IMG/VR virus record: IMGVR_UViG_3300033463_000041 | Location: 1 to 64,000 of that record | Direction: 5' to 3' (one strand) | DNA from: a virus | Taxonomy: Duplodnaviria; Caudoviricetes | DNA length: 64,000 nucleotides | In this document: piece by piece, positions 1-64,000 of the stretch | Numbering within the stretch: the stretch's first letter is position 1 | Layout: each line of letters opens with the position of its first letter | The notes under the pieces: model-generated | Told to the model about the DNA's origin: nothing | The model's input: the letters and a program-made list of their open reading frames with translations, nothing else | The model's database searches: none | Program-made: the position numbers and the translations under genes

Positions 1-14
1 CTCACGCCGACGAT

Positions 15-704
15 TTGCTGGGTAAGGACACATGGCAGGTGCGTCTTTCTCCTGAGCCTTATCTGAACGAGTGGGCTAACAATGTGGAGTTTGACCTGAC
101 AAGGATTGTGTTTGACAATGCCGAACCTGAAGAGGTGAAGCAACTGTTGCCAAAGTGGAACGACAAGATTCTTCATGCCTACCTTACGTGGCTCTATGGT
201 GGCAAGGACGGTACGCAGATTAAGTTGAACTTCGACGAGCGTGGTCAGGCCGACTCACAGAACGATGCACTGATAGACCTGTTGCGCGACCAGGGCTTGC
301 TCGACCAGATGATGTTTGTGAAGATCGAGTCGTGGAAAGGCTGTGCCCATTGTGTAGCCGTCTATAATGATGCACCAGACATTCTGATGGTCATTGGCGA
401 GGGCGGTGCCGATTTCTATACCGTAGCCGATGACATTTGGTACTCCAGTCAGGGAAGCACCATCATCAATCCGGACGCTTGCAGCGAGTTTAGCGGTTGG
501 GGTACACGTAGCATGGTAGGTTTCTGCCTGCGTCAGATTCTCTCTGAGGATAATCACAAGGCTGCATTGAAGGAGCAGCAGAACGTGAGCAAGCAGATGC
601 ACGGCAAACTGATGGACGACATCAACAACTACCGTGACATCTGGCAGATGTATCACGATGACTTCAACAAGCAGCAGCGTAAGAATATGGTTGATTTCGG
701 ATAA
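15..704 (+). CDS. Hypothetical phage protein, probably 5'-truncated by the window edge
   Basis: Long ORF co-oriented with the array; no recognisable motif. Confidence 0.7.
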   Translation: MLGKDTWQVRLSPEPYLNEWANNVEFDLTRIVFDNAEPEEVKQLLPKWNDKILHAYLTWLYGGKDGTQIKLNFDERGQADSQNDALIDLLRDQGLLDQMMFVKIESWKGCAHCVAVYNDAPDILMVIGEGGADFYTVADDIWYSSQGSTIINPDACSEFSGWGTRSMVGFCLRQILSEDNHKAALKEQQNVSKQMHGKLMDDINNYRDIWQMYHDDFNKQQRKNMVDFG

Positions 705-716
705 AGGAGTACGACT

Positions 717-1472
717 ATGGGAGGGTTTAAGAAATTCGTGTCGCAGGGTATGCAAACAAATGTAGAGTCCATCGAGGATAGGGTGAAGCGCTTGAAGAGC
801 GCCACCCTCCCCGGTGTGATACATACTTCGCTCGACCTGTACTATAACGACCTGAAAGAAGATAGCGAGGCTTACACCGCCCGCCTGGAACTATGGATGG
901 AAGATACCGTCAACTATCGTACAGTACATGCCCGCTGTGCCTCTTTCGATGAAGCGCTGAAGAAAATACAGGAGTACGAGGCATGTCTGATTGCAGGTAA
1001 GAAGACGGATGGCTTTGAGGTTTATAACGGCAAGAAGCATTACGAGGAAGAACTCTGCGAGCCAGATACGAACGGTCCCTTCGAGACAAGGGCTGAGTTT
1101 ACCACATGGACGGATGTACTGAACAAGCACATGAGATCCGACAAGAAGGGAGAAATCTGCAACGATCCGCGTACTGTTGCTGACCTGCCACGTCTGAGTC
1201 ACGGCATGGCGGTAGTGGTGCCTATCCCTAAAAAGGACGGAAAGATTCGCTGGTACATCGACTGGTTTGACTATGCCATTTATAAAAAGGACACAAAGGA
1301 TGTCAAGTTTGTCTGCATCCACGACGAGCACGACGGCATCTTTCCGCTTGATCCCTACATCAGCCATGCCCTTAATGAAGGACGCCCGGTACCACAAGCC
1401 TATACGCTGTGGTTGAAGAAGACCATCGGTGACATCAAGGCTACATTAAAGAATAACAAGGAATACAGATAA
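717..1472 (+). CDS. Hypothetical protein
   Basis: 251-aa ORF tightly packed in the plus-strand array. Confidence 0.75.
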   Translation: MGGFKKFVSQGMQTNVESIEDRVKRLKSATLPGVIHTSLDLYYNDLKEDSEAYTARLELWMEDTVNYRTVHARCASFDEALKKIQEYEACLIAGKKTDGFEVYNGKKHYEEELCEPDTNGPFETRAEFTTWTDVLNKHMRSDKKGEICNDPRTVADLPRLSHGMAVVVPIPKKDGKIRWYIDWFDYAIYKKDTKDVKFVCIHDEHDGIFPLDPYISHALNEGRPVPQAYTLWLKKTIGDIKATLKNNKEYR

Positions 1473-1489
1473 CTTTTAAAAGAAAAATT

Positions 1490-2047
1490 ATGGAACAGAA
1501 CAAGATTCAAGAAGCTGCCAGACAGTTGGCAGAACGCAGTAAGAACCCCGTAGGCAACAAGTCAGAAGGACGCAAGGGTTGTCTCGTAGTAATAGACGGC
1601 AAGCCACCCGTGGGCGACAATACCACGCTGATGCTCTATACTGTAAAATTCCGTGCCGTTGACGAGAAGAAGCCTACCGCCTATTTCTCACTTGAAGAGT
1701 CAAACCAGCAGGTGGTCAATCGGCTCATTGCCATTATTACTGGCATTGACCTGCAGAAGATAACCGATGGCACGCTGAGTGAGGACGAGTGGCTGTTGCT
1801 GGACGAGAAACTGCCGTTGCTGATAGATGCTCCGCTCTACATCGACGACACCCCTGCCCTATCGTTGGCAAATCTGAAGCGTCGTGTGACAAACCTCGCA
1901 AAGGATAACGGCGTGCGTCTGGTGGTAGTAGATCACCTGAACGAAATTACTGATGACGGAACGCCTACCAATGCTCACCGTATCGAGGCCAACCTGAAGT
2001 CTATTGCCGAAGAGCTGGGTATCACCATTATTGCTGTACAGGACTAA
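1490..2047 (+). CDS. Truncated DnaB-like helicase C-terminal domain protein with degenerate Walker A
   Basis: Motifs YFSLEES, LYIDDTPALS and LVVVDHL match DnaB_C; only 185 aa; Walker A region reads DGKPPVGDNT. Confidence 0.75.
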   Translation: MEQNKIQEAARQLAERSKNPVGNKSEGRKGCLVVIDGKPPVGDNTTLMLYTVKFRAVDEKKPTAYFSLEESNQQVVNRLIAIITGIDLQKITDGTLSEDEWLLLDEKLPLLIDAPLYIDDTPALSLANLKRRVTNLAKDNGVRLVVVDHLNEITDDGTPTNAHRIEANLKSIAEELGITIIAVQD

Positions 2048-2053
2048 CGCAAT

Positions 2054-2515
2054 ATGACCGAACAACAATTCCTGCAGCAAGTGTGGCGCCCATACGACAG
2101 TATTACCACCGACACGGGCATCAAGGGTCGCGTACAGAACGTATGCTTCCCTACCCGCTCGGTGCGGATCAAGATGCCAGACGGCCTACCTGAGTGGTTC
2201 CGTTGTGAACAGATTGTTACCCATACTTCTGCCAGCGGTGAGACTACAGACCTTGACATCATCAGGGAGCAGCAGCAAATCATTAAGAACCTCGAAGCGC
2301 AGAACACCCGTATGTCAGAGGCAAAGCGCAATACAGAGGAGAAGCTGCATGAGGTGCGACAGAAACTTGAAGAGCGGATGCGTACACCTGTAACCGCTGA
2401 CCTGTTGAAGCAGCTCAACGTCATCCTAAACCTGGTTCGCGAGAAGAAAGCAAGAACCGAGAAACTGGAGGACTGTATGGAGCAAGTGAGTGAGTTCTTA
2501 GAGAAAATGAAATAA
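2054..2515 (+). CDS. Hypothetical protein with C-terminal coiled coil
   Basis: Heptad-rich E/K/Q C-terminal half. Confidence 0.75.
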   Translation: MTEQQFLQQVWRPYDSITTDTGIKGRVQNVCFPTRSVRIKMPDGLPEWFRCEQIVTHTSASGETTDLDIIREQQQIIKNLEAQNTRMSEAKRNTEEKLHEVRQKLEERMRTPVTADLLKQLNVILNLVREKKARTEKLEDCMEQVSEFLEKMK

Positions 2516-2523
2516 GACGAATT

Positions 2524-3108
2524 ATGATAGAGATACCGAAATATTCCATTGGAACGTATGATCCGAATGCGCTGGAAGAGAACCGTCGCACGGATTTTAC
2601 TCGACGCATACCAACGGGCCTTTCAGACAAGCAGATGGCACGCGACTCAAAGATATTCATGCAAATTCTTCGTGCTGCAGAAGGCGGTACCGACGGTGGC
2701 GCAGAACAGCGTGTGCTTGACTTGTTCTTCCGCAAGGCAAAGTTGCTGAGCAACCCACGCTATTGGGAAGTGATGCGCACGGTATGGATAGCCGCTGGTT
2801 CTACTGAGACGGCACAGAAGTTCCGAGCATTGATGAAGTCTGGCCGTCCCTGCCGCTCATGGTTTATGACACCGGAGGATGCAGAAGCGCTCGACAAGAT
2901 GGAGTTTCCGATTACCGTCTGGCGGGCCTACGACGCTGTGCGCTACCCAATGCTGGATCCCGGCATATCATGGACGCTGGATCGTGAGTGGTGCGAAGGA
3001 TATGCCAAGAGCAAAGGACGTATCGTCAAACAGCGTGAGGTTTACCGCGATGAGGTCTTTGCCTACATCACCCGTCGCAGCGAGGAAGAGATTATTATCC
3101 TGGACTGA
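2524..3108 (+). CDS. Hypothetical protein, possible ADP-ribosyltransferase-like fold
   Basis: R-S-E type pattern: ITVWRA ... GISWT ... SEEEII. Confidence 0.4.
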   Translation: MIEIPKYSIGTYDPNALEENRRTDFTRRIPTGLSDKQMARDSKIFMQILRAAEGGTDGGAEQRVLDLFFRKAKLLSNPRYWEVMRTVWIAAGSTETAQKFRALMKSGRPCRSWFMTPEDAEALDKMEFPITVWRAYDAVRYPMLDPGISWTLDREWCEGYAKSKGRIVKQREVYRDEVFAYITRRSEEEIIILD

Positions 3109-3297
3109 TTCAAACAAATTTTAAAATAACATTATTATGACAGGCGACATTAACATCCCAGAGATCTGGTATTCGTAAGGAAATAGGGACGGGAGTAAGA
3201 ACTCGGATAATGGCCCGAGTGGGTTTTTGTTTTTCTTTGACCCAGCCAGCGCCGTTTCTGTCCCTTACATTTACAAAACTTTAACAGATAACAAGAT

Positions 3298-4044
3298 ATG
3301 CAGAAGATAATGTTTGAACACCGTAGATTTGGTTTGGATCAGGCGGTGATAGACGGACTGAAAGAGATGACGCGACGCACTGCAAAGTTGCCTGATGGAC
3401 TTGAACAAAGCGATGTGTGGAATCCTGTAATGGGCATTGACAGCAAAGGCAGGGTGTATTTTACGGTGGACTGCATTGACGGTAAGCAACGCGACCTGTA
3501 CCCACGATACCAGATAGGCGAAGAAGTGGCCGTTGCTCAGACCTACAAGGATATTGACTATCGCGGCATTGTCGCTTGCGAGGACGCATCGGCCATTGGG
3601 CCTGGCATGGTTAGACCGATAACGGCGCAGGAGTCGGCAGGTTGGAATAACATGATGTTTGTCCGTGCAGACCTAATGCCAGAAAGCATCAAGATTACGA
3701 ACATCAAGTTGGAGCGGATGCAGGACATATCGGACGAGGACTGTCGCAAGGAGGGCATCATCTATGTGAAGTGGCGCCAGTATCCAGAACCGTTCAGTGA
3801 TCGCTATGTTGACCACGACCTGTGGACGCTTCCTAAATACGAGCAGCAATTTACCGACGCATGGTCGGACGATGACCCTGACGCATGGGCTGCCGAAAGT
3901 CCAAAAACCGCCTTCACCGTGCTTATTCGCAAGATGTGTGGAAAGAAAGCATGGGACTCGAATCCTTGGGTATTCGTGTATCAATTTGAACTGATAAAAA
4001 ATATTTTAAAGCTACAACATTATGAAGACAAACGAAATTATTGA
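3298..4044 (+). CDS. ASCH/PUA-like phage protein
   Basis: KEMTRR, ERMQDISDEDCRKEG and WDSNPWVFVYQF motifs typical of this phage family. Confidence 0.65.
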   Translation: MQKIMFEHRRFGLDQAVIDGLKEMTRRTAKLPDGLEQSDVWNPVMGIDSKGRVYFTVDCIDGKQRDLYPRYQIGEEVAVAQTYKDIDYRGIVACEDASAIGPGMVRPITAQESAGWNNMMFVRADLMPESIKITNIKLERMQDISDEDCRKEGIIYVKWRQYPEPFSDRYVDHDLWTLPKYEQQFTDAWSDDDPDAWAAESPKTAFTVLIRKMCGKKAWDSNPWVFVYQFELIKNILKLQHYEDKRNY

Positions 4045-4162
4045 AAAGAAAGTCATCGCCCTGCATAAAGAGGGTTGGCAAGTACCTAATATCGCCAGCA
4101 TTGCCCGTGTAAAACCAGACGTGGTGAAGCAGATATTGAGAGAGAAGAACCTGCTGATGTAA
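4022..4162 (+). CDS. Small HTH-like protein (46 aa, not in ORF track)
   Basis: MKTNEIIEKKVIALHKEGWQVPNIASIARVKPDVVKQILREKNLLM fills the gap between two genes. Confidence 0.55.
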   Translation: MKTNEIIEKKVIALHKEGWQVPNIASIARVKPDVVKQILREKNLLM

Positions 4163-4170
4163 TACAGGAT

Positions 4171-4677
4171 ATGGCAAAACATGGATTAACAGTAGCAAAG
4201 GCTACTAAGGAAGAGTTCAAGCGTGTTTGGGATTGGCTTCATACTATGGAGGCACTGTTTGATGGGCGCGGCATGTTCAGCACGGAAGAAGATTGGCGTG
4301 AGTGGGATGACGATGAGCCTGCAAAGAAACAGCTGCTGCAGATAGAAAAGGAAGTTATCGAAAGCGATGGTGCTATGTGGGATGGAAAGGCCGATAACGA
4401 TCGTGTGCTTTTCCTGTGGATGAAGCGGTCTTTTCTGAAAGCGAATAAATCAGGGAGTATAGGGCGCATACTCTTCGATTGTGAGACACTGATAGAGAAT
4501 GCCTGCGACCCGAAGTTGGACTATTTGGAGTTTAAACCCAGCATAATGTATGCTGAACGTAACGCTTTGGAGAAGGTAAATAAAATCATTAGCCGTGGCG
4601 AACTGAAAGGGCGGAACCCACAGAAGATAATTGCATCCATCAAGAAACTGATCGAGAAATCAAAAAAGGAGGATTGA
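4171..4677 (+). CDS. Hypothetical protein
   Basis: ORF in operon-like array. Confidence 0.75.
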   Translation: MAKHGLTVAKATKEEFKRVWDWLHTMEALFDGRGMFSTEEDWREWDDDEPAKKQLLQIEKEVIESDGAMWDGKADNDRVLFLWMKRSFLKANKSGSIGRILFDCETLIENACDPKLDYLEFKPSIMYAERNALEKVNKIISRGELKGRNPQKIIASIKKLIEKSKKED

Positions 4678-4680
4678 ACA

Positions 4681-5103
4681 ATGGCAAATGAAGTAGTTTG
4701 TAACTCGTTTCACGATACGCTGAATTGTGGTATGCGTGAAATTCATAAAATTGAGTTGGCAGCCATCGAAGATATCTTGCGCCATCATATCGAGAATCCA
4801 ATAGAAGGAGAACTGACACGTGAGAAAGTAAAACGTGCTGGAGTCCGTTGTATAGTGTACGACGCTGACATGAATGGAGAGTATATGCCAGATATGAAAT
4901 GGGAGGATGGCAACTTGAAATTAGAGATCACGAGTCCGCTACTTGGTATAGCACAGGGTGAATGGCTGATTGGACGTAACGGCATCCGACGCAGGCTGAC
5001 AGAGAAAGAAGAAGCATACCTGTCAAAGCTGGAGCAGGAAGAATGGATGGAAGAAATGGGATTAAACAAGAATAGAGGACTGAGCAATGAAACCGATACT
5101 TGA
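4681..5103 (+). CDS. Hypothetical protein
   Basis: ORF in array. Confidence 0.7.
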   Translation: MANEVVCNSFHDTLNCGMREIHKIELAAIEDILRHHIENPIEGELTREKVKRAGVRCIVYDADMNGEYMPDMKWEDGNLKLEITSPLLGIAQGEWLIGRNGIRRRLTEKEEAYLSKLEQEEWMEEMGLNKNRGLSNETDT

Positions 5104-5592
5104 TGCCTGTTGTGGCGGTAAGATGTTCTACTTCGACAAGGACGATCCACGTGTGTTGTTCCAAGATGTTCGCTGCATTGAAACGAAGTTGAAGGACAGA
5201 GGGAAACTCAGAACTTTCTCTGTTAGCCCAGATGTGCAGGCCGACTTTACGTCTATGCCGCATGCCGACAATATGTTTCGTATGGTCGTTTTTGACCCCC
5301 CCATTTGAAATACACGGGCTCAAAGAAGGAGGCTCAGAACTGGCAGATGGTGAAGTACGGTTGGTTGCCTGCTCATGGCTGGAAGAATATCTTGCGTAAA
5401 GGATTCGCTGAGTGCTTTCGTGTATTACAGCCAGGTGGCTTCCTTATCTTTAAGTGGAACGAGACGGACATCAAAGTTTCTGAGGTGTTGGAATTGACAG
5501 AACATAAGCCAATCTTCGGTCATATCAGCGGCAAACGTGCCAACACCCATTGGATATGTTTTATGAAACCAGAAGAAAGTATTGACAAATAA
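5087..5592 (+). pseudogene. SAM-dependent (DNA amino-)methyltransferase split by a -1 frameshift at a C7 tract
   Basis: ILDACCGGKMF SAM motif in 5087..5308; one extra C at 5296-5302 restores DPPH-LK and joins to 5305..5592 (ECFRVLQPGGFLIFKWNE). Confidence 0.8.
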
Positions 5593-5601
5593 ATAACGAC
5601 T

Positions 5602-5970
5602 ATGCAGACATTACAGATTATCACTACGCTAATGAGCATCATGTGTTATGGCGCGATGACATTCTTAGCCAGTTTTGCTTTCGTCAGGCTCCGCAGGCTA
5701 AGCAATGAGGTTGGCAGACTTCACCACGATGTACATACAACGCTGTGCATCACGATGGGCGAGCACATCCGTAACAACGTGGATGAACTGAACAGCATGA
5801 AGGAACGCCTCGAAGAGCTGCTGGAAGATGAGCGCTTTGAGGATGCCGCAAGGTTAAAGAAAATCATCGAACACCAGGAACATCAGATAGAGCTGGCAAT
5901 AGCCAGATTCAAAAAGACTTTTGGTGAGGATACCGTGAGAGTTGAGATGACGAAGTTTAGAGTGAGTTAA
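5602..5970 (+). CDS. Membrane-anchored protein with UVR-like coiled coil
   Basis: N-terminal TM helix; LEELLEDERFEDAARLK resembles the UvrB/C motif. Confidence 0.6.
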   Translation: MQTLQIITTLMSIMCYGAMTFLASFAFVRLRRLSNEVGRLHHDVHTTLCITMGEHIRNNVDELNSMKERLEELLEDERFEDAARLKKIIEHQEHQIELAIARFKKTFGEDTVRVEMTKFRVS

Positions 5971-5981
5971 AGTTTGAGATT

Positions 5982-6431
5982 ATGGCAAAAGAGGACAACT
6001 GGGAAAAACTACCTGCTGACAAGTCGCTGATGACTCAGACCGAAGGTGAGCATGTACCCATTGGGAATATCATCGTCACCAGTGAGATTGACGAGAAGTT
6101 GAGAGCTGCTGCAGATGCCTACCTGAAAGAGCTACTCCCGGACTGTCAGATAAAACGCTGGATAGATGACGTGGTACTGGAACGACTGAAGGAACAGGAG
6201 AACTGGCCGAATGGTACGGAGGTGATTATCTACTGCCACGATGAAGACCGTGAGGCGATAAATGCCGAGGTGGAAAGCAAGGGGTATAAGATTGCGGGCT
6301 ATGTGTCTTGCAATGAACTCTGGTTTCTCGCTGATGCTATCAAGAAAGGACAGTATTTGATGGCGAAGAAGGAGGTTGTCCAATGGAATCCAAATCCAAG
6401 CATCTCTCATAACGCTCGTATGCACTTTTGA
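5982..6431 (+). CDS. Hypothetical protein, paralogue of 23956..24411
   Basis: Shared WPxGTEV..CHxEDREA...KGYKIA block. Confidence 0.75.
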   Translation: MAKEDNWEKLPADKSLMTQTEGEHVPIGNIIVTSEIDEKLRAAADAYLKELLPDCQIKRWIDDVVLERLKEQENWPNGTEVIIYCHDEDREAINAEVESKGYKIAGYVSCNELWFLADAIKKGQYLMAKKEVVQWNPNPSISHNARMHF

Positions 6432-6459
6432 ATAAACTAAAAGCAAGAAAGGACTGAAT

Positions 6460-6828
6460 ATGATTAATAAGAATATGTTTTATGGCGAACCAAAGCTGAA
6501 TGACTATCGGGAAATGGATATCCGCGAGATAATACGCGAGCATTTGCTGATGAAGGGTACAAAAGGCAGGATGATAGGCAAGAATGGCACACATCCGGTA
6601 GATGTCAATCGCTTTGTGAATCCCAAAGACCTTGTAAGATCTGGCTTGTTTGTCTATGGCCTTAAAGATAACCCGACCAATCGCAGTGCAGTGGCATACT
6701 ACTGTGAGCGATGGGCACGAAAAAACCAAATTATGCAAGGCTCGGAGATTAAGGTTCCTGAAGACCTTTGGGAAGAGTGCGACAAAAAGAACTGTGAGTT
6801 TACTAATGGCAACGACAGAAAAGTTTAA
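6460..6828 (+). CDS. Hypothetical protein
   Basis: ORF in array. Confidence 0.7.
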   Translation: MINKNMFYGEPKLNDYREMDIREIIREHLLMKGTKGRMIGKNGTHPVDVNRFVNPKDLVRSGLFVYGLKDNPTNRSAVAYYCERWARKNQIMQGSEIKVPEDLWEECDKKNCEFTNGNDRKV

Positions 6829-6848
6829 CAAATAAAAGCTACAACATT

Positions 6849-7211
6849 ATGACAAAAAATGATTTCAAGAAACTGGTGCCTGACGTAATGTGTCAGGACT
6901 TGGTAGTAACGACTGACAACCCTGCAACATTGAGCGAAAAGGCTCGTAACGTGGCCGACATGATGGAGACAGGTCTGATAGCATACGACTTTACTGGAAC
7001 TGCAAAGGGCTACCGTCTGAAGGTGTTCACCAGTTATGCCTTTAAGGCGTTTCTCGACACATTGAAGCCAGGTGCTAAGGTGACTAATGCGCGTGGCCGT
7101 GAGTTCACCATTGAGAGTGAGCCTTATATTGCAAACCTCAGAATGTGTGTCCGTGCCAATGGAGACTCATGGTTTTGTGATACTATTTACGATAAGGATA
7201 AGGAGTATTAG
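6849..7211 (+). CDS. Hypothetical protein
   Basis: ORF in array with AT-rich start. Confidence 0.7.
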   Translation: MTKNDFKKLVPDVMCQDLVVTTDNPATLSEKARNVADMMETGLIAYDFTGTAKGYRLKVFTSYAFKAFLDTLKPGAKVTNARGREFTIESEPYIANLRMCVRANGDSWFCDTIYDKDKEY

Positions 7212-7213
7212 TT

Positions 7214-7537
7214 ATGGCTTACGGAGTATGTAAAGTATGTGGATGCACAGACAATGATCCGTGTCACAATCCGGAACGCGGTAACTGTTGGTGGGTGGAC
7301 GACACACATGAGTTGTGTAGCCATTGTGCAGACCCTGATATTGCGAACCATCCTGCCACCCAGCATTGTATTAACAGTAATGGATTCGACCCATACCCTG
7401 GTATTGAACGTAAAGACCTTGCATCATTGGGATGTCCATTCCCCGATGAGGATGGTGATATGTGTTCTGAATGTTCTCATTATAACTCCTCCAGTGTTTT
7501 TACGGGAGAGTGTGATTTGGGAATTAAAATAGTATGA
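7214..7537 (+). CDS. Cys-rich zinc-finger-like protein
   Basis: CKVCGCTDNDPC...CWWV...LCSHC and further CxxC. Confidence 0.7.
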   Translation: MAYGVCKVCGCTDNDPCHNPERGNCWWVDDTHELCSHCADPDIANHPATQHCINSNGFDPYPGIERKDLASLGCPFPDEDGDMCSECSHYNSSSVFTGECDLGIKIV

Positions 7538-7561
7538 TGAAAATAATAAAGGCATAACATT

Positions 7562-8284
7562 ATGAAACTGAAACATATTACATTTACAGGCATTGATGAA
7601 AATACAGAAATCATGGCTTTACGGGAGATTCAGAAAGAGTATCCTATAGCAGAGTTCGGAGTGCTGACAAGTTTCCATTGGTACGAGAACGGCAATCGCT
7701 ATCCCGACTTGCGTGTAATGAAGCCTTGGCTGAGATACGGCGAGCTGAACCTTGCGCTGCACCTGTGTGGCTCGGCGGCCAACGATGCTGCCTATGGGAG
7801 TTATGACGACATCCACTTCCTGACCTACGGCATGTATCCTTACTTCCAGCGCATACAGTTGAACATCGCCAACCGCAGCAACAATCCGAAGCAGGTGGCT
7901 GCTGCTGACTACGGACAGGAAATCATCGTGCAACAGCGCGACACCGACAGCCTGACACTCTTCAATGATACCTTGGAGAAGTGGAAGCCTTATCTTGGCG
8001 ACGTGTCGGTGTTGCTCGACGCATCAGGCGGTCAGGGTATCGACACACCCATCAAGGTGTTGCCGAATGCAGGAAAGTCGTTCAAGGTTGGCTATGCCGG
8101 AGGCTTCAATCCCGAAAACGTAGCCGATAAGCTGCACTATCTGCTGACTAACGACGAGGTGGGCGATTTCTGGATTGATATGGAGAGCGGTGTGCGCACA
8201 GATGACTGGTTTGATCTTGACAAAGTGAGACGTGTGCTTGCTATTTGCAACGATGTGATTAGAGACTTGGGAATGGAGGTGTGA
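7562..8284 (+). CDS. TrpF/PRAI-like TIM-barrel protein
   Basis: LLDASGGQG, GYAGGFNPENV and IDMESGVRT...DLDKV phosphate-binding barrel motifs. Confidence 0.65.
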   Translation: MKLKHITFTGIDENTEIMALREIQKEYPIAEFGVLTSFHWYENGNRYPDLRVMKPWLRYGELNLALHLCGSAANDAAYGSYDDIHFLTYGMYPYFQRIQLNIANRSNNPKQVAAADYGQEIIVQQRDTDSLTLFNDTLEKWKPYLGDVSVLLDASGGQGIDTPIKVLPNAGKSFKVGYAGGFNPENVADKLHYLLTNDEVGDFWIDMESGVRTDDWFDLDKVRRVLAICNDVIRDLGMEV

Positions 8285-8287
8285 GCT

Positions 8288-8668
8288 ATGGGTAAGAAGT
8301 TAGGTTATGTTCAGAGCCTCGTTCTGAGTACATATATCGACTGCAAAAAGAGAACGAAGAAAGATATTGAGTTCCGCAATGAACACGATTATCTGAAAGC
8401 CGACGAGGAGATGATTCGGTTTATGCTGGAAAATTCGAGCATCACCGACCATCATACGGACAATGCTTTCGACGAGGTGAACAATGCTATCATGCTCTTC
8501 TGCCGCAAACTCTGTCCTGGACAGTGGTGTAACCGCAGCCATTGCCAGTATTGTAGAAGCGGAAGTGCCTACAACTGCTCAAAGGGTACGCGCCCATCTG
8601 TATGCAAGGACTACAAGCGATGGCAAGAGAAGAAAAAGGCAAGAGAAGAAAAGGAATTAAACGAATAA
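8288..8668 (+). CDS. Cys-rich hypothetical protein
   Basis: ORF in array; CQYC and further Cys residues. Confidence 0.7.
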   Translation: MGKKLGYVQSLVLSTYIDCKKRTKKDIEFRNEHDYLKADEEMIRFMLENSSITDHHTDNAFDEVNNAIMLFCRKLCPGQWCNRSHCQYCRSGSAYNCSKGTRPSVCKDYKRWQEKKKAREEKELNE

Positions 8669-8672
8669 GACT

Positions 8673-8942
8673 ATGGCAAAGAAAACGGAGACCAAGAAGC
8701 AGACGGCAGAAGAGCGGGCGATGGCGCTGACGTCGGACGGTATTTTCCGGGCATTTGAGAATGCGGTGCCGAAGGGTGCCACGACGGTACACGTGCTGGA
8801 GGCTGCGGCAACTATCATCGTTTCGTCGCTCGTTCAGATGAACGCTACGAGAAATGACTTGCACAACATCATGGCCCATCTGGAGGAGTATGCTGCTAAG
8901 AGAATGGAAAAGAAGAAAGAAACGAAGGGAACTGATTTATGA
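8673..8942 (+). CDS. Hypothetical protein
   Basis: ORF; ATGA overlap with next gene. Confidence 0.7.
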   Translation: MAKKTETKKQTAEERAMALTSDGIFRAFENAVPKGATTVHVLEAAATIIVSSLVQMNATRNDLHNIMAHLEEYAAKRMEKKKETKGTDL

Positions 8943-9385
8943 GAAAGAGAAACATTGAAATCCTGACTGTGATGTCGTGGGATAACGAGTACCACGACGG
9001 CGAGTGGTTGCGAGCCATTGCGCTGTGCGACTCGTCGAATTACTTCGAGGTGGCCATCAACTGCATGCGCGACGGCTCGATGGGCGAGAAAGATGCCAAC
9101 GGTGTGTATGAGCGCAAGTGGTATGGCGACACGGCTGGCGAAGCCTACAGCGACCGCGACCTGCGCGGAGCCACGAAGGAGGAGGTGGCGCTCTACAAGG
9201 AGTACTGCCCGCAGGAGTTCCAGAACGGGACGTGGATAGACGGTGAGATGCGTGTCCGCATCATCGCCGAGGTGGACGACCGCTATGGGCACCACGTCAT
9301 CCGCGAGCTGCTGCCGCCGGTATGGTGGAAGCGCCTGTGGAAGTATATCCGCAACATCGGCAAGGACAACAGCCTGCCGTTCTGA
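8939..9385 (+). CDS. Hypothetical protein
   Basis: ORF with strongly GC3-biased codons. Confidence 0.7.
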   Translation: MRKRNIEILTVMSWDNEYHDGEWLRAIALCDSSNYFEVAINCMRDGSMGEKDANGVYERKWYGDTAGEAYSDRDLRGATKEEVALYKEYCPQEFQNGTWIDGEMRVRIIAEVDDRYGHHVIRELLPPVWWKRLWKYIRNIGKDNSLPF

Positions 9386-9418
9386 GAGTTTACGAACACG
9401 AATTTAACGAATTAAATT

Positions 9419-9589
9419 ATGTCAGAAGAAAAGAGAGAACAGACCATTCAAGGTTTGGCAGACTTAATGAGAACTAAGCCGTTTCAGGTGGAGTTCAAAG
9501 TGAAGAAGAAGCCGCAAGGCATTAAGGTCATCATTGAGGTGACGCAGGAACAGATGGACGGCATAGTAGATCAAACTGCTAAAAGATAG
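9419..9589 (+). CDS. Small hypothetical protein (56 aa, not in ORF track)
   Basis: MSEEKREQTIQGLADLMRTKPFQVEFKVKKK... with AT-rich upstream; fills the gap. Confidence 0.6.
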   Translation: MSEEKREQTIQGLADLMRTKPFQVEFKVKKKPQGIKVIIEVTQEQMDGIVDQTAKR

Positions 9590-9597
9590 GCTGACGT

Positions 9598-10224
9598 ATG
9601 ATTACACTAAATTTAGACTGGCGCGAGGTGCTGTGGTGGCTGCAGGGCGGTATGGCTGGGAGCCATCTCAGATGGAGCGTGTATGAAGATATGGTGAACA
9701 AGGTGTGGTCGCAATGCTCGGAGCAGGAGCGTAGAAACCTGTGGCTGATTATGCGGCGAGACCTGGGCTCGTATTGGCGACCGGACGGGTGGAGTGGTTA
9801 CGGAGAGGCGCACGGCGAAGGTGAGTGGAAGCCTGCTGCTGCCGTTCTGACCTATAGCGACGACCCAAGGTATGACCCGGCCAAGTGCATCACCGACATG
9901 GCACCGTGGAACTATTTCCGTCAGGTGCTCGCCCGCTTTGACCCAGAGAATCAGTATGCCGTGACGCTGCGGGTACACAACCAAAAGGAACTCGACGATA
10001 TTCTGAGAGACCGCCACATGGGACACCTGATTGACTGGCCGAAGCTGTCACATGTGAGAGGCGTATATTGGGAGAGCGACACCACCACCGTCACCGTCCG
10101 AACCTACAAGTGGCACGACCTTAATGGGCACGATGCCTACTTCATCGACTGGCGACGCCGCTGCGACCCCGACAAGATAACCAAGATAGAGAGAATAGAC
10201 ATTCCAGATGACGGAACGATGTAA
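9598..10224 (+). CDS. Hypothetical protein
   Basis: 208-aa Trp-rich ORF in array. Confidence 0.75.
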   Translation: MITLNLDWREVLWWLQGGMAGSHLRWSVYEDMVNKVWSQCSEQERRNLWLIMRRDLGSYWRPDGWSGYGEAHGEGEWKPAAAVLTYSDDPRYDPAKCITDMAPWNYFRQVLARFDPENQYAVTLRVHNQKELDDILRDRHMGHLIDWPKLSHVRGVYWESDTTTVTVRTYKWHDLNGHDAYFIDWRRRCDPDKITKIERIDIPDDGTM

Positions 10225-10235
10225 ACGAAACAGCA

Positions 10236-10727
10236 ATGGATGAACGACAGCAAAAGAATTCTGTAGTATCGAGTGATAACTGGTACACCCCAAAATGGAT
10301 CATCGACGAGTTGGGTCCGTTTGACTGCGACCCATGCGCTGCACCTGCAGACGTTAGACCGTTCCAGATTGCACCTACGCAGTGGACGGAGGAAGATGAC
10401 GGCTTGGTTCAGACGTGGAATGGCGTGGTATTCATGAATCCACCGTATAGTCGTGTGCTGTTGCGTAAGTTCTGTGAGAAGATGGCCGAACATGGCAATG
10501 GCATTGCCTTGCTCATCAATCGTCAGGACAACCTACTTTGGCAGGAGGTAATCTTTCCAACGGCAGTGTCAATGATATTCATGCGCAACCGTGTGAAGTT
10601 CATTCGTCCTAACGGCTCTACAGGGCAGCCTTTCTTCGGCTCTTGTCTCGTGGCGTGGGGCGACAAGTGCGACCGCCGATTGCGTGAGAGTAAGATAGAA
10701 GGAAAGTATGTTGTACTGAATGTGTGA
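10236..10727 (+). CDS. Phage DNA N6-adenine methyltransferase (Dam-like)
   Basis: WYTPKWI, FDCDPCA and VFMNPPYS motifs. Confidence 0.88.
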   Translation: MDERQQKNSVVSSDNWYTPKWIIDELGPFDCDPCAAPADVRPFQIAPTQWTEEDDGLVQTWNGVVFMNPPYSRVLLRKFCEKMAEHGNGIALLINRQDNLLWQEVIFPTAVSMIFMRNRVKFIRPNGSTGQPFFGSCLVAWGDKCDRRLRESKIEGKYVVLNV

Positions 10728-12354
10728 ACAAACGATGAAACTTATGGAAGAAATAACCCTCTTATACATTGACCTCTTCTGTGGTGCTGGCGGTACATCA
10801 AGTGGTGTAGAGAATGCCCGCGTAGATGGCAAAAAGTGCGCAGAGGTGATAGCGTGCGTCAACCACGACGCGAACGCTATCAAGAGCCATGCGGCGAACC
10901 ATCCGAAGACGATGCACTTCACAGAGGACATCCGCACGCTGGACCTGGCACCTCTTGTAAAGCATCTGCAGAAGATGAAGAAGAAGCACCCCAAGGCAAA
11001 GACGGTATTATGGGCCTCGCTGGAATGCACGAACTTCTCAAAGGCAAAGGGCGGTCAGCCACGAGATGCCGACAGCCGCACGCTTGCAGAGCATCTGTTT
11101 CGCTACATCGAGGCCATTGATCCAGACTATATCCAGATTGAGAACGTGGAAGAGTTCATGTGCTGGGGAGCTTTGGACGAAAACGGCAAGCCTGTAAGCA
11201 AGGACCAAGGCAGCGACTATATGCGATGGGTGAAGAATGTTTGCAACTATGGTTACGATTTTGATTGGCGCATCCTGAATGCAGCAGACTTCGGAGCTTA
11301 CACAAGCCGCAAGCGTTTCTTTGGGCAGTTTGCCCGTAAGGGCCTTCCTATTGCCTTCCCCGTTCAGACGTTTGCAAAGAATGGCGATGACGGTGGTATG
11401 TTCAAGATGTATAGCAAGTGGCGTGCTGTTCGTGACGTGCTTGACCTTGATGATGATGGCACAAGCATCTTTACTAAAAAGAAACCGCTTTGTGAGAAGA
11501 CACTGGAGCGCATCTATGCCGGGCTTGTAAAGTTTGTGGCTGGTGGTAAGAAGCAGCATGAAGCGTGGATCCTGAAATACAACTCCATGAATAAGGACAA
11601 TCATCACAATGCCCCATCGCTTGACGAGCCGTGTCCTACGGTGGCCTGTCAGAATCGCCTTGGACTTGTAAAGTGTCAGTTCCTCTCAAAGCAATTCAGT
11701 GGTGACCCGTCCGGCAAGAACATCGACATTGAACAGCCGGCAGGCACCGTCACCTGCAAGGACCATCATGCTTTTGTCACTGCATATTACGGCAACGGAT
11801 TTAACAGTAGCATCGACGAGCCGTCGCCAACAATCACCACTAAGGACAGAATTTCTCTGGTTTCGACAAAGTTTGTGGCTAACGAGTACAGTGGTGGCGG
11901 TCAGATATCTGACATCAACAACCCTTGCCCTGCTGTGCTGACCACACCAAAGCAGAAGATAGTATCGGCGCAGTATCTGATGAATCCCTATTCGTTCAAG
12001 AGCGACGGCGGCAGCATCGACAAGCCGTGCTTTACACTCATTGCCCGCATGGACAAGATGCCGCCATATCTGATTACCACCAAGGAAGGAGTTGTTGGTA
12101 TTGCCATCTATGAGACAGATAGTCCTTGGACTCGCAAGGTGAAAGAGTTTATGGCCATGTACGGTATTGTGGATATCTGCATGCGTATGCTGAAAATTGA
12201 CGAACTGAAACGCATCATGGGATTTCCGTCAGATTATGTGCTTGTCGGTACCCAGGCTGAGCAGAAGAAATATATAGGTAATGCTGTCGAGGTAAACATG
12301 AGTCGCGTACTCTGCGAGGCACTGGCAAGGAAAATCACTATAAAGGATAAATAA
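10720..12354 (+). CDS. DNA cytosine-C5 methyltransferase
   Basis: DLFCGAGG (motif I), SLECTNFS (IV), IENVEEF (VI), RKRFF (VIII), ELKRIMGFP and IGNAV (IX/X). Confidence 0.92.
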   Translation: MCEQTMKLMEEITLLYIDLFCGAGGTSSGVENARVDGKKCAEVIACVNHDANAIKSHAANHPKTMHFTEDIRTLDLAPLVKHLQKMKKKHPKAKTVLWASLECTNFSKAKGGQPRDADSRTLAEHLFRYIEAIDPDYIQIENVEEFMCWGALDENGKPVSKDQGSDYMRWVKNVCNYGYDFDWRILNAADFGAYTSRKRFFGQFARKGLPIAFPVQTFAKNGDDGGMFKMYSKWRAVRDVLDLDDDGTSIFTKKKPLCEKTLERIYAGLVKFVAGGKKQHEAWILKYNSMNKDNHHNAPSLDEPCPTVACQNRLGLVKCQFLSKQFSGDPSGKNIDIEQPAGTVTCKDHHAFVTAYYGNGFNSSIDEPSPTITTKDRISLVSTKFVANEYSGGGQISDINNPCPAVLTTPKQKIVSAQYLMNPYSFKSDGGSIDKPCFTLIARMDKMPPYLITTKEGVVGIAIYETDSPWTRKVKEFMAMYGIVDICMRMLKIDELKRIMGFPSDYVLVGTQAEQKKYIGNAVEVNMSRVLCEALARKITIKDK

Positions 12355-12358
12355 AGCT

Positions 12359-12481
12359 ATGGATAAAGAAAAAAGAAGATGTCCTAAATGTGGACAATAT
12401 ATAACTCCGAATAGTGCATATTGCGATTGGTGTGGATGGATAGGAGTTGGGATTGGTACAAATAGTGTGAATATAAAGTAA
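12359..12481 (+). CDS. Small zinc-ribbon protein (40 aa, not in ORF track)
   Basis: CPKCG...CDWCG. Confidence 0.55.
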   Translation: MDKEKRRCPKCGQYITPNSAYCDWCGWIGVGIGTNSVNIK

Positions 12482-12488
12482 TATAGTT

Positions 12489-12683
12489 ATGATTGACATT
12501 CATTTACATTGGGCGTGGCTTTTGATAGCCGCAGTTGTGATAATCGGGATATGTGTGGCATATCCCTATCTAAGAGATAGAAATGAAGGTATTGGCGGTG
12601 CTGTCGGTGGTGTCATTGGCTGTGCAATACTTGTAATGGCCATCCTTATAGGGCTTGTTTTAGGTGGGATATTCATTTGGTAA
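12489..12683 (+). CDS. Small two-TM membrane protein
   Basis: Two hydrophobic segments. Confidence 0.65.
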   Translation: MIDIHLHWAWLLIAAVVIIGICVAYPYLRDRNEGIGGAVGGVIGCAILVMAILIGLVLGGIFIW

Positions 12684-12697
12684 TGGAGGACTGAACT

Positions 12698-12952
12698 ATG
12701 ATAGAAGTAACAAGGAAAGACGGAACAAAGAGGATGTTGGAAATCATGCTTGACCGTAACACAGGAAAGTACTGTTTTGTGAACCTCACATCGAACCACG
12801 TATGCAAGTCGCGGTTTGACACAAAAAACGAGGCGTTGCAGGATCTCTACAATGATTCTTTCTTCGTGTCATGGAGAGAAGTGAAACAAAAGAAGCAGTT
12901 CCATATCTCATGGAAAGCAATATGGCAGGTGCTTGGGATAATAAGACCGTAA
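12698..12952 (+). CDS. Hypothetical protein
   Basis: ORF in array. Confidence 0.65.
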   Translation: MIEVTRKDGTKRMLEIMLDRNTGKYCFVNLTSNHVCKSRFDTKNEALQDLYNDSFFVSWREVKQKKQFHISWKAIWQVLGIIRP

Positions 12953-12956
12953 TAAG

Positions 12957-13607
12957 ATGAAAGCAATGATACGATTATTTAAACGACTATTGAACTTCTT
13001 CAACATCCATCCTGATAAGAACCAGCGATGGACGCTATCAACAGTATTTGTCGTCGGTTTGCTCTATACATACGTGCAGCCGGCCATCACTAAGGCGTGG
13101 GTGTCAGAGCTTCCTGCAGAGTGGATAGCCTTTCAGTCGCTGGCCTATTCCATTTGCGGTTTGCTCATCGGCATGATCTGGAAAGGATGGGTTCGCCGCA
13201 AGGCTATTCAGTGGTTTACCATCCTCTGCATCATTGAGTCGGCGGCAGGCTTCTTTGTAGGTATGTGGCTCAGCTTTGTGGAGTACAATGTGTGGGTGTT
13301 GGCTATCGCCTGCCTGTTGTACGGTACGCTTATTTCGGAGTTTGTCGGCAAATGTCTGATGACATTCCGTCCGAAGTTGTGGAACGAGCATGAGCGCGAG
13401 GTGTACGACAATAACAACGACGTGGTGTGTGGCATCTACTGTATTGTTGGCTATGCCTGTTCGTTGCTGTTCATGCCGTCGCTTCAGGTCGCCATGTTCG
13501 TATGGGGTCTTACGTGTGCTCTTGATAATATCGGATGGCTTGTGGTGTACCATAAGAACCGCGACAAGTTCAGGGAGATAGAGAACGAAACAACCAAAGA
13601 GAAGTGA
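12957..13607 (+). CDS. Polytopic membrane protein (about 6 TM)
   Basis: Six hydrophobic stretches; resembles half an MFS fold. Confidence 0.7.
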   Translation: MKAMIRLFKRLLNFFNIHPDKNQRWTLSTVFVVGLLYTYVQPAITKAWVSELPAEWIAFQSLAYSICGLLIGMIWKGWVRRKAIQWFTILCIIESAAGFFVGMWLSFVEYNVWVLAIACLLYGTLISEFVGKCLMTFRPKLWNEHEREVYDNNNDVVCGIYCIVGYACSLLFMPSLQVAMFVWGLTCALDNIGWLVVYHKNRDKFREIENETTKEK

Positions 13608-13608
13608 T

Positions 13609-13857
13609 ATGGGTCTGAATGAGAAAATGCTGCCTTTAGGCAAGACGAAGCAACACCGTACAGGTGACTGGCTCTACACTATGGAAGTGGTCGGCTGGAA
13701 CGAGAAACTGAAATGCAACGTGTGGGCCGAGAAGTCGAAGAAATATTCTCCTGCTCCTCGTGTTAATACCTACCAGCTCGTTGAAGCCATGAAGGAGTCT
13801 GAAGACTGGGAGCATACAAGAAATATGGCAAAACGTATTCATAACGCAGCGAAGTAA
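13609..13857 (+). CDS. Hypothetical protein
   Basis: ORF in array. Confidence 0.65.
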   Translation: MGLNEKMLPLGKTKQHRTGDWLYTMEVVGWNEKLKCNVWAEKSKKYSPAPRVNTYQLVEAMKESEDWEHTRNMAKRIHNAAK

Positions 13858-13872
13858 TAAAAACAAACGATT

Positions 13873-14415
13873 ATGTTGGTAAAACGAGAATTTCACAATA
13901 TTGAGTGCGACTGTTGCGGACAGTTGCTTGATGAAGAAACGTGGTGGGATGATCAGGACGCGCTCACGACAACTATACTCCCTGAGTGCGGATGGATTGA
14001 GTGTGAGGGTGGTCGCCACTATTGCGACGAGTGCTGGACGCGCGACGATGACGACAACATCGTGACTAAGGACGGACGCAAGTGGGATGATTACGACCAT
14101 AAGGAAATGCTGACAGATGTTCAGCGTTACCGTCTTGACTACTTGAAAGATTTGCTTGACCCGAATCTGACGATTACGCAGATACGTATGGAAATCATCA
14201 AGGCACAACTGCTCTGTCGTTCGATGGTTGGTACGTTATATAAGAACGCCCTGCTCGATGAAATAGAAAGAGCATTTAGCCTGTATTACGACCGACGAGA
14301 AAGTGCATCGGAGAGTGAGAAAGATGCCTACGACACTTTTGCCGAACACAGCATATTCTATCACCTCCTTTATGAGGGATTCCCCAACGATGGAAAAGAC
14401 TTAAACATTTACTAA
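13873..14415 (+). CDS. Zinc-binding hypothetical protein
   Basis: CDCCG...HYCDEC. Confidence 0.7.
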   Translation: MLVKREFHNIECDCCGQLLDEETWWDDQDALTTTILPECGWIECEGGRHYCDECWTRDDDDNIVTKDGRKWDDYDHKEMLTDVQRYRLDYLKDLLDPNLTITQIRMEIIKAQLLCRSMVGTLYKNALLDEIERAFSLYYDRRESASESEKDAYDTFAEHSIFYHLLYEGFPNDGKDLNIY

Positions 14416-14428
14416 AAACGAAACGAAT

Positions 14429-14965
14429 ATGAAAGAACAAAAGACATTGACACTCGCCAACCTGCAACAGTGGGTGGAGGACTGGGTACACAACTGCGAA
14501 CTGAATCACAAAGACCCATCGGAGGTTGAGTTGATCATCAAGGATTCTACGGAGCGTCACGAATACCGTCCGTTCAGCGGTTTCCTCGCATGGGGCAGCG
14601 ACGGCACGACAGTGGGTATCGAGTTCTTCCGCTCCGACATCATTACGTTTGAATCCAAGGACGAACGCCCTGCCGTCGGTGAGTATTGGAAGAGCCGTGG
14701 CGCATCGACGTTCGATGTGTCTGGTTTCATCACATCCAAGGCTGCTGGACTGCGACTGCTTCGAATGGTGCGTTACATCCTCGATACCGACGAGCCGAAG
14801 ACGTGGCTTGACTACCGCGAGTATGAGCCGAACTGGATTCAGTTCAAATTCTCTGCCGAGGAGTTCGACGTGGAGAAACTCGACGAGATGAGCCGTGCCA
14901 ATGGCGGCATCATTACCGAGCAGATACTGCGTGACTGTATTAAGAAAGTTGATAAGGAGGGCTGA
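14429..14965 (+). CDS. Hypothetical protein
   Basis: ORF in array. Confidence 0.75.
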   Translation: MKEQKTLTLANLQQWVEDWVHNCELNHKDPSEVELIIKDSTERHEYRPFSGFLAWGSDGTTVGIEFFRSDIITFESKDERPAVGEYWKSRGASTFDVSGFITSKAAGLRLLRMVRYILDTDEPKTWLDYREYEPNWIQFKFSAEEFDVEKLDEMSRANGGIITEQILRDCIKKVDKEG

Positions 14966-14967
14966 CT

Positions 14968-15180
14968 ATGAAGGACAAAATTATCATCGGCATTATCTTT
15001 ATCATATCATTTGCTATCGGTTCGACGATTGGCAACGTGATAAGTTATTTCATCTGGCCACCAAAACGCCACCTCTGCCAGTGCGAATACTGCAAGACCG
15101 TGCGTCAGCGCGAGGCAGTCGAAGTGATAGATAGCATCATCCACGAACGAATTGTGATTAACGTCAATAAGGAGGATTAA
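14968..15180 (+). CDS. Small membrane-anchored protein
   Basis: N-terminal TM; CQCEYC. Confidence 0.65.
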   Translation: MKDKIIIGIIFIISFAIGSTIGNVISYFIWPPKRHLCQCEYCKTVRQREAVEVIDSIIHERIVINVNKED

Positions 15181-15183
15181 CGT

Positions 15184-15837
15184 ATGGAGAACGAAAGATG
15201 TCTACTGGGTCTGTATGTGCATCCAGAAAGCGAGTACCGCCAGAACATACAGGAGCCGTTCCGTCAGGACGGCAGGATATGCGCCACCGACGGACGTGTA
15301 CTGATACGCATCGCCGAGGGACTGTGCGAAGAGAAATACACCGACATGCCCAACGGACTGAAGCCGGTGAACACCAGCAAAGTCATCCCGCAGAAGAATA
15401 CGTGCGAGACGGTCACGGCTCTGATGCTCAACAAGGCATTGGAGAAAGCTCCCGAAGAGAAGGAACGCAAATGCCCAGAGTGTGGCGGCAGCGGACAGGT
15501 GGAGTACGAATATCGCGACCGCTACTACGACCGTCACACAATAGAGGGCGACTGCCCGGAGTGTGAAGGCACGGGCGAAGTGGGTGACTATACGCCTATC
15601 AAGTACCAGTTCACGATTCACGGCCATGCCCTGAGCTACAACCACCTGAAGACGCTGTTGCGCACGATGGCCTATCTGAATACCGACAGCCTGCGACTGC
15701 GCCACTTTCAGAAAGGCGAAGGTGATTTGCAGGCGTTGCTCTTCGATGTTGAAGGTAAGGATATCGAAATCCTTGCCATGCCCCAGCTGAGAGACGAGAA
15801 TTTGAAAGAGATTAAAATAACCGTTAAGAAGGGCTGA
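15184..15837 (+). CDS. Protein with DnaJ-type CxxCxGxG zinc finger
   Basis: CPECGGSG and CPECEGTG; ATDG motif. Confidence 0.7.
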   Translation: MENERCLLGLYVHPESEYRQNIQEPFRQDGRICATDGRVLIRIAEGLCEEKYTDMPNGLKPVNTSKVIPQKNTCETVTALMLNKALEKAPEEKERKCPECGGSGQVEYEYRDRYYDRHTIEGDCPECEGTGEVGDYTPIKYQFTIHGHALSYNHLKTLLRTMAYLNTDSLRLRHFQKGEGDLQALLFDVEGKDIEILAMPQLRDENLKEIKITVKKG

Positions 15838-15839
15838 CG

Positions 15840-16388
15840 ATGGACGACAATAGTTTTATCGACATCAAAAAGATGCAGGAATGGATCAAACGCATCGACC
15901 GCTACGAGTGGTATAAGTGCGATTTACGCCGAAAGCGTCTAAATCGTAAGAAAGGGCGTGACCTGTATCACGGCATCTTGGCCTACCGTCGGCGTGTCGG
16001 TCAGCATGAGGACAGACTGAGTTTCCGTGGCGTGGCTGAGATGTACGACAAGCTACGCATAAAGGTCATCCGCCAGCATCCCGAACTGGCCGAGAAGATT
16101 CCAGACCTCTATATACGATTCCTCAGTCTGCGCTTCCCGCCTCACGAGTTCGAGGCACAACTCTACGCTAAGCCGAAACCGCTAACCGAGTCGATAATGG
16201 ACAGGTTCTACCACGACCTCAAAGACATGCGGATAAAGGTGTCGCCAATAATGGCCGGGGAGTTAGCCAGAACGTTCGACGGCAAGGACGCGGTATTGGC
16301 TCGGGTGAAAGAAGTAGAGCCGACGGATGCAGTAGTATCGTTTGCGTTGGCGATGTTAAGAGACGAAAAAAAGAGTAATAACAAATAA
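15840..16388 (+). CDS. Hypothetical protein
   Basis: ORF in array. Confidence 0.7.
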   Translation: MDDNSFIDIKKMQEWIKRIDRYEWYKCDLRRKRLNRKKGRDLYHGILAYRRRVGQHEDRLSFRGVAEMYDKLRIKVIRQHPELAEKIPDLYIRFLSLRFPPHEFEAQLYAKPKPLTESIMDRFYHDLKDMRIKVSPIMAGELARTFDGKDAVLARVKEVEPTDAVVSFALAMLRDEKKSNNK

Positions 16389-16400
16389 TGTTTTAGCGAT

Positions 16401-16820
16401 ATGAAAGAACAGAAAGTAACAATCAACTTGCTCAGCAGCCATCAGTTGCAGGAGCAGATGAAGCCCGAGGAGATAGAGACCATCTACCACGGCAAACCGA
16501 CGGATGCAGATATCCTGACCGTCGTGACAACGAAAGGTATTAAGCACTTCTGTGACGAAGTGGAGTTTGTAACCGACGGCGAAGAGACAATGCAGGACGG
16601 TACAGAACCGTTCAATGTCGAGGGGCTGCGCTGGCACCCGATGAGCGATCCGATGCTGCCTTGGCATACTTGCCTGCTGGTGCATGAAAAGTCATATTGC
16701 ATCGTTCGCCGCCACGACGACGGGCGAATGTTTGAGATTACCAACAACATTGAGATCAAGGAGGGCGACCCGTTTCACCTGATTAAGTGGATTGACCTCG
16801 GCGACATCGCAAAACGATAG
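16401..16820 (+). CDS. Hypothetical protein
   Basis: ORF in array. Confidence 0.7.
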   Translation: MKEQKVTINLLSSHQLQEQMKPEEIETIYHGKPTDADILTVVTTKGIKHFCDEVEFVTDGEETMQDGTEPFNVEGLRWHPMSDPMLPWHTCLLVHEKSYCIVRRHDDGRMFEITNNIEIKEGDPFHLIKWIDLGDIAKR

Positions 16821-16829
16821 AGGCTAAAT

Positions 16830-17576
16830 ATGAGAACAATACAGATTTCAGAAGAGGACTACGAGTTCTTGAAGGACTTGCAGCATGAGTTGAATACCCA
16901 GGAGAACGACGGGCAGGCCGACCCAATCTACTGGAGCGTGATGGATTACATAACAGAGGGCGTGCCAGACGGCTGTGGCGATGCCTACGTTTACATGGGC
17001 GATGGCTGTACGATGTCGTTGGAGGAAGCCGTGCAGTACGTCGATGAAAACCTGAGCTACTACCGCGAAGAGCTGCGAGAGAAGTGGGAAGACGTGGACA
17101 AGAACTGTATGAACAGCGTCGTCGATTTCATCCACGAGGACATGGAAATCCGCGAGTGTCGCGTGGTGTGGATGCAGGAGAAGGAATTTATCTCGCATGA
17201 GACGGGCGCTTTCCTCACTAAGCGTGCCTGCAAGGAGTATATCAAGTTGTTCCACTACAACCACTCGAAGCCGCACACCTACGCTATGACGGCCTACCGC
17301 AACTTCGAGTTAGAGCGCCTGCTGAAGATACTGCGCAATGGGTTGGACTTTACACCAGCCACGGATAGCATCTGGCACTCTATCGACGAGAAGGCCGACA
17401 GCAGCAAGTTCGTGGTGCTCTACGATGTGGAAGGCGACTACATGAGTCCCGCAAGCAGATGTATTTTCGGTTTCGATTCAATGTTCATCAATGCAATGAA
17501 CAAGAAATACGGGGCCAATTACACGATGTGGGCTTACAAGGACGACTTGGCACCAAAGAAGGAGGCAGATGTATGA
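16830..17576 (+). CDS. Conserved phage hypothetical protein
   Basis: TQENDGQADPIYW and FLTKRAC...HYN motifs recall a common phage family. Confidence 0.7.
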   Translation: MRTIQISEEDYEFLKDLQHELNTQENDGQADPIYWSVMDYITEGVPDGCGDAYVYMGDGCTMSLEEAVQYVDENLSYYREELREKWEDVDKNCMNSVVDFIHEDMEIRECRVVWMQEKEFISHETGAFLTKRACKEYIKLFHYNHSKPHTYAMTAYRNFELERLLKILRNGLDFTPATDSIWHSIDEKADSSKFVVLYDVEGDYMSPASRCIFGFDSMFINAMNKKYGANYTMWAYKDDLAPKKEADV

Positions 17577-17821
17577 AAACGGAACTGACTTGTGAGATAC
17601 TGGAGCGTAACGGTTTTGTGCATAGCCAGGAGACGGAATCGCTGACGATTACGCATAAGCTGCACTATCAGCAAGAGTCGGTACGCATCCGTGCCTGCTT
17701 CGACTACTTCAAGGACAAGTGGATGATATACGCACTGTCATTCTTGGGTTATGCTCGCACGGTGCAAGACATGAACAAGTTGTTGAAACGAAATAATATT
17801 GATAAGGAGATAAAGGCATGA
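17573..17821 (+). CDS. Hypothetical protein
   Basis: ATG at 17573 overlaps the upstream stop (ATGA). Confidence 0.65.
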   Translation: MKTELTCEILERNGFVHSQETESLTITHKLHYQQESVRIRACFDYFKDKWMIYALSFLGYARTVQDMNKLLKRNNIDKEIKA

Positions 17822-18036
17822 CGAGATACACAGTTTTTCTACTACAGCAGGCATATCCCGACAAAATCAAGATATTGAAACATAAGCAAGATGACGGCAT
17901 TTATATCGAGTGCTGGCTGCTCAACGAGGACAAGACTCCGCACATGATGTTGTTTGATGGCGGTCCGTTCCAGAATGAACTTGCGATAGATAATACTATT
18001 GACAAACTATTGAAGATTAAACTTGAAGAGAACTGA
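17818..18036 (+). CDS. Hypothetical protein
   Basis: ATGA-coupled ORF. Confidence 0.65.
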   Translation: MTRYTVFLLQQAYPDKIKILKHKQDDGIYIECWLLNEDKTPHMMLFDGGPFQNELAIDNTIDKLLKIKLEEN

Positions 18037-18038
18037 TT

Positions 18039-18455
18039 ATGACAAAGGAAGAATTAGAGAAGATTGAGACCTCGATGACGAAGGAGCAAATCATTGAGAG
18101 TGCGAAGACGCTGCGACCAGTGGCTGAGTTTAGGAGAGTTGGCGGCATGATGTTCTGAGTGGATGGTGGCAGGATTCATACGTGGTCCTATACATGGGAT
18201 TTGAAACGCCTGAAGCCGACGGGATTTCTGCGAGAGTTGGGACGCATCAAGACGTACCATAACGGCACCCGCTTTTTCTTCAAACCGTCGGTTGATGAAT
18301 GTGTCTGTCAGTGTCCTTACCCAGATGCCACGGCCTTTATGATAGCGCCATGCAGCGCATCCTACGACTATGAACTTGACTACTGGGAGGCTGAGACTAT
18401 TTACTATGCTGGCACCATGCCAGACGATATCAAGAACAGAGAAATTGAATGGTGA
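18039..18455 (+). pseudogene. Hypothetical gene interrupted by an in-frame TGA at 18156-18158
   Basis: ATG 18039 reads 39 codons to TGA and continues in the same frame into 18159..18455. Confidence 0.6.
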
Positions 18456-18457
18456 AT

Positions 18458-18835
18458 ATGGCAAAATTTGTATATTGCAACTTCAACCCCAAACAGCTAC
18501 ACACCAACGACTGCCTGGTAAGAGCACTGGCTTATTTCTTTGGCGTGTCATGGCGCAAGGCTTTCCTTGATATCATCGAGTGGTGCGCAGACCGTTGCTG
18601 GGTCGATTGGAACTACCGTAGCAAGTATAACGTTTATCTCGCTGAGCGTGGCTTTGAGCGCCATAAGACTCCAAAACGTGGTATGACAGTCGGCAGGTTC
18701 TGCGACGAGTTTTCTGAAGAAGGGAAGGTTTATATGGTGCAGGTCAAGCGACACATGACCATTGTTCACAACAAGGAAATCAACGATACATGGGACTGCT
18801 CCAATAGAATAGTGGAATATTACTGGGTTAGATAA
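18458..18835 (+). CDS. Conserved phage protein, possible papain-like fold
   Basis: NDCLVRAL ... HMTIV ... DTWDCS motifs. Confidence 0.6.
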   Translation: MAKFVYCNFNPKQLHTNDCLVRALAYFFGVSWRKAFLDIIEWCADRCWVDWNYRSKYNVYLAERGFERHKTPKRGMTVGRFCDEFSEEGKVYMVQVKRHMTIVHNKEINDTWDCSNRIVEYYWVR

Positions 18836-18853
18836 TTGAGAGGAGGACTGAGT

Positions 18854-19381
18854 ATGGATATCCAGGAAGGCAAGACGTATTACTTTTACGATGACAGAGC
18901 GACGGATGATGTCTGCAAGGCTCATGTGTTGAAGATGCTGCCGCATCCCGAGCGAAAGGACGACAGGCTTGTGGTCTATCGGTGGTACGGCAAGCATAAG
19001 CAGCGTTGGTGGTACGGTGTGACGAGTATCAGCCAGCAAGACATGTGGGCTGGATACTGCGAAAAGGTCGTAGCCCACAGAAAGGAGCGTCTTAAGGAGT
19101 GCAAGCGGTGCGGCCAGTGCGGCTACTTCATGCGCTATGTCACCACGGGCGGAGAGCCCGACCACGACGGCGACTGTGGCAGTATCGAAATGAACAAGGA
19201 GTGCAACGACGGCGTGAACCCGTTCAACCAAGACGATATGTATCTCCTGCAGGTGGACGAGAACGAGGAAGCCTGCGGTCTCTTCAAGAAGAACCGCACA
19301 CGGCGCGTCAAGGAGTATATCAAGAAACATCCTGAGTTCTATGTGCAATCGTCATGCTTCAAACCAAAACCAGTAAGATAA
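18854..19381 (+). CDS. Cys-containing hypothetical protein
   Basis: CKRCGQCGYF; ATG at 18854. Confidence 0.7.
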   Translation: MDIQEGKTYYFYDDRATDDVCKAHVLKMLPHPERKDDRLVVYRWYGKHKQRWWYGVTSISQQDMWAGYCEKVVAHRKERLKECKRCGQCGYFMRYVTTGGEPDHDGDCGSIEMNKECNDGVNPFNQDDMYLLQVDENEEACGLFKKNRTRRVKEYIKKHPEFYVQSSCFKPKPVR

Positions 19382-19400
19382 TTATACAAAGAATAAGACT

Positions 19401-19682
19401 ATGGCAAAATCAGAAGATGAAAGACTGTGGGGAGTGACGCTGTCGATGGCAGCGAGAGAACTCCCGATGACGCTGAGTGTAGTCAATCAGGTGTGTCAGC
19501 AGATCAACCTGCGTTGCAACGAGCTCGGCACAGAGAAATTGAAGACCACTCCAGAGGGCTTGCGACTGACGCACCTGCTGACGATGGTCGGTGGACTGAA
19601 GTACATGATGGAAGGCGTTGACGGCGTTCTGAACGCGCTATTGATTGACCTGCTGAAAGATTTTAAGGAGGACTACGGATGA
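19401..19682 (+). CDS. Hypothetical protein
   Basis: ORF in array. Confidence 0.7.
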   Translation: MAKSEDERLWGVTLSMAARELPMTLSVVNQVCQQINLRCNELGTEKLKTTPEGLRLTHLLTMVGGLKYMMEGVDGVLNALLIDLLKDFKEDYG

Positions 19683-20125
19683 CAGAACAAGAAATCAAAC
19701 AGTACCTGGAGCAGCAGCAAGAGGAGACGAAGGCCACCCTTTGGGGAAGCACCGTGAAGTTCAAGCCGTACTTACTGGAGAAAATCTTCGGAGACGGCAT
19801 GAAGCTGATATATTTCGGCACGCTTGACGACCGTCCTTATTGGTGGCTCGTCCGTGTGGACTCTCACGCTGATGACGACGGCTGGGAAAACTTCAACTCA
19901 GAAGAAATCTATCAGGCCATTGAGGAAGAGTGCGGCTGTCACGAATATGACGAAGAGGCAGATGTGGATGAAGACGGCTACGACAAATACGGGATCAAAC
20001 GCACACAAGGCGATTATCCCGAAATAGAATCAGATTCAAGTCCGCATTGGGGAATTATTGCCGATCTCGCAAAAGGTGTTGATAAGTACGGTTGTCCATT
20101 GAAATTAGAAACCAAGGAGGACTGA
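19679..20125 (+). CDS. Acidic hypothetical protein
   Basis: ATGA-coupled ORF. Confidence 0.7.
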   Translation: MTEQEIKQYLEQQQEETKATLWGSTVKFKPYLLEKIFGDGMKLIYFGTLDDRPYWWLVRVDSHADDDGWENFNSEEIYQAIEEECGCHEYDEEADVDEDGYDKYGIKRTQGDYPEIESDSSPHWGIIADLAKGVDKYGCPLKLETKED

Positions 20126-20127
20126 CT

Positions 20128-20328
20128 ATGGACGATTATATAAAAGCCACTGACGAGTTGCCGAAAGAATTTACTCCAGTATGGGTGCGGATAGGTGGGC
20201 GTCGGCCAAGGAAGATGTACCGTGTTGGTAAAACGTTCTTTTACTACAACAAAGTATTGGCTAAGAACGGTAACTATTCAAGCATCGGTGAAAGTGTTTT
20301 ATGGCGATATTGTAGAAAACAAATATAG
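20128..20328 (+). CDS. Hypothetical protein
   Basis: ATG at 20128 just after the upstream stop. Confidence 0.6.
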   Translation: MDDYIKATDELPKEFTPVWVRIGGRRPRKMYRVGKTFFYYNKVLAKNGNYSSIGESVLWRYCRKQI

Positions 20329-20335
20329 AAGTGAT

Positions 20336-21004
20336 ATGGCAAACAAGAAATTATCTATGAACGAGGTGGAAGCCCTCGTGAAGAATGTGTTAATTAGAGA
20401 GGACAGCACGACTGTCCTGAGTGTTGAACCAAGCAGCAGTGGCGATTATTGCTCTGTGATATTGGATGGCGATGTGATGCTGGAGACGCTGCGAGTATTA
20501 GCCAAGACCGTAGGTGATGAGCCTATTATCGGTGGCGAGGATAGCGGGCAGATCAACCTGTTCTTCCTCATTCCTGATGCTGACGAGGTAGGCAGTGGTG
20601 ACGATGACGATGAGCGGGAAGAGGAAAGAAAGCCTGCCATTCCCGACTACATGCGCCACAAGGACGAGTTCTGCGATTCGGAAGACGTGGTGATCCCTGG
20701 CACGGAAATGAATTGCAGTAACACGGAGCAGTGCGAGAGAATTAAGGCATGGATGAAGGAAACGGGCCACTACCCGATTGTGTACGTCCGACTTGATGAC
20801 GGCCTGCATGTGGAGGTGAGCGACATCTACGACCGCAAGGTGAAAGATGTGTTGGAACGTGAAGAGGTAGTAGGCGGTGATGGACGCAAATATAAGATTG
20901 AGAACCCTGACGACCTCTTGGCCATTGGTAGCAGCATCTGCGTCCGTGCCACTTGCATCGAAACTGGTCGCAATGATGCTTACGATTTGGACTTCTTTGT
21001 GTAA
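20336..21004 (+). CDS. Acidic hypothetical protein
   Basis: ATG at 20336, in frame with the track ORF. Confidence 0.7.
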   Translation: MANKKLSMNEVEALVKNVLIREDSTTVLSVEPSSSGDYCSVILDGDVMLETLRVLAKTVGDEPIIGGEDSGQINLFFLIPDADEVGSGDDDDEREEERKPAIPDYMRHKDEFCDSEDVVIPGTEMNCSNTEQCERIKAWMKETGHYPIVYVRLDDGLHVEVSDIYDRKVKDVLEREEVVGGDGRKYKIENPDDLLAIGSSICVRATCIETGRNDAYDLDFFV

Positions 21005-21017
21005 GGAGGAGTGACGG

Positions 21018-21758
21018 ATGACGAGTGAAGTGTTTAATGTGGACTGTATGGAGTATATGCGCGGTGTTCCTGACAAGGCGTTCGATCTGGTGTTGGGCGA
21101 CCCGCCGTATGGACTCTATGCCAGCAAGCCGAAGAAGAAAACCGATGTGGTGAAGCAGAAGAACGGTCGCGTGCTGACTGCCAGGTGTAACGACTACGGC
21201 AAGAAGAACTGGGATACGAAGATACCGCCGCAGACGTTCTTCGACGAGTTGCGCCGCATCAGCCGACATCAAATAATCTTCGGTGCCAACTATTTCGGAC
21301 TGCAGGGCGGCATGATTGTCTGGGATAAGATCAACGGTGACAGCGACCAGATGGGATGTGAGATAGCCTACCAATCGTTCAATACTCGCACGGACATCGT
21401 TCACTTTATGTGGAACGGAATGATGCAGGGCATATACTGTGGCCGCGATGCGGGCAAGGCAATGGTTCAGCAGGGTAATAAGACCCTGAACGAGAAACGT
21501 ATCCATCCGACGCAGAAGCCCGTTGCGCTATATGCCTGGCTGCTGAGAGAATATGCCAAGAATGGCTGGCGCATCTTCGACCCGATGATGGGCAGTCAGT
21601 CAAGCCGTATCGCCGCCTATAAGACCGGCTTCGACTTCGTTGGCTGCGAGATAGACAGGGAGTATTTTGACAAAGGTTGTGAGCGATTCGATGCGGAGTG
21701 CCTGAACCGCACAAAGATACCCACAGGCCAGATTGTCGAGCAACTATCACTATTTTGA
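21018..21758 (+). CDS. DNA N4-cytosine/N6-adenine methyltransferase (beta class)
   Basis: DPPYG, HPTQKPVALY and FDPMMGSQSS motifs; ends QLSLF. Confidence 0.9.
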   Translation: MTSEVFNVDCMEYMRGVPDKAFDLVLGDPPYGLYASKPKKKTDVVKQKNGRVLTARCNDYGKKNWDTKIPPQTFFDELRRISRHQIIFGANYFGLQGGMIVWDKINGDSDQMGCEIAYQSFNTRTDIVHFMWNGMMQGIYCGRDAGKAMVQQGNKTLNEKRIHPTQKPVALYAWLLREYAKNGWRIFDPMMGSQSSRIAAYKTGFDFVGCEIDREYFDKGCERFDAECLNRTKIPTGQIVEQLSLF

Positions 21759-21814
21759 ATATAAAGAAAGAGTAGCCAAACTGCTCAATAGTATTAACAA
21801 TAAAAGTATCATTT

Positions 21815-22288
21815 ATGCAAAACTTTGATGAATTGGCTGAGGGGTATCTCGGCCTGGTAGAGAAACAGAAAGAGAGTGAGGGCAAGGCCGTTGACAGCTT
21901 TACCCGTGGTGACATGGAGACGTGCTACGTCAGCGGGGCACAGTCGATGGAGCAGTTGCAGGAGGGCTTCGAAGGCACCTTCGGGCAGGCCATCGGCTCG
22001 CTGAAGCACGGCTTCCTGGTGCGCCGCAAGGGGTGGAACGGCAAGGGTATGTTCCTCTTCATGCGTCCTTGGGACTCGCTGAAGGACGAGTTTATCATCG
22101 ACACCGTGAAGTCGCTTCCCTTCAACTTCAAGGAGTGGGTCAAGGCGCATCCCAACGAGTCGGGTGAGCGATTCTTTACCCAGTACATCTGCACGAAGGC
22201 TGCCGACGGCTCCGTTGTCAACGGCTGGAATGCAACGCAGGTTGACATGCTATCCGAGGACTGGGTGCTGGTTGATCCTATGAAGTAA
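21815..22288 (+). CDS. DUF2829 / Tad2-like anti-defence nucleotide sponge
   Basis: FGQAI...G..VRRKGWNGKGMFL...W.ATQ.DML.EDW signature. Confidence 0.75.
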   Translation: MQNFDELAEGYLGLVEKQKESEGKAVDSFTRGDMETCYVSGAQSMEQLQEGFEGTFGQAIGSLKHGFLVRRKGWNGKGMFLFMRPWDSLKDEFIIDTVKSLPFNFKEWVKAHPNESGERFFTQYICTKAADGSVVNGWNATQVDMLSEDWVLVDPMK

Positions 22289-22295
22289 TCCACCA

Positions 22296-22401
22296 AAAGG
22301 AATAAAGGCCGTCCCGTAAGGGTGACACTCCGCGAGAAGCATCGGCGAAGCTGAAACGCCATAAACACAGAGCATATATGTGATGCACGGCCTTTTCCTT
22401 T
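22296..22401 (+). ncRNA. Candidate structured intergenic RNA
   Basis: 15-bp closing stem aaagga(at)aaaggccgt/acggccttttccttt enclosing ccc-GTAA-ggg, gcatc/gatgc, ggcg/cgcc and caca/tgtg helices. Confidence 0.45.
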
Positions 22402-22429
22402 ATGTTGAACAAGAAAAGAAGGACTAATT

Positions 22430-22636
22430 ATGGGACGCATTTATTTAGACTCACTATCTGCAGGCACACGACTTGCGCTTAAAGGCATGAGATACTCTTT
22501 TACGCTGCAGTCTTCAGAAAGAGATGGCGACAGGTGCATCTTGCATGGCGAGCACGAAGGAAGAAATATCCATGTGGTGTGCGCTGTTAGTGGCAGAGGA
22601 CTTTTAGGTGTGATAAAGATTATAGAGGAGGATTGA
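22430..22636 (+). CDS. Hypothetical protein
   Basis: ORF directly upstream of the radical SAM gene. Confidence 0.6.
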   Translation: MGRIYLDSLSAGTRLALKGMRYSFTLQSSERDGDRCILHGEHEGRNIHVVCAVSGRGLLGVIKIIEED

Positions 22637-22639
22637 CGT

Positions 22640-23497
22640 ATGAACTGGTATATCAACAGCTGTGATGGCATCTATAACTCCTTCGACGTGCATTTCACGT
22701 CGGAGTGCGACAACCGTTGCAAGCATTGCATCGACGCAAAGTACGACGGCAAGGGTATCAAGAAACCAGATGCCCATGCCATCGCCAAGACAATCATCGA
22801 CAATCAGGAGGGCTTCGAGGACGTGCTGTTCCTCGGTGGCGAGCCGTGCCTGCATCTGCCGGAACTCTGCGACTGCATCCGCATGATCAAGCAGGAGACA
22901 TGGCTAAAATGCTATGTCACCACATCGGCACCAGCTACCTGCCATAGGCTATACCCGAAGTTCGTGGAACTGCTGGAGATAGCTGACGGTGTGAATATCT
23001 CGGTGCAGCACTACCGTGAGGATGTGGCCGACCAGATACGCGGCACACGCTCTACTTACGACCGCCAGGCATTCTATGCCTCGTTGCCGTATAAGCGGAA
23101 GATACGCATCCATTTGAACATCGTGCGTCCTTACCTCTGCGAAAAGAATGACATACTGGAGTGCCTGGGCCACTACGACTATATGGGCTTCCCTGTCATC
23201 AAACTCTCGGAGTTGCAGCGTGCATCGGACAGCTACGCATCGTTCGAGCAGATTATGGATGTAAAGCTCCCGTCACCATACGCTCACGGCTGTCAGACGT
23301 GGTTTAATATGCGGCAGTTCATTGCAGACTATCAAGGCCGTCTGCTGCTGAAACGCTCGTGCTTCCTGAACGAAGAATCATGCAAGGCCAGTCTGATGGA
23401 CGGTGTGAAGGTGATACGCAAATGTTTTGTAAAACCAAAGCCACAGCACTACGCAGTGGTATATGAAGATGGCTCACTCTCGAACGGGTGGGTATAG
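22640..23497 (+). CDS. Radical SAM enzyme
   Basis: CDNRCKHC (CxxxCxxC) and LGGEP motifs. Confidence 0.9.
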   Translation: MNWYINSCDGIYNSFDVHFTSECDNRCKHCIDAKYDGKGIKKPDAHAIAKTIIDNQEGFEDVLFLGGEPCLHLPELCDCIRMIKQETWLKCYVTTSAPATCHRLYPKFVELLEIADGVNISVQHYREDVADQIRGTRSTYDRQAFYASLPYKRKIRIHLNIVRPYLCEKNDILECLGHYDYMGFPVIKLSELQRASDSYASFEQIMDVKLPSPYAHGCQTWFNMRQFIADYQGRLLLKRSCFLNEESCKASLMDGVKVIRKCFVKPKPQHYAVVYEDGSLSNGWV

Positions 23498-23521
23498 TAT
23501 AAACAAAATAACAACAAGATT

Positions 23522-23710
23522 ATGTGGACAAAGTTTTTGAGAAACCTGATGGCGCAGAACGCGCTGAAGATGAGCCACTGCTCCAGCGGTGGCGGGTATG
23601 ACGGCGGTTGTCACTGCTCTCATAGTGGCGAAACACTCTATCGCAAAGTAGGCTATGGCCATTGCGCCACCTACGAGCCTGTCAATCATGGTGTCGGACA
23701 TTGCGGATAG
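23522..23710 (+). CDS. His-Cys repeat small peptide, putative RiPP precursor
   Basis: Leader-like N-terminus, then Gly-rich core with HCS, HCS, HCA, HCG; AT-rich start context. Confidence 0.6.
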   Translation: MWTKFLRNLMAQNALKMSHCSSGGGYDGGCHCSHSGETLYRKVGYGHCATYEPVNHGVGHCG

Positions 23711-23722
23711 GAGGACCGACGA

Positions 23723-23929
23723 ATGAACTGCACATGCGCCAACTGCCTGAATGCCTACAATTCGCCCTACCACGAACTGCCTCAATGCTACAACAAAGAT
23801 TGGTTGTATCAGGAACAGGATGCGGACTGCTCAGTACGCCCGGACGAATCGTGTGGCACATGGCAGCGGCGCGGCGAGAATCAGCCGCCCGTGAAATTTC
23901 CACGTGCGGTGCAACTGGAATTATTTTAA
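23723..23929 (+). CDS. Small Cys-rich protein ending QLELF
   Basis: CTCANC...C...C...C; clamp-binding-like C-terminus. Confidence 0.6.
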   Translation: MNCTCANCLNAYNSPYHELPQCYNKDWLYQEQDADCSVRPDESCGTWQRRGENQPPVKFPRAVQLELF

Positions 23930-23955
23930 AGAATAACAACTGAAATAAAAAATGT

Positions 23956-24411
23956 ATGAAGAAAGGCTTACCAATTAGAAATGTTACAATCGATCCGATG
24001 GGTGGCGAAATGCGCCATCGGACAGCTGAATACATGAAGAGCATCAATTGTGGCGCACGGTTTTTTGGCGACGATGCCTTGATAAAGGTGACGAATGAGA
24101 CGTGGCCAGATGGAACAGAAGTCGTGGTGTGTTGTCATAAGGAAGACAGGGAAGCTGTGAGTCGTGTGGTTGAGCAGAAGGGATACAAGATAGCAACCTT
24201 TGTCGATGTCGATGATGATTGGCTCGGCGAAATGGTTGTAAAGCGCGGCCAGTATGTTATGACGAAGAAGGAGCCAATCCACTGGAACTTCGCCGACGCT
24301 AAACGTCCATTTGGCATTTTTGAATCCGCCCATGAGGCGATGCAACGTGGTATGGCAGTAGCCGACAGTGTATTTTGGAGAAAATCAAACAAGGAGGAAA
24401 ACGCCAAATGA
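23956..24411 (+). CDS. Hypothetical protein, paralogue of 5982..6431
   Basis: WPDGTEVVVCCHKEDREAV...KGYKIA. Confidence 0.75.
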   Translation: MKKGLPIRNVTIDPMGGEMRHRTAEYMKSINCGARFFGDDALIKVTNETWPDGTEVVVCCHKEDREAVSRVVEQKGYKIATFVDVDDDWLGEMVVKRGQYVMTKKEPIHWNFADAKRPFGIFESAHEAMQRGMAVADSVFWRKSNKEENAK

Positions 24412-25193
24412 ACCAGATGTATAAACAGATGAATGCCATGCTTGGCAGGGGATTCGGTAAAGATGCGCAGATTCAGGCCCTAATGGCAGCTCAGAAGAAC
24501 AACAAGCGAACCTTCATTGATCAGAGTCGCTTTGACATGGAGAGGGCGATGGAGTTGACTCGAATGCTGGCCGAAGACGATGAGAACCTTGGCAGAATAA
24601 TCCATCCGCTGCCATACGCTGAGATTAAAAACGACACCGAGGCTACGTTGAATATCGTGATGCAGGCACTTGGACTCTACACGTTCCCGACAAAAGAGTT
24701 GACCGACTGGCTGCACAACGAGATTGATGATGATCCAGAGTTGGAACCTCATTCGGCTATCGAGATATGCTGTGGAACTGGTTGGATTGGTCGCACACTT
24801 GGCATACCCATTACAGACAGCCGTATGCAGGAGCGTGATGATATCCGTGAACTCTATCGGCGTGAGGGTGCCATGACCATCAGCTATCCTATGGATGTTG
24901 AGCCACTTGATGCGCTTTCGGCCATCCGTAAGTATGAGCCGGAGTATGTTATTGCTTCGTACTGCACGTGTCTCTATGGCACTGGTGGCTCAAAGTATGA
25001 TAATTCTCTCGGTGTAGATACCCGATGGGTACGCTCACACTGCCGCCGTTTCTATCACATCGGCAATGATGACATTCATAGCCGCGACCCGTTAATGAAG
25101 ATGCCACATAAGCGATTATCCTTTGACTGGCTCGTTACACGTGGCGACTCTTCAAAGGCAAGGATTTACGTTTGGGAGAATAAAATGTACTAA
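24408..25193 (+). CDS. Putative SAM-binding methyltransferase-fold protein
   Basis: AIEICCGTGWIG resembles class I motif I. Confidence 0.55.
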   Translation: MNQMYKQMNAMLGRGFGKDAQIQALMAAQKNNKRTFIDQSRFDMERAMELTRMLAEDDENLGRIIHPLPYAEIKNDTEATLNIVMQALGLYTFPTKELTDWLHNEIDDDPELEPHSAIEICCGTGWIGRTLGIPITDSRMQERDDIRELYRREGAMTISYPMDVEPLDALSAIRKYEPEYVIASYCTCLYGTGGSKYDNSLGVDTRWVRSHCRRFYHIGNDDIHSRDPLMKMPHKRLSFDWLVTRGDSSKARIYVWENKMY

Positions 25194-25209
25194 AGGAATA
25201 ACAACAATT

Positions 25210-25653
25210 ATGAAGAAAGAAGAACAGAAGATCAAGTATTGCTTCGGGCTTAGCCAGGAGCGTTGCGGCACGGACACGTTTGATACGATTGACGAGCTGC
25301 TGGTGTATGCCGAGGATTGCTACAAGAATCCTGATGGCGATTATTGGGATGAAGATATGAACGACTACACAGACGTTATCTTCATAGGCATTGCCTGCGA
25401 GGTAGAGCCGAAGGACGTTGCGCCATCGCTGGATTGGATTGCCGACAGCATGACGGACACGTTCTACTCTGAGCATCCGATTGACGATGACCAAGACGTG
25501 CAAATTAACAACCGACAGGAGGGTGAAAAGGCATGGGCCGAGTTCGTGACAAAGTATTTCGAGCTGCCTTGCTCGATTACGGCTACGTGGATTGGCACGT
25601 ATGACATCAAAGAGCACAAGTGGATTGAGCGTTACGACCAAGAGAAAGCATAG
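25210..25653 (+). CDS. Acidic hypothetical protein
   Basis: ATG at 25210 with AT-rich upstream. Confidence 0.7.
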   Translation: MKKEEQKIKYCFGLSQERCGTDTFDTIDELLVYAEDCYKNPDGDYWDEDMNDYTDVIFIGIACEVEPKDVAPSLDWIADSMTDTFYSEHPIDDDQDVQINNRQEGEKAWAEFVTKYFELPCSITATWIGTYDIKEHKWIERYDQEKA

Positions 25654-25656
25654 CCT

Positions 25657-26568
25657 ATGGGAGTCATGAAACAGCAGGGCTTGAAGAAAGAAGAGTTGAC
25701 TGAACTGTCAATACAGAAGCGACTCAACCACTTCTTTGCCACACATAAATACAAAGCAGACGGGCTGTATGTGTTCTCGTGGGAAAGCGACAAGCTCATT
25801 TGGACGCGAAGCGGATACATCTACGAGTTTGAGATCAAGATAAGCCGCTCCGACTTTAAGAACGATTTCAAGCACAAGAAGGAGAAGCATATCGTGCTGG
25901 CATCGACCATCGCCCGCGACAAGGCCAAGGAGATACAGATGTCGCTCTTTGAGGAAAAGGAAAAGAATCATCCTAACCACTGGAGTCGCGAAGCGCTTGA
26001 ACGTTACTATGGCGATATTGACCAAATGGCTAAAGGCAAGCGGATGCCCAACTATTTCTACTATGCCGTGCCGAATGGGATGATAGAGCCAGACGAGGTA
26101 CCGCCATACGCAGGACTGATATACATCGATAGAGAGTACCACTATGTGGCGCAGTCGTTCCACATTGTCAAGGAGGCCCCGTGCCTGCACAAAACGAAGT
26201 ACACCGATGCCGAGCTGAACCTTGGCGAGAAGTTCTATTACAACTGGCAAACCGCACTTCGCAACCTGCACGACGCATGGAAGAGAGCTGAGACAGCAGA
26301 GGGAAAGCTGCAGCGAGAGTTGAACCGCCAGCACCACGACCGCACATGGGAGGACCTGGAACGAGACCTGGAATACAACAAGGAGCGTAGCGACCGATAC
26401 AGCCGATTATACTACGAATATCAGCACAATGCCCTCATCGACCGTCAAGAGATACGATTGTTGCGCCGTGAACTATTGAAGCTCCAACCCGATTTTGACT
26501 ACAAGGCTATCGAGCAGGAGGCTGAGCGATATCACGGCAAGCGTCATACGCTCGAAGAACTGACATGA
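25657..26568 (+). CDS. PD-(D/E)xK nuclease-like protein (MmcB-like)
   Basis: ESD...YEFEIKISRSDFKND, PNYFYYAVP and GLI motifs; internal QMSLF. Confidence 0.7.
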   Translation: MGVMKQQGLKKEELTELSIQKRLNHFFATHKYKADGLYVFSWESDKLIWTRSGYIYEFEIKISRSDFKNDFKHKKEKHIVLASTIARDKAKEIQMSLFEEKEKNHPNHWSREALERYYGDIDQMAKGKRMPNYFYYAVPNGMIEPDEVPPYAGLIYIDREYHYVAQSFHIVKEAPCLHKTKYTDAELNLGEKFYYNWQTALRNLHDAWKRAETAEGKLQRELNRQHHDRTWEDLERDLEYNKERSDRYSRLYYEYQHNALIDRQEIRLLRRELLKLQPDFDYKAIEQEAERYHGKRHTLEELT

Positions 26569-26618
26569 CAGACAAAAAATAGATAACCCTATTTATAAAC
26601 CCTTTAAACATTACAACA

Positions 26619-27092
26619 ATGAGAACAAAAACAGCAATTTGGTTTGAGTGCAAAATCCGTTACGAGAAAGTGATGGAAGACGGACTGCAGAAGAAAGTGA
26701 CTGAACAGTATGTCGTTGACGCATTGTCGTTCGGCGATGCAGAGAACCGCATCGTGGAAGAGATGTCGAGCTACATCAGCGGCGAGTTTGAAGTAAAGGA
26801 CGTGAAGATGGCCACCTACAAGGAGGTGTTCTTCTGTGATGATGCAGATGCCGACAAGTGGTTTAAGGCAAAGCTCCAGTTTATCACTATCGACGAGAAG
26901 ACCGAGAAGGAGAAACGCTCCACCGTTTACTACTTGGTACAGGCCGCCTCGTTCGACGGAGCCGTCAAGAACATCAACGACGTGATGAACGGCACGATGA
27001 TTGACTACAACAAGTCGAACATCAGCGAGACGAAGATCATGGATGTGTTTGAGTACACTAAGAAGGAGTCTGATGGTGAAGACAAAGATTGA
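26619..27092 (+). CDS. DUF4494-like protein
   Basis: WFECKIRYEK..EDG.QKKVTEQY.VDALSF..AE, a Bacteroidetes family. Confidence 0.8.
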   Translation: MRTKTAIWFECKIRYEKVMEDGLQKKVTEQYVVDALSFGDAENRIVEEMSSYISGEFEVKDVKMATYKEVFFCDDADADKWFKAKLQFITIDEKTEKEKRSTVYYLVQAASFDGAVKNINDVMNGTMIDYNKSNISETKIMDVFEYTKKESDGEDKD

Positions 27093-27390
27093 GTTCAAAC
27101 AGTTTCACGACGCTTACGGCAAGGCTTACGGCGAGAAAATCGACCGTATAGCCGCCGAGCGTGCGTGGAAACGACTCAACGACCACGACCGCCGTGCTGC
27201 CATTGCCGGCATTGCTGCCTATCGTGACTACTGCCGTAGCAAGGGCATTGCCATGAAGTACCCCAGCGGCTATCTGAACCTGCATAGATGGGAGATTGAA
27301 GAGGTGGATAATGGCGTAAGCCAAAAGACTACCGGAACAAAAACGGAACATTCTGATCCAGATGCCCTTGCGGATATGGACGAATGGTAG
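27073..27390 (+). CDS. Protein resembling phage replication-initiator C-terminal domains
   Basis: K...AERAWKRL...KYPSGYLN..RWE pattern. Confidence 0.5.
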   Translation: MVKTKIEFKQFHDAYGKAYGEKIDRIAAERAWKRLNDHDRRAAIAGIAAYRDYCRSKGIAMKYPSGYLNLHRWEIEEVDNGVSQKTTGTKTEHSDPDALADMDEW

Positions 27391-27425
27391 TAACTTTGCA
27401 ATGTATCACTAACTCAATAACGACA

Positions 27426-27842
27426 ATGGCGAAACATAAAGACCTGCAGCCGTGGCTCGATTATTTCGATATGCTGCATACTTACGAAGAGAACGGCTTC
27501 CTGCTGATGAAGCCTGATGAACACGAGGCTTATGTCACACAGCCTGCACTCTATACGCTGTCGGCGCGCGCTGCACGTATAGCCGTCACGCCCGACAATG
27601 CAGAACTGTTGCAACAGCAGTTGGCCGGCGACATGCCTGGCATCCTGCGCCGCCTGCGTACTTACGCCGGGTGGAAGAGTACACAGGGTCGCGGTTATCT
27701 CAGTCTGCCGTTCTCACTTCACGTGATTATGCCCGACGCACCTTACGATCCGATATGTACCTTCCTGATGACACGCCGTCGCCGTTGGTGGTGGCCGTTG
27801 AGAAAATTGGACTGCATCGAGATTATTCCTTACAAGGATTAG
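27426..27842 (+). CDS. Hypothetical protein
   Basis: ATG at 27426. Confidence 0.7.
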   Translation: MAKHKDLQPWLDYFDMLHTYEENGFLLMKPDEHEAYVTQPALYTLSARAARIAVTPDNAELLQQQLAGDMPGILRRLRTYAGWKSTQGRGYLSLPFSLHVIMPDAPYDPICTFLMTRRRRWWWPLRKLDCIEIIPYKD

Positions 27843-27845
27843 AAA

Positions 27846-28184
27846 ATGGAAGACAGTAGACAGTTTTATCAGGTCATTCATGACCACTACAACCTCCGCA
27901 CCTCCGACCATCTGGAGCATGGCTATGAGGAAGAAAGCGAATACCGAAAGGCATTGCGTCTGCTGGTTGGGCGATGGCGCGACCGTATTGGCGAAGCTAT
28001 CGACGAGCGTCACGAGTTCCTACTCCTACGCTTCCATGATACGCCAGGTGGTGTACCCGACGAAGCATGGTTGCCGCGTCTGGTGCTGAAATCTGTTCCG
28101 GTTCCCGACTACATGCGTGAAGAAGAGTCCAGTTCTTCAGACAGCATCAATGAAGAACTTGATAAAGCCTTCGGTTTCGATTGA
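27846..28184 (+). CDS. Hypothetical protein, last gene of the plus-strand array
   Basis: ORF followed by a terminator. Confidence 0.7.
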   Translation: MEDSRQFYQVIHDHYNLRTSDHLEHGYEEESEYRKALRLLVGRWRDRIGEAIDERHEFLLLRFHDTPGGVPDEAWLPRLVLKSVPVPDYMREEESSSSDSINEELDKAFGFD

Positions 28185-28201
28185 AGGCCCTACCCTACAA
28201 G

Positions 28202-28241
28202 AAAAGACCGCTATCCCTCTCGGACGGCGGTCTTCTCTTTA
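28202..28241. terminator. Intrinsic terminator between convergent early and late arms, likely bidirectional
   Basis: aagaccgct...ggcggtctt stem flanked by A and T runs. Confidence 0.7.
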
Positions 28242-28344
28242 ATAACTAAAAACCTAAAACTATAAATATTACTACTAACCTAAAACAATTTCTGTAATGT
28301 CGCCACATCACTTGCCAATGAAAAACACTTCTATTATCAACTAA

Positions 28345-28722
28345 CTATTCATTACTTACATTCTCCTTATCTTCGATGCTTGGCTGCTCTGTTTCCACGT
28401 CGCTCATGTTTGGCTGACGTGCGTCGCGGTCAAGCGTCATATTTCCCTGCAATACCTTTCCTGGGTCAATCTCCTTGTAGCCACCGGCTACCGTCAGCTT
28501 GCAGACAATAATCATGCCAAAGGGCACTGCGAGCAACAGCGGATAGATGTCCGTCCACCACTCATGCGGAATGGCTCCACCTATCACCATGATCTGATTA
28601 ACGCCGAATGCCGTCACCATGACGCAGCAACACAGTACCACCAACTGACGGAAAAAGCGGGGCATCTTTCCAACCCAGCGTCCTTTCAGTTCATTGCCCT
28701 GTCGTTTTATCTGTTCTCCCAT
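28345..28722 (-). CDS. Putative holin (2 TM)
   Basis: Two TM helices, charged C-terminus, end of a late operon. Confidence 0.5.
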   Translation of the reverse strand: MGEQIKRQGNELKGRWVGKMPRFFRQLVVLCCCVMVTAFGVNQIMVIGGAIPHEWWTDIYPLLLAVPFGMIIVCKLTVAGGYKEIDPGKVLQGNMTLDRDARQPNMSDVETEQPSIEDKENVSNE

Positions 28723-29066
28723 TACAGATCCCTCTCTATTTTAATCCCTTTGTCAGAAGCAAGGATAAGTCTGCTTAGTCCGTTTAAGTCGGCTGCCAAG
28801 CCTGATATGCTCGCCTTGACAGACCCGACCTCTTTCAATACGCCAGACTCCATCGCGCTGATGCGGTCGAGGATGTCGTCCTGCTTCTTCGACTGTGAGT
28901 CCTGTCGCTTCTGAATGTTTACCAACGTTGTTTCCAAATTCTCTACGGTGTTTTCGAGCACTGCCACACGGACCTTCAGCGTGTGGTTTTCGCGCCACTG
29001 CCATACTACGGCTCCAAGAAGTACCGGAATCAGATATGGCCAGATGTCTATTACTAATTGATTCAT
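28722..29066 (-). CDS. Membrane-anchored coiled-coil protein (holin/lysis accessory-like)
   Basis: N-terminal TM followed by coiled coil. Confidence 0.55.
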   Translation of the reverse strand: MNQLVIDIWPYLIPVLLGAVVWQWRENHTLKVRVAVLENTVENLETTLVNIQKRQDSQSKKQDDILDRISAMESGVLKEVGSVKASISGLAADLNGLSRLILASDKGIKIERDL

Positions 29067-29082
29067 TCTTCTATGTTTTTGT

Positions 29083-29121
29083 TTGCAATATACTCATTTG
29101 TTGTATCTTCGTCAAGGGCAA
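29083..29121 (-). promoter_or_regulatory. Putative phage late promoter, copy 1
   Basis: TTGCCCTTGAC-N18-TATATTGCAA upstream of 29066. Confidence 0.75.
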
Positions 29122-29132
29122 GTTGAACCCAA

Positions 29133-30221
29133 TTAACCCTCTAACGCCAACGTTACCGTGAAATCCACATGTGGCATCTGCTGTTTTGTCTTGTCGTAGA
29201 TGTCGATGCTTTTCTTCGATGCTTCTACGATGACCGGCACATAGCGGCCCTTGTAGAGCATCCACCACTGCTTGGCCATTAGGAACTCCAGCGTCCACCA
29301 TTCGGCCCAGTCTCGCGTCTGATACCCAGACGACATTCCCCAGCTTCTTCTTCCTCCACTTGCTATTGCCATAAGCGAACGTTCTGGCTTGAACGTCGGA
29401 CGTCCTGCGCGGGCATACTGCTGTGTTTCCACCGTGATGTTCATATCCTCTTCCATCATTCCGCTGCAGGTCTCTACGGCTCCGCGACGGTTCACGAACA
29501 GGAAGTCAACATACGGACGGTAGTCACGCAACACAATGGGTGCATGGGCCGACTGTCCGTCTTCAGCCGTAATGGCTTTCGATGGGTAAAACAGCGAGCG
29601 CGTTGCACCCTCCTGTACATCTACCCACGATGTGATGCTATCCTCTCCTACCAGCTCAGGTGAACTGGTTGGCTTCGTGCTGGCATCGCCATTACGCAGA
29701 TTCGTATGTTCCAGATGCGACACATCGGCATCTTCCTTGTTTGCGATCAGCGAACGCTCCATCTCCGTCATTCCTCCCAACAGGCACTTACCTCCAGGAA
29801 TCAGTTTATTGCCATTGTCGTCTGTGCATTGCGTCGAGGTAAACACGCCTCCGTCGTCGCTCGAAAGGTATTCGGTGAATATCTCCAGCGTGTACGAACG
29901 CATGGCACGCGACTGTTCCTTGGCCGCTACGCTGGTAGCGGTCGTAGCCGCCTGCGCCTTGCCTACTTCATCCGTATAGTCGTAATCGCTCCATATAGCC
30001 CGAAGTGCCGACTGGATATTAAACTCTATGCTCGACTGTCTGCCCGTGTCCTGATGGAAGTCGCCCACACGTTTACCGCCATAGTTCACGTACACCCTGA
30101 CGATGTTAAACGGTGAACTGGCTGGCCATTGGAGTCCACTGATATTGATGATGACGGGAGCATCGGCAAAGTACGTCTTGCCGTTGCCGAACATCCCTGA
30201 TACTGTTACTATGTTTGCCAT
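29133..30221 (-). CDS. Putative tail/baseplate structural protein
   Basis: Beta-rich; in operon with the large tail gene. Confidence 0.55.
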   Translation of the reverse strand: MANIVTVSGMFGNGKTYFADAPVIINISGLQWPASSPFNIVRVYVNYGGKRVGDFHQDTGRQSSIEFNIQSALRAIWSDYDYTDEVGKAQAATTATSVAAKEQSRAMRSYTLEIFTEYLSSDDGGVFTSTQCTDDNGNKLIPGGKCLLGGMTEMERSLIANKEDADVSHLEHTNLRNGDASTKPTSSPELVGEDSITSWVDVQEGATRSLFYPSKAITAEDGQSAHAPIVLRDYRPYVDFLFVNRRGAVETCSGMMEEDMNITVETQQYARAGRPTFKPERSLMAIASGGRRSWGMSSGYQTRDWAEWWTLEFLMAKQWWMLYKGRYVPVIVEASKKSIDIYDKTKQQMPHVDFTVTLALEG

Positions 30222-30230
30222 AACTTGAAA

Positions 30231-33200
30231 CTAAATATACATAATCTCCATTGTCACATTCCCCAGTCCTGTCTTGTTGTTAACGGAGTACTGCATCTTG
30301 CGTATATATCCCGTGATGTCGCCGATAGTCACCTTTTTGTTCTTGTCGATGGCCAGCAACTGTGCCAGTTCCATGCGCACCGTGCGGTTGGCTATGCGGG
30401 CGTTTCTGATCCAAAAACTGTACTCCTTGTAGAACTGGTCTATCAGTCCACGACCACGCAGATTCGGATTGCTGATTTCCAGATAGCGGCGGTTGGTGGC
30501 GCTCTCTGGCTGCTTCGGGTCAAAGTACGGATTCAGTTTCTCGGCACGCAGTTTCAGCGAGAAGCGTCCGTCCGTAACACCCAGTCCGTTGTCAAGATCA
30601 CGCTCTGTAGCATAGCCGTAATAGACGGCTCTCAGATAGGCGAGGTCGCTCCAGTTCGGTGGGTTGACGGCATAGATGAGTCTCAGGTTATCGTGGTTCA
30701 CAAGGTCAAACTGGTATTGGTTCCACAAGTTGAGAATGTATTCTTTTAGTTCTTCTCTGGTGTAAACCGACGGTCCCATATACGAACGGGTGGAAGATGC
30801 AGCTATCGGAGTGGCATAGACATTCACGTATCCTTCAGATGGAGAGTTGATGACCAGCTTGTAGTAATAATACTTGGCTTGTCGTGTCAGGTCGCCGCTG
30901 ACCTCCCATCCTGCGTTGGCAAGTTCCTGCACCGTTACCGGCCATCTTGGATCAAGTATGGTGTTGGCCGTATCAGGATAGCGCGAACGGATTTCCGACT
31001 CCGCTTCTGCAGAATCAACATGTATCGTTCCGTTGTAATCCCACTCGTTGCCGTAGTTGTCGCAGGTGTCAGGGTGGGCAGATACATTGCTGCCTGGCAT
31101 CACCTCCCACGTATTGTTTCCTTCTCCATCGTCCGGGTCAGCCGTATATTCCACGTGCATATCGCTGCCACTGCCGCGCATGATGCCAAGCGTCAGGCCC
31201 CAGTCCTTTGTCTCAATGGGTGTCACGCCATCGTCGTTCGGCTCGAAGTTGTCCTGCAGGTACAGTCGGTAGCCTTCGTTGATGTGACCGTCAATATTGA
31301 AACTTACGGGCCAGTGGATGTCAAAGGAATCGTAGTATTTATAGTCATGACCGCCTTCGCCATCGTAACCATCTCTTTCTAACAAGACTCTACTTGTAAG
31401 ATTGATGTTCAGTCCGTTTCGTCTTGCAAACATATCCGATGCAATGGCAAACTCACCAGGCTTGACGATGCCGTCATCCGACGTCATCTTAGAATCGGAC
31501 CCCGGACCGTGTTTGGCATACAAATCGTCAACACTGTACATTGCATCCGCATCGTCGTATGACTTAATGTTTGGCTGACCTTCCTTTGGCAGGTCTTCCA
31601 AGTCTGGACGGCGCGGCCGCATGGAAGCATCAACAAACAAGGCGTATCGCTGCTCCTCAGATTCTCCGTCACGCTGTTTCTCGAAGTTCACATCGTTCAT
31701 GATCGCTGGAGCAAAGCCAACCTGAATGGTCTCAATCGTTTCCTCTTCGCCCGTGCAATCGCCATCCTCTGCATCCATGTATCCTGCGTACTCGAAGAGC
31801 GACGGATGCAATTCGTCGTATCGCTTTGCATCCTTGTCAACCTTGATTCCAAAGGCGTCGCCTGTCTTCGGGTCAACATAACAGGTCTTGTCGAACGCTG
31901 ACACCTTGTGGATAAGGCTGCCGTAGTCGGCATTCAGATTCCAATGCGAATAGTCGTGTTTGTCGCTGTCGTCAACCCATATTTCCTTCTTGTGCGGCAA
32001 CTTGTCGGCAAAGCCCTTATAGTAGAATGTCGTGTCTTCGCTGTCTCCGTATGTCATGCGGAAGCCGCGAATACAATTCTCCAGCTTCCCCTCAGAAATA
32101 ATCTCGCACTCGATATTCTGTACATCATCGCTACGGAAGATGTTACGCAGTAGCACAATGCGGACGCGCTGATAGTTGTCGGTAAACAAGAAGCGCACGC
32201 CAAAGCCACTCTCTATAGCCTTGATAACCTCGCTGATGTCCGCGTTTGGGAAACATTCGCTGGTGGCAATGGCATCGTGCAGGTAGCGGTTTTTTGCCAA
32301 TGACTTATTACCGTTATATCCGTCGTAGTATGCCCTGACAGAATCGCTCATACCTGCTACCTCCTTCACTTTAACAATAATTCGGTCAATTTGAAGGTTT
32401 TCTATTTTCCTGTCAATGGCTATAACATCTTCCGGTGCAACGTCATTATGGTCGTATGAAGGTGTTCCGACGGTGATTCCAGAACTTGTAAAACCACAGT
32501 CTTCAGGCTTTGTGATTTTCTGCGGGCCATTGAACCTCTTGCCATCCTTTTCGCCGAAATATTCAGGAACCAAGTCACCGCCACTTCCGAACTGATACTT
32601 CCCGAGCGACCAGTCGTATTTGTTCGGATTACGCAAATACTTCGGCTCTTTATAGGCACAGTTGGTGTTTACAAAGAACAGTCGGCGAAGGTCTTCAACG
32701 TCCATCATCTGATTTTCGTCGATATGAATACCGAGGTGTTTCATCAGTGATTTGATCCAGTAGATGACGAAGAAATTAGGCGCAGAGTTTACGCGGTTGG
32801 CAGGCATCACGTCATAGCCGCGTTGCGCTTCCGGCTCGCTTGCGTAATCGTTATAGGTGCTTCCGTCCTGGTTCTTTTTCAAGTAGCCGGACTTCTGATA
32901 GCAGAGGGCAATATTGCAATACGGGTGTGCATCGTCGTATGGCGTGTCGGTGTTCAGACAGTTTATCTCTTCATCGTTGACACCTGTCTTCCAGTTGTCG
33001 AACTTTCCTTTCGGGAATACCATTCGCGGATATTGCTGAACAGAATTGCCGTCTTCTTCACCGTCAAACGAGAAGGGTGTCAGCTCTGGATCTTCATCGC
33101 CAATCTCTACGGCATGAACCGTATGCGTAACGACCGATGGGTACGATGTGCTGCCGTCAGAGAATACAGCAGAAGCCGTGAGCTTCAAATTGGTACATGC

Positions 33201-33635
33201 CCAACGTTTGCGCCACAATGCCACGCCAATTCTCACGTCGCTCATCATCGGCACCTGGTTTGCCTTGGCACCCTCTATCATCTCGTCGAAGGTCTTCTGG
33301 CCGCTCTCAAAGCCTACGTCCACATTGCCCTTTGCATCCACTTCCACCTCATCGTCCAGTTTCAGATAGCCATAGTAGAGAGCCACCTCCTCTACCCACA
33401 AACGCGCCCGGCGCTTGTTGATCTGCTCATGCAGACGACTCCCGTGCATGTCACCTGCCGTGCCGAAGATGTGGGCATTGGCACGGACGTTCAGCGTAAA
33501 CGAATGGCTCCACACGTCACCGCTGGCGAAGACTTCGCTGGTATCGGTAATCGTGATGCTGGCATCCTCTGGCAGCCAGGCAAATTTACTGCCCGTGCCT
33601 TCGAGGTCGAAGATTTCAAGTCTGAGATGTTCCAT
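30231..33635 (-). CDS. Large putative tail (hub/Tal-like) protein
   Basis: 1134 aa; N-terminal SHSFTL...NAHIFG pattern like siphophage tail proteins; preceded by a late promoter. Confidence 0.6.
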   Translation of the reverse strand: MEHLRLEIFDLEGTGSKFAWLPEDASITITDTSEVFASGDVWSHSFTLNVRANAHIFGTAGDMHGSRLHEQINKRRARLWVEEVALYYGYLKLDDEVEVDAKGNVDVGFESGQKTFDEMIEGAKANQVPMMSDVRIGVALWRKRWACTNLKLTASAVFSDGSTSYPSVVTHTVHAVEIGDEDPELTPFSFDGEEDGNSVQQYPRMVFPKGKFDNWKTGVNDEEINCLNTDTPYDDAHPYCNIALCYQKSGYLKKNQDGSTYNDYASEPEAQRGYDVMPANRVNSAPNFFVIYWIKSLMKHLGIHIDENQMMDVEDLRRLFFVNTNCAYKEPKYLRNPNKYDWSLGKYQFGSGGDLVPEYFGEKDGKRFNGPQKITKPEDCGFTSSGITVGTPSYDHNDVAPEDVIAIDRKIENLQIDRIIVKVKEVAGMSDSVRAYYDGYNGNKSLAKNRYLHDAIATSECFPNADISEVIKAIESGFGVRFLFTDNYQRVRIVLLRNIFRSDDVQNIECEIISEGKLENCIRGFRMTYGDSEDTTFYYKGFADKLPHKKEIWVDDSDKHDYSHWNLNADYGSLIHKVSAFDKTCYVDPKTGDAFGIKVDKDAKRYDELHPSLFEYAGYMDAEDGDCTGEEETIETIQVGFAPAIMNDVNFEKQRDGESEEQRYALFVDASMRPRRPDLEDLPKEGQPNIKSYDDADAMYSVDDLYAKHGPGSDSKMTSDDGIVKPGEFAIASDMFARRNGLNINLTSRVLLERDGYDGEGGHDYKYYDSFDIHWPVSFNIDGHINEGYRLYLQDNFEPNDDGVTPIETKDWGLTLGIMRGSGSDMHVEYTADPDDGEGNNTWEVMPGSNVSAHPDTCDNYGNEWDYNGTIHVDSAEAESEIRSRYPDTANTILDPRWPVTVQELANAGWEVSGDLTRQAKYYYYKLVINSPSEGYVNVYATPIAASSTRSYMGPSVYTREELKEYILNLWNQYQFDLVNHDNLRLIYAVNPPNWSDLAYLRAVYYGYATERDLDNGLGVTDGRFSLKLRAEKLNPYFDPKQPESATNRRYLEISNPNLRGRGLIDQFYKEYSFWIRNARIANRTVRMELAQLLAIDKNKKVTIGDITGYIRKMQYSVNNKTGLGNVTMEIMYI

Positions 33636-33651
33636 ATTTATATTTATTTTC

Positions 33652-33745
33652 CTCCAATATCGTCATTCCGCACACAAAAGTCAAGGGCAAATAGCATCGG
33701 TTCAGGTTGCCCTTGACTTTATTTCTCCTATATAGTATATTGCGG
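33652..33745. promoter_or_regulatory. Back-to-back late promoters, copies 2 (-) and 3 (+)
   Basis: Minus 33652-33690 TTGCCCTTGAC-N18-GATATTGGAG; plus 33707-33745 TTGCCCTTGAC-N18-TATATTGCGG. Confidence 0.8.
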
Positions 33746-33758
33746 GAAAAAGAAAGAT

Positions 33759-36700
33759 ATGCCCCGCACCTCTGCCGTACACTACATAGCGCCCTCTGCC
33801 ATCAGCATTACGCCGAACGCCAACAGTTCGGCTAACGACCTTGCTGTCTTTGTGGCCCGTGGTGCGAAAATCAAGGTGTACAGTCAGGGTATTGTTGAAC
33901 TGGGCTGGGAAGACGGCACCTTCCAGGAATGGACGCTTCGCGGACGTAACCGACAGTTGACCGACAACACGAAGCCCTATACCATCTATGCCAGACTGCC
34001 GAAATCGAACAAGGCGAACGGCTATCTGGTGTTTGCACAGAAAGACCGTCGCGATGAAGGTTGGCAGGACAGGTACTGCTACGTGACACAAAACGGTCTG
34101 TCGCCGCAGTATATCAGCGGCAAAGGCGGTGCCAGCGTGAGGGACAACATGAACTGGTGGATCAAGTTGGGCGAGGTCAGCCTGCCTGAGAACAACCAGC
34201 GTACCGTTACGCTCGACACGGGTATTCTGGGCACCGACCAGTATAACAACGACTGGAACCTGAACCCTGACGAACTGCCGCTGCGCATCGAACTCGACTG
34301 TAGCATCGACAGCAAGGATGCGGGCAACCGCCCCTACGTGGAATGGGGACAGGAGCTGATTATGCGCGCCCGTCTGGTGGAAGGCTGGACCGACACTGAT
34401 GTGGCCCGCTTCGACCACTGGGAGATTCGCCGTAATACAGGCGACGATACCGATGATGCCCGCTGGAACGCACTTGACCGTTCGACAGGATTCGGTCGCA
34501 ACGGAAACATCACCCTGAGTCATGCCCGTGGTGCGGGCGACGATTTCAACGGAGCGGTATCAACCACCTTTACCATCATCGCAATGGGCACGACCGACGA
34601 AGGCGGTTCTTCTTCGTCGGATTCGTCGTCTTCATCATCTTCCTCTTCATCAAGCAGCAGCGACGGGCTTGTGCCTATTGCTGCCACCACCCTGAACGTC
34701 ATGACCGAGACGGTGGAGCAGTATGCGCTGGAGCTTTCTACCAGCGTCGCCTCATACGACCCGACCACAGACGTATATAGCCCCATCGACGGCATCAAGG
34801 TCTGCATCCGTGCCACCGACCAAAAGGGCAACGTGTTCAAGCTGACACGCGGACAGATGGAAAGTGCCGCACTGGCCGTGCAGTATGCACTGGCCGACAG
34901 CGAGGCATGGACTACGATGGAGTTCAATGGTGCCGCCACCGAACTGGCTGAGTCTGTGCTTGACATCCGCGTGTTCTACGCCCATCAGAATGTCAACATG
35001 CGCATCGTGAAGGTGGTACCAAACAGCGATTCCGACAGTTCGACAAGCAGCAGCTCCGACAGCAATCCAAGATTGGTGGAACTCTACCGCACACCCATCG
35101 CCTTTGTCCGCAATGGTGAGGATAGCCGTGAGCGAGAATGGATCTACCTGCGCTCTGAAGGCCCGCTGACATTCGGCGAAGACCCCGAGGGCAACCTGCT
35201 GCCCGCTCTGATAAGTGGTGGTGAGGTGGAACCGGCTGGTGCAGCCACCGGTCTTGACACCAACAAGCAGCAGGACGGCTGGGTGCCAAATGGCTGGTGG
35301 GACGAGATGCAGGGCACCGACGATACTTACCATTACGAGTACGGAGCCTACCGCGACTGGATACGCAACGAGGCTTCCAGCAGCTCTTCATCGAGCGAAA
35401 GCAGTACGTCGGACGACGAGCGTTCTGGCGGTCATTGGGGCGAGTTCACCACACCGCGCATCTGGAGCTACTATGCCGAGGACGCCGTCATCTACCGCTG
35501 CCGATGGACGCTCAACGGCGTAGAGGTGTTCCAACTGAAGGCCGCCTATAGCGGAGCCTTCCGTGGCACGCTGCCGTTGGTGGCCACACTGATGAAGCGT
35601 GTGGGAAACAACCCTGAGCAACAGGTAACGGCTACCTCTTCCATCGTCACCGTCAACTTCGACGGACTATCTGCCGAGTCGCAGCCGTCACCCTATAACG
35701 TCACCAATCCGCAGTTCACCATAGGCAGCGGTGAAGGACAGCATCCTGAGTTCGTGCCGTTCCTGAGCAATGTCGCCCTGAGCGCCATCAACATCACCTT
35801 CAACGTCGGAGGCGAACCACATGTGTTCAGCATCCCCGTCATCCGCGAGGCCGACGAAGACTCGGTGAAGGACACCATCGACCAGTACGGCTCGACGCTG
35901 TTCCTCTCGAAGCTCCACGATGACATTGCTGCCGGAAAGATAACCTTCCAGGATATCGCCATGTTCCTGCAGGGCTTGAAGATTGGCGGTGCCAGCAGCC
36001 TTTACGGCATTACTGGCAGCGGCAATGCCTCCTTTGCGCAGATTGTCTTTGATACAATCCTGAAATCGTTCGGTGCCAACCCGAGCTTCATCGGCGGCAA
36101 CGGCATCCACATGGATGCGTCCACCGGCCATATCGCCACCGACTCGCTCGATGTGCGCGGCTGGATGCGCATCATGGAGCTGATCATTAACCGCCTGCAG
36201 CTCATGGAAAGCGACTACTCGTTTACCGAGGGCGCAACCACCGAGCACTTCGACATAGGCCCCAACGGCAACCACATGACCGTCACCGTGCATAAGGAGC
36301 ACGACAATGACTACCTGCCGTTCTATCCTGGCGACATCCTGTATGCCAAGATCAACGACCTGCTGCCTGCAGGACAGGTGCCAGACGGTCATACCGCCAC
36401 AGAACACGGCTCGTACTACACCGTGTGGGTTCGCGTGCTGAGCACCAACATGAACGACAATACAATGGTCCTCGTGCCTTACCTCGGACGTAATGCCGAA
36501 GGGCCGATAGTGCCGGGTGCCGTGAACTTTACGCCGCAGGGAATGGGAATCAGCGGGGCTGGCGCACCGGCAGGCAGCGATTTCTACACCTCCTACAACG
36601 AGGCGCTGCAAGCCGAGTATGCACTATACCCGGAAGGCTATGACAAGGCCATCACATTTACACGACACGGCAACGTGGCCGACGGCATCGACCCCGCAAC

Positions 36701-37718
36701 GGGGCTGCCCTCTGCCAGCATACTGTCTTCGCAGAAAAACCGCCAGCAGGCATGGGTACTGTCTACCACCGACAAGCGTCTGACATTCTTCTGGAATGTT
36801 GACAAGCCAATCGTAGATGAAGACAACTACGCCCTGTGTCTGGGCATACTGCCACAGCTCAGCTGCCTGCCTTACGACTCGAACGGAAATCCCGTATGGA
36901 ACGTAGACATGCCGTCGTTGTTCGTCAACACCGTCTTCTACAGTCACATGCACCGCATCAACTGGCCTGCCAAGGTTGTTAAGGAAGACCGTGGGCAATG
37001 GACGGCTACGCCAAAGGCAACCTATACTGGCGTGACGGGAACGCGGACACCCGACGGAACGCTTGACAGTGCCATAGCTACAGCACTCGGATGGACGGGC
37101 ACGTCGCCACTCTCGTTTACGGAGGGTCAGGAGATTGACGAACCCTATCACTTCAAGGCCATCACCCGCAACCGCTGGATCAGCATGCGCCTGTCTGCCG
37201 CCCATAACAGCCTCTCAGACGCCAACCTTTATAAGAAGATGACGAAGGAGTGGACTGAGGAAAACGACCTGGAGACCAGCCGCGTGTGGAATGGTGGGAA
37301 ATTGTGGGAAGCACTTGTAGACTGTCCATCCCAGCAGCCTTCATATAACAGTTCACAGTGGCAATATATTTCCGGGACTGGAATATGGGATATGCAGTTC
37401 TGTGATGCCAACGGTTATCCGTACACCAATGTCATTCCGGCCTGTCCTGGCTATGTGAACCTGACAATATTGCCAAAGGTGATGTGGGGCGATGACGATA
37501 TGAGTTCAGAAGTGACATCGTGGGCCTGGCATAAATATTTCGCTAACGGCGCGGAAGATACGGGATGGGGTGCTCTTCATGCCACCAGACAGATAACAAT
37601 CACCGATGCGGATATGCCTGCTGCATGGAGCCGTCAGAACCCCGTTATCTTTGAGTGTGTGGCAACGTTAAATGGCGTTGATATTCAGATAGTAAAGACT
37701 GTTGGATTTGGAACGTAA
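33759..37718 (+). CDS. Large tail/tail-fibre structural protein with poly-Ser tracts
   Basis: 1319 aa; FLSKLHDDIAAGKITF motif seen in Bacteroidales phage tail proteins; three Ser-rich linkers. Confidence 0.7.
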   Translation: MPRTSAVHYIAPSAISITPNANSSANDLAVFVARGAKIKVYSQGIVELGWEDGTFQEWTLRGRNRQLTDNTKPYTIYARLPKSNKANGYLVFAQKDRRDEGWQDRYCYVTQNGLSPQYISGKGGASVRDNMNWWIKLGEVSLPENNQRTVTLDTGILGTDQYNNDWNLNPDELPLRIELDCSIDSKDAGNRPYVEWGQELIMRARLVEGWTDTDVARFDHWEIRRNTGDDTDDARWNALDRSTGFGRNGNITLSHARGAGDDFNGAVSTTFTIIAMGTTDEGGSSSSDSSSSSSSSSSSSSDGLVPIAATTLNVMTETVEQYALELSTSVASYDPTTDVYSPIDGIKVCIRATDQKGNVFKLTRGQMESAALAVQYALADSEAWTTMEFNGAATELAESVLDIRVFYAHQNVNMRIVKVVPNSDSDSSTSSSSDSNPRLVELYRTPIAFVRNGEDSREREWIYLRSEGPLTFGEDPEGNLLPALISGGEVEPAGAATGLDTNKQQDGWVPNGWWDEMQGTDDTYHYEYGAYRDWIRNEASSSSSSSESSTSDDERSGGHWGEFTTPRIWSYYAEDAVIYRCRWTLNGVEVFQLKAAYSGAFRGTLPLVATLMKRVGNNPEQQVTATSSIVTVNFDGLSAESQPSPYNVTNPQFTIGSGEGQHPEFVPFLSNVALSAINITFNVGGEPHVFSIPVIREADEDSVKDTIDQYGSTLFLSKLHDDIAAGKITFQDIAMFLQGLKIGGASSLYGITGSGNASFAQIVFDTILKSFGANPSFIGGNGIHMDASTGHIATDSLDVRGWMRIMELIINRLQLMESDYSFTEGATTEHFDIGPNGNHMTVTVHKEHDNDYLPFYPGDILYAKINDLLPAGQVPDGHTATEHGSYYTVWVRVLSTNMNDNTMVLVPYLGRNAEGPIVPGAVNFTPQGMGISGAGAPAGSDFYTSYNEALQAEYALYPEGYDKAITFTRHGNVADGIDPATGLPSASILSSQKNRQQAWVLSTTDKRLTFFWNVDKPIVDEDNYALCLGILPQLSCLPYDSNGNPVWNVDMPSLFVNTVFYSHMHRINWPAKVVKEDRGQWTATPKATYTGVTGTRTPDGTLDSAIATALGWTGTSPLSFTEGQEIDEPYHFKAITRNRWISMRLSAAHNSLSDANLYKKMTKEWTEENDLETSRVWNGGKLWEALVDCPSQQPSYNSSQWQYISGTGIWDMQFCDANGYPYTNVIPACPGYVNLTILPKVMWGDDDMSSEVTSWAWHKYFANGAEDTGWGALHATRQITITDADMPAAWSRQNPVIFECVATLNGVDIQIVKTVGFGT

Positions 37719-37730
37719 ACAGAAATAAAT

Positions 37731-38885
37731 ATGAAAAGAATAAATGCAAGCCAGATGAACGTCGATTCCCTCTACTCTCCGTTGAGCGAGATGGTAGAGA
37801 TGGTATGCGTTGGTGGCCGTTCGCTTGAGCAATGGTACTATGTGACTGCAGGATTGTGGTCGCCGAATCGCCGCACGGTTCCTCTGACGCTGCGCCCGAC
37901 GGTAAACGTGACCGACCCGGACACAGGACGTGCATACACGCCGACGTTGACAGGTTCCCTATGGTACTACCGTACACATGGTGCAAGCAGTTGGACACAG
38001 ATAACAAACACGACTGAGAGTGCCGATGCACCATTCACGAAGAAATCAAATCACGATCTGGTTGTACGTGCCAATTTTACTGCTGAGATACGCTGCGACC
38101 TTGTGTATGCAGACCCTCGCAACGGGCTCTCCGTAAACACTACCGTTTATGCTACAATCATCACCAACGAGGATTCTGACTCTGTTTACAACGTGCATAT
38201 CACGACAGATGCAGAAGGCTATGAGTTTTCTCCGCTGACAGAGGACAGTTCTTTGAAGACGCTTCATGCCCATGCGACGCTTGGTGAAAGCAACGTAAGT
38301 TCACAGGTCATTTTCCAGTGGTACACTTTGCAGAACGGTCAGGAAACCCTGATCGGCACAGATGACCCTGCATACGTTTCAGGTCAGGGTACGGCGACGC
38401 TCACTATCAATGCACTGTTCGCAGAGAAGTTCCCGATCATACTACGAATAAAGCGGAACAGCAATGCTGACTTAGAGCCTTGCCGCGACCAGATCGCAAT
38501 AGTATGGCGCATACCGAATATGACAGGTGAGGTGTATTCTCCGCAGGGAGCAGCCGTAAAGCCAGATACAGGTGGGCAGATGGAATTTCTGCCCATCTAC
38601 CATACGTCGCAGGGAACGCTGCCAGACCAGAAGGTGCGCGAGAACCTGCGCATCAAGTGGAGCCGACGTAACTCGGCAGGAGCATTCAGTAGCGTTGGCT
38701 GGGGATTTAACAATCTTCAACAGGTGAACGATTTGAGGACAAACGGACAGACATCAACGCTAATGCAGGCCGAAGCCTACTTGCGCGGACCGTACAGACA
38801 GGTTGTGTCTGGTAACAAGGGCGTCACCATCACCATCGACGGAACCACCTATAATGTTGTGGAGCGTGAGATAGAAGACGAATAA
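37731..38885 (+). CDS. Putative tail structural protein (Ig-like repeats)
   Basis: Thr/Ser-rich beta protein; FQWY motif. Confidence 0.6.
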   Translation: MKRINASQMNVDSLYSPLSEMVEMVCVGGRSLEQWYYVTAGLWSPNRRTVPLTLRPTVNVTDPDTGRAYTPTLTGSLWYYRTHGASSWTQITNTTESADAPFTKKSNHDLVVRANFTAEIRCDLVYADPRNGLSVNTTVYATIITNEDSDSVYNVHITTDAEGYEFSPLTEDSSLKTLHAHATLGESNVSSQVIFQWYTLQNGQETLIGTDDPAYVSGQGTATLTINALFAEKFPIILRIKRNSNADLEPCRDQIAIVWRIPNMTGEVYSPQGAAVKPDTGGQMEFLPIYHTSQGTLPDQKVRENLRIKWSRRNSAGAFSSVGWGFNNLQQVNDLRTNGQTSTLMQAEAYLRGPYRQVVSGNKGVTITIDGTTYNVVEREIEDE

Positions 38886-38905
38886 ACGATAAGGAGATAT
38901 AAGAT

Positions 38906-39157
38906 ATGATAGACGATACCATCTACCTGGCCACCGCTAATGTGGCACAACGCGCAGGAGTCTATGAGACAGCCTACCAAGTAAAGGACGGTCGCTTTGT
39001 GGTTGACCGTAATGACATACGCCGCATACGATTGACGGGCGACGAATATCTGACAGGAATACAGGGTATTGAGAAAATCAGTCAGCAGCAGGCAGAGGTG
39101 CTGATTAGTGAAAACCACTACCGTCGCGCCGGCGACCCAAACGATAAAGAGGAGTAA
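38906..39157 (+). CDS. Small tail-operon protein
   Basis: ORF within the tail operon. Confidence 0.65.
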   Translation: MIDDTIYLATANVAQRAGVYETAYQVKDGRFVVDRNDIRRIRLTGDEYLTGIQGIEKISQQQAEVLISENHYRRAGDPNDKEE

Positions 39158-39162
39158 CGACT

Positions 39163-40260
39163 ATGGGAGTAATATCAAGCCAATTCATTGTGACAGCCCT
39201 GGAAGACGGCTCGACCATCCACGGCTCGTTGAGCAGCGACAAGACGCTGACGCAAATTGTAGGCACCTCCGTTCAGCCAGATTGGACGCAGGCTGCAAAC
39301 CAGCCAACCATCACCCTGCGTGTGATGAAGGGTGCATCGTATCTGACCGCCCAGCAGTACAAATGGTATATCAACGGCACGGAAATCACCGACAGTGATA
39401 GTCGGTTCCAGAAAGGGACTACGACAGTCAACGGCATCGTATGCCCTACGTTGAAAATCGTCCAAAACCTTGGAGGCCCAGGCAATCAGGACCTTGACAT
39501 AATCACTATCGCCGGAAAAGTGGAGTCGAACGGTGCAATGATAGACTTCTCCGCTGGTATTGAAGTGAAGATATCGCGTTCTACCGGTTCGGGATACGTG
39601 CCTTCATTGGGCTTTGTAAACGGCAAATCGTGGATTGACACGTCTGGTGAGCGCATCTGCATATATGGCATGCTGGCCACTGAGGAGGGAGCGGTAAGCG
39701 GATATACCTGCCGTTGGTACAAAAACTACGACACGGAGATTACTGCAACAAGCGGCACAGGTTCTTATGTAAGCACCGTTACCATCGGCGGTGTGACCTA
39801 TCCATGTCTTTATCTGGCAGAAGGAGACGTCGATGACTTTACCGTGTTGAGATGCGAATACTATATCAGCGGTACATTGGTAGCACAGGAGACCGCAAAT
39901 ATTGATGACGAACAGGATCCTGACCGCATGTATATCACCTATGGTGCCAACAGTGCAGCCTATGAGGGTACGCCTGCGTCGCTGAAAAGCGGCAGCGTGA
40001 CGTTCAATATATGGGTGGCAGGCAACGACGATCCTGCTAATGCAGCAATCATGGCAAAGTACACCAGCTATAAGGTCATGCTTCTTGACAGTCAGGGGAA
40101 CGTCATCACTGGCTCTGTTTCCGGATTTGATGCAGCCGACGCACAGGGCTACCGCACTCTTCCGGTCAGCAGTAACAAGACGTCGGCCACCATCAGTTAT
40201 GAACAGGTGGTATCTTACGGAGGAAAGATAACAGGTATCGTTAAGGCTTCGACCACATAA
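39163..40260 (+). CDS. Putative tail structural protein (Ig-like)
   Basis: YKWYING and CRWYK Ig-like strands. Confidence 0.6.
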   Translation: MGVISSQFIVTALEDGSTIHGSLSSDKTLTQIVGTSVQPDWTQAANQPTITLRVMKGASYLTAQQYKWYINGTEITDSDSRFQKGTTTVNGIVCPTLKIVQNLGGPGNQDLDIITIAGKVESNGAMIDFSAGIEVKISRSTGSGYVPSLGFVNGKSWIDTSGERICIYGMLATEEGAVSGYTCRWYKNYDTEITATSGTGSYVSTVTIGGVTYPCLYLAEGDVDDFTVLRCEYYISGTLVAQETANIDDEQDPDRMYITYGANSAAYEGTPASLKSGSVTFNIWVAGNDDPANAAIMAKYTSYKVMLLDSQGNVITGSVSGFDAADAQGYRTLPVSSNKTSATISYEQVVSYGGKITGIVKASTT

Positions 40261-40271
40261 GAAATAAAAAT

Positions 40272-43200
40272 ATGGCAGGAAAGACCATAACATCACAGTT
40301 TAGCGTCACCAGTGTAAAAGACGGTAATCCTGGCACTCCTGGAAAGGACGGCAACGGCATCGTAAGCACGGTCCGTACATACGCCATCAGCGCCAATAGT
40401 ACGAGTGCAAACGACACCGTAGCCCCGAGCGACATTAGCTCGTGGGCGGCTGTAAGCCCTGCAGTGACAGAAGCTAAGCCATACCTTTGGGCAAGGGAAG
40501 TGGTGACTTACACAAAATCAGACCCGACGGTCAAATACTACTGCATCGGTGCGCGAGGTGCCAACGGTGTTGATGCGCAGGATATCGAGTGGGTGTATGT
40601 GCTCACGACGGATAATGTTGCGCCTGTCATTGTCGCTGAATCAGGCAACGACTATCTTTCTGACGATTACCTGCCGCTTGCAAAAGTAACAAGCGGGAGA
40701 ATCAAGGGAGGTTCTGAAGGAAACGCAAACACAAATGTAAGATGCACAGACGATCCGCAGGGTGTTGACTCGACTTGGAAATACGAGTGGGAAATCAAAC
40801 GTGAGAAGGGCCCTGCCACCAACGGTCATCGCGCATGGGTAGCCTACAGCGGTACGCTAACGCTGCACAATCAATACGTGACAAGTCCATATTTTGCAGA
40901 CATTGACAACGAAATGGTCAGCGTGGCGTGCAGTTATGAGGGTAAGACTACGGCAGCCTTCGATAAAACCATCGGTGTGAAGATGTGGCATGGCTCAGAT
41001 GAACAGACGCTGACGAAGCTCGTTGCTACGTTTGGCGGTACGTCGGCATCGGCAACCGGATCGACAAACTCCGCATCGGCTACTTCTGGAAACATAAAGA
41101 TAACCGTCAATAAGTCTTCTAAAACTATCCGCATTGAGATAAGCAATGCCAAGGAAATCGCACAGGTGACGGACATCACCATCACCATAGCCTGCGAGAA
41201 CAGCGGCGACCAGACACTACACCTCTACGTCAACGGCGTGCGCCCTGGCAACCCTGGAGAAAAAGCTGTCATATACGACCTTGTCCCTTCGGCATCGTCT
41301 GTAAAGCGCAATAAGAACAATACGCTCACGCCATCATCGCTGACTTGTGACGTACAGAAGAATGCCGGTTCTGCATCTTCGCGTGCAGCCAGCACAGACG
41401 GAACACTCTATTACCGAAAGAATGGTGATATCGCCTCGACCTCAGACGGTACGTCGCTGGCTATCAATAGCGGAAGCATAAGCATTGAAGCGTCCGACAC
41501 CTATGTTACCTTTGCTTTCTTTGATGCCAGCGGTACACTCCGTGACAAGGAGCGCGTAATCGTAGTCTATGACGGAACTGACGGAATAAATGCGCCATAC
41601 GATGTAATAACCTATGCAAGAAGCAAAAGCCGTTCAAGCTACTCTGGTAGCAATATCGACACATCTGTTGGTACAAACGGTTGGGCAAGTACGGCTCCGT
41701 CCACAACGTCAACATATCCATATATCTGGGAGAAGATTGAACATTACACATGGAGCGGAGGGACAGCTACGCTCAGTTCGACCAGCTATGTTTGCCTGAC
41801 AGGAGAAAAAGGGCCAGACGGAAAGTCACTCTATGGACTTTCGAGTTCGGCATCGCTTATTACACTGTCAAAAAACTATGCTGGCGTGATCTCCGCATCG
41901 CTTTTGTCATACACTATTTCATTACAATACGACGGAAATTCGATTACTTCTATTCCGTCCGGATATAGCTTATGGCAGAGAAAGGATGGCGGATCATGGA
42001 CTTCTGCAACGCTTGGATCTAAGACAACACTTGCATCAGACAATTTTAACGATGGAGCTGTCGGTGTGATACAATATGCCTTCTGTGTGGGAACAAGTTA
42101 TGTTGCCGGAAATGTCCTATCTTCTGCATCAGTCAGCGTTCGTTGGGAAATTCAACGCATGCTTATTCCACAAGGGAAATGGGACGAAGCGACAAACTAT
42201 CAGTTTGCACGTACAGACACAACTACTCCTCTTGTATTTTTGGATGGTAACAACGGTGGTACGTATTGGTACCTTATTGCGGATAACAACAATGCCGGTA
42301 CGTCTTCTTCACCTTCATGGGTTGCTCCAGGTACGAATGGGAGTATATGGGCGCAGGCTACCAACTACGAGGTCATACTTACAAAGATGATTTTCGCGGA
42401 GATGGCACGGCTTGGCTCATACGTTGTTTATGATCGTTTCTTCTTCTCTCAGTACGGCACGTTGATTTACAAAGGTGCCAGCGGGAATACTTTAGAAACA
42501 ACTGTCAAAGCATCAAACGTTAGTAGTAACTTCAACGGCATAACGCCAATAGTACTGAACGGTAATGAAACAAACGACATCATTGTTTGTAAGGTTGCTT
42601 TCTATGCTACGGCCAATGCTCAGATAAAGATTACCTTGACGCCAAGTAGTGAACTGAACTATGATTTCGGAGCAATAGGTGTATTGGGTACAGAATCCTC
42701 ACCGGGATACTCTAAATGGCTTGAATCGGCAAACGAATCGACTATTAAAAATACTGCGGTCGGTACTTATATGCTGAAAAAGGCAAGCGGAACAACACCT
42801 GTTGACACTACCATAACCATACCGTCTGCAGGCGAATATTATATCGAGATTGCCTATGCTTGTGATGTCGATGTCGACAACGATGATACTGCAACCTTTG
42901 TCTTTGAGCGCAAGTCTGGTACTGTAACATGGCGTTCGGTAACAAAGGTGGCTGGAAGCCAGTGGATGACCTTTGATGGTAAGGCCGGAAACCTTGTGCC
43001 ATACGCATGGTTTGATCCTTCAGATCCAATGGCAGAGAATGTTCCTGCCACTGGCTATAAGTTCCGCCCAGCGAAGTGCATCAACGCACTTGCTGGAGAG
43101 GAATGGATGGCAGGAGGCAATGTACATGTTAGCCAGGCTGGTGATATAACAATGCAAAATGCGGTAATTGAGGGATCGCTAATGTATCATAAGACTTATG

Positions 43201-43808
43201 TAGACAAGGCTGGCAACTCTATCACTCCATTTACGATGTGGAGTGTCACTGGCTCTGCAGTTGACGTTGACGGAAGCGCAACAGTTAAAAAATTGACGAT
43301 GCAATATGATACCATTATCATCGGTGGAAACACAAGGTCAAATTCCTACAATCTCTTTACTAACATTGTAGATACCGGATATACCGTACTTCTGCCGCCT
43401 GCCAAGTTCTTCCCTGGCATGCGCTTAAAGATAATTAACGGAACATTTACTGGCGGTAACGGCAATGCAGCAACGCTTAGCCCGAGTCCCATAAATCTGG
43501 CGGTTATCTATCGCAGCGACACAGAAGAACTTGTCGATTACATAGATATCAGCTATGATGCAAATATGATTGCAGCAGCTTTGCCTGTCACGTTTAACAA
43601 TAGTATTGGTGATGACTTTACTTTTGTTGGTGCTCCAGACAGCACAAAACACATAGACTATACGCCTACGACAGCTAATCGTTTTACGGTATTTGGCCTA
43701 AAAGGAAGTAGTAACAAAAAGTACAAATCTATAGAGTTGGCAGCACTTGAGAATCCATACGTCTCTGGAACGCACTACTGCTGGATGATTATCAGTACGC
43801 AAGAATAA
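40272..43808 (+). CDS. Tail fibre / receptor-binding protein
   Basis: Short GxxG(K/N)DG collagen-like spacers, PYLW/PYIW repeats, 1178 aa. Confidence 0.7.
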   Translation: MAGKTITSQFSVTSVKDGNPGTPGKDGNGIVSTVRTYAISANSTSANDTVAPSDISSWAAVSPAVTEAKPYLWAREVVTYTKSDPTVKYYCIGARGANGVDAQDIEWVYVLTTDNVAPVIVAESGNDYLSDDYLPLAKVTSGRIKGGSEGNANTNVRCTDDPQGVDSTWKYEWEIKREKGPATNGHRAWVAYSGTLTLHNQYVTSPYFADIDNEMVSVACSYEGKTTAAFDKTIGVKMWHGSDEQTLTKLVATFGGTSASATGSTNSASATSGNIKITVNKSSKTIRIEISNAKEIAQVTDITITIACENSGDQTLHLYVNGVRPGNPGEKAVIYDLVPSASSVKRNKNNTLTPSSLTCDVQKNAGSASSRAASTDGTLYYRKNGDIASTSDGTSLAINSGSISIEASDTYVTFAFFDASGTLRDKERVIVVYDGTDGINAPYDVITYARSKSRSSYSGSNIDTSVGTNGWASTAPSTTSTYPYIWEKIEHYTWSGGTATLSSTSYVCLTGEKGPDGKSLYGLSSSASLITLSKNYAGVISASLLSYTISLQYDGNSITSIPSGYSLWQRKDGGSWTSATLGSKTTLASDNFNDGAVGVIQYAFCVGTSYVAGNVLSSASVSVRWEIQRMLIPQGKWDEATNYQFARTDTTTPLVFLDGNNGGTYWYLIADNNNAGTSSSPSWVAPGTNGSIWAQATNYEVILTKMIFAEMARLGSYVVYDRFFFSQYGTLIYKGASGNTLETTVKASNVSSNFNGITPIVLNGNETNDIIVCKVAFYATANAQIKITLTPSSELNYDFGAIGVLGTESSPGYSKWLESANESTIKNTAVGTYMLKKASGTTPVDTTITIPSAGEYYIEIAYACDVDVDNDDTATFVFERKSGTVTWRSVTKVAGSQWMTFDGKAGNLVPYAWFDPSDPMAENVPATGYKFRPAKCINALAGEEWMAGGNVHVSQAGDITMQNAVIEGSLMYHKTYVDKAGNSITPFTMWSVTGSAVDVDGSATVKKLTMQYDTIIIGGNTRSNSYNLFTNIVDTGYTVLLPPAKFFPGMRLKIINGTFTGGNGNAATLSPSPINLAVIYRSDTEELVDYIDISYDANMIAAALPVTFNNSIGDDFTFVGAPDSTKHIDYTPTTANRFTVFGLKGSSNKKYKSIELAALENPYVSGTHYCWMIISTQE

Positions 43809-43868
43809 GAGATTATGAAGGCAAATGTAAATTGTGACAAACGAAGAAGCCAAAAGGACAAAGCGCAT

Positions 43869-43907
43869 TTGCCCTTGACTTTTCCGGTCTCATTCCTTAT
43901 CTTTCGG
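43869..43907 (+). promoter_or_regulatory. Putative phage late promoter, copy 4
   Basis: TTGCCCTTGAC-N18-TATCTTTCGG upstream of 43936. Confidence 0.7.
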
Positions 43908-43935
43908 CATAGGAACTGATTAAAAAAGAACAGAC

Positions 43936-44373
43936 ATGGCAAAATTATCATTCAACTATGACGGACAGAGCTATGTATCTGACGTCTTCTCGGGAGGAAA
44001 GGTTGTGCAACTGACTTTCCCGATAGAGAGAACCAAAGTGCTTTATCTGGAGACGCGCCTTGGCGTTGGCCTTCCTTGGAATGTCGCCGACAGCCGTATT
44101 CTGGAAAAGCAGATGGTGGTCAACGTTCCTGCTGGCGGCAGCGGACAGGAGTACCGTATGAACTGTATCGCAGAGCCTGCATCGGCAGAAATTGTTGCCG
44201 ACCAGTCGGGCGGCGGAAGCGGTGGCGGCAGCTCGCAACCATCGGCTAACAGTGTAGGTTCCGAGGAAATCAAGGACGGTTCAATCAGGATGGAAGACCT
44301 CGACCCAAGCATCGTGACCACACCAGCAGAAGCGCGTCAGATGGTGGCCGACGCCATTGCCGCCAACACATAA
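43936..44373 (+). CDS. Putative virion accessory protein
   Basis: SGGGSGGGSS linker, NSVGSEEIKDGSI fibre-type repeat. Confidence 0.6.
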   Translation: MAKLSFNYDGQSYVSDVFSGGKVVQLTFPIERTKVLYLETRLGVGLPWNVADSRILEKQMVVNVPAGGSGQEYRMNCIAEPASAEIVADQSGGGSGGGSSQPSANSVGSEEIKDGSIRMEDLDPSIVTTPAEARQMVADAIAANT

Positions 44374-44437
44374 AAAGAATGAGCATAAAACTCAGATATA
44401 GTTCACTTTATTAACCCTTTAAAAAGTATTTCGCTTT

Positions 44438-45076
44438 ATGACAAAAGACGAGCTTTTATTAAAGATTGTGGCCACCGAGTCATTGGAGGCCGCCATCAAT
44501 GACATCATCGCGTATGTCAAGCAGAACCGTTCAGCCATCGATGCTAACATCAGCACCGTCAACGGCAAGGTGACAACCCTTATCGGCAGCGATACTGCAA
44601 AGAGCGTCCGCACCATCGCTAACGAGGAACTGGCTGCACAGCTGATTCCTGCTAACGCCAAGGAGGCACTCGACACCTTGCAGGAGATTGCTGCATGGAT
44701 CCAGAGCCACCCGGACGATGCCTCTGCCATGAACACGGCAATCACCAACCTGCAGAACCTCGTTGGTACTCTCCCACAGGACACTGAGGAGACCACCGTC
44801 GTGGCTTGGGTAACAGCAGAGCTGGCAGCCCTCGCTTCTCAGATCAGTGGCAAGAACGTCTCTGCATCTGGTGAGACTGGCGACGGCGCCCTCGTAACGG
44901 CTTCTGCCTCGAACAATGCCGTTACCGTCGGCACTACCACAAAGCTGAAGAACGCTGTATCTGCTGCTGAGTCAGCTGTTCAGCCAGAAGATCTCGGTCT
45001 GCTGACCGTAGCCGAGGCACAGGCTCTCGTGGCCGCTGCCATCGCTGATTCTTCCAGCTCGAACTCCAGCAACTAA
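44438..45076 (+). CDS. Putative fibre/structural protein ending ADSSSSNSSN
   Basis: LDTLQEIAAWI motif of phage fibre proteins; strongly biased codons. Confidence 0.65.
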   Translation: MTKDELLLKIVATESLEAAINDIIAYVKQNRSAIDANISTVNGKVTTLIGSDTAKSVRTIANEELAAQLIPANAKEALDTLQEIAAWIQSHPDDASAMNTAITNLQNLVGTLPQDTEETTVVAWVTAELAALASQISGKNVSASGETGDGALVTASASNNAVTVGTTTKLKNAVSAAESAVQPEDLGLLTVAEAQALVAAAIADSSSSNSSN

Positions 45077-45091
45077 TTGCGCTCTCTGTGT

Positions 45092-45140
45092 GCCTGCGGA
45101 GGAGTGACGCTCCTCGGGGTGTTTTCTCCGCAGGCTCTTT
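45092..45140 (+). terminator. Stem-loop, probable terminator
   Basis: gcctgcggag...ctccgcaggc followed by tcttt. Confidence 0.55.
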
Positions 45141-45180
45141 ACTGTCAATTCATAAAGCGAAAACAGATTCTGATTAGATT

Positions 45181-45777
45181 ATGGCAAACGATAACAATAG
45201 CGTTTTAACACCGATGCAGTGGCTCAAGCAGAACCTGCAATTGGCGTTGCGCGAGTTCTGGAGCAGCATCACGGCTGTCTTCGCTACCAAACAACAGGTA
45301 GCGTCCGACATCGCAACGATTGCTGAAATCGCTGCGCCACTCCATCCCGTAAACATCAACACGCTCACGCCGACAAGCACATTCGTCGCCAATGCCATCA
45401 TCGGCATCAACGGCGTCATCTACCGTGCAAAACAGGCTACGAGCCATTTCCCTGTGGTGCTGGAGACGAGCGGAGAAGCCCTTGTGGTACAGGTCATCAA
45501 CGGAAAGAAATCCTTTGTTGTCAGCGATCCGACCGTGCATAGCGACTGGGAGCAGTGGACCGATGCTGCCATTGAGTACTGGATTAGCCAGTTGGCAGCC
45601 CGCGCTACGTCGTTGGAGAATGCGGATGTTGCGCTCGCTTCTCGCATTACTGCACTTGAGACAGCACTACAGTCTCGACCAGGCAGTATCACCTATGGCG
45701 GTGTGGAATACAGTGCTTCAGACCTGCTGACGGCTATGGCATCGCTTATGACAAAGACCGTTGTTACAGGAGAGTAA
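45181..45777 (+). CDS. Putative fibre-associated protein
   Basis: Coiled-coil RITALE repeat. Confidence 0.6.
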   Translation: MANDNNSVLTPMQWLKQNLQLALREFWSSITAVFATKQQVASDIATIAEIAAPLHPVNINTLTPTSTFVANAIIGINGVIYRAKQATSHFPVVLETSGEALVVQVINGKKSFVVSDPTVHSDWEQWTDAAIEYWISQLAARATSLENADVALASRITALETALQSRPGSITYGGVEYSASDLLTAMASLMTKTVVTGE

Positions 45778-45849
45778 GAACCGGCAAAGCGCATAAGGCA
45801 AAATGGCTTAGAATATGGTTATTAACAATAATAGAGATTTTAAAAGATT

Positions 45850-46935
45850 ATGGAAACTATCACCCAAACCAATGCGCTGAAGGCCGTACAGTCCGGTCTC
45901 ACGCAATCCGCACCTGGAGCGACACAGCAGTTAATGCTTTTTAATCCAGATGGCACCCCTGCAAACAAGTGTACTCCGCAACAGCTAATTACGGACGGAG
46001 CATACCTTGGTGGTGGATATGCTACCTGTGCAACAGCTGCGACAACACAGGCAAAGACAGTCACTCTCTCGAATTATCTCTTGCTGAAGAACGTTCCGGT
46101 ATCAGTCCGCTTCCAGAACGGCATCAACGTGGCAGGGGCTACGCTCAATATCAACTCTCAAGGAGCAAAGCCAATCCTTATTAACGGATCAGCACTGCAG
46201 CCTGGCGTCGTCCGCCCTGGCATGACCGTCACATTTGTCTACGACGGCACGAACTACAACATCATTGAGATGCTGGGTCTTGAGCAGAGTGCAAGCCCCT
46301 CAGACCTCTTTGTGGACATGGGGCTTCCTTCCGGCCTTCTCTGGGCAAAGAAAAATATCGACGTGACACAGGCCGATGGTTTCGCGGCCAGCGAATACCA
46401 GTACGAATGCTCATTCGTCTCTTGGGGCAATACCCAGATGTACAACCCAACGAGCACGTCAGCATTTGCACATGACTTCGGAACGTCAAACGAAGGTCCT
46501 TATGCATCTACTCCCGGTGCAGCTCTCACGGGCAACATGTCGCCGTCGTTTGATGCAGCACGCGCAAACATCGGCGCGCCTTGGCGTATGCCTACTACCG
46601 AGGAATATGCGGAACTGTTCAACAGCAGCTATACAAAGTATATTGATGCTGACGGCAATGATATCGCCGCTGAGACAGCGAATAAGCTGATCACCATCAA
46701 CGGCATTACGGGCATCCGTCTGAAATCCAAGGTCAACGGCAACGTTATTTTCTTTCCTTGCTCCGGCTACGGTGACGGGACGTCGTGGGGCACTCGCGGT
46801 TCGTTCGGCTTCTATTGGGCGTCTTCATTGTTCTCTTCTACGTATGGTCGCGACCTGTACTTCGATTCGGGTGGTGTCGGTCCTCAGAACCTCAGCTACC
46901 GCTTCATCGGTTTCACCGTGCGGGCTGTTCAGTAA
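45850..46935 (+). CDS. DGR target protein: fibre N-terminus plus C-type-lectin-fold (Fib_succ_major-like) domain
   Basis: VDMGLPSGLLWA..N, WRMPT..E..EL, G.YWASS and GFTVRAV motifs; 3' end is the VR. Confidence 0.9.
   Translation: METITQTNALKAVQSGLTQSAPGATQQLMLFNPDGTPANKCTPQQLITDGAYLGGGYATCATAATTQAKTVTLSNYLLLKNVPVSVRFQNGINVAGATLNINSQGAKPILINGSALQPGVVRPGMTVTFVYDGTNYNIIEMLGLEQSASPSDLFVDMGLPSGLLWAKKNIDVTQADGFAASEYQYECSFVSWGNTQMYNPTSTSAFAHDFGTSNEGPYASTPGAALTGNMSPSFDAARANIGAPWRMPTTEEYAELFNSSYTKYIDADGNDIAAETANKLITINGITGIRLKSKVNGNVIFFPCSGYGDGTSWGTRGSFGFYWASSLFSSTYGRDLYFDSGGVGPQNLSYRFIGFTVRAVQ
46748..46932 (+). repeat. DGR variable repeat (VR)
   Basis: 185-nt ungapped match to 47837-48021; by manual count 22 of 23 mismatches are at TR adenines. 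Confidence 0.97.
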
Positions 46936-46938
46936 TTA

Positions 46939-47021
46939 TGCCTTGACCCAAGGCACTCATTTCCGCAGGCCATGCCCCAAGCCGCCCACCAGGCGGCACA
47001 AGGCATGGTCGAAGGAAATGA
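46939..47021 (+). other. Hairpins downstream of VR (DGR homing cis-elements)
   Basis: tgccttg-acc-caaggca stem, then a long imperfect hairpin tcatttcc/ggaaatga, ccatgcc/ggcatgg, gccgcc/ggcggc. Confidence 0.7.
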
Positions 47022-47070
47022 CTACAGTGAAAATTAGTAACAACAAATAATCAATAAAACAATAAAAGCA

Positions 47071-47649
47071 ATGAGACTCAACGCCGCATTGGAATATGAG
47101 AAGGTAAGAGAGAATGACTCCAACTGGAACAAGGTGGTTCTTCACAAGGACGGGCATTTCTATCACGCCTACGAATGGAGCGCGTGGCTGATAAAGACGT
47201 TTGTCTGTACTGAGGAATTCCAGAAAGCGCGTCAGGACAATTCGGTCCTTTCGGCCTTGCATTTTATCACGAAGAACAATGACTATGTGATGCTCGGCTT
47301 CCCTCTTGAGAGTCTGTCAAAGTATATTCCTGAGTACGAGGACGTAAAAGCGCTGGAAGGTGACGACCTCGAAATAACGATTGCACTGCCGGTCGATGAA
47401 GACCGTACATTCGAGAGCATGTCTGAATCCTTCAGTGCATGGCGCACAGAATGTCCCATCAAGGAGCCGCCTAACAAGGGTGCTGGCAAGAATGCACTGA
47501 AAGGTGTCAGCCAGGCTGCTGTTCTCAGCCGTAGCGGCATATTTCAGATAGCAGCACAGGTTATGGCCTATCCTGTTGAGAAGAGTACTCCTGCCGAGAA
47601 TATTGAGTTCATCTCAAGTCTGAAACAGCAGGTGGCACAACTCCTTTGA
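47071..47649 (+). CDS. DGR accessory protein, MutS-like (MSL type)
   Basis: VVLHKDGHFYHAYEWSA resembles MutS domain I; C-terminal KSTPAENIEFISSLKQQV resembles the MutS C-terminal helix; lies between VR and TR. Confidence 0.7.
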   Translation: MRLNAALEYEKVRENDSNWNKVVLHKDGHFYHAYEWSAWLIKTFVCTEEFQKARQDNSVLSALHFITKNNDYVMLGFPLESLSKYIPEYEDVKALEGDDLEITIALPVDEDRTFESMSESFSAWRTECPIKEPPNKGAGKNALKGVSQAAVLSRSGIFQIAAQVMAYPVEKSTPAENIEFISSLKQQVAQLL

Positions 47650-47836
47650 GCCTGTCTGCAAACAAACCTCCAGCTTCTAAAGGTGTTCTTTCATTTTGTG
47701 GGCTATTCAGAATAAGGCATAATTCATAGGTTGCTCGTCCTTCATCCCAATGGATGCGGGAAAAATCAAAGACTGATGATGGCTTCCCTTGCGGATTCTT
47801 TCTTCTGTTCGTATCAGGCAGCAACCGCCATGAGGT

Positions 47837-48021
47837 TTTTCTTTCCTTGCTCCGGCAACGGTAACGGGACGTCGTGGAACAATCGCGGTTCGAACGGCAA
47901 CTATTGGGCGTCGTCATTGAACTCTTCTACGAATGGTCGCAACCTGAACTTCAATTCGGGTGGTGTCAATCCTCAGAACAACAACAACCGCTTCAACGGT
48001 TTCACCGTGCGGGCTGTTCAG
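47837..48021 (+). ncRNA. DGR template repeat (TR)
   Basis: Adenine-rich copy of VR with 17 AAY codons, immediately upstream of RT. Confidence 0.96.
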
Positions 48022-48078
48022 CATTCTGTCTATCAGTGATGGCAACACATATAGATAAACATAAAAACGAAGGATAGT

Positions 48079-49266
48079 ATGGCGTATAGATTGACAAAGA
48101 AATCACTATTGCTTGACCTTTATGCAGCATTTGCATGTGCAAAGCAGCATAAGGCATCGAAGGCGTATGTGCTTCACTTCCGCAACAATCTTGACGCGAA
48201 CCTCCGCAAACTATGTGATGACTTGTGGAATCGCAGATACAAGCCTGAACCCTCCAGCTGTTTTATCGTTGAACGTCCTAAGAAGCGTGAGGTCTTTGCA
48301 GCTCAGTTCAGAGACAGGGTGGTACATCACCTATACTACAATTATACGCATGTCCTGTTTGAGCGCACATTCATACAAGACACCTATTCGTGTATTCCAG
48401 GACGCGGGACGCATTACGGAGTCGAAAGACTTGAGATGCACATACGGAAGGAAAGCCGGAACTATACCAGACGCTGCTATGCTCTGAAACTCGACAAGCG
48501 CGGATATTTCATGCACATAGACCGGAGCCGTCTGCTGTCTATAACGCTCGGCTCGCTCGAAAAAATGGGCGAACACAGGATAGGCCGTAGCGGTAAGACG
48601 TGGAACGATCATCTTGACATGGACTTCCTCGGATGGCTGTCAGAGGAAATCATCACGCTTAATCCGAAGGAACACTGCCATATCGTAGGCTCGGTAAAGG
48701 ACTGGGACGGACTTGACAGGAACAAGTCGCTGTTCTATACCGTCGACGGATGCGGACTGCCCATAGGGAACCTGACATCGCAGCTGCTCAGCAATGTCTA
48801 TCTGAACTGCTTCGACCAGTATATGAAACGAGAACTCGGATGTAAGCATTATGGACGTTATGTCGATGACAGCTATGTCGTCAGCTGTGACAGGGAATGG
48901 CTTCTTGCCCTCGTCCCGAAGATAAGGGCCTTCCTTAAAGACGTTTTGGGATTGGACCTTCATATGGGGAAACTCCATATCGTAGACGTGTCTTTCGGTG
49001 TTGAGTTCCTCGGTGCGTTTGTGAAGAAATTCAGGACGTATGTAAGCCGTGCGTCCATTGGTCGTTCCGCAGCAAGCATACTCAACCTGTGCCTGGAAGA
49101 TGGCGCTCAGGCGTGGCGTAGCATAAACTCGTTTGTCGGCATGATGGCCCATTATACGTCATACTATGTCCGTTGCCGTATATTCCTACGTCCGGACTTC
49201 CTCTCTATTGCTACATTCGACAAGGATGTGAAGAAGATGAATAAACCATTATTTATAAACGTTTAA
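48079..49266 (+). CDS. DGR reverse transcriptase
   Basis: KKREVFAA.FRDRVVHH, GLPIGNLTSQ and RYVDD motifs; FLG thumb motif. Confidence 0.96.
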   Translation: MAYRLTKKSLLLDLYAAFACAKQHKASKAYVLHFRNNLDANLRKLCDDLWNRRYKPEPSSCFIVERPKKREVFAAQFRDRVVHHLYYNYTHVLFERTFIQDTYSCIPGRGTHYGVERLEMHIRKESRNYTRRCYALKLDKRGYFMHIDRSRLLSITLGSLEKMGEHRIGRSGKTWNDHLDMDFLGWLSEEIITLNPKEHCHIVGSVKDWDGLDRNKSLFYTVDGCGLPIGNLTSQLLSNVYLNCFDQYMKRELGCKHYGRYVDDSYVVSCDREWLLALVPKIRAFLKDVLGLDLHMGKLHIVDVSFGVEFLGAFVKKFRTYVSRASIGRSAASILNLCLEDGAQAWRSINSFVGMMAHYTSYYVRCRIFLRPDFLSIATFDKDVKKMNKPLFINV

Positions 49267-49277
49267 AGATTTTGAAC

Positions 49278-49850
49278 ATGAACAAAGTATCAGGAAATCA
49301 GAGCGACTTCGCCTATATCCGCGAAGACGGCTCGCGCATCATCATCAGCTATGGGCTGACGAAGATTGATGACAACCTCTATGAGTGGTACGAGGTCTAC
49401 CTCTACAAGAAGCAAGTAAACCAACTTACACTCCAGATGGTGAAAAAGGCCATCATCGCCGACATCAACGCACGTACCGACGAGAAGATCCTGTCTGGCT
49501 ACGAGTGGACGATACTGCATGGCGACGATGCAGGAAAGACCGTGAAGGTATGGCTGTCGGCAGAGAACAAGGAGAACTACAAGGCCAAGTACGATACAGC
49601 CAAGGACGATCCTGAACTCATCACATGGCCCTCTAAGTTCAAGGTGTCAGAGAACGACGACCTGACTCCAGTCTATGAGTATTTTGACAACGTCGCCGAG
49701 TTGAAGGCATTCTACTACGGTGGTCTGAACTACATCGAGCAGACCGTGAACGCAGGTTGGGCAGAGAAGGACGGCATCGACTGGGCACCCTATGAAGCCC
49801 TGTTCCCTGCAGCAGCTGCCCAAGAGCAATCAGGAGCATCATCTGAGTAA
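49278..49850 (+). CDS. Putative tail-fibre-associated protein (DUF4376-like)
   Basis: VWLSAENKENYK and W.EKD.IDW pattern. Confidence 0.5.
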   Translation: MNKVSGNQSDFAYIREDGSRIIISYGLTKIDDNLYEWYEVYLYKKQVNQLTLQMVKKAIIADINARTDEKILSGYEWTILHGDDAGKTVKVWLSAENKENYKAKYDTAKDDPELITWPSKFKVSENDDLTPVYEYFDNVAELKAFYYGGLNYIEQTVNAGWAEKDGIDWAPYEALFPAAAAQEQSGASSE

Positions 49851-50392
49851 TGCCTATGGCAACGATGCTTATCCTCTCCATTGTGATGGCGGTGGTCTAC
49901 GTGGCCGCCGTCATCATCAAAGACAAGGCATTGCCCGACAGCGTGTCCGCACTTGTCTATGTCCTGCCTAAAGGCCGGTGGCGCTGGCTGTGGTCGGCAT
50001 GGCTGGCAGTGGTGACGCTGCTGATGGCTCCTGCCCTTATGACGGCAATGGCCGATTCATACTGGACCCAGTTGTTGGCAGCAGCTACTATCATCAGCCT
50101 TGCCATGACTGCAGCCCTGCCATTGTGGCCAGGTAGCCATAACCGCCTGCACAACATCCTCGGCATTCTATCGGGTGTGCTGTCACAGGTGTGCGTGTGG
50201 TTCATCAGCCCGTGGTATCTGATGCTATGGCTGCTCTTTGTCATACTGTTGGTGTTACATGCCTTTCCTGATGTATCATGGGCAGCAAAGATTGCCGACA
50301 AGACAAGCGGCAAAGGCGTATTCCTGCTTGAAGCCGTATGCTCGGCGGCATTGTATGCAGCCATGATAACGGCAATCCTCTCGCTCCAGTAA
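49850..50392 (+). CDS. Polytopic membrane protein
   Basis: Five to six hydrophobic helices. Confidence 0.75.
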   Translation: MPMATMLILSIVMAVVYVAAVIIKDKALPDSVSALVYVLPKGRWRWLWSAWLAVVTLLMAPALMTAMADSYWTQLLAAATIISLAMTAALPLWPGSHNRLHNILGILSGVLSQVCVWFISPWYLMLWLLFVILLVLHAFPDVSWAAKIADKTSGKGVFLLEAVCSAALYAAMITAILSLQ

Positions 50393-50404
50393 AAAAGGAG
50401 AAAT

Positions 50405-50515
50405 AAAAAGTCCCCGCCAGTCGTAATAACCATTTCGCTTTTAAGGGTTTTATACTACGCGACTGACAGGGGACTATAATCCCTATACGTAGTATAAACC
50501 ATTTTCTTAAAAGCG
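50405..50515 (-). ncRNA. Candidate small RNA with interleaved stems (pseudoknot or switch)
   Basis: Host promoter on minus strand; two interleaved inverted-repeat pairs; ends in a U run. Confidence 0.55.
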
Positions 50516-50516
50516 G

Positions 50517-50795
50517 ATGCAAAAGTACAACATTTCCGACAATCTTGCAAATATTAGCGGGATTAGTGGCTACATGCTACTGAAAATTAACATAAATCAA
50601 GTGGAAATGATGTCAAAGTTTGACCTTTCCGTGGATGATGTCAGACATATTCCCATGTACGAGGAATACCTCTCACTGCGTCAGGACAGGCTGAAGACAA
50701 CGCATATCATTGCCCATCTCGCAGAGAAATACTTTGTCAGCGAAAGCACGGTGAAGCGCGTGATAAAGCGGTTCTCGAAGCGGGTCATCTTGTGA
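50517..50795 (+). CDS. Small HTH DNA-binding protein (start codon uncertain)
   Basis: IIAHLAEKYFVSESTVKRVIKRF. Confidence 0.7.
   Translation: MQKYNISDNLANISGISGYMLLKININQVEMMSKFDLSVDDVRHIPMYEEYLSLRQDRLKTTHIIAHLAEKYFVSESTVKRVIKRFSKRVIL
50520..50551 (-). promoter_or_regulatory. Bacteroidetes housekeeping promoter (-33 TTTG, -7 TACTTTTG)
   Basis: TTTG-N20-TACTTTTG matches TTTG-N19-21-TAnnTTTG. Confidence 0.65.
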
Positions 50796-50800
50796 ACCCC

Positions 50801-50878
50801 GAATAACTCTGATTCATTAGGAACCAGCAGTTATTCTCCGTAAATTTGTAACGGATTTCCGAAAGGACTTCCGCTACA
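50801..50878 (+). promoter_or_regulatory. Host-type -7 promoter with operator-like inverted repeat and leader hairpin
   Basis: gaataact/agttattc repeat, TAAATTTG at 50841-50848, tcc-GAAA-gga hairpin. Confidence 0.55.
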
Positions 50879-50916
50879 GATAACCCTATTTATTCACAAC
50901 ACAAAACTTAAAGATT

Positions 50917-51501
50917 ATGGCTTTAGAAATGAATGACTTGTATGCCCTGAAGTCGATGGGTAACAAGGATGGCCTTTCAGCCTACGAGCAGGTGAAGCTG
51001 GACGACATGGCGGCCAAGCGCCCAAGCAACGTCGCCGTTACCAGCATCGTCTTCGGTGGTGCCGCACTCGTCGGTGTCATTGCAGGAACGGTGTTGAACA
51101 GCATGTACGCCAACGCGAAGTCGAAAGAGGCCAAGGAGGCAGCCATTGCCTCTGAGAAGGTGGCTAATGCCCAGTACAACGCTACCCTGCAGCTGATTGC
51201 CCAGGGCAATGCCAACACCAAGGACAACATCGACCGCCTGCTGCTCAGCATCCAGCGTGAGACAGACGCCAGAGTGGCCCAGGGTACTACGATTTCGCAA
51301 ACTATCACTGATTCGATTTCAGGACAGCAGCAGGGATCGCAGAACCAGTCAACCAGCGTGGAGAACTCGGCCTATGCTACGGCTATGAACCAGATTGTCT
51401 CTGACCGTCTGACAGGCCGCTCCAGCCTCGATGCACAGCCCGTCTGCATCTACTCGGCTCCCCAGCCATGTAGCTGCCCAGGTTGCGGTTGTGGCCAGTA
51501 A
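50917..51501 (+). CDS. Protein with hydrophobic segment, coiled coil and C-terminal CSCPGCGCG
   Basis: Strong codon bias; first gene of the Cys-rich operon. Confidence 0.8.
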   Translation: MALEMNDLYALKSMGNKDGLSAYEQVKLDDMAAKRPSNVAVTSIVFGGAALVGVIAGTVLNSMYANAKSKEAKEAAIASEKVANAQYNATLQLIAQGNANTKDNIDRLLLSIQRETDARVAQGTTISQTITDSISGQQQGSQNQSTSVENSAYATAMNQIVSDRLTGRSSLDAQPVCIYSAPQPCSCPGCGCGQ

Positions 51502-51513
51502 CGGCTAATGGGT

Positions 51514-51546
51514 ATTAGGGGAAGTCTTCCCAAGATTTCCCCTAAT
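51514..51546 (+). other. Intergenic stem-loop
   Basis: attaggggaa...ttcccctaat. Confidence 0.55.
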
Positions 51547-51604
51547 TTCCTTTCCAATCCTTGCAAGTTTGGAAAGAATTAGCAAGAATTATCAAACACG
51601 GCAG

Positions 51605-51991
51605 ATGATGTGGAACAAGAATAAACGACGCGAAGAGATGATGAACATGATACGGATGATAAACCCGACAAGCAAAATGGCCATCAGCCAGCAGTGCCTA
51701 CTGATTGCCAAGGGCGACATCGACGAGGCAAAAAAGCTGCGCGACTACTTTGCAGACGTGATGCCTGAATTGCCGGTAGTGGACCAGCCAGAGCCTACGT
51801 GGGTGGACAATACCAAGAATACACTGAACGGTATTCTATCCTGGAGCGGTGAGCATCAGCAGGGGCTCATGCAGATATATGAAATCATCCGTGGCATGAC
51901 GGGCAACCGTCTGCCACCGCTTACCATCCCTGGCATGACAGCGGAGACAGAAGCAGCAGCTACACCGCTGCCTCCCATCAATGAAGAATAA
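51605..51991 (+). CDS. Hypothetical protein with UBA-like helix bundle
   Basis: CLLIAKGDIDEAKKL. Confidence 0.7.
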   Translation: MMWNKNKRREEMMNMIRMINPTSKMAISQQCLLIAKGDIDEAKKLRDYFADVMPELPVVDQPEPTWVDNTKNTLNGILSWSGEHQQGLMQIYEIIRGMTGNRLPPLTIPGMTAETEAAATPLPPINEE

Positions 51992-52010
51992 CAATTAAAA
52001 TCACGGCAAG

Positions 52011-52217
52011 ATGAAAGTTTATCCAATCACAATAAAGATATACGCCGAGGACGAACATGAGGCAGAAAAGGCACGTCATGCGCTCGGCGGTTTCGTTGAC
52101 CAACTCGGACAGATGGGCATTCATGTCACTGGCAACAAGATTGCAGACGGCATGTCGCGCTGGGACAAGAATGCCTTTGTAAGATCAAAGATAATTGACC
52201 ACTTCAAGAACAATTAA
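52011..52217 (+). CDS. Hypothetical protein
   Basis: ORF in operon with AT-rich start. Confidence 0.7.
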   Translation: MKVYPITIKIYAEDEHEAEKARHALGGFVDQLGQMGIHVTGNKIADGMSRWDKNAFVRSKIIDHFKNN

Positions 52218-52228
52218 AATTACCAACT

Positions 52229-52591
52229 ATGGCAGAAATTGACAACAAACCACAGGAGCAGGTGGCCGGTGCCGCCGCCCAGCAGAGACCACCCGTACAG
52301 TCTGTTGCTGCGCCACAGCAACCCTTACCCAATCATCCTGCATCGCAGCAGGCAAAGGCACGTCCTTGCCCGAAGGACTGTCGCAAGTGTTCCATGCAGC
52401 AGCAGATATGCTGCTCGTCCCTACTCTCGTTCCAGTCGTTCGAGGTGATGAACAACATCATCCAGCGTCTCGACGCACAGTCGCAGCGCATTGAGGAACT
52501 GGAGGAGCGCCTGAAGGCCATTCAGTCGTCAGAGGCCGAGCTGAGCAGCCCCGTGCCTTTCAACGGAGATCTGTTCTCTGGCAATGGTTAG
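52229..52591 (+). CDS. Gln/Pro-rich protein with Cys cluster and coiled coil
   Basis: CPKDCRKCSMQQQICC. Confidence 0.75.
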   Translation: MAEIDNKPQEQVAGAAAQQRPPVQSVAAPQQPLPNHPASQQAKARPCPKDCRKCSMQQQICCSSLLSFQSFEVMNNIIQRLDAQSQRIEELEERLKAIQSSEAELSSPVPFNGDLFSGNG

Positions 52592-52679
52592 GCATGTTGC
52601 TGTGGCACAGCAACCCTATAGCGCAGAGTGGGGCTGGCGCAGAAGGTAGAGCCCCGAGACAATCAACACAAAAACTATT

Positions 52680-53153
52680 ATGAGTTGTAAATGTAACTGT
52701 AATTTCAGAAACGGATCAGACAAGATGGACTTCCTCATCTCGTCAGAGACCGCCGGTGTGTACGCATTGGGCCTGACCCACTACACATGCGGAAACATGA
52801 AGATGGCAGTGAATGATCCGGCACATCCCGTGCAGTGTAACCTCACCATCGAGCCCATCGGCCAGCCCATTGACCTCGGCAACGGTATCTATGGACAGGA
52901 GTTTCTGATTGCTGGAACCGTGACCTACTGCCCGTGCGGCGGTTGCAAGCCAGAGCCGGAGTATGTCACCTTCCAGGACTGCATCACCACCACGTCGGCG
53001 ACGCAGCCGAAGCTCGCACTCGGAGAGGTTAACGCCTCGCCGAAGCCCATCACCTACTACGTCAACAACGGATGCGGGTGCTGCCGTGCCCAGAAGCCAT
53101 GTACCAACCAGATTGCCATCACCACCTCTATTGAGGTGACGGCAGGGGCGTAG
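52680..53153 (+). CDS. Cys-rich beta protein
   Basis: MSCKCNC, CPCGGC and GCGCC. Confidence 0.75.
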   Translation: MSCKCNCNFRNGSDKMDFLISSETAGVYALGLTHYTCGNMKMAVNDPAHPVQCNLTIEPIGQPIDLGNGIYGQEFLIAGTVTYCPCGGCKPEPEYVTFQDCITTTSATQPKLALGEVNASPKPITYYVNNGCGCCRAQKPCTNQIAITTSIEVTAGA

Positions 53154-53156
53154 TGT

Positions 53157-53498
53157 ATGGACTGGATGGACGTTGCGGCAGTCGTGTTCTTCTCGACGAC
53201 GGTAAACCACCTCGGACTGATAAGTGCCATAGAAAGCGCCATAAAGTACAGACTATGGATACTTGACTGTCCAAAGTGCCTCTCGTTCTGGAGTGTGCTC
53301 GTCTACGGACTGAGCGGCGACGGCATGGCCGCCAACCCCTCATGTCTGGCACGGCTGCTCGCAATATCCATCCTTTCTGCATACATCGCCATCTGGCTTG
53401 AACTATTGGAAAGTATCATCGACAGACTATACGATTACATCTATGGGAAGATTTATTCAACAGCAGATTCCTCCGATGACGACGCGGCAGGTGCCTGA
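53157..53498 (+). CDS. Membrane protein, DUF1360-like
   Basis: TM helices with LDCPKCLSFW. Confidence 0.6.
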   Translation: MDWMDVAAVVFFSTTVNHLGLISAIESAIKYRLWILDCPKCLSFWSVLVYGLSGDGMAANPSCLARLLAISILSAYIAIWLELLESIIDRLYDYIYGKIYSTADSSDDDAAGA

Positions 53499-53592
53499 AG
53501 CATGGTGCCCGTCGTGCGGCAGCAGCGTGATTGTCGGTTCTGCCGACAAGGGAAAGAAGCAAGTTAAACCCGTTAAAAAGAAGAAGAAATGA
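53443..53592 (+). CDS. Small basic protein with CPSCG
   Basis: Poly-Lys tail; ATGA overlap with the next gene. Confidence 0.5.
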   Translation: MGRFIQQQIPPMTTRQVPEAWCPSCGSSVIVGSADKGKKQVKPVKKKKK

Positions 53593-54092
53593 CAACAGCA
53601 CAAGAACTCAAAGAACGCTATGACAGTCTCTATGACTACATGGCCAATTCAAAAGACCCGAAGAACATGAAAGCCTTCGGGTGCGTGATGACAGAGATAA
53701 TGGACTGGCTCATCCAAAACAAGCCCGACGTGGCCGAGGAGATGATAGATCAGCTCGAAAGCATCAAGTGGAAGCAGTACCTCACACCCAAGGAGGCTCA
53801 GAAGATTATCGACGGCATGGATCCAAAGGCACCGTGGTTGCGCGACCAGTGGAAAGCTGCTATGGAATCCTTCGGCCTGCCTTTGGAGGATGCGCCGTAC
53901 TATAACCGCTGTGCCCTCTGGGTGGAGATGAACAAGGTGTATTCAGATGCCGGCGACGTCATCGCTTCACTCATCGGCAAGCCACTCTTGCCCTCAGACA
54001 AGGATATTATCAGCGCCTGCTACAAACTGGCCCTGAAGAACCTCCTCGACAAGGACGGTGTGTATGACATCCGCAAGTACTTTCTCTGGTAA
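53589..54092 (+). CDS. Conserved helical phage protein
   Basis: YLTPKEA, ALWVEMNKVYSD and LLDKDG motifs. Confidence 0.75.
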   Translation: MTTAQELKERYDSLYDYMANSKDPKNMKAFGCVMTEIMDWLIQNKPDVAEEMIDQLESIKWKQYLTPKEAQKIIDGMDPKAPWLRDQWKAAMESFGLPLEDAPYYNRCALWVEMNKVYSDAGDVIASLIGKPLLPSDKDIISACYKLALKNLLDKDGVYDIRKYFLW

Positions 54093-54095
54093 GTT

Positions 54096-54371
54096 ATGGA
54101 CTATGCCGACGCTGCTGAAGCACTCATGCGCCGTAAGTTGCTCGAAAGTATCTACGACCGCATGACCGACGATGAGAAGCGCCTCTTTATCCAGATGACG
54201 ATGGAGAATCGCTCGCACACCGAGATTATGCAGGCACTCCAACAGCAGTCGGCACAAATCCAGGACCTACGCAAGCATCAGCAGACGTTTGCTGAAGACT
54301 TTGCCAGCAACATTGCCGGTAACGCCGCCTGGGATGGCCTTTTGTGGCTTACTCGAAAGTTATTCAGATAA
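54096..54371 (+). CDS. Hypothetical protein
   Basis: DFASNIAGNAAWDG C-terminal amphipathic segment. Confidence 0.7.
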   Translation: MDYADAAEALMRRKLLESIYDRMTDDEKRLFIQMTMENRSHTEIMQALQQQSAQIQDLRKHQQTFAEDFASNIAGNAAWDGLLWLTRKLFR

Positions 54372-54494
54372 ACCATCATTCGCCGTGATTGGTAGGGCGG
54401 GCGCGCGTCAGTGCGTCTGCCCTTGTCTTTGCCGAGTGCAATCCTCGCCTCGGCATAGACATTAATCCCGCTTGTGCTTCTGCTCTCGGCTCGT

Positions 54495-54533
54495 CTGCCC
54501 TTGATTTTTTTTCGGTATGTTGCTATATTGTAG
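54495..54533 (+). promoter_or_regulatory. Putative phage late promoter, copy 5
   Basis: CTGCCCTTGAT-N18-TATATTGTAG upstream of 54543. Confidence 0.65.
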
Positions 54534-54542
54534 CAACAAAAC

Positions 54543-55037
54543 ATGATCAATATGAACAACTGTAAAGAATTTGCCTTAGACGACCTGATGGCCATCACCG
54601 CCATACCTGTCGCAGACTATGCGCTCGGCACAAAAGCCTGGCAGCTGAAGCCGACGATAGTCACCACCAGCTTCTCCCCTACCCTTACCAACGCCATCGT
54701 CATCGGTTTGCAGCCTGCAACGGTAGGCGGCAAGCTCATACCTATCCGACGCCATACGGGGAAGGCAAAGGATGCAGAAAGCGACAACGTAGCCGGACGT
54801 CTGCATACGGTCACGGTGTCATGCGAGGTTGACGACCGCGACGGCGCTACGTGGAACGACCTGCTGAAACTGGAGCGCACACCGAGCCACCTCATGCTTT
54901 TGTTCCGTGGCGGACAGAAAGCATTTGCCGCCGCCACGCAGGACACCTATATTTGCGAGGTGGAGCGTAGCGGCAGCAAAACCAGCGTGTCGTTCAAACT
55001 GTATAACCTGATGGGTATTCAGCTGATTACCGCTTAG
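54543..55037 (+). CDS. Putative structural (tail-tube-like) protein
   Basis: Late promoter upstream; beta-rich. Confidence 0.5.
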   Translation: MINMNNCKEFALDDLMAITAIPVADYALGTKAWQLKPTIVTTSFSPTLTNAIVIGLQPATVGGKLIPIRRHTGKAKDAESDNVAGRLHTVTVSCEVDDRDGATWNDLLKLERTPSHLMLLFRGGQKAFAAATQDTYICEVERSGSKTSVSFKLYNLMGIQLITA

Positions 55038-55626
55038 ACCTTACGGCAGAGGAAAATTTTCTCTTCCTTGCCGGACGCTTTACCGGCTCAACGTTCTGTT
55101 GGGTCGGTTTCTTCTTACTTTCCGACATGTACTGCTCCCACAGGTTGCGCACCTCTTCTGGTACGGTCGTCACAGTACATACGAAGTTCTGTCCATACCG
55201 CAAGTTCAGCGGGCCTGTAATGGCGATGTCTGGCAACAGGATAGCCGTATCTGCCTGCGGTCTGTCAACAAGCACCAGACGGCCTGTAAACGGATTGTCT
55301 TTCAACCAGTCCGACATGACGGGTGACTTGGCAGACGACAGGTCGGCGATGATAGTCAACTGCCTTACCACGTTCAGCTTATCCACGCCGTTGGCATGTG
55401 GCCACTGCTGGCGCATCCAGCGGGTGATAACCTCCGTAGCCTGGTCGGGCATCGCCGGGGCGACAATCATCAGTTCCGTTTCCGTATATCGTGCCAGCAA
55501 GGCAGGCAGCAATTCAGTAATCGAAAGGTCTCCATAGCCCTGAAACTGCGTCCTGCCACCGTTTTCGATGGAGTCGCGCAGGTTGAGCAGTTGCCGCCGG
55601 ATACAACAAGGTTCTAAGATGTGCAT
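55027..55626 (-). CDS. Hypothetical protein, possibly degenerate PLD-like fold
   Basis: LTIIAD...ITGPLNL loosely like the PLD GSxN strand; no HxK. Confidence 0.5.
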   Translation of the reverse strand: MHILEPCCIRRQLLNLRDSIENGGRTQFQGYGDLSITELLPALLARYTETELMIVAPAMPDQATEVITRWMRQQWPHANGVDKLNVVRQLTIIADLSSAKSPVMSDWLKDNPFTGRLVLVDRPQADTAILLPDIAITGPLNLRYGQNFVCTVTTVPEEVRNLWEQYMSESKKKPTQQNVEPVKRPARKRKFSSAVRSKR

Positions 55627-55650
55627 AACTTTCAATTATCAGTTGTCAAT

Positions 55651-55688
55651 AAAAAAGGCCCAGGCCCGATGATATGGAGCCTGAGCCT
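55651..55688 (-). terminator. Intrinsic terminator after 55718..56299
   Basis: aggctcaggc...gcctgggcct followed by T6 on the minus strand. Confidence 0.7.
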
Positions 55689-55717
55689 CGTAATGCTGTT
55701 GTTACCAGAAACCCGGA

Positions 55718-56299
55718 TTAGTTGCTCGAATCAGATTCAACATCCTCGGCAATCTCACCGTAGTATTTCACAACGTCGTACACCTGGAAATTGCAGACGA
55801 AGTTGAAGGTTGTACCGTGCTCGTCGTTGCGGTTCTTACCGCTGTCGTTGGTACGGCTGAACACCACGTCGCCAGTAGGATTGCCGACGACCTTCCACTC
55901 CTTCTGTGAAGTGCCGTTCACCTTCTTGGTCTTGCCAGTGGGGAAGAACACCATGTAGCCACCGCCCATGTTGGAGAGACGGCGACCGAGAACAGCCATA
56001 TCGTCTTCGTTCTTGTCAACGAGACCTGTACCGGTGACGGTGTTGGCACCGCCCTCGCCATTGTCCTCGCTGCTGACCTGACCAGACTGGTTCTTAAAGG
56101 CGATCTTGAAACCCTTCAGGGTAGAGCCTGAACCACCCTTGGGAGTGATGTTGTACTGGTTCTTCTCATCGTTGATCTCGATGTTGCCCTCGATGTGGTC
56201 GCTGTCAATAGGAACGACCATGCAGTAGTTACTGGTACCGCCCGGATTCTCCGAGCAGTCGTTCGTCTGCTTAACGTGCTTTAAATTGCAAAGTCCCAT
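55718..56299 (-). CDS. Putative major tail tube / abundant virion protein ending ESDSSN
   Basis: Directly after the capsid gene; highly biased codons; C..NPGG N-terminus. Confidence 0.55.
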   Translation of the reverse strand: MGLCNLKHVKQTNDCSENPGGTSNYCMVVPIDSDHIEGNIEINDEKNQYNITPKGGSGSTLKGFKIAFKNQSGQVSSEDNGEGGANTVTGTGLVDKNEDDMAVLGRRLSNMGGGYMVFFPTGKTKKVNGTSQKEWKVVGNPTGDVVFSRTNDSGKNRNDEHGTTFNFVCNFQVYDVVKYYGEIAEDVESDSSN

Positions 56300-56356
56300 A
56301 ATCGTATGTCTTTTTTGTGTTTGTGTTGTTTACTATGATTACTTGTGAATAGAGAG

Positions 56357-56413
56357 TCGGAGGTCAGAGGGCGGCGCTTGCAGTGAAGGTCACTGGGCGC
56401 CGCTCACCTCCGA
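56357..56413. other. Long intergenic hairpin after the capsid gene
   Basis: tcggaggt/acctccga, gcggcgc/gcgccgc and cagtga/tcactg nested stems. Confidence 0.6.
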
Positions 56414-56419
56414 TGGGGT

Positions 56420-57700
56420 TTAGATGCTGCTGTCAGAGTCACCACCGCCCTCTTCCTCGAACATAGCTACGAGAGTCACAACACCACCAGGGAAGGTGTA
56501 GTTGTAGGGGTTGGCAGTAGCGTTGTCGCTCCAGCCCTTGAACTTGTAGCCATCCTTCGGCGTAGCGGCAACAGTGATGATGTTGCCATCAGCATAGAGG
56601 TTCTTCTCACCAGAGGTGATCTCGGCAGTACCCTCATTCTCGTCGCTGGTGGCAACGGTGAAGATATCGGCGATGTAGTCGCCAGCGGGTACGTTGTTCG
56701 GGGTGTTCTCCTGGTCGTTGGTAGCGAATACCTTCGGGGAGTAGTCGCGGATACGAGAAGCCTGAGCGGTCTGCACCTGATAGTCGAACAGGTTGTGGTC
56801 GTCAGAGTTGCGCTCAACAGTGATGTCGGCCTGGCTCTCAGGACGAACGTCGCAGATGTACTCCAGTGTTCCGGGCAGACAGAAGATGAGCTTGTCGCCC
56901 TTACCCATAGAGGTGTGGGTGGTCAGCTTCAGGTTCTTCATCTGACTGAACTTCCAGCCATCCTCCAGAACGGTGACAGCCAGCTGCGGGTGCATCAGCA
57001 TGTAACCCTCGACAATCTTGTCAGCGAGGTCAGAGCTGACGTAAGCCAGCAACTCCTCGGCACCGCGAAGGTCGTCGTTCAGTGAGTTGTAAGCGGCCTT
57101 GAACCACTTGTAGGCAGCCAGAGAGTCGCTGGGAGCAGCGCCGGTCTTAATCAGGTTGCCGATAGCCTCGCTGATAATACCCTTGGTGATACCCTGGGCG
57201 ATCTTGGTGAAGATACCGTCGTACAGAGAGAGACCCAACTTCACCTGGTTCTCCGTGGTCTCGGGCAGGTTGGCGTTAGCCTCGTTGCCGAAGAAGAAGT
57301 TGGCGCGGACGTCCTGAGCGTGGCGATTGGCGATCTTCTCCAGCAGGAACTGCGTCTTCTCTGCGTTGTTGGTACCGTCGGGGTTCACGTGGAAGGGTTC
57401 CTTCTCACGATACTTCTGGACGTTGTCCTGGGGGTGAGTAACTGCGAGAATCACCTTTGCAGGGTTCTCGACAAACATACCGAGCTGTACCTTCTTGACG
57501 GCACCCTGCTTATACTGACGTGCAAGCAGACCCTTGTCATTGAAGAGGAACAGCTTGTCGATGTTCTCGACGTCGGTCGTGACAGTGATCTGGAGGTCAT
57601 CCAGCATCTTGTCATTCAACATGGAAGCGCGAGCTACCAGGTCGACATGCAGCTGTTCGGTAACAGTCTGCACTTGTGAGACATTGATTGCGTAAGCCAT
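56420..57700 (-). CDS. Major capsid protein with C-terminal Ig-like (InlB B-repeat-like) domain
   Basis: Follows the prohead protease; biased codons; ATPKDGYKFKGWSD; ends GGGDSDSSI. Confidence 0.75.
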   Translation of the reverse strand: MAYAINVSQVQTVTEQLHVDLVARASMLNDKMLDDLQITVTTDVENIDKLFLFNDKGLLARQYKQGAVKKVQLGMFVENPAKVILAVTHPQDNVQKYREKEPFHVNPDGTNNAEKTQFLLEKIANRHAQDVRANFFFGNEANANLPETTENQVKLGLSLYDGIFTKIAQGITKGIISEAIGNLIKTGAAPSDSLAAYKWFKAAYNSLNDDLRGAEELLAYVSSDLADKIVEGYMLMHPQLAVTVLEDGWKFSQMKNLKLTTHTSMGKGDKLIFCLPGTLEYICDVRPESQADITVERNSDDHNLFDYQVQTAQASRIRDYSPKVFATNDQENTPNNVPAGDYIADIFTVATSDENEGTAEITSGEKNLYADGNIITVAATPKDGYKFKGWSDNATANPYNYTFPGGVVTLVAMFEEEGGGDSDSSI

Positions 57701-57755
57701 AATCCTTTTTTTAGTGTTGGTGAAAACTATTATGTTGTCTTTGTGTTGTTGTTAT

Positions 57756-57794
57756 TGCAAATTTACTATGTAGAGAACTACAAGTCAAGGGCAA
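57756..57794 (-). promoter_or_regulatory. Putative phage late promoter, copy 6
   Basis: TTGCCCTTGAC-N18-TAAATTTGCA upstream of the capsid gene. Confidence 0.8.
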
Positions 57795-57810
57795 TCTGAG
57801 CAGAGTCTGA

Positions 57811-59736
57811 CTAACGGCGCTTGCTACGTGCCTTTGTCTCCGCGTCGCGCTTGCGCAGGGCATCGCGAATCTCCTCTGGAGACATGTTGGCATTCACGGT
57901 GCTACGCACGGTGCCAGTAGCCTCTGGAGCATCACCCGTTCCGTTGTCGGCAGGGATGCCACTGTCAGCGTTGGCCATAGGAGCGGGCTTACCAGCCATC
58001 TCCTTGAGCTCAGCCTTCAGGTCGCTAACCTGCTTCGTCAACTTGTCGACGTCCTCCTTCAGACCAGTGATGGTAGCATCACGCTCGGCAATCGTACCGT
58101 TGGCAGTCTCGATGTCCTTACGGGCCTGGTCGATGTCGGCCTGCAGCTGCTCGGCGGTATTCTTCTGACCGTCCAGCGACTCCTTCAATTCGGCAATCTC
58201 CTTGTCCTTGTCGGCAATCATCTGCTCTGCGTTATGCAGGGTTTCCTGAATCTTGTTAATCTCCTCAGTAGCAGCCTGTACGGCTTCCTCAGTAGCGGGC
58301 GCATCGGTTGGCTTTTCCTCCTCTTCGGCAGGTTTCTCCTCTGCGGGTTTCTCTTCCTCTTCGGCAGGCTTCTGCTCTTCCTCGGTAGCGGGTGCTTCCT
58401 CGGTGGGCTTCTGCTCTTCCTCAGCAGGCTTCTCTTCTTCGACAGCGGGTGCTTCGGTCGCAGGTGCTTCCTCTGCTGGCTGTTCCGTTGCAGGAGTTTC
58501 CTCCTGTGCGGCTGCGGCGGCTGCTTTAGCCTCCTTGGCCTTCATCTCTGTCAGCTTCTCTGTGAGGGTGTCAAGCAGAGGCTTATTGAGGAATGTACCT
58601 TCCTCTGTCACCTGCAACTCTTCCACTCCGAGAACCTGAGCGACAATCTGATACTTCTCGTCCATAATCGTGCTATTTTTTTGTGAAACATTGGTCTTGT
58701 TATCTGCAATATCGGCAATATGCTCAGCAGCGGCTTCTGCGCTTTTGAGTGCAGCTTCCATCGGATCTTCTTCATCGTCTGTCACGTCTGCAGGCTGTCC
58801 GATTTTACGGTTGGCGGTACGGGCGATAGGCTCTTCATCGCCGTTGGCCACGGCAAATGCGCGTGCCACCAGGTCGCCCAGCAGCATCTGTCCGTCACAC
58901 AGGATATCCATCACTTCGGATGCGTCGAATATCTTTCCGTCCAGATGCTCGTCGGTAGCATTAGGGAATGCTGCCTTCATATCGCTGCGGAACTCTGCCT
59001 CCAACTTGTCAAGTTCCTCAATCAGCAGCGTGGCATCGTCGTTCTCGGCAATGTCGCGATACTCCTTGTTCTTGTTGATACTCTTGGTAGCGTAGTACTC
59101 GCGGTAGGTCTCGCTGTCAAACTGATTCTTCTCACCGTTCTTGATAGTGAAGAACGCTGCCATAACGCCTACGCAACCCAACTGGTCCTTCAGGTTCACC
59201 ACGTAAACCTCGTCGCCAAACGATGTGAGATACTCACCAGCCGATGCACAAAGTCCGTCGATAAGCATATACACGCGCTGTCCACAGTCGTGAGCATAGT
59301 CGATAGCCTGCTGAAAATCGTTCTTAGCCCAAGCCGAACCGCCAGGGGTGTTAATCACCATGATATGAGCACGGCAGTACTTATTGTCGGCAGCCTCCAT
59401 CATCCAGTCGCGGATCTCCTTCGAGCCGTATGAGCAGGCATCGCCATTGCGTGTGATAGGTCCGTCTATGGGAATCACGTTCACAAACGGCTCCTTCATC
59501 TGGGCAAGCAGGTTGGAACCGTCCCAGTTATAACGAGGCAGCACCTCGCCGTCCTCGGTCACCTGAGCGTCGCGTATAACCTCTCCGTTCATACCGGCTA
59601 CCAGATATGGCTGCTTCTTCTCTACTGCACCGATGGCAATATGATTGTTGAAGTTGTGCATCAACGTAGGCAGCAAGCCGTGAACAAACTGCGGCATTAC
59701 CATCCAGTGCTTTGTTGTGAAAAGTTCGTAAATCAT
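57811..59736 (-). CDS. S49/ClpP-like prohead protease fused to a scaffolding domain
   Basis: IDGPIT, INTPGG, CASAG.Y and GCVGV motifs; acidic EEEKPA repeats and coiled coil. Confidence 0.85.
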   Translation of the reverse strand: MIYELFTTKHWMVMPQFVHGLLPTLMHNFNNHIAIGAVEKKQPYLVAGMNGEVIRDAQVTEDGEVLPRYNWDGSNLLAQMKEPFVNVIPIDGPITRNGDACSYGSKEIRDWMMEAADNKYCRAHIMVINTPGGSAWAKNDFQQAIDYAHDCGQRVYMLIDGLCASAGEYLTSFGDEVYVVNLKDQLGCVGVMAAFFTIKNGEKNQFDSETYREYYATKSINKNKEYRDIAENDDATLLIEELDKLEAEFRSDMKAAFPNATDEHLDGKIFDASEVMDILCDGQMLLGDLVARAFAVANGDEEPIARTANRKIGQPADVTDDEEDPMEAALKSAEAAAEHIADIADNKTNVSQKNSTIMDEKYQIVAQVLGVEELQVTEEGTFLNKPLLDTLTEKLTEMKAKEAKAAAAAAQEETPATEQPAEEAPATEAPAVEEEKPAEEEQKPTEEAPATEEEQKPAEEEEKPAEEKPAEEEEKPTDAPATEEAVQAATEEINKIQETLHNAEQMIADKDKEIAELKESLDGQKNTAEQLQADIDQARKDIETANGTIAERDATITGLKEDVDKLTKQVSDLKAELKEMAGKPAPMANADSGIPADNGTGDAPEATGTVRSTVNANMSPEEIRDALRKRDAETKARSKRR

Positions 59737-59762
59737 ATTCTTTCGTTTTTATTCAACTTTTT

Positions 59763-59801
59763 CCGCAATTTACTATGTATCGCCGTGATTGTCAAGGGCA
59801 A
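59763..59801 (-). promoter_or_regulatory. Putative phage late promoter, copy 7
   Basis: TTGCCCTTGAC-N18-TAAATTGCGG. Confidence 0.8.
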
Positions 59802-59829
59802 ACCAAGCAAGAAGCAATTTCTACACCTT

Positions 59830-61020
59830 TCACTTTAGTTCCGGCGTTCTGTGAGTGGCCGGGAAACCGGTAAACAATTTGCGTCTGTTCTGCTCGCAGA
59901 CTGCCTTGCGCTGGCGCTCTGCTGCAGCTTCTGCGTTGGCTGCATCCTGTGCCTCCTTTGCCTCGCGGGCGCGTATCGCGTTATATATAGGTGTGTCTAC
60001 GGCTGCGTCGCCAAGAGCATCAATGTGCTCTTCGATGAAGTTGCAAGCCGTTGCCATAGCCTGCTGTGCATCAGTCATGGAGTCACGTCTTGCCAGCTTC
60101 TCTTTTACAGGAGCCAACTCCGTTCTTCGGCTTTCCACATAGAGGGCCAGTGCAGTACGAAGCATCGACAACAGCTCATCGTAGACCTCTGCGTCAACCT
60201 CCTTCGTAGCAGCACCATTGTTGGCATACGCCACCACTGCCTTCAGCAGCTTGCCGCCGATGCGTGGCTTCAAATAAGTATTCTGGCAGAAGCGGATATC
60301 TCTTACCAGTGCTACATACGCCATACGCTCACCCTTGATATCCAGGTATTCGTTCAGTACACTGGCCGTCTGGAAAAGCAAGTCCTTATGCAGGTAGTAA
60401 GCGTCAGCCTCCTGCCACTTCTCGGTAAACACCTTATCGCATTTGGCGTCAGCCTCCAAGAACAGCAGCAGTGAGTCTATGGCGCGGCCTGCACTCATGT
60501 AGGCATCCTTCACCACGTGCTCTATCTTCTTCTGGTCTGCAGGATCGTAGCCCTCTGCACTCACCTGGTTCATGCCACCGCCCTCGTTGAACGAGACCGT
60601 CAGCAAGCCGGCCTTGTGCGACAACATCTTGTAGAACACAATCTGCTGACAGATGCGCAGCAGTCTGACAGTCACTTGATCCTGCTTCGGAACATCCTTT
60701 TCCTCCTTTGCCTGGGCAGTACATGTCGGCTCAACCAAACCTGCCTGCACGCGGTCCATGCGTTCCGTCGCGTCGGCATAAGGCACTTTGGGGTCTTTCT
60801 TCGCCTTGCCAGTCGGCTTGATGGTCGTCGATGTGATGTCGCCGTATTCCTTGCGCAGTCGCTCATACTCGTTGCAGAGATGCTGATACAGCGTGGTGCC
60901 AAGCAACGGCTCCAGAGCCACCCGCTCTTCCTCTTCCACATAACCGTAGATTTGGTCGGGTCTGCTCCACCGTGCCGTAGGCATCAGCGATATGATTTCG
61001 TTTTCGCTTCGTATAAACAT
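59830..61020 (-). CDS. Putative head-completion/connector protein (DUF6712-like)
   Basis: Duplicated LEPLLGTTLY / LKPRIGGKLL helical motif; in the head module. Confidence 0.5.
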   Translation of the reverse strand: MFIRSENEIISLMPTARWSRPDQIYGYVEEEERVALEPLLGTTLYQHLCNEYERLRKEYGDITSTTIKPTGKAKKDPKVPYADATERMDRVQAGLVEPTCTAQAKEEKDVPKQDQVTVRLLRICQQIVFYKMLSHKAGLLTVSFNEGGGMNQVSAEGYDPADQKKIEHVVKDAYMSAGRAIDSLLLFLEADAKCDKVFTEKWQEADAYYLHKDLLFQTASVLNEYLDIKGERMAYVALVRDIRFCQNTYLKPRIGGKLLKAVVAYANNGAATKEVDAEVYDELLSMLRTALALYVESRRTELAPVKEKLARRDSMTDAQQAMATACNFIEEHIDALGDAAVDTPIYNAIRAREAKEAQDAANAEAAAERQRKAVCEQNRRKLFTGFPATHRTPELK

Positions 61021-61035
61021 AGCTATATCGTTTTA

Positions 61036-61074
61036 CCGCAATATCGTGATTTCTAAAGAAAAAGTCAAGGGCAT
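61036..61074 (-). promoter_or_regulatory. Putative phage late promoter, copy 8
   Basis: ATGCCCTTGAC-N18-GATATTGCGG. Confidence 0.75.
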
Positions 61075-61931
61075 TTTAAATACATCTTCCCATCCCCATA
61101 GCAGAACACAGGTTTTCCGCTAAGTTCGCAGATTCTCGCCGCCTGCTCGCGGTCGCTCTCGACAAACAGGGTTGCCCAGTCCGACTTCTTATACTGATGC
61201 GCCTTATATCTGCCCGGGTACGACGTGGCATTACGCTCTTCACGACTATCAGCCTGAAACATAATCAGGTCGTTATATTGTATGCCATGTCTTTTCAGCC
61301 ATCGCTCGGTGACATCCCGGTACTTCTCCAGCCTGTATGTAACGATGGCTCCAATCGGCGTGGTGGGCACCACCATCGGCACGGCATGTTCAAGGTAGTA
61401 CTCGTAGGCTTTGGTGTCACGCTCCGACGGCGGGTCTTGGCACAGCACGCCGTCAATGTCCCACATCATGGCCTGTGTCTTATGCGCATGATGGTGCATG
61501 ATGTTCCACTCATAGAGATACCACCGCTCGCCTGGCACGTAGATATCCTCCAGCCAGATGTTCACCAGTGCCTTGGCATCTCTGCCACGGGCAAAGACAC
61601 AGCCGAACAGAATGTCATATGGCCCTGCCATCGTAACCAACAGATTGCGCGCCCTGACAATGGCAGCACCGGTGTTGACGGTATCGTCTATCACCAGTAC
61701 TTTCCCCGGTCTTCCTCTGCCAAGCAACGTCTGTCTGTCACCGCACGACATGATGTTGCCGTCAAGGAAATCATCCAACGAGGCACATCGCCTGCCCAGC
61801 AACTCGGCCACCATCAGTGCGGCTATCATGCCAGAGCGCGGTATGCCGACAATAATGTCTACATCCTGCGGTATCTTCCATAGATTCCTGCGGATAGCGT
61901 CCGACAGGTCTTGATAACTCTTGTATATCAT
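61065..61931 (-). CDS. Phosphoribosyltransferase-HAD phosphatase fusion
   Basis: IVGIPRSG and VLVIDDTVNTG (PRPP-binding); WDIDGVLC, VTYR and FVESD (HAD motifs). Confidence 0.8.
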   Translation of the reverse strand: MIYKSYQDLSDAIRRNLWKIPQDVDIIVGIPRSGMIAALMVAELLGRRCASLDDFLDGNIMSCGDRQTLLGRGRPGKVLVIDDTVNTGAAIVRARNLLVTMAGPYDILFGCVFARGRDAKALVNIWLEDIYVPGERWYLYEWNIMHHHAHKTQAMMWDIDGVLCQDPPSERDTKAYEYYLEHAVPMVVPTTPIGAIVTYRLEKYRDVTERWLKRHGIQYNDLIMFQADSREERNATSYPGRYKAHQYKKSDWATLFVESDREQAARICELSGKPVFCYGDGKMYLKCP

Positions 61932-61960
61932 AGCTTGAACCTGAAACTTGAAACCTGCCA

Positions 61961-63460
61961 CTATGTCCACAGGGCTTTATGCTCCTCCAGCCACTCTTTC
62001 GGGTCCTTCCCTTTCCAACTGCCATGACCGAAATGCAGGGCATAAGGGTCTATGCTCAACTCACGGCGCGGCAGACCGTGGTGTCTCACATCCTCCAAGA
62101 ACCAGCATCCCGTGTCATACGCCTTGTCAGGAGTCTTGTAAGTCAGCGCCCACATCTTCGGAAAGTTGAAGTAAGTCACACCCTCCTCCTTCATCATCGG
62201 CACGTTGACAAAGCAGAGGAACGGCAACACCCTCTCAACAGTAATCCTGAAAGCCGACATGTGAGGCTTCACCTGTCCGACGAACGCCTGCGTCTTATCC
62301 CAGAAACTGCTGATATCCTGCTTGATGAGCACGTCAGAGTCCATCAGGATAAACGGGTTGCGACGCTTGTTCACCAGCCACTGCACCGTCCAGCAGTGCT
62401 TGGCCGATGCCCATCCGTTGCCAACGTCCACCTTATCCGGGAACTCCTTCAGCCATTCGTCGAAGTTGATGATCTGCCCCTTGGTATTGTCGAGAACCTC
62501 TACACCGTCCATCGGCTCAAACGGTCGCTTGTCGCTGTTGTCGAACACGATGATGCCAACACCAGGCGTATGCTTCTGCAGCGAACGGATGCAGCAGCGC
62601 GTCATCTCAGGTGTGTTGTAGTGGACGATGCACACCGTAATACGCTGCTCCTTGTTGCGCTCGAAGGCTTCCATGTAAGCCTGCTTCTCAGGCGTTGCCT
62701 CGTTATACTTAAAGAATCTTCCCTTGTACTTCTTTCGGAAAGCATCCATGTCAGGCTTGTTGCCAGTACCCTTCGTCCACTTGTTCATCATCCACTCCTC
62801 AATGGTTTTCGTGGCGTAGTGGTGCAGTGTGGCCACGTTGAAATCGTATGGCTGGAATGGCGATGCCTCGCAAGGCTGCCACGTGGCTGTATAGCAGCAG
62901 CGCGCCGTATCTGGAATATGCGGATTGCGTCCGTAGGAAATCTCACCAAGTCCACCCCTCACGATGCTCTTGATGTGGTTGTTGTTTGGGAAGTCATACT
63001 GCACAGCCTTATCCAGTGGCAACGGCTCCGTGAAACGCTCCTTCACGCCACGTCCGTCATCATATACCAGTCCGCAGTCGCCATAGCATTTCCAGTTTAC
63101 CAGCACCGTATCGGCACCAGTGCCCGTATAGAAAGCCAGCCACTGCTTCACAGTCATCACGCTGTTCACAGTCAAAAACTCGTCGAAGTCAAAAAACGCT
63201 ATCCAGTCGTACTGCCCACCATACAGGCGATACATTTCGTTATAGGCCGTGACCTGCACGCCATGCCTGTTTCTGTAGTCATGGATGCTGACCTTGTGCT
63301 CAACGATTCTGTCGCCGAGGACATCCTCGAAGTATTCCTCCCCATCGTGGTTGTTGTCACAGATGTAGATATGGTCAAACCCCAGTTCAAGGTAATGCTC
63401 GACCCATTCTCGGGCATATCTGTTCTCGCGCCGCCCGATGGCTACCAATGCTATCTTCAT
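61961..63460 (-). CDS. Bifunctional glycosyltransferase (GT2_4/GT92-like plus GT2)
   Basis: EWVEHYL.LGFDHIYI.DN..., FFDFDEF; second domain VCIVHYNT...FDNS...MDSDV. Confidence 0.85.
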   Translation of the reverse strand: MKIALVAIGRRENRYAREWVEHYLELGFDHIYICDNNHDGEEYFEDVLGDRIVEHKVSIHDYRNRHGVQVTAYNEMYRLYGGQYDWIAFFDFDEFLTVNSVMTVKQWLAFYTGTGADTVLVNWKCYGDCGLVYDDGRGVKERFTEPLPLDKAVQYDFPNNNHIKSIVRGGLGEISYGRNPHIPDTARCCYTATWQPCEASPFQPYDFNVATLHHYATKTIEEWMMNKWTKGTGNKPDMDAFRKKYKGRFFKYNEATPEKQAYMEAFERNKEQRITVCIVHYNTPEMTRCCIRSLQKHTPGVGIIVFDNSDKRPFEPMDGVEVLDNTKGQIINFDEWLKEFPDKVDVGNGWASAKHCWTVQWLVNKRRNPFILMDSDVLIKQDISSFWDKTQAFVGQVKPHMSAFRITVERVLPFLCFVNVPMMKEEGVTYFNFPKMWALTYKTPDKAYDTGCWFLEDVRHHGLPRRELSIDPYALHFGHGSWKGKDPKEWLEEHKALWT

Positions 63461-63472
63461 GTCGTTATTCTT

Positions 63473-64000
63473 TTATTTGTCGTGTATGCCCAACTTCCTC
63501 TCAATCTCCCTGTGAACCGTCTCAGCCCTTACCTTCCAGTCGTAGATCTTCTCGTTGTCATTCAAGCAGACCATTCCCGCCTGCGGGTCACGGATAATCT
63601 CTGCCAGCCGCTGTGTCGGCGTTTCATGGTCGGTATAGTGCCTTGGTGGACGGTGCTCTACATACAAGCCCTCAAAGTGCTGGTACAGCATGTAGATATA
63701 GTGGTTGTAGCTTCGGTCGTTACGCTTCAGCGGCGACAGGTAATAGGTTATCTCGTCGCCATGCCTGCGCCATACCTCTTCACAGCTACTCTTCCTGATG
63801 GCAGCAAAGATATGCCCTGTGTCTGGCCACTTCGCCGTATAGTGCTTGCCGTAGCGCCCCGCTATCATGTTCAACTGATACATACACTTTCGTTGGAACA
63901 CATTCGGATTCGGCGGATATACCCGCTCCTTTATCCTCTGGCACGGCAAGAGTGTGCCGTCCGGTTCTGCCTGACGGAAAAAATCCTCCGGCTGCAGCGG
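63473..64000 (-). CDS. Stealth-family sugar-phosphotransferase, 5'-truncated by the window edge
   Basis: Frame stays open to the edge: PLQPEDFF (end of CR2), H...AIRKS..EEVW (CR3), VCLND (CR4). Confidence 0.7.
   Translation of the reverse strand, partial: PLQPEDFFRQAEPDGTLLPCQRIKERVYPPNPNVFQRKCMYQLNMIAGRYGKHYTAKWPDTGHIFAAIRKSSCEEVWRRHGDEITYYLSPLKRNDRSYNHYIYMLYQHFEGLYVEHRPPRHYTDHETPTQRLAEIIRDPQAGMVCLNDNEKIYDWKVRAETVHREIERKLGIHDK

Follow-up and report, generated by a model that had tools for sequence, protein, structure and literature searches.

A compact viral radical SAM enzyme and the Cys-ended peptide encoded with it: a probable RiPP-like pair acting on cysteine

What does a rumen phage do with a small radical SAM enzyme that is followed at once by an even smaller ORF rich in His-Cys pairs, and is that short ORF a gene at all? 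The two lie in a 64,000-nucleotide stretch of DNA (the window, by which we mean the whole stretch that was analysed), and both are on the plus strand. The enzyme gene (22640-23497, + strand) encodes 285 aa and was recognized as an ORF, by Pfam, by conservation, and by an AF2 model and its fold matches. It carries the SAM-cleaving [4Fe-4S] cluster motif CxxxCxxC (Cys23-x3-Cys27-x2-Cys30, residues 23-30) and a Gly-Gly-Glu-Pro motif (GGEP) at residues 66-69. A spacer of 24 nt (23498-23521, + strand) separates its stop from the start of the peptide ORF (23522-23710, + strand), which encodes 62 aa. From the peptide alignment and a complex model, residues 1-17 of the peptide (23522-23572, + strand) are predicted to form a leader-like basic amphipathic helix. 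Residues 18-62 with the stop codon (23573-23710, + strand) make up a Gly-rich core, as seen from the sequence, the alignment, and dN/dS. The core contains His-Cys pairs at positions 19-20, 31-32, 46-47, and 60-61, which are followed by Ser, Ser, Ala, and Gly, respectively. There is a fifth Cys at position 30, and the last Cys is one residue short of the C-terminus. A first, sequence-only reading of this DNA had described a CxxxCxxC/GGEP enzyme and, 24 nt later, a 62-aa peptide with a leader-like N-terminus and a Gly-rich core bearing HCS, HCS, HCA, and HCG; the ORFs and their translations agree with this description throughout.

The window is phage DNA, with matches to a DnaB-type helicase, a DNA methyltransferase, a tail protein, a head protease, and a DGR reverse transcriptase, and its GC content is 50.6%. 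The parent virus record has 117146 bases, is rated 98% complete, and holds one copy of the enzyme. The public runs that contain the stretch are ruminant gut metagenomes, and megablast of the 12 kb around the locus against phage records gave no match. Contigs from the RNA libraries of two studies, with a likeness of 95-99%, span the peptide ORF and also cover parts of the enzyme gene; in one run the coverage is 23486-23718, which takes in the whole peptide ORF. Gaps in these contigs lie at 22405-22566 and 23944-24400. Since RNA libraries can hold DNA carry-over, the contigs are a weak hint that the peptide ORF and the enzyme gene are transcribed.

Purifying selection on the peptide gene is strong. 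In comparisons with the three closest relatives, dN/dS of the peptide ORF is about 0.07 at dS values from 0.96 to 3.4, while dN/dS of the enzyme is 0.10-0.13 in two of the three comparisons and the third is saturated. The association with the enzyme was followed with a detector that scores a Cys-ended peptide or tail at the enzyme stop. The controls were the stops of all other ORFs in these loci that reach 150 aa or more. The detector was positive at 60 of 64 distinct viral loci versus 17 of 189 control stops (a 9% false-positive rate); these counts are not independent events, because several to many of the loci come from near-identical phages. Broken down by viral scan, the positives were 34/34, 18/22, and 8/8. 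In the first scan, the enzymes were 53-80% identical and the peptide was present at every one of the 34 loci, in 32 of them as an ORF of its own whose start lies between -10 and +31 nt relative to the enzyme stop. The later scans were queried with alignments of more distant clades. Among MAG-bin loci with room downstream of the enzyme, 10 of 11 were positive. An overlap of a few bases between the two ORFs is seen in many relatives. At one locus (L031) the peptide is joined in frame to the enzyme through a frameshift, and at another (L041) it sits behind a truncated enzyme.

The four viral loci that escaped the detector were inspected by eye. Two of them (L066 and L072) have no visible Cys peptide or tail. 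In a third (L070) the 3' end of the enzyme gene is disrupted, and the fourth (L074) has a fused end of Cys-Tyr, in which the Cys is one residue from the terminus and was missed by the rule. Three MAG loci also deserve description. The detector match at L049 is spurious, but by eye this locus has a 28-residue peptide with two Cys and no His. L051 encodes a 25-residue peptide ending in Cys-Cys-His, and L053, whose enzyme is 26% identical, has a fused tail with two Cys-His units. The last of these lies in a Patescibacteria bin with a Bro-N gene adjoining the enzyme and with glycosyltransferase, TrmD, and rhamnose-pathway genes around it, and this setting gives no hint of function. Left out of the counts were 16 partial matches (L095-L110, E-values from 1e-9 to 2e-4) that we took to be other radical SAM families, contigs that had already been counted (L004-L007, L067, L079, L086-L094), and one contig that stops at the enzyme (L052). 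A 25.8% identical partial match in a 735-kb uncultured phage (L003) showed no Cys tail in the frames viewed and was set aside as too distant.

The check that the sequence-only reading had proposed, whether homologues consistently neighbour such peptides, was therefore positive in the first scan (all 34 loci) and in the viral loci overall (60/64). The pairing of enzyme and peptide is not due to chance. It might still be asked whether the short ORF is open merely by chance, with the enzyme acting alone, since the peptide matches no family in Pfam, PHROGs, NCBIfam, or PADLOC and short ORFs are common by chance, as the 17 flagged control stops illustrate. Against this stand the low dN/dS of 0.07, the retention of the peptide over enzyme identities between 80% and about 30% and in fused forms as well, and a predicted complex, described below, that scores 0.78 where the best control scores 0.01. 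We therefore regard a chance ORF as practically negligible.

The pair appears to be a self-contained two-gene phage module. In nearly every relative the peptide is the next ORF, often overlapping the enzyme stop, or a C-terminal fusion to the enzyme. The genes around the pair vary from locus to locus, and no protease, exporter, or other partner is conserved beside it in the loci that were compared; what the first reading had remarked for this phage, the lack of an adjacent exporter or protease, thus extends to its relatives. A Cys-rich ORF of 68 aa just downstream of the peptide (23723-23929) was considered as a third component and rejected, because it is absent in the 80% identical L008 and L009 and unrelated neighbours are found elsewhere.

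The alignment of the loci shows what is typical of the partner peptide and what is particular to the window. A typical peptide is 27-41 residues long and bears Gly-His-Cys twice. It begins with Met, an aromatic residue, Thr, and Lys or Arg, followed by a hydrophobic and basic helix of about 16 residues; M1 is invariant and T3 is kept in at least 90% of the peptides. The core then consists of Gly-His-Cys, a Gly/Ser/Asp-rich spacer of 2-12 residues, a second Gly-His-Cys, and one last residue. The window's clade (L008-L011 and L039) carries a second half with two extra units, and in the window's own peptide this extension, found in that clade alone, comprises residues ~34-62. The four His-Cys motifs noted at the outset are thus present here, but they are specific to the clade, while the usual peptide is shorter and has two units.

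Across the family, the number of Cys units per relative is 1, 2, or 4, and the spacers range from 2 to about 12 residues. In some other clades Gly-Cys-His replaces Gly-His-Cys, and some have four units. One locus (L028) has two tandem peptide genes. Variants without any His occur at L049, in Lak megaphages, and at L080-L085. Moreover, 14 of 93 full-length distant representatives bear Cys-His tails on the enzyme itself, and fused tails are also found at the viral loci L075 and L077-L085, of which L080-L085 have a single Cys two residues from the end. In the fused forms a tether of 4 to about 70 residues stands in for the helix. In one Lak record (Lak-B1) the ORF that follows the enzyme is 166 residues long and closes with two Gly-Gly-Cys units, the second of which puts a Cys at the very C-terminus, and in another (Lak-A2) a Cys tail of this type was found in a different frame; these tails were observed in two of the 15 Lak records.

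Because the clades vary in His, in the number of units, and in fusion, a Cys near the C-terminus is the common denominator. Judged from the alignments, the constant element is a Cys, usually after Gly, that lies no more than about three residues from the end of a flexible C-terminal tail. A docking helix or a covalent tether would deliver this tail. A neighbouring His is frequent but dispensable, and it may come after the Cys. The HC repeat on which the first reading was built therefore holds for its Cys, which is constant, but not for its His, which is not universal and can follow the Cys.

The enzyme belongs to the radical SAM superfamily, as its cluster motif, its Pfam score, the GGEP motif, and its fold all agree. 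The Pfam matches are Radical_SAM (PF04055, 41.1 bits with a cut-off of 29.5) and Fer4_12 (PF13353, 35.2 bits with a cut-off of 22). In PHROGs the enzyme gave weak partial matches alone (phrog_1802, 29.3 bits), and no curated cut-off was reached in NCBIfam, where the best score was 37.6 bits versus 262. JGI names some members of the family 'organic radical activating enzyme'. Relatives are numerous: 968 were found in one database at E <=0.001, and a profile search of another database returned 479 cluster representatives at the same threshold, 86 of them at E <=1e-30. Carriers range from contigs of 25 kb to Lak megaphages of 540 kb, and the Lak enzymes (15 records) are 33-35% identical to that of the window. 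An Atlas search likewise pointed to a viral radical SAM family, and by the origin of its sequences the family appears to be almost wholly viral.

No SPASM family was among the Pfam matches of the enzyme at E-values up to 1, and SPASM-type NCBIfam models scored 18-29 bits versus cut-offs of 395-400. No RRE (PqqD-like) Pfam match was found in the enzyme or its neighbours, and with only 22 residues ahead of the cluster motif there is no room for an N-terminal RRE. The caveat of the first reading, that neither domain was clear, thus holds by Pfam, but three further Cys are conserved. Among 100 family members, the most distant of them about 20% identical, the three cluster Cys (23/27/30), GGEP, E191, C218, and C241 never change, while N6, C8, T95, S121, and G217 recur in 90% or more of the sequences. 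C8, C218, and C241 are the only conserved Cys beyond the SAM cluster; a SPASM domain has a seven-Cys motif and two auxiliary clusters, and twitch-type enzymes have one such cluster. In the AF2 model of the enzyme (pLDDT 96.7, pTM 0.92), C218 and C241 flank a beta-hairpin (strands 219-222 and 234-238) that is followed by a helix (252-263), an arrangement that resembles the start of SPASM/twitch domains. MoaA has a C-terminal auxiliary cluster held by three Cys, and in both MoaA and CteB the auxiliary cluster has one open site. The conservation pattern suggests that C8, C218, and C241 hold a putative auxiliary cluster, also with one open site, and because these three further Cys are conserved, such a cluster is still likely despite the lack of a SPASM match.

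The fold places the enzyme among solved radical SAM enzymes at Z scores of 14-17. SuiB is the closest (Z 17.4, rmsd 3.8 over 243 residues), followed by viperin (16.9), MoaA (16.8), CteB (16.5), PFL activase (16.3), and SkfB (15.0). SuiB, CteB, and SkfB modify peptides, and viperin and MoaA act on nucleotides. The top neighbours are tied within about 1 Z, so the fold is equally compatible with a peptide and with a nucleotide substrate. We considered whether the enzyme might be a viperin- or MoaA-like enzyme acting on a nucleotide or another small molecule, for example in counter-defence or DNA modification, with the Cys tail donating or carrying sulfur or serving as a regulatory pseudo-substrate. 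In the PDB sequence profile search viperins are the best matches (E 2e-19), followed by MoaA (2e-12), and MoaA is the top full-length match in Foldseek. Weak pVip matches are the sole defence matches in PADLOC (33.5 bits, core only), and DNA methyltransferase genes are nearby in the window. However, the viperin sequence match is confined to the common core, residues 23-193, and the C-terminal third of the enzyme is unmatched in sequence in the PDB profile search. The scores are also far from membership (viperin_w_prok 29.6 bits versus 180, viperin 20.9 versus 450, MoaA 21.8 versus 284), no gene of a nucleotide pathway is conserved beside the pair, and the conserved docking helix of the peptide would be left unexplained. 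We consider an enzyme of this type improbable.

Even less probable, in our judgement, is an activase that places a stable radical on the Gly beside the Cys in the style of glycyl radical enzymes, the tail being a miniature radical cofactor. Its size and fold are like those of PFL activase, some members carry the JGI label quoted above, and a Gly precedes the Cys unit in most members, all of which would suit such a role. The activase models were nevertheless matched poorly (PFLA 16.4 bits versus 231.75, NrdG2 19.5 versus 131.15, nrdG3 21 versus 151.7). In glycyl radical enzymes the fold shields the radical, and a flexible peptide of 30 residues has no fold that could do so. Furthermore, extra conserved Cys are, to our knowledge, not a feature of activases.

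Evidence that the peptide meets the enzyme comes from complex prediction, which was run on two custom alignments and included two clusters and SAM as ligands. The complex model has a median score of 0.78 and the best control 0.01; in calibration, 58 of 80 solved complexes and 2 of 110 mismatched pairs attained this mark, a scale that holds only roughly with custom alignments and ligands. Contact agreement among the runs was at least 19%, and the pLDDT of the partner was at least 36. The confident interface joins peptide residues 2-13 to enzyme residues 242-262 (codons at 23363-23425, + strand), the segment and helix directly after Cys241, which is the predicted docking surface for the peptide. 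The Cys core was not confidently placed (partner pLDDT 36-40). We know of no solved complex of this enzyme family, and the leader-enzyme complexes known to us rely on an RRE; for both reasons, the high score is unlikely to come from a similar structure already familiar to the predictor. The model supports binding of the peptide to the enzyme and places the helical N-terminus as expected for a leader, in line with the leader idea and the modelling check of the first reading. Since the helix is predicted to dock on the C-terminal helix of the enzyme, the leader would be recognized without an RRE domain.

Docking beside Cys241 can also be read in another way. The peptide or tail might be a small metal- or Fe-S-binding subunit that completes or carries a cluster or shuttles electrons, while the enzyme acts on something else. 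It is typical of subunits, including stoichiometric ones, to be encoded in coupled or overlapping ORFs and to occur as natural fusions. The three extra Cys of the enzyme would leave one ligand to be supplied, and His-Cys and Cys-His are interchangeable, which fits a metal ligand no less than a substrate. A defined metal site, however, should keep its count and spacing of ligands, and here the number of Cys units (1, 2, or 4) and their spacing (2 to about 12 residues) vary. Nor are the His-less variants (L049, Lak, L080-L085) or the tandem peptide genes of L028 expected of such a site. Taken across the alignments, the variable unit number and spacing, the tandem genes, and the swap of helix for tether are more in keeping with a substrate than with a metal site of fixed make-up. 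We regard a subunit as unlikely, though it is an alternative to be taken seriously.

On balance, we lean towards a RiPP-like pair acting on Cys, in which a minimal radical SAM enzyme is encoded with a dedicated ribosomal peptide as its substrate. As in a RiPP precursor, a recognition helix and a variable Cys core are found together, adjacent to the enzyme or fused to it, in 60 of the 64 viral loci. The pairing is kept in nearly every relative of the enzyme, and therefore we are probably dealing with a mainly viral, hitherto undescribed system for the chemical modification of a Cys peptide; a full-text literature search, confined to the main papers, found no published description of the enzyme-peptide system.

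A possible course of the reaction can be outlined for this RiPP-like pair. The amphipathic N-terminal helix of the peptide would dock on enzyme helix 242-262, as modelled, and Cys8, Cys218, and Cys241 would carry, by analogy with known enzymes, an auxiliary Fe-S cluster with one open site. Docking would bring the flexible Gly-(His)-Cys units, which start right after the helix, to the auxiliary cluster and the SAM site. There, the 5'-deoxyadenosyl radical might abstract a hydrogen in or next to the Cys unit. The likeliest product would be a thioether cross-link at Cys, with oxidation or epimerisation at Cys less likely, and the four-unit peptide of the window could be modified at up to four places. 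Because no protease or exporter is attached to the pair, the modified peptide probably keeps its leader and acts inside the infected cell, and the His/Cys pairs would suggest a metal-binding or redox role.

More tentatively, the family may constitute a modification class specific to viruses. Here an enzyme without RRE and SPASM would read the leader helix with its own C-terminal helix and would convert Gly-(His)-Cys into a new Cys-derived cross-link or a cofactor-like metal-binding group that is used inside an anaerobic host. On such a reading the product could capture metal, act as a redox cofactor, or disable host defence, and the self-modifying fused enzymes might be an ancestral or an alternative form. 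This more specific proposal is possible, and we would not yet bet on it.

If the RiPP-like reading is true, phages carry a widespread peptide-modification system. Recognition of a leader by a radical SAM enzyme that has neither RRE nor SPASM would lead to wider rules for genome mining, and an intracellular His/Cys peptide could hint at a new route by which phages of anaerobes deal with metals, redox chemistry, or host defence.

Among known systems, those of sactipeptides and ranthipeptides (CteB/CteA 'SCIFF', PapB/PapA, SkfB/SkfA, and AlbA/SboA) come closest in plan. They likewise consist of a radical SAM enzyme and a short ribosomal Cys-reactive peptide, and they share the logic of leader and core with the phage pair. 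In CteB the open site of the auxiliary cluster takes the substrate Cys, and we infer the same for the phage enzyme. Unlike these systems, the phage enzyme has only 285 aa, no SPASM match, and no room for an N-terminal RRE, its peptide is encoded downstream or fused and shows no evident conserved acceptor residue, and its family is almost wholly viral. The analogy with thioether maturases that the sequence-only reading drew does not extend to membership, as the scores are 14.9 bits versus 340 for PapB and 17.2 versus 550 for the lachnocin radical SAM enzyme.

The same reading had pointed to His-Xaa-Ser repeat peptides and to aromatic i to i+2 cyclophanes. The His-Xaa-Ser system (HxsA, HxsB/HxsC) likewise has a His-containing repeat peptide with dedicated radical SAM partners. 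The phage peptide differs in that it conserves Cys with a preceding His or Gly and not His-x-Ser, and that it has a single enzyme; membership fails here as well (HxsC 17.6 bits versus 267.9, HxsC4 24 versus 500). Cyclophane formation does not suit the peptide family, which has no conserved aromatic residue to act on.

SuiB, which acts on SuiA to make streptide, is a peptide-modifying radical SAM enzyme and the top structural match of the phage enzyme, tied with viperin and MoaA within 1 Z. SuiB contains both an RRE and a SPASM domain and links a Lys to a Trp, whereas the phage enzyme has neither an RRE nor a SPASM match. Viperin, the prokaryotic viperins, and MoaA are compact, are similar to the phage enzyme in length, and are its best core profile matches, but their substrates are CTP and GTP, and they lack a peptide partner. 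Two further systems are similar in architecture. In borosins (OphMA-type) the substrate is fused C-terminally to the enzyme or is separate, as in the phage family. In mycofactocin MftA the reactive residues are at the extreme C-terminus, like those presumed for the phage peptide, and mycofactocin and PQQ both have C-terminal cores. The enzymes and chemistry of borosins, mycofactocin, and PQQ appear unrelated to the phage enzyme, and the likeness would be architectural only. Seen beside these systems, the phage pair stands, with a likelihood that we put a shade better than even, as an essentially viral form of radical SAM peptide modification that works without the usual RRE and SPASM parts.

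In the window, the gene pair encoding the radical SAM enzyme and the His-Cys peptide is followed by another small gene. This ORF (23723-23929) encodes 68 aa with six cysteines and starts 13 nt past the peptide gene. Several related loci have a small Cys-rich ORF in the same place that is unrelated to the one in the window, and no such ORF follows the peptide gene in the closest relatives, L008 and L009. The phage's early/replication region includes three DNA methyltransferase genes (10236-12354 and 21018-21758), one of them just upstream of the enzyme-peptide pair.

The window also contains a diversity-generating retroelement (45850-49266). Its 185-nt variable repeat (46748-46932) forms the last part of an ORF encoding 361 aa, and the template repeat (47837-48021) is upstream of the reverse transcriptase gene (phrog_1423, 48079-49266). 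Template adenines account for 22 of the 23 mismatches between the two repeats.

Gene arrangements were also seen in viral relatives. In locus L028, a single enzyme gene is followed by a tandem pair of peptide genes (3346-3538), each encoding two Gly-His-Cys units but with spacers that differ between the two genes. Locus L019, a 139-kb phage contig, encodes a second radical SAM protein of 414 aa with its own CxxxCxxC motif. This gene is downstream of the enzyme-peptide pair, 150 nt past the stop of the enzyme gene.

In L053 (2940-4822), which lies on a contig of 778 kb from a Patescibacteria bin, the fused-tail member adjoins a Bro-N domain gene. Glycosyltransferase, TrmD, and rhamnose-pathway genes flank the two on either side, and the segment looks like a small mobile islet.

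In megaphage Lak-A2 (L001, 3868-4450), the ORF after the enzyme reaches its stop at 114 aa. The Cys tail known from Lak-B1 runs on in another frame, for which a frameshift, a misassembly, or recoding may be responsible.
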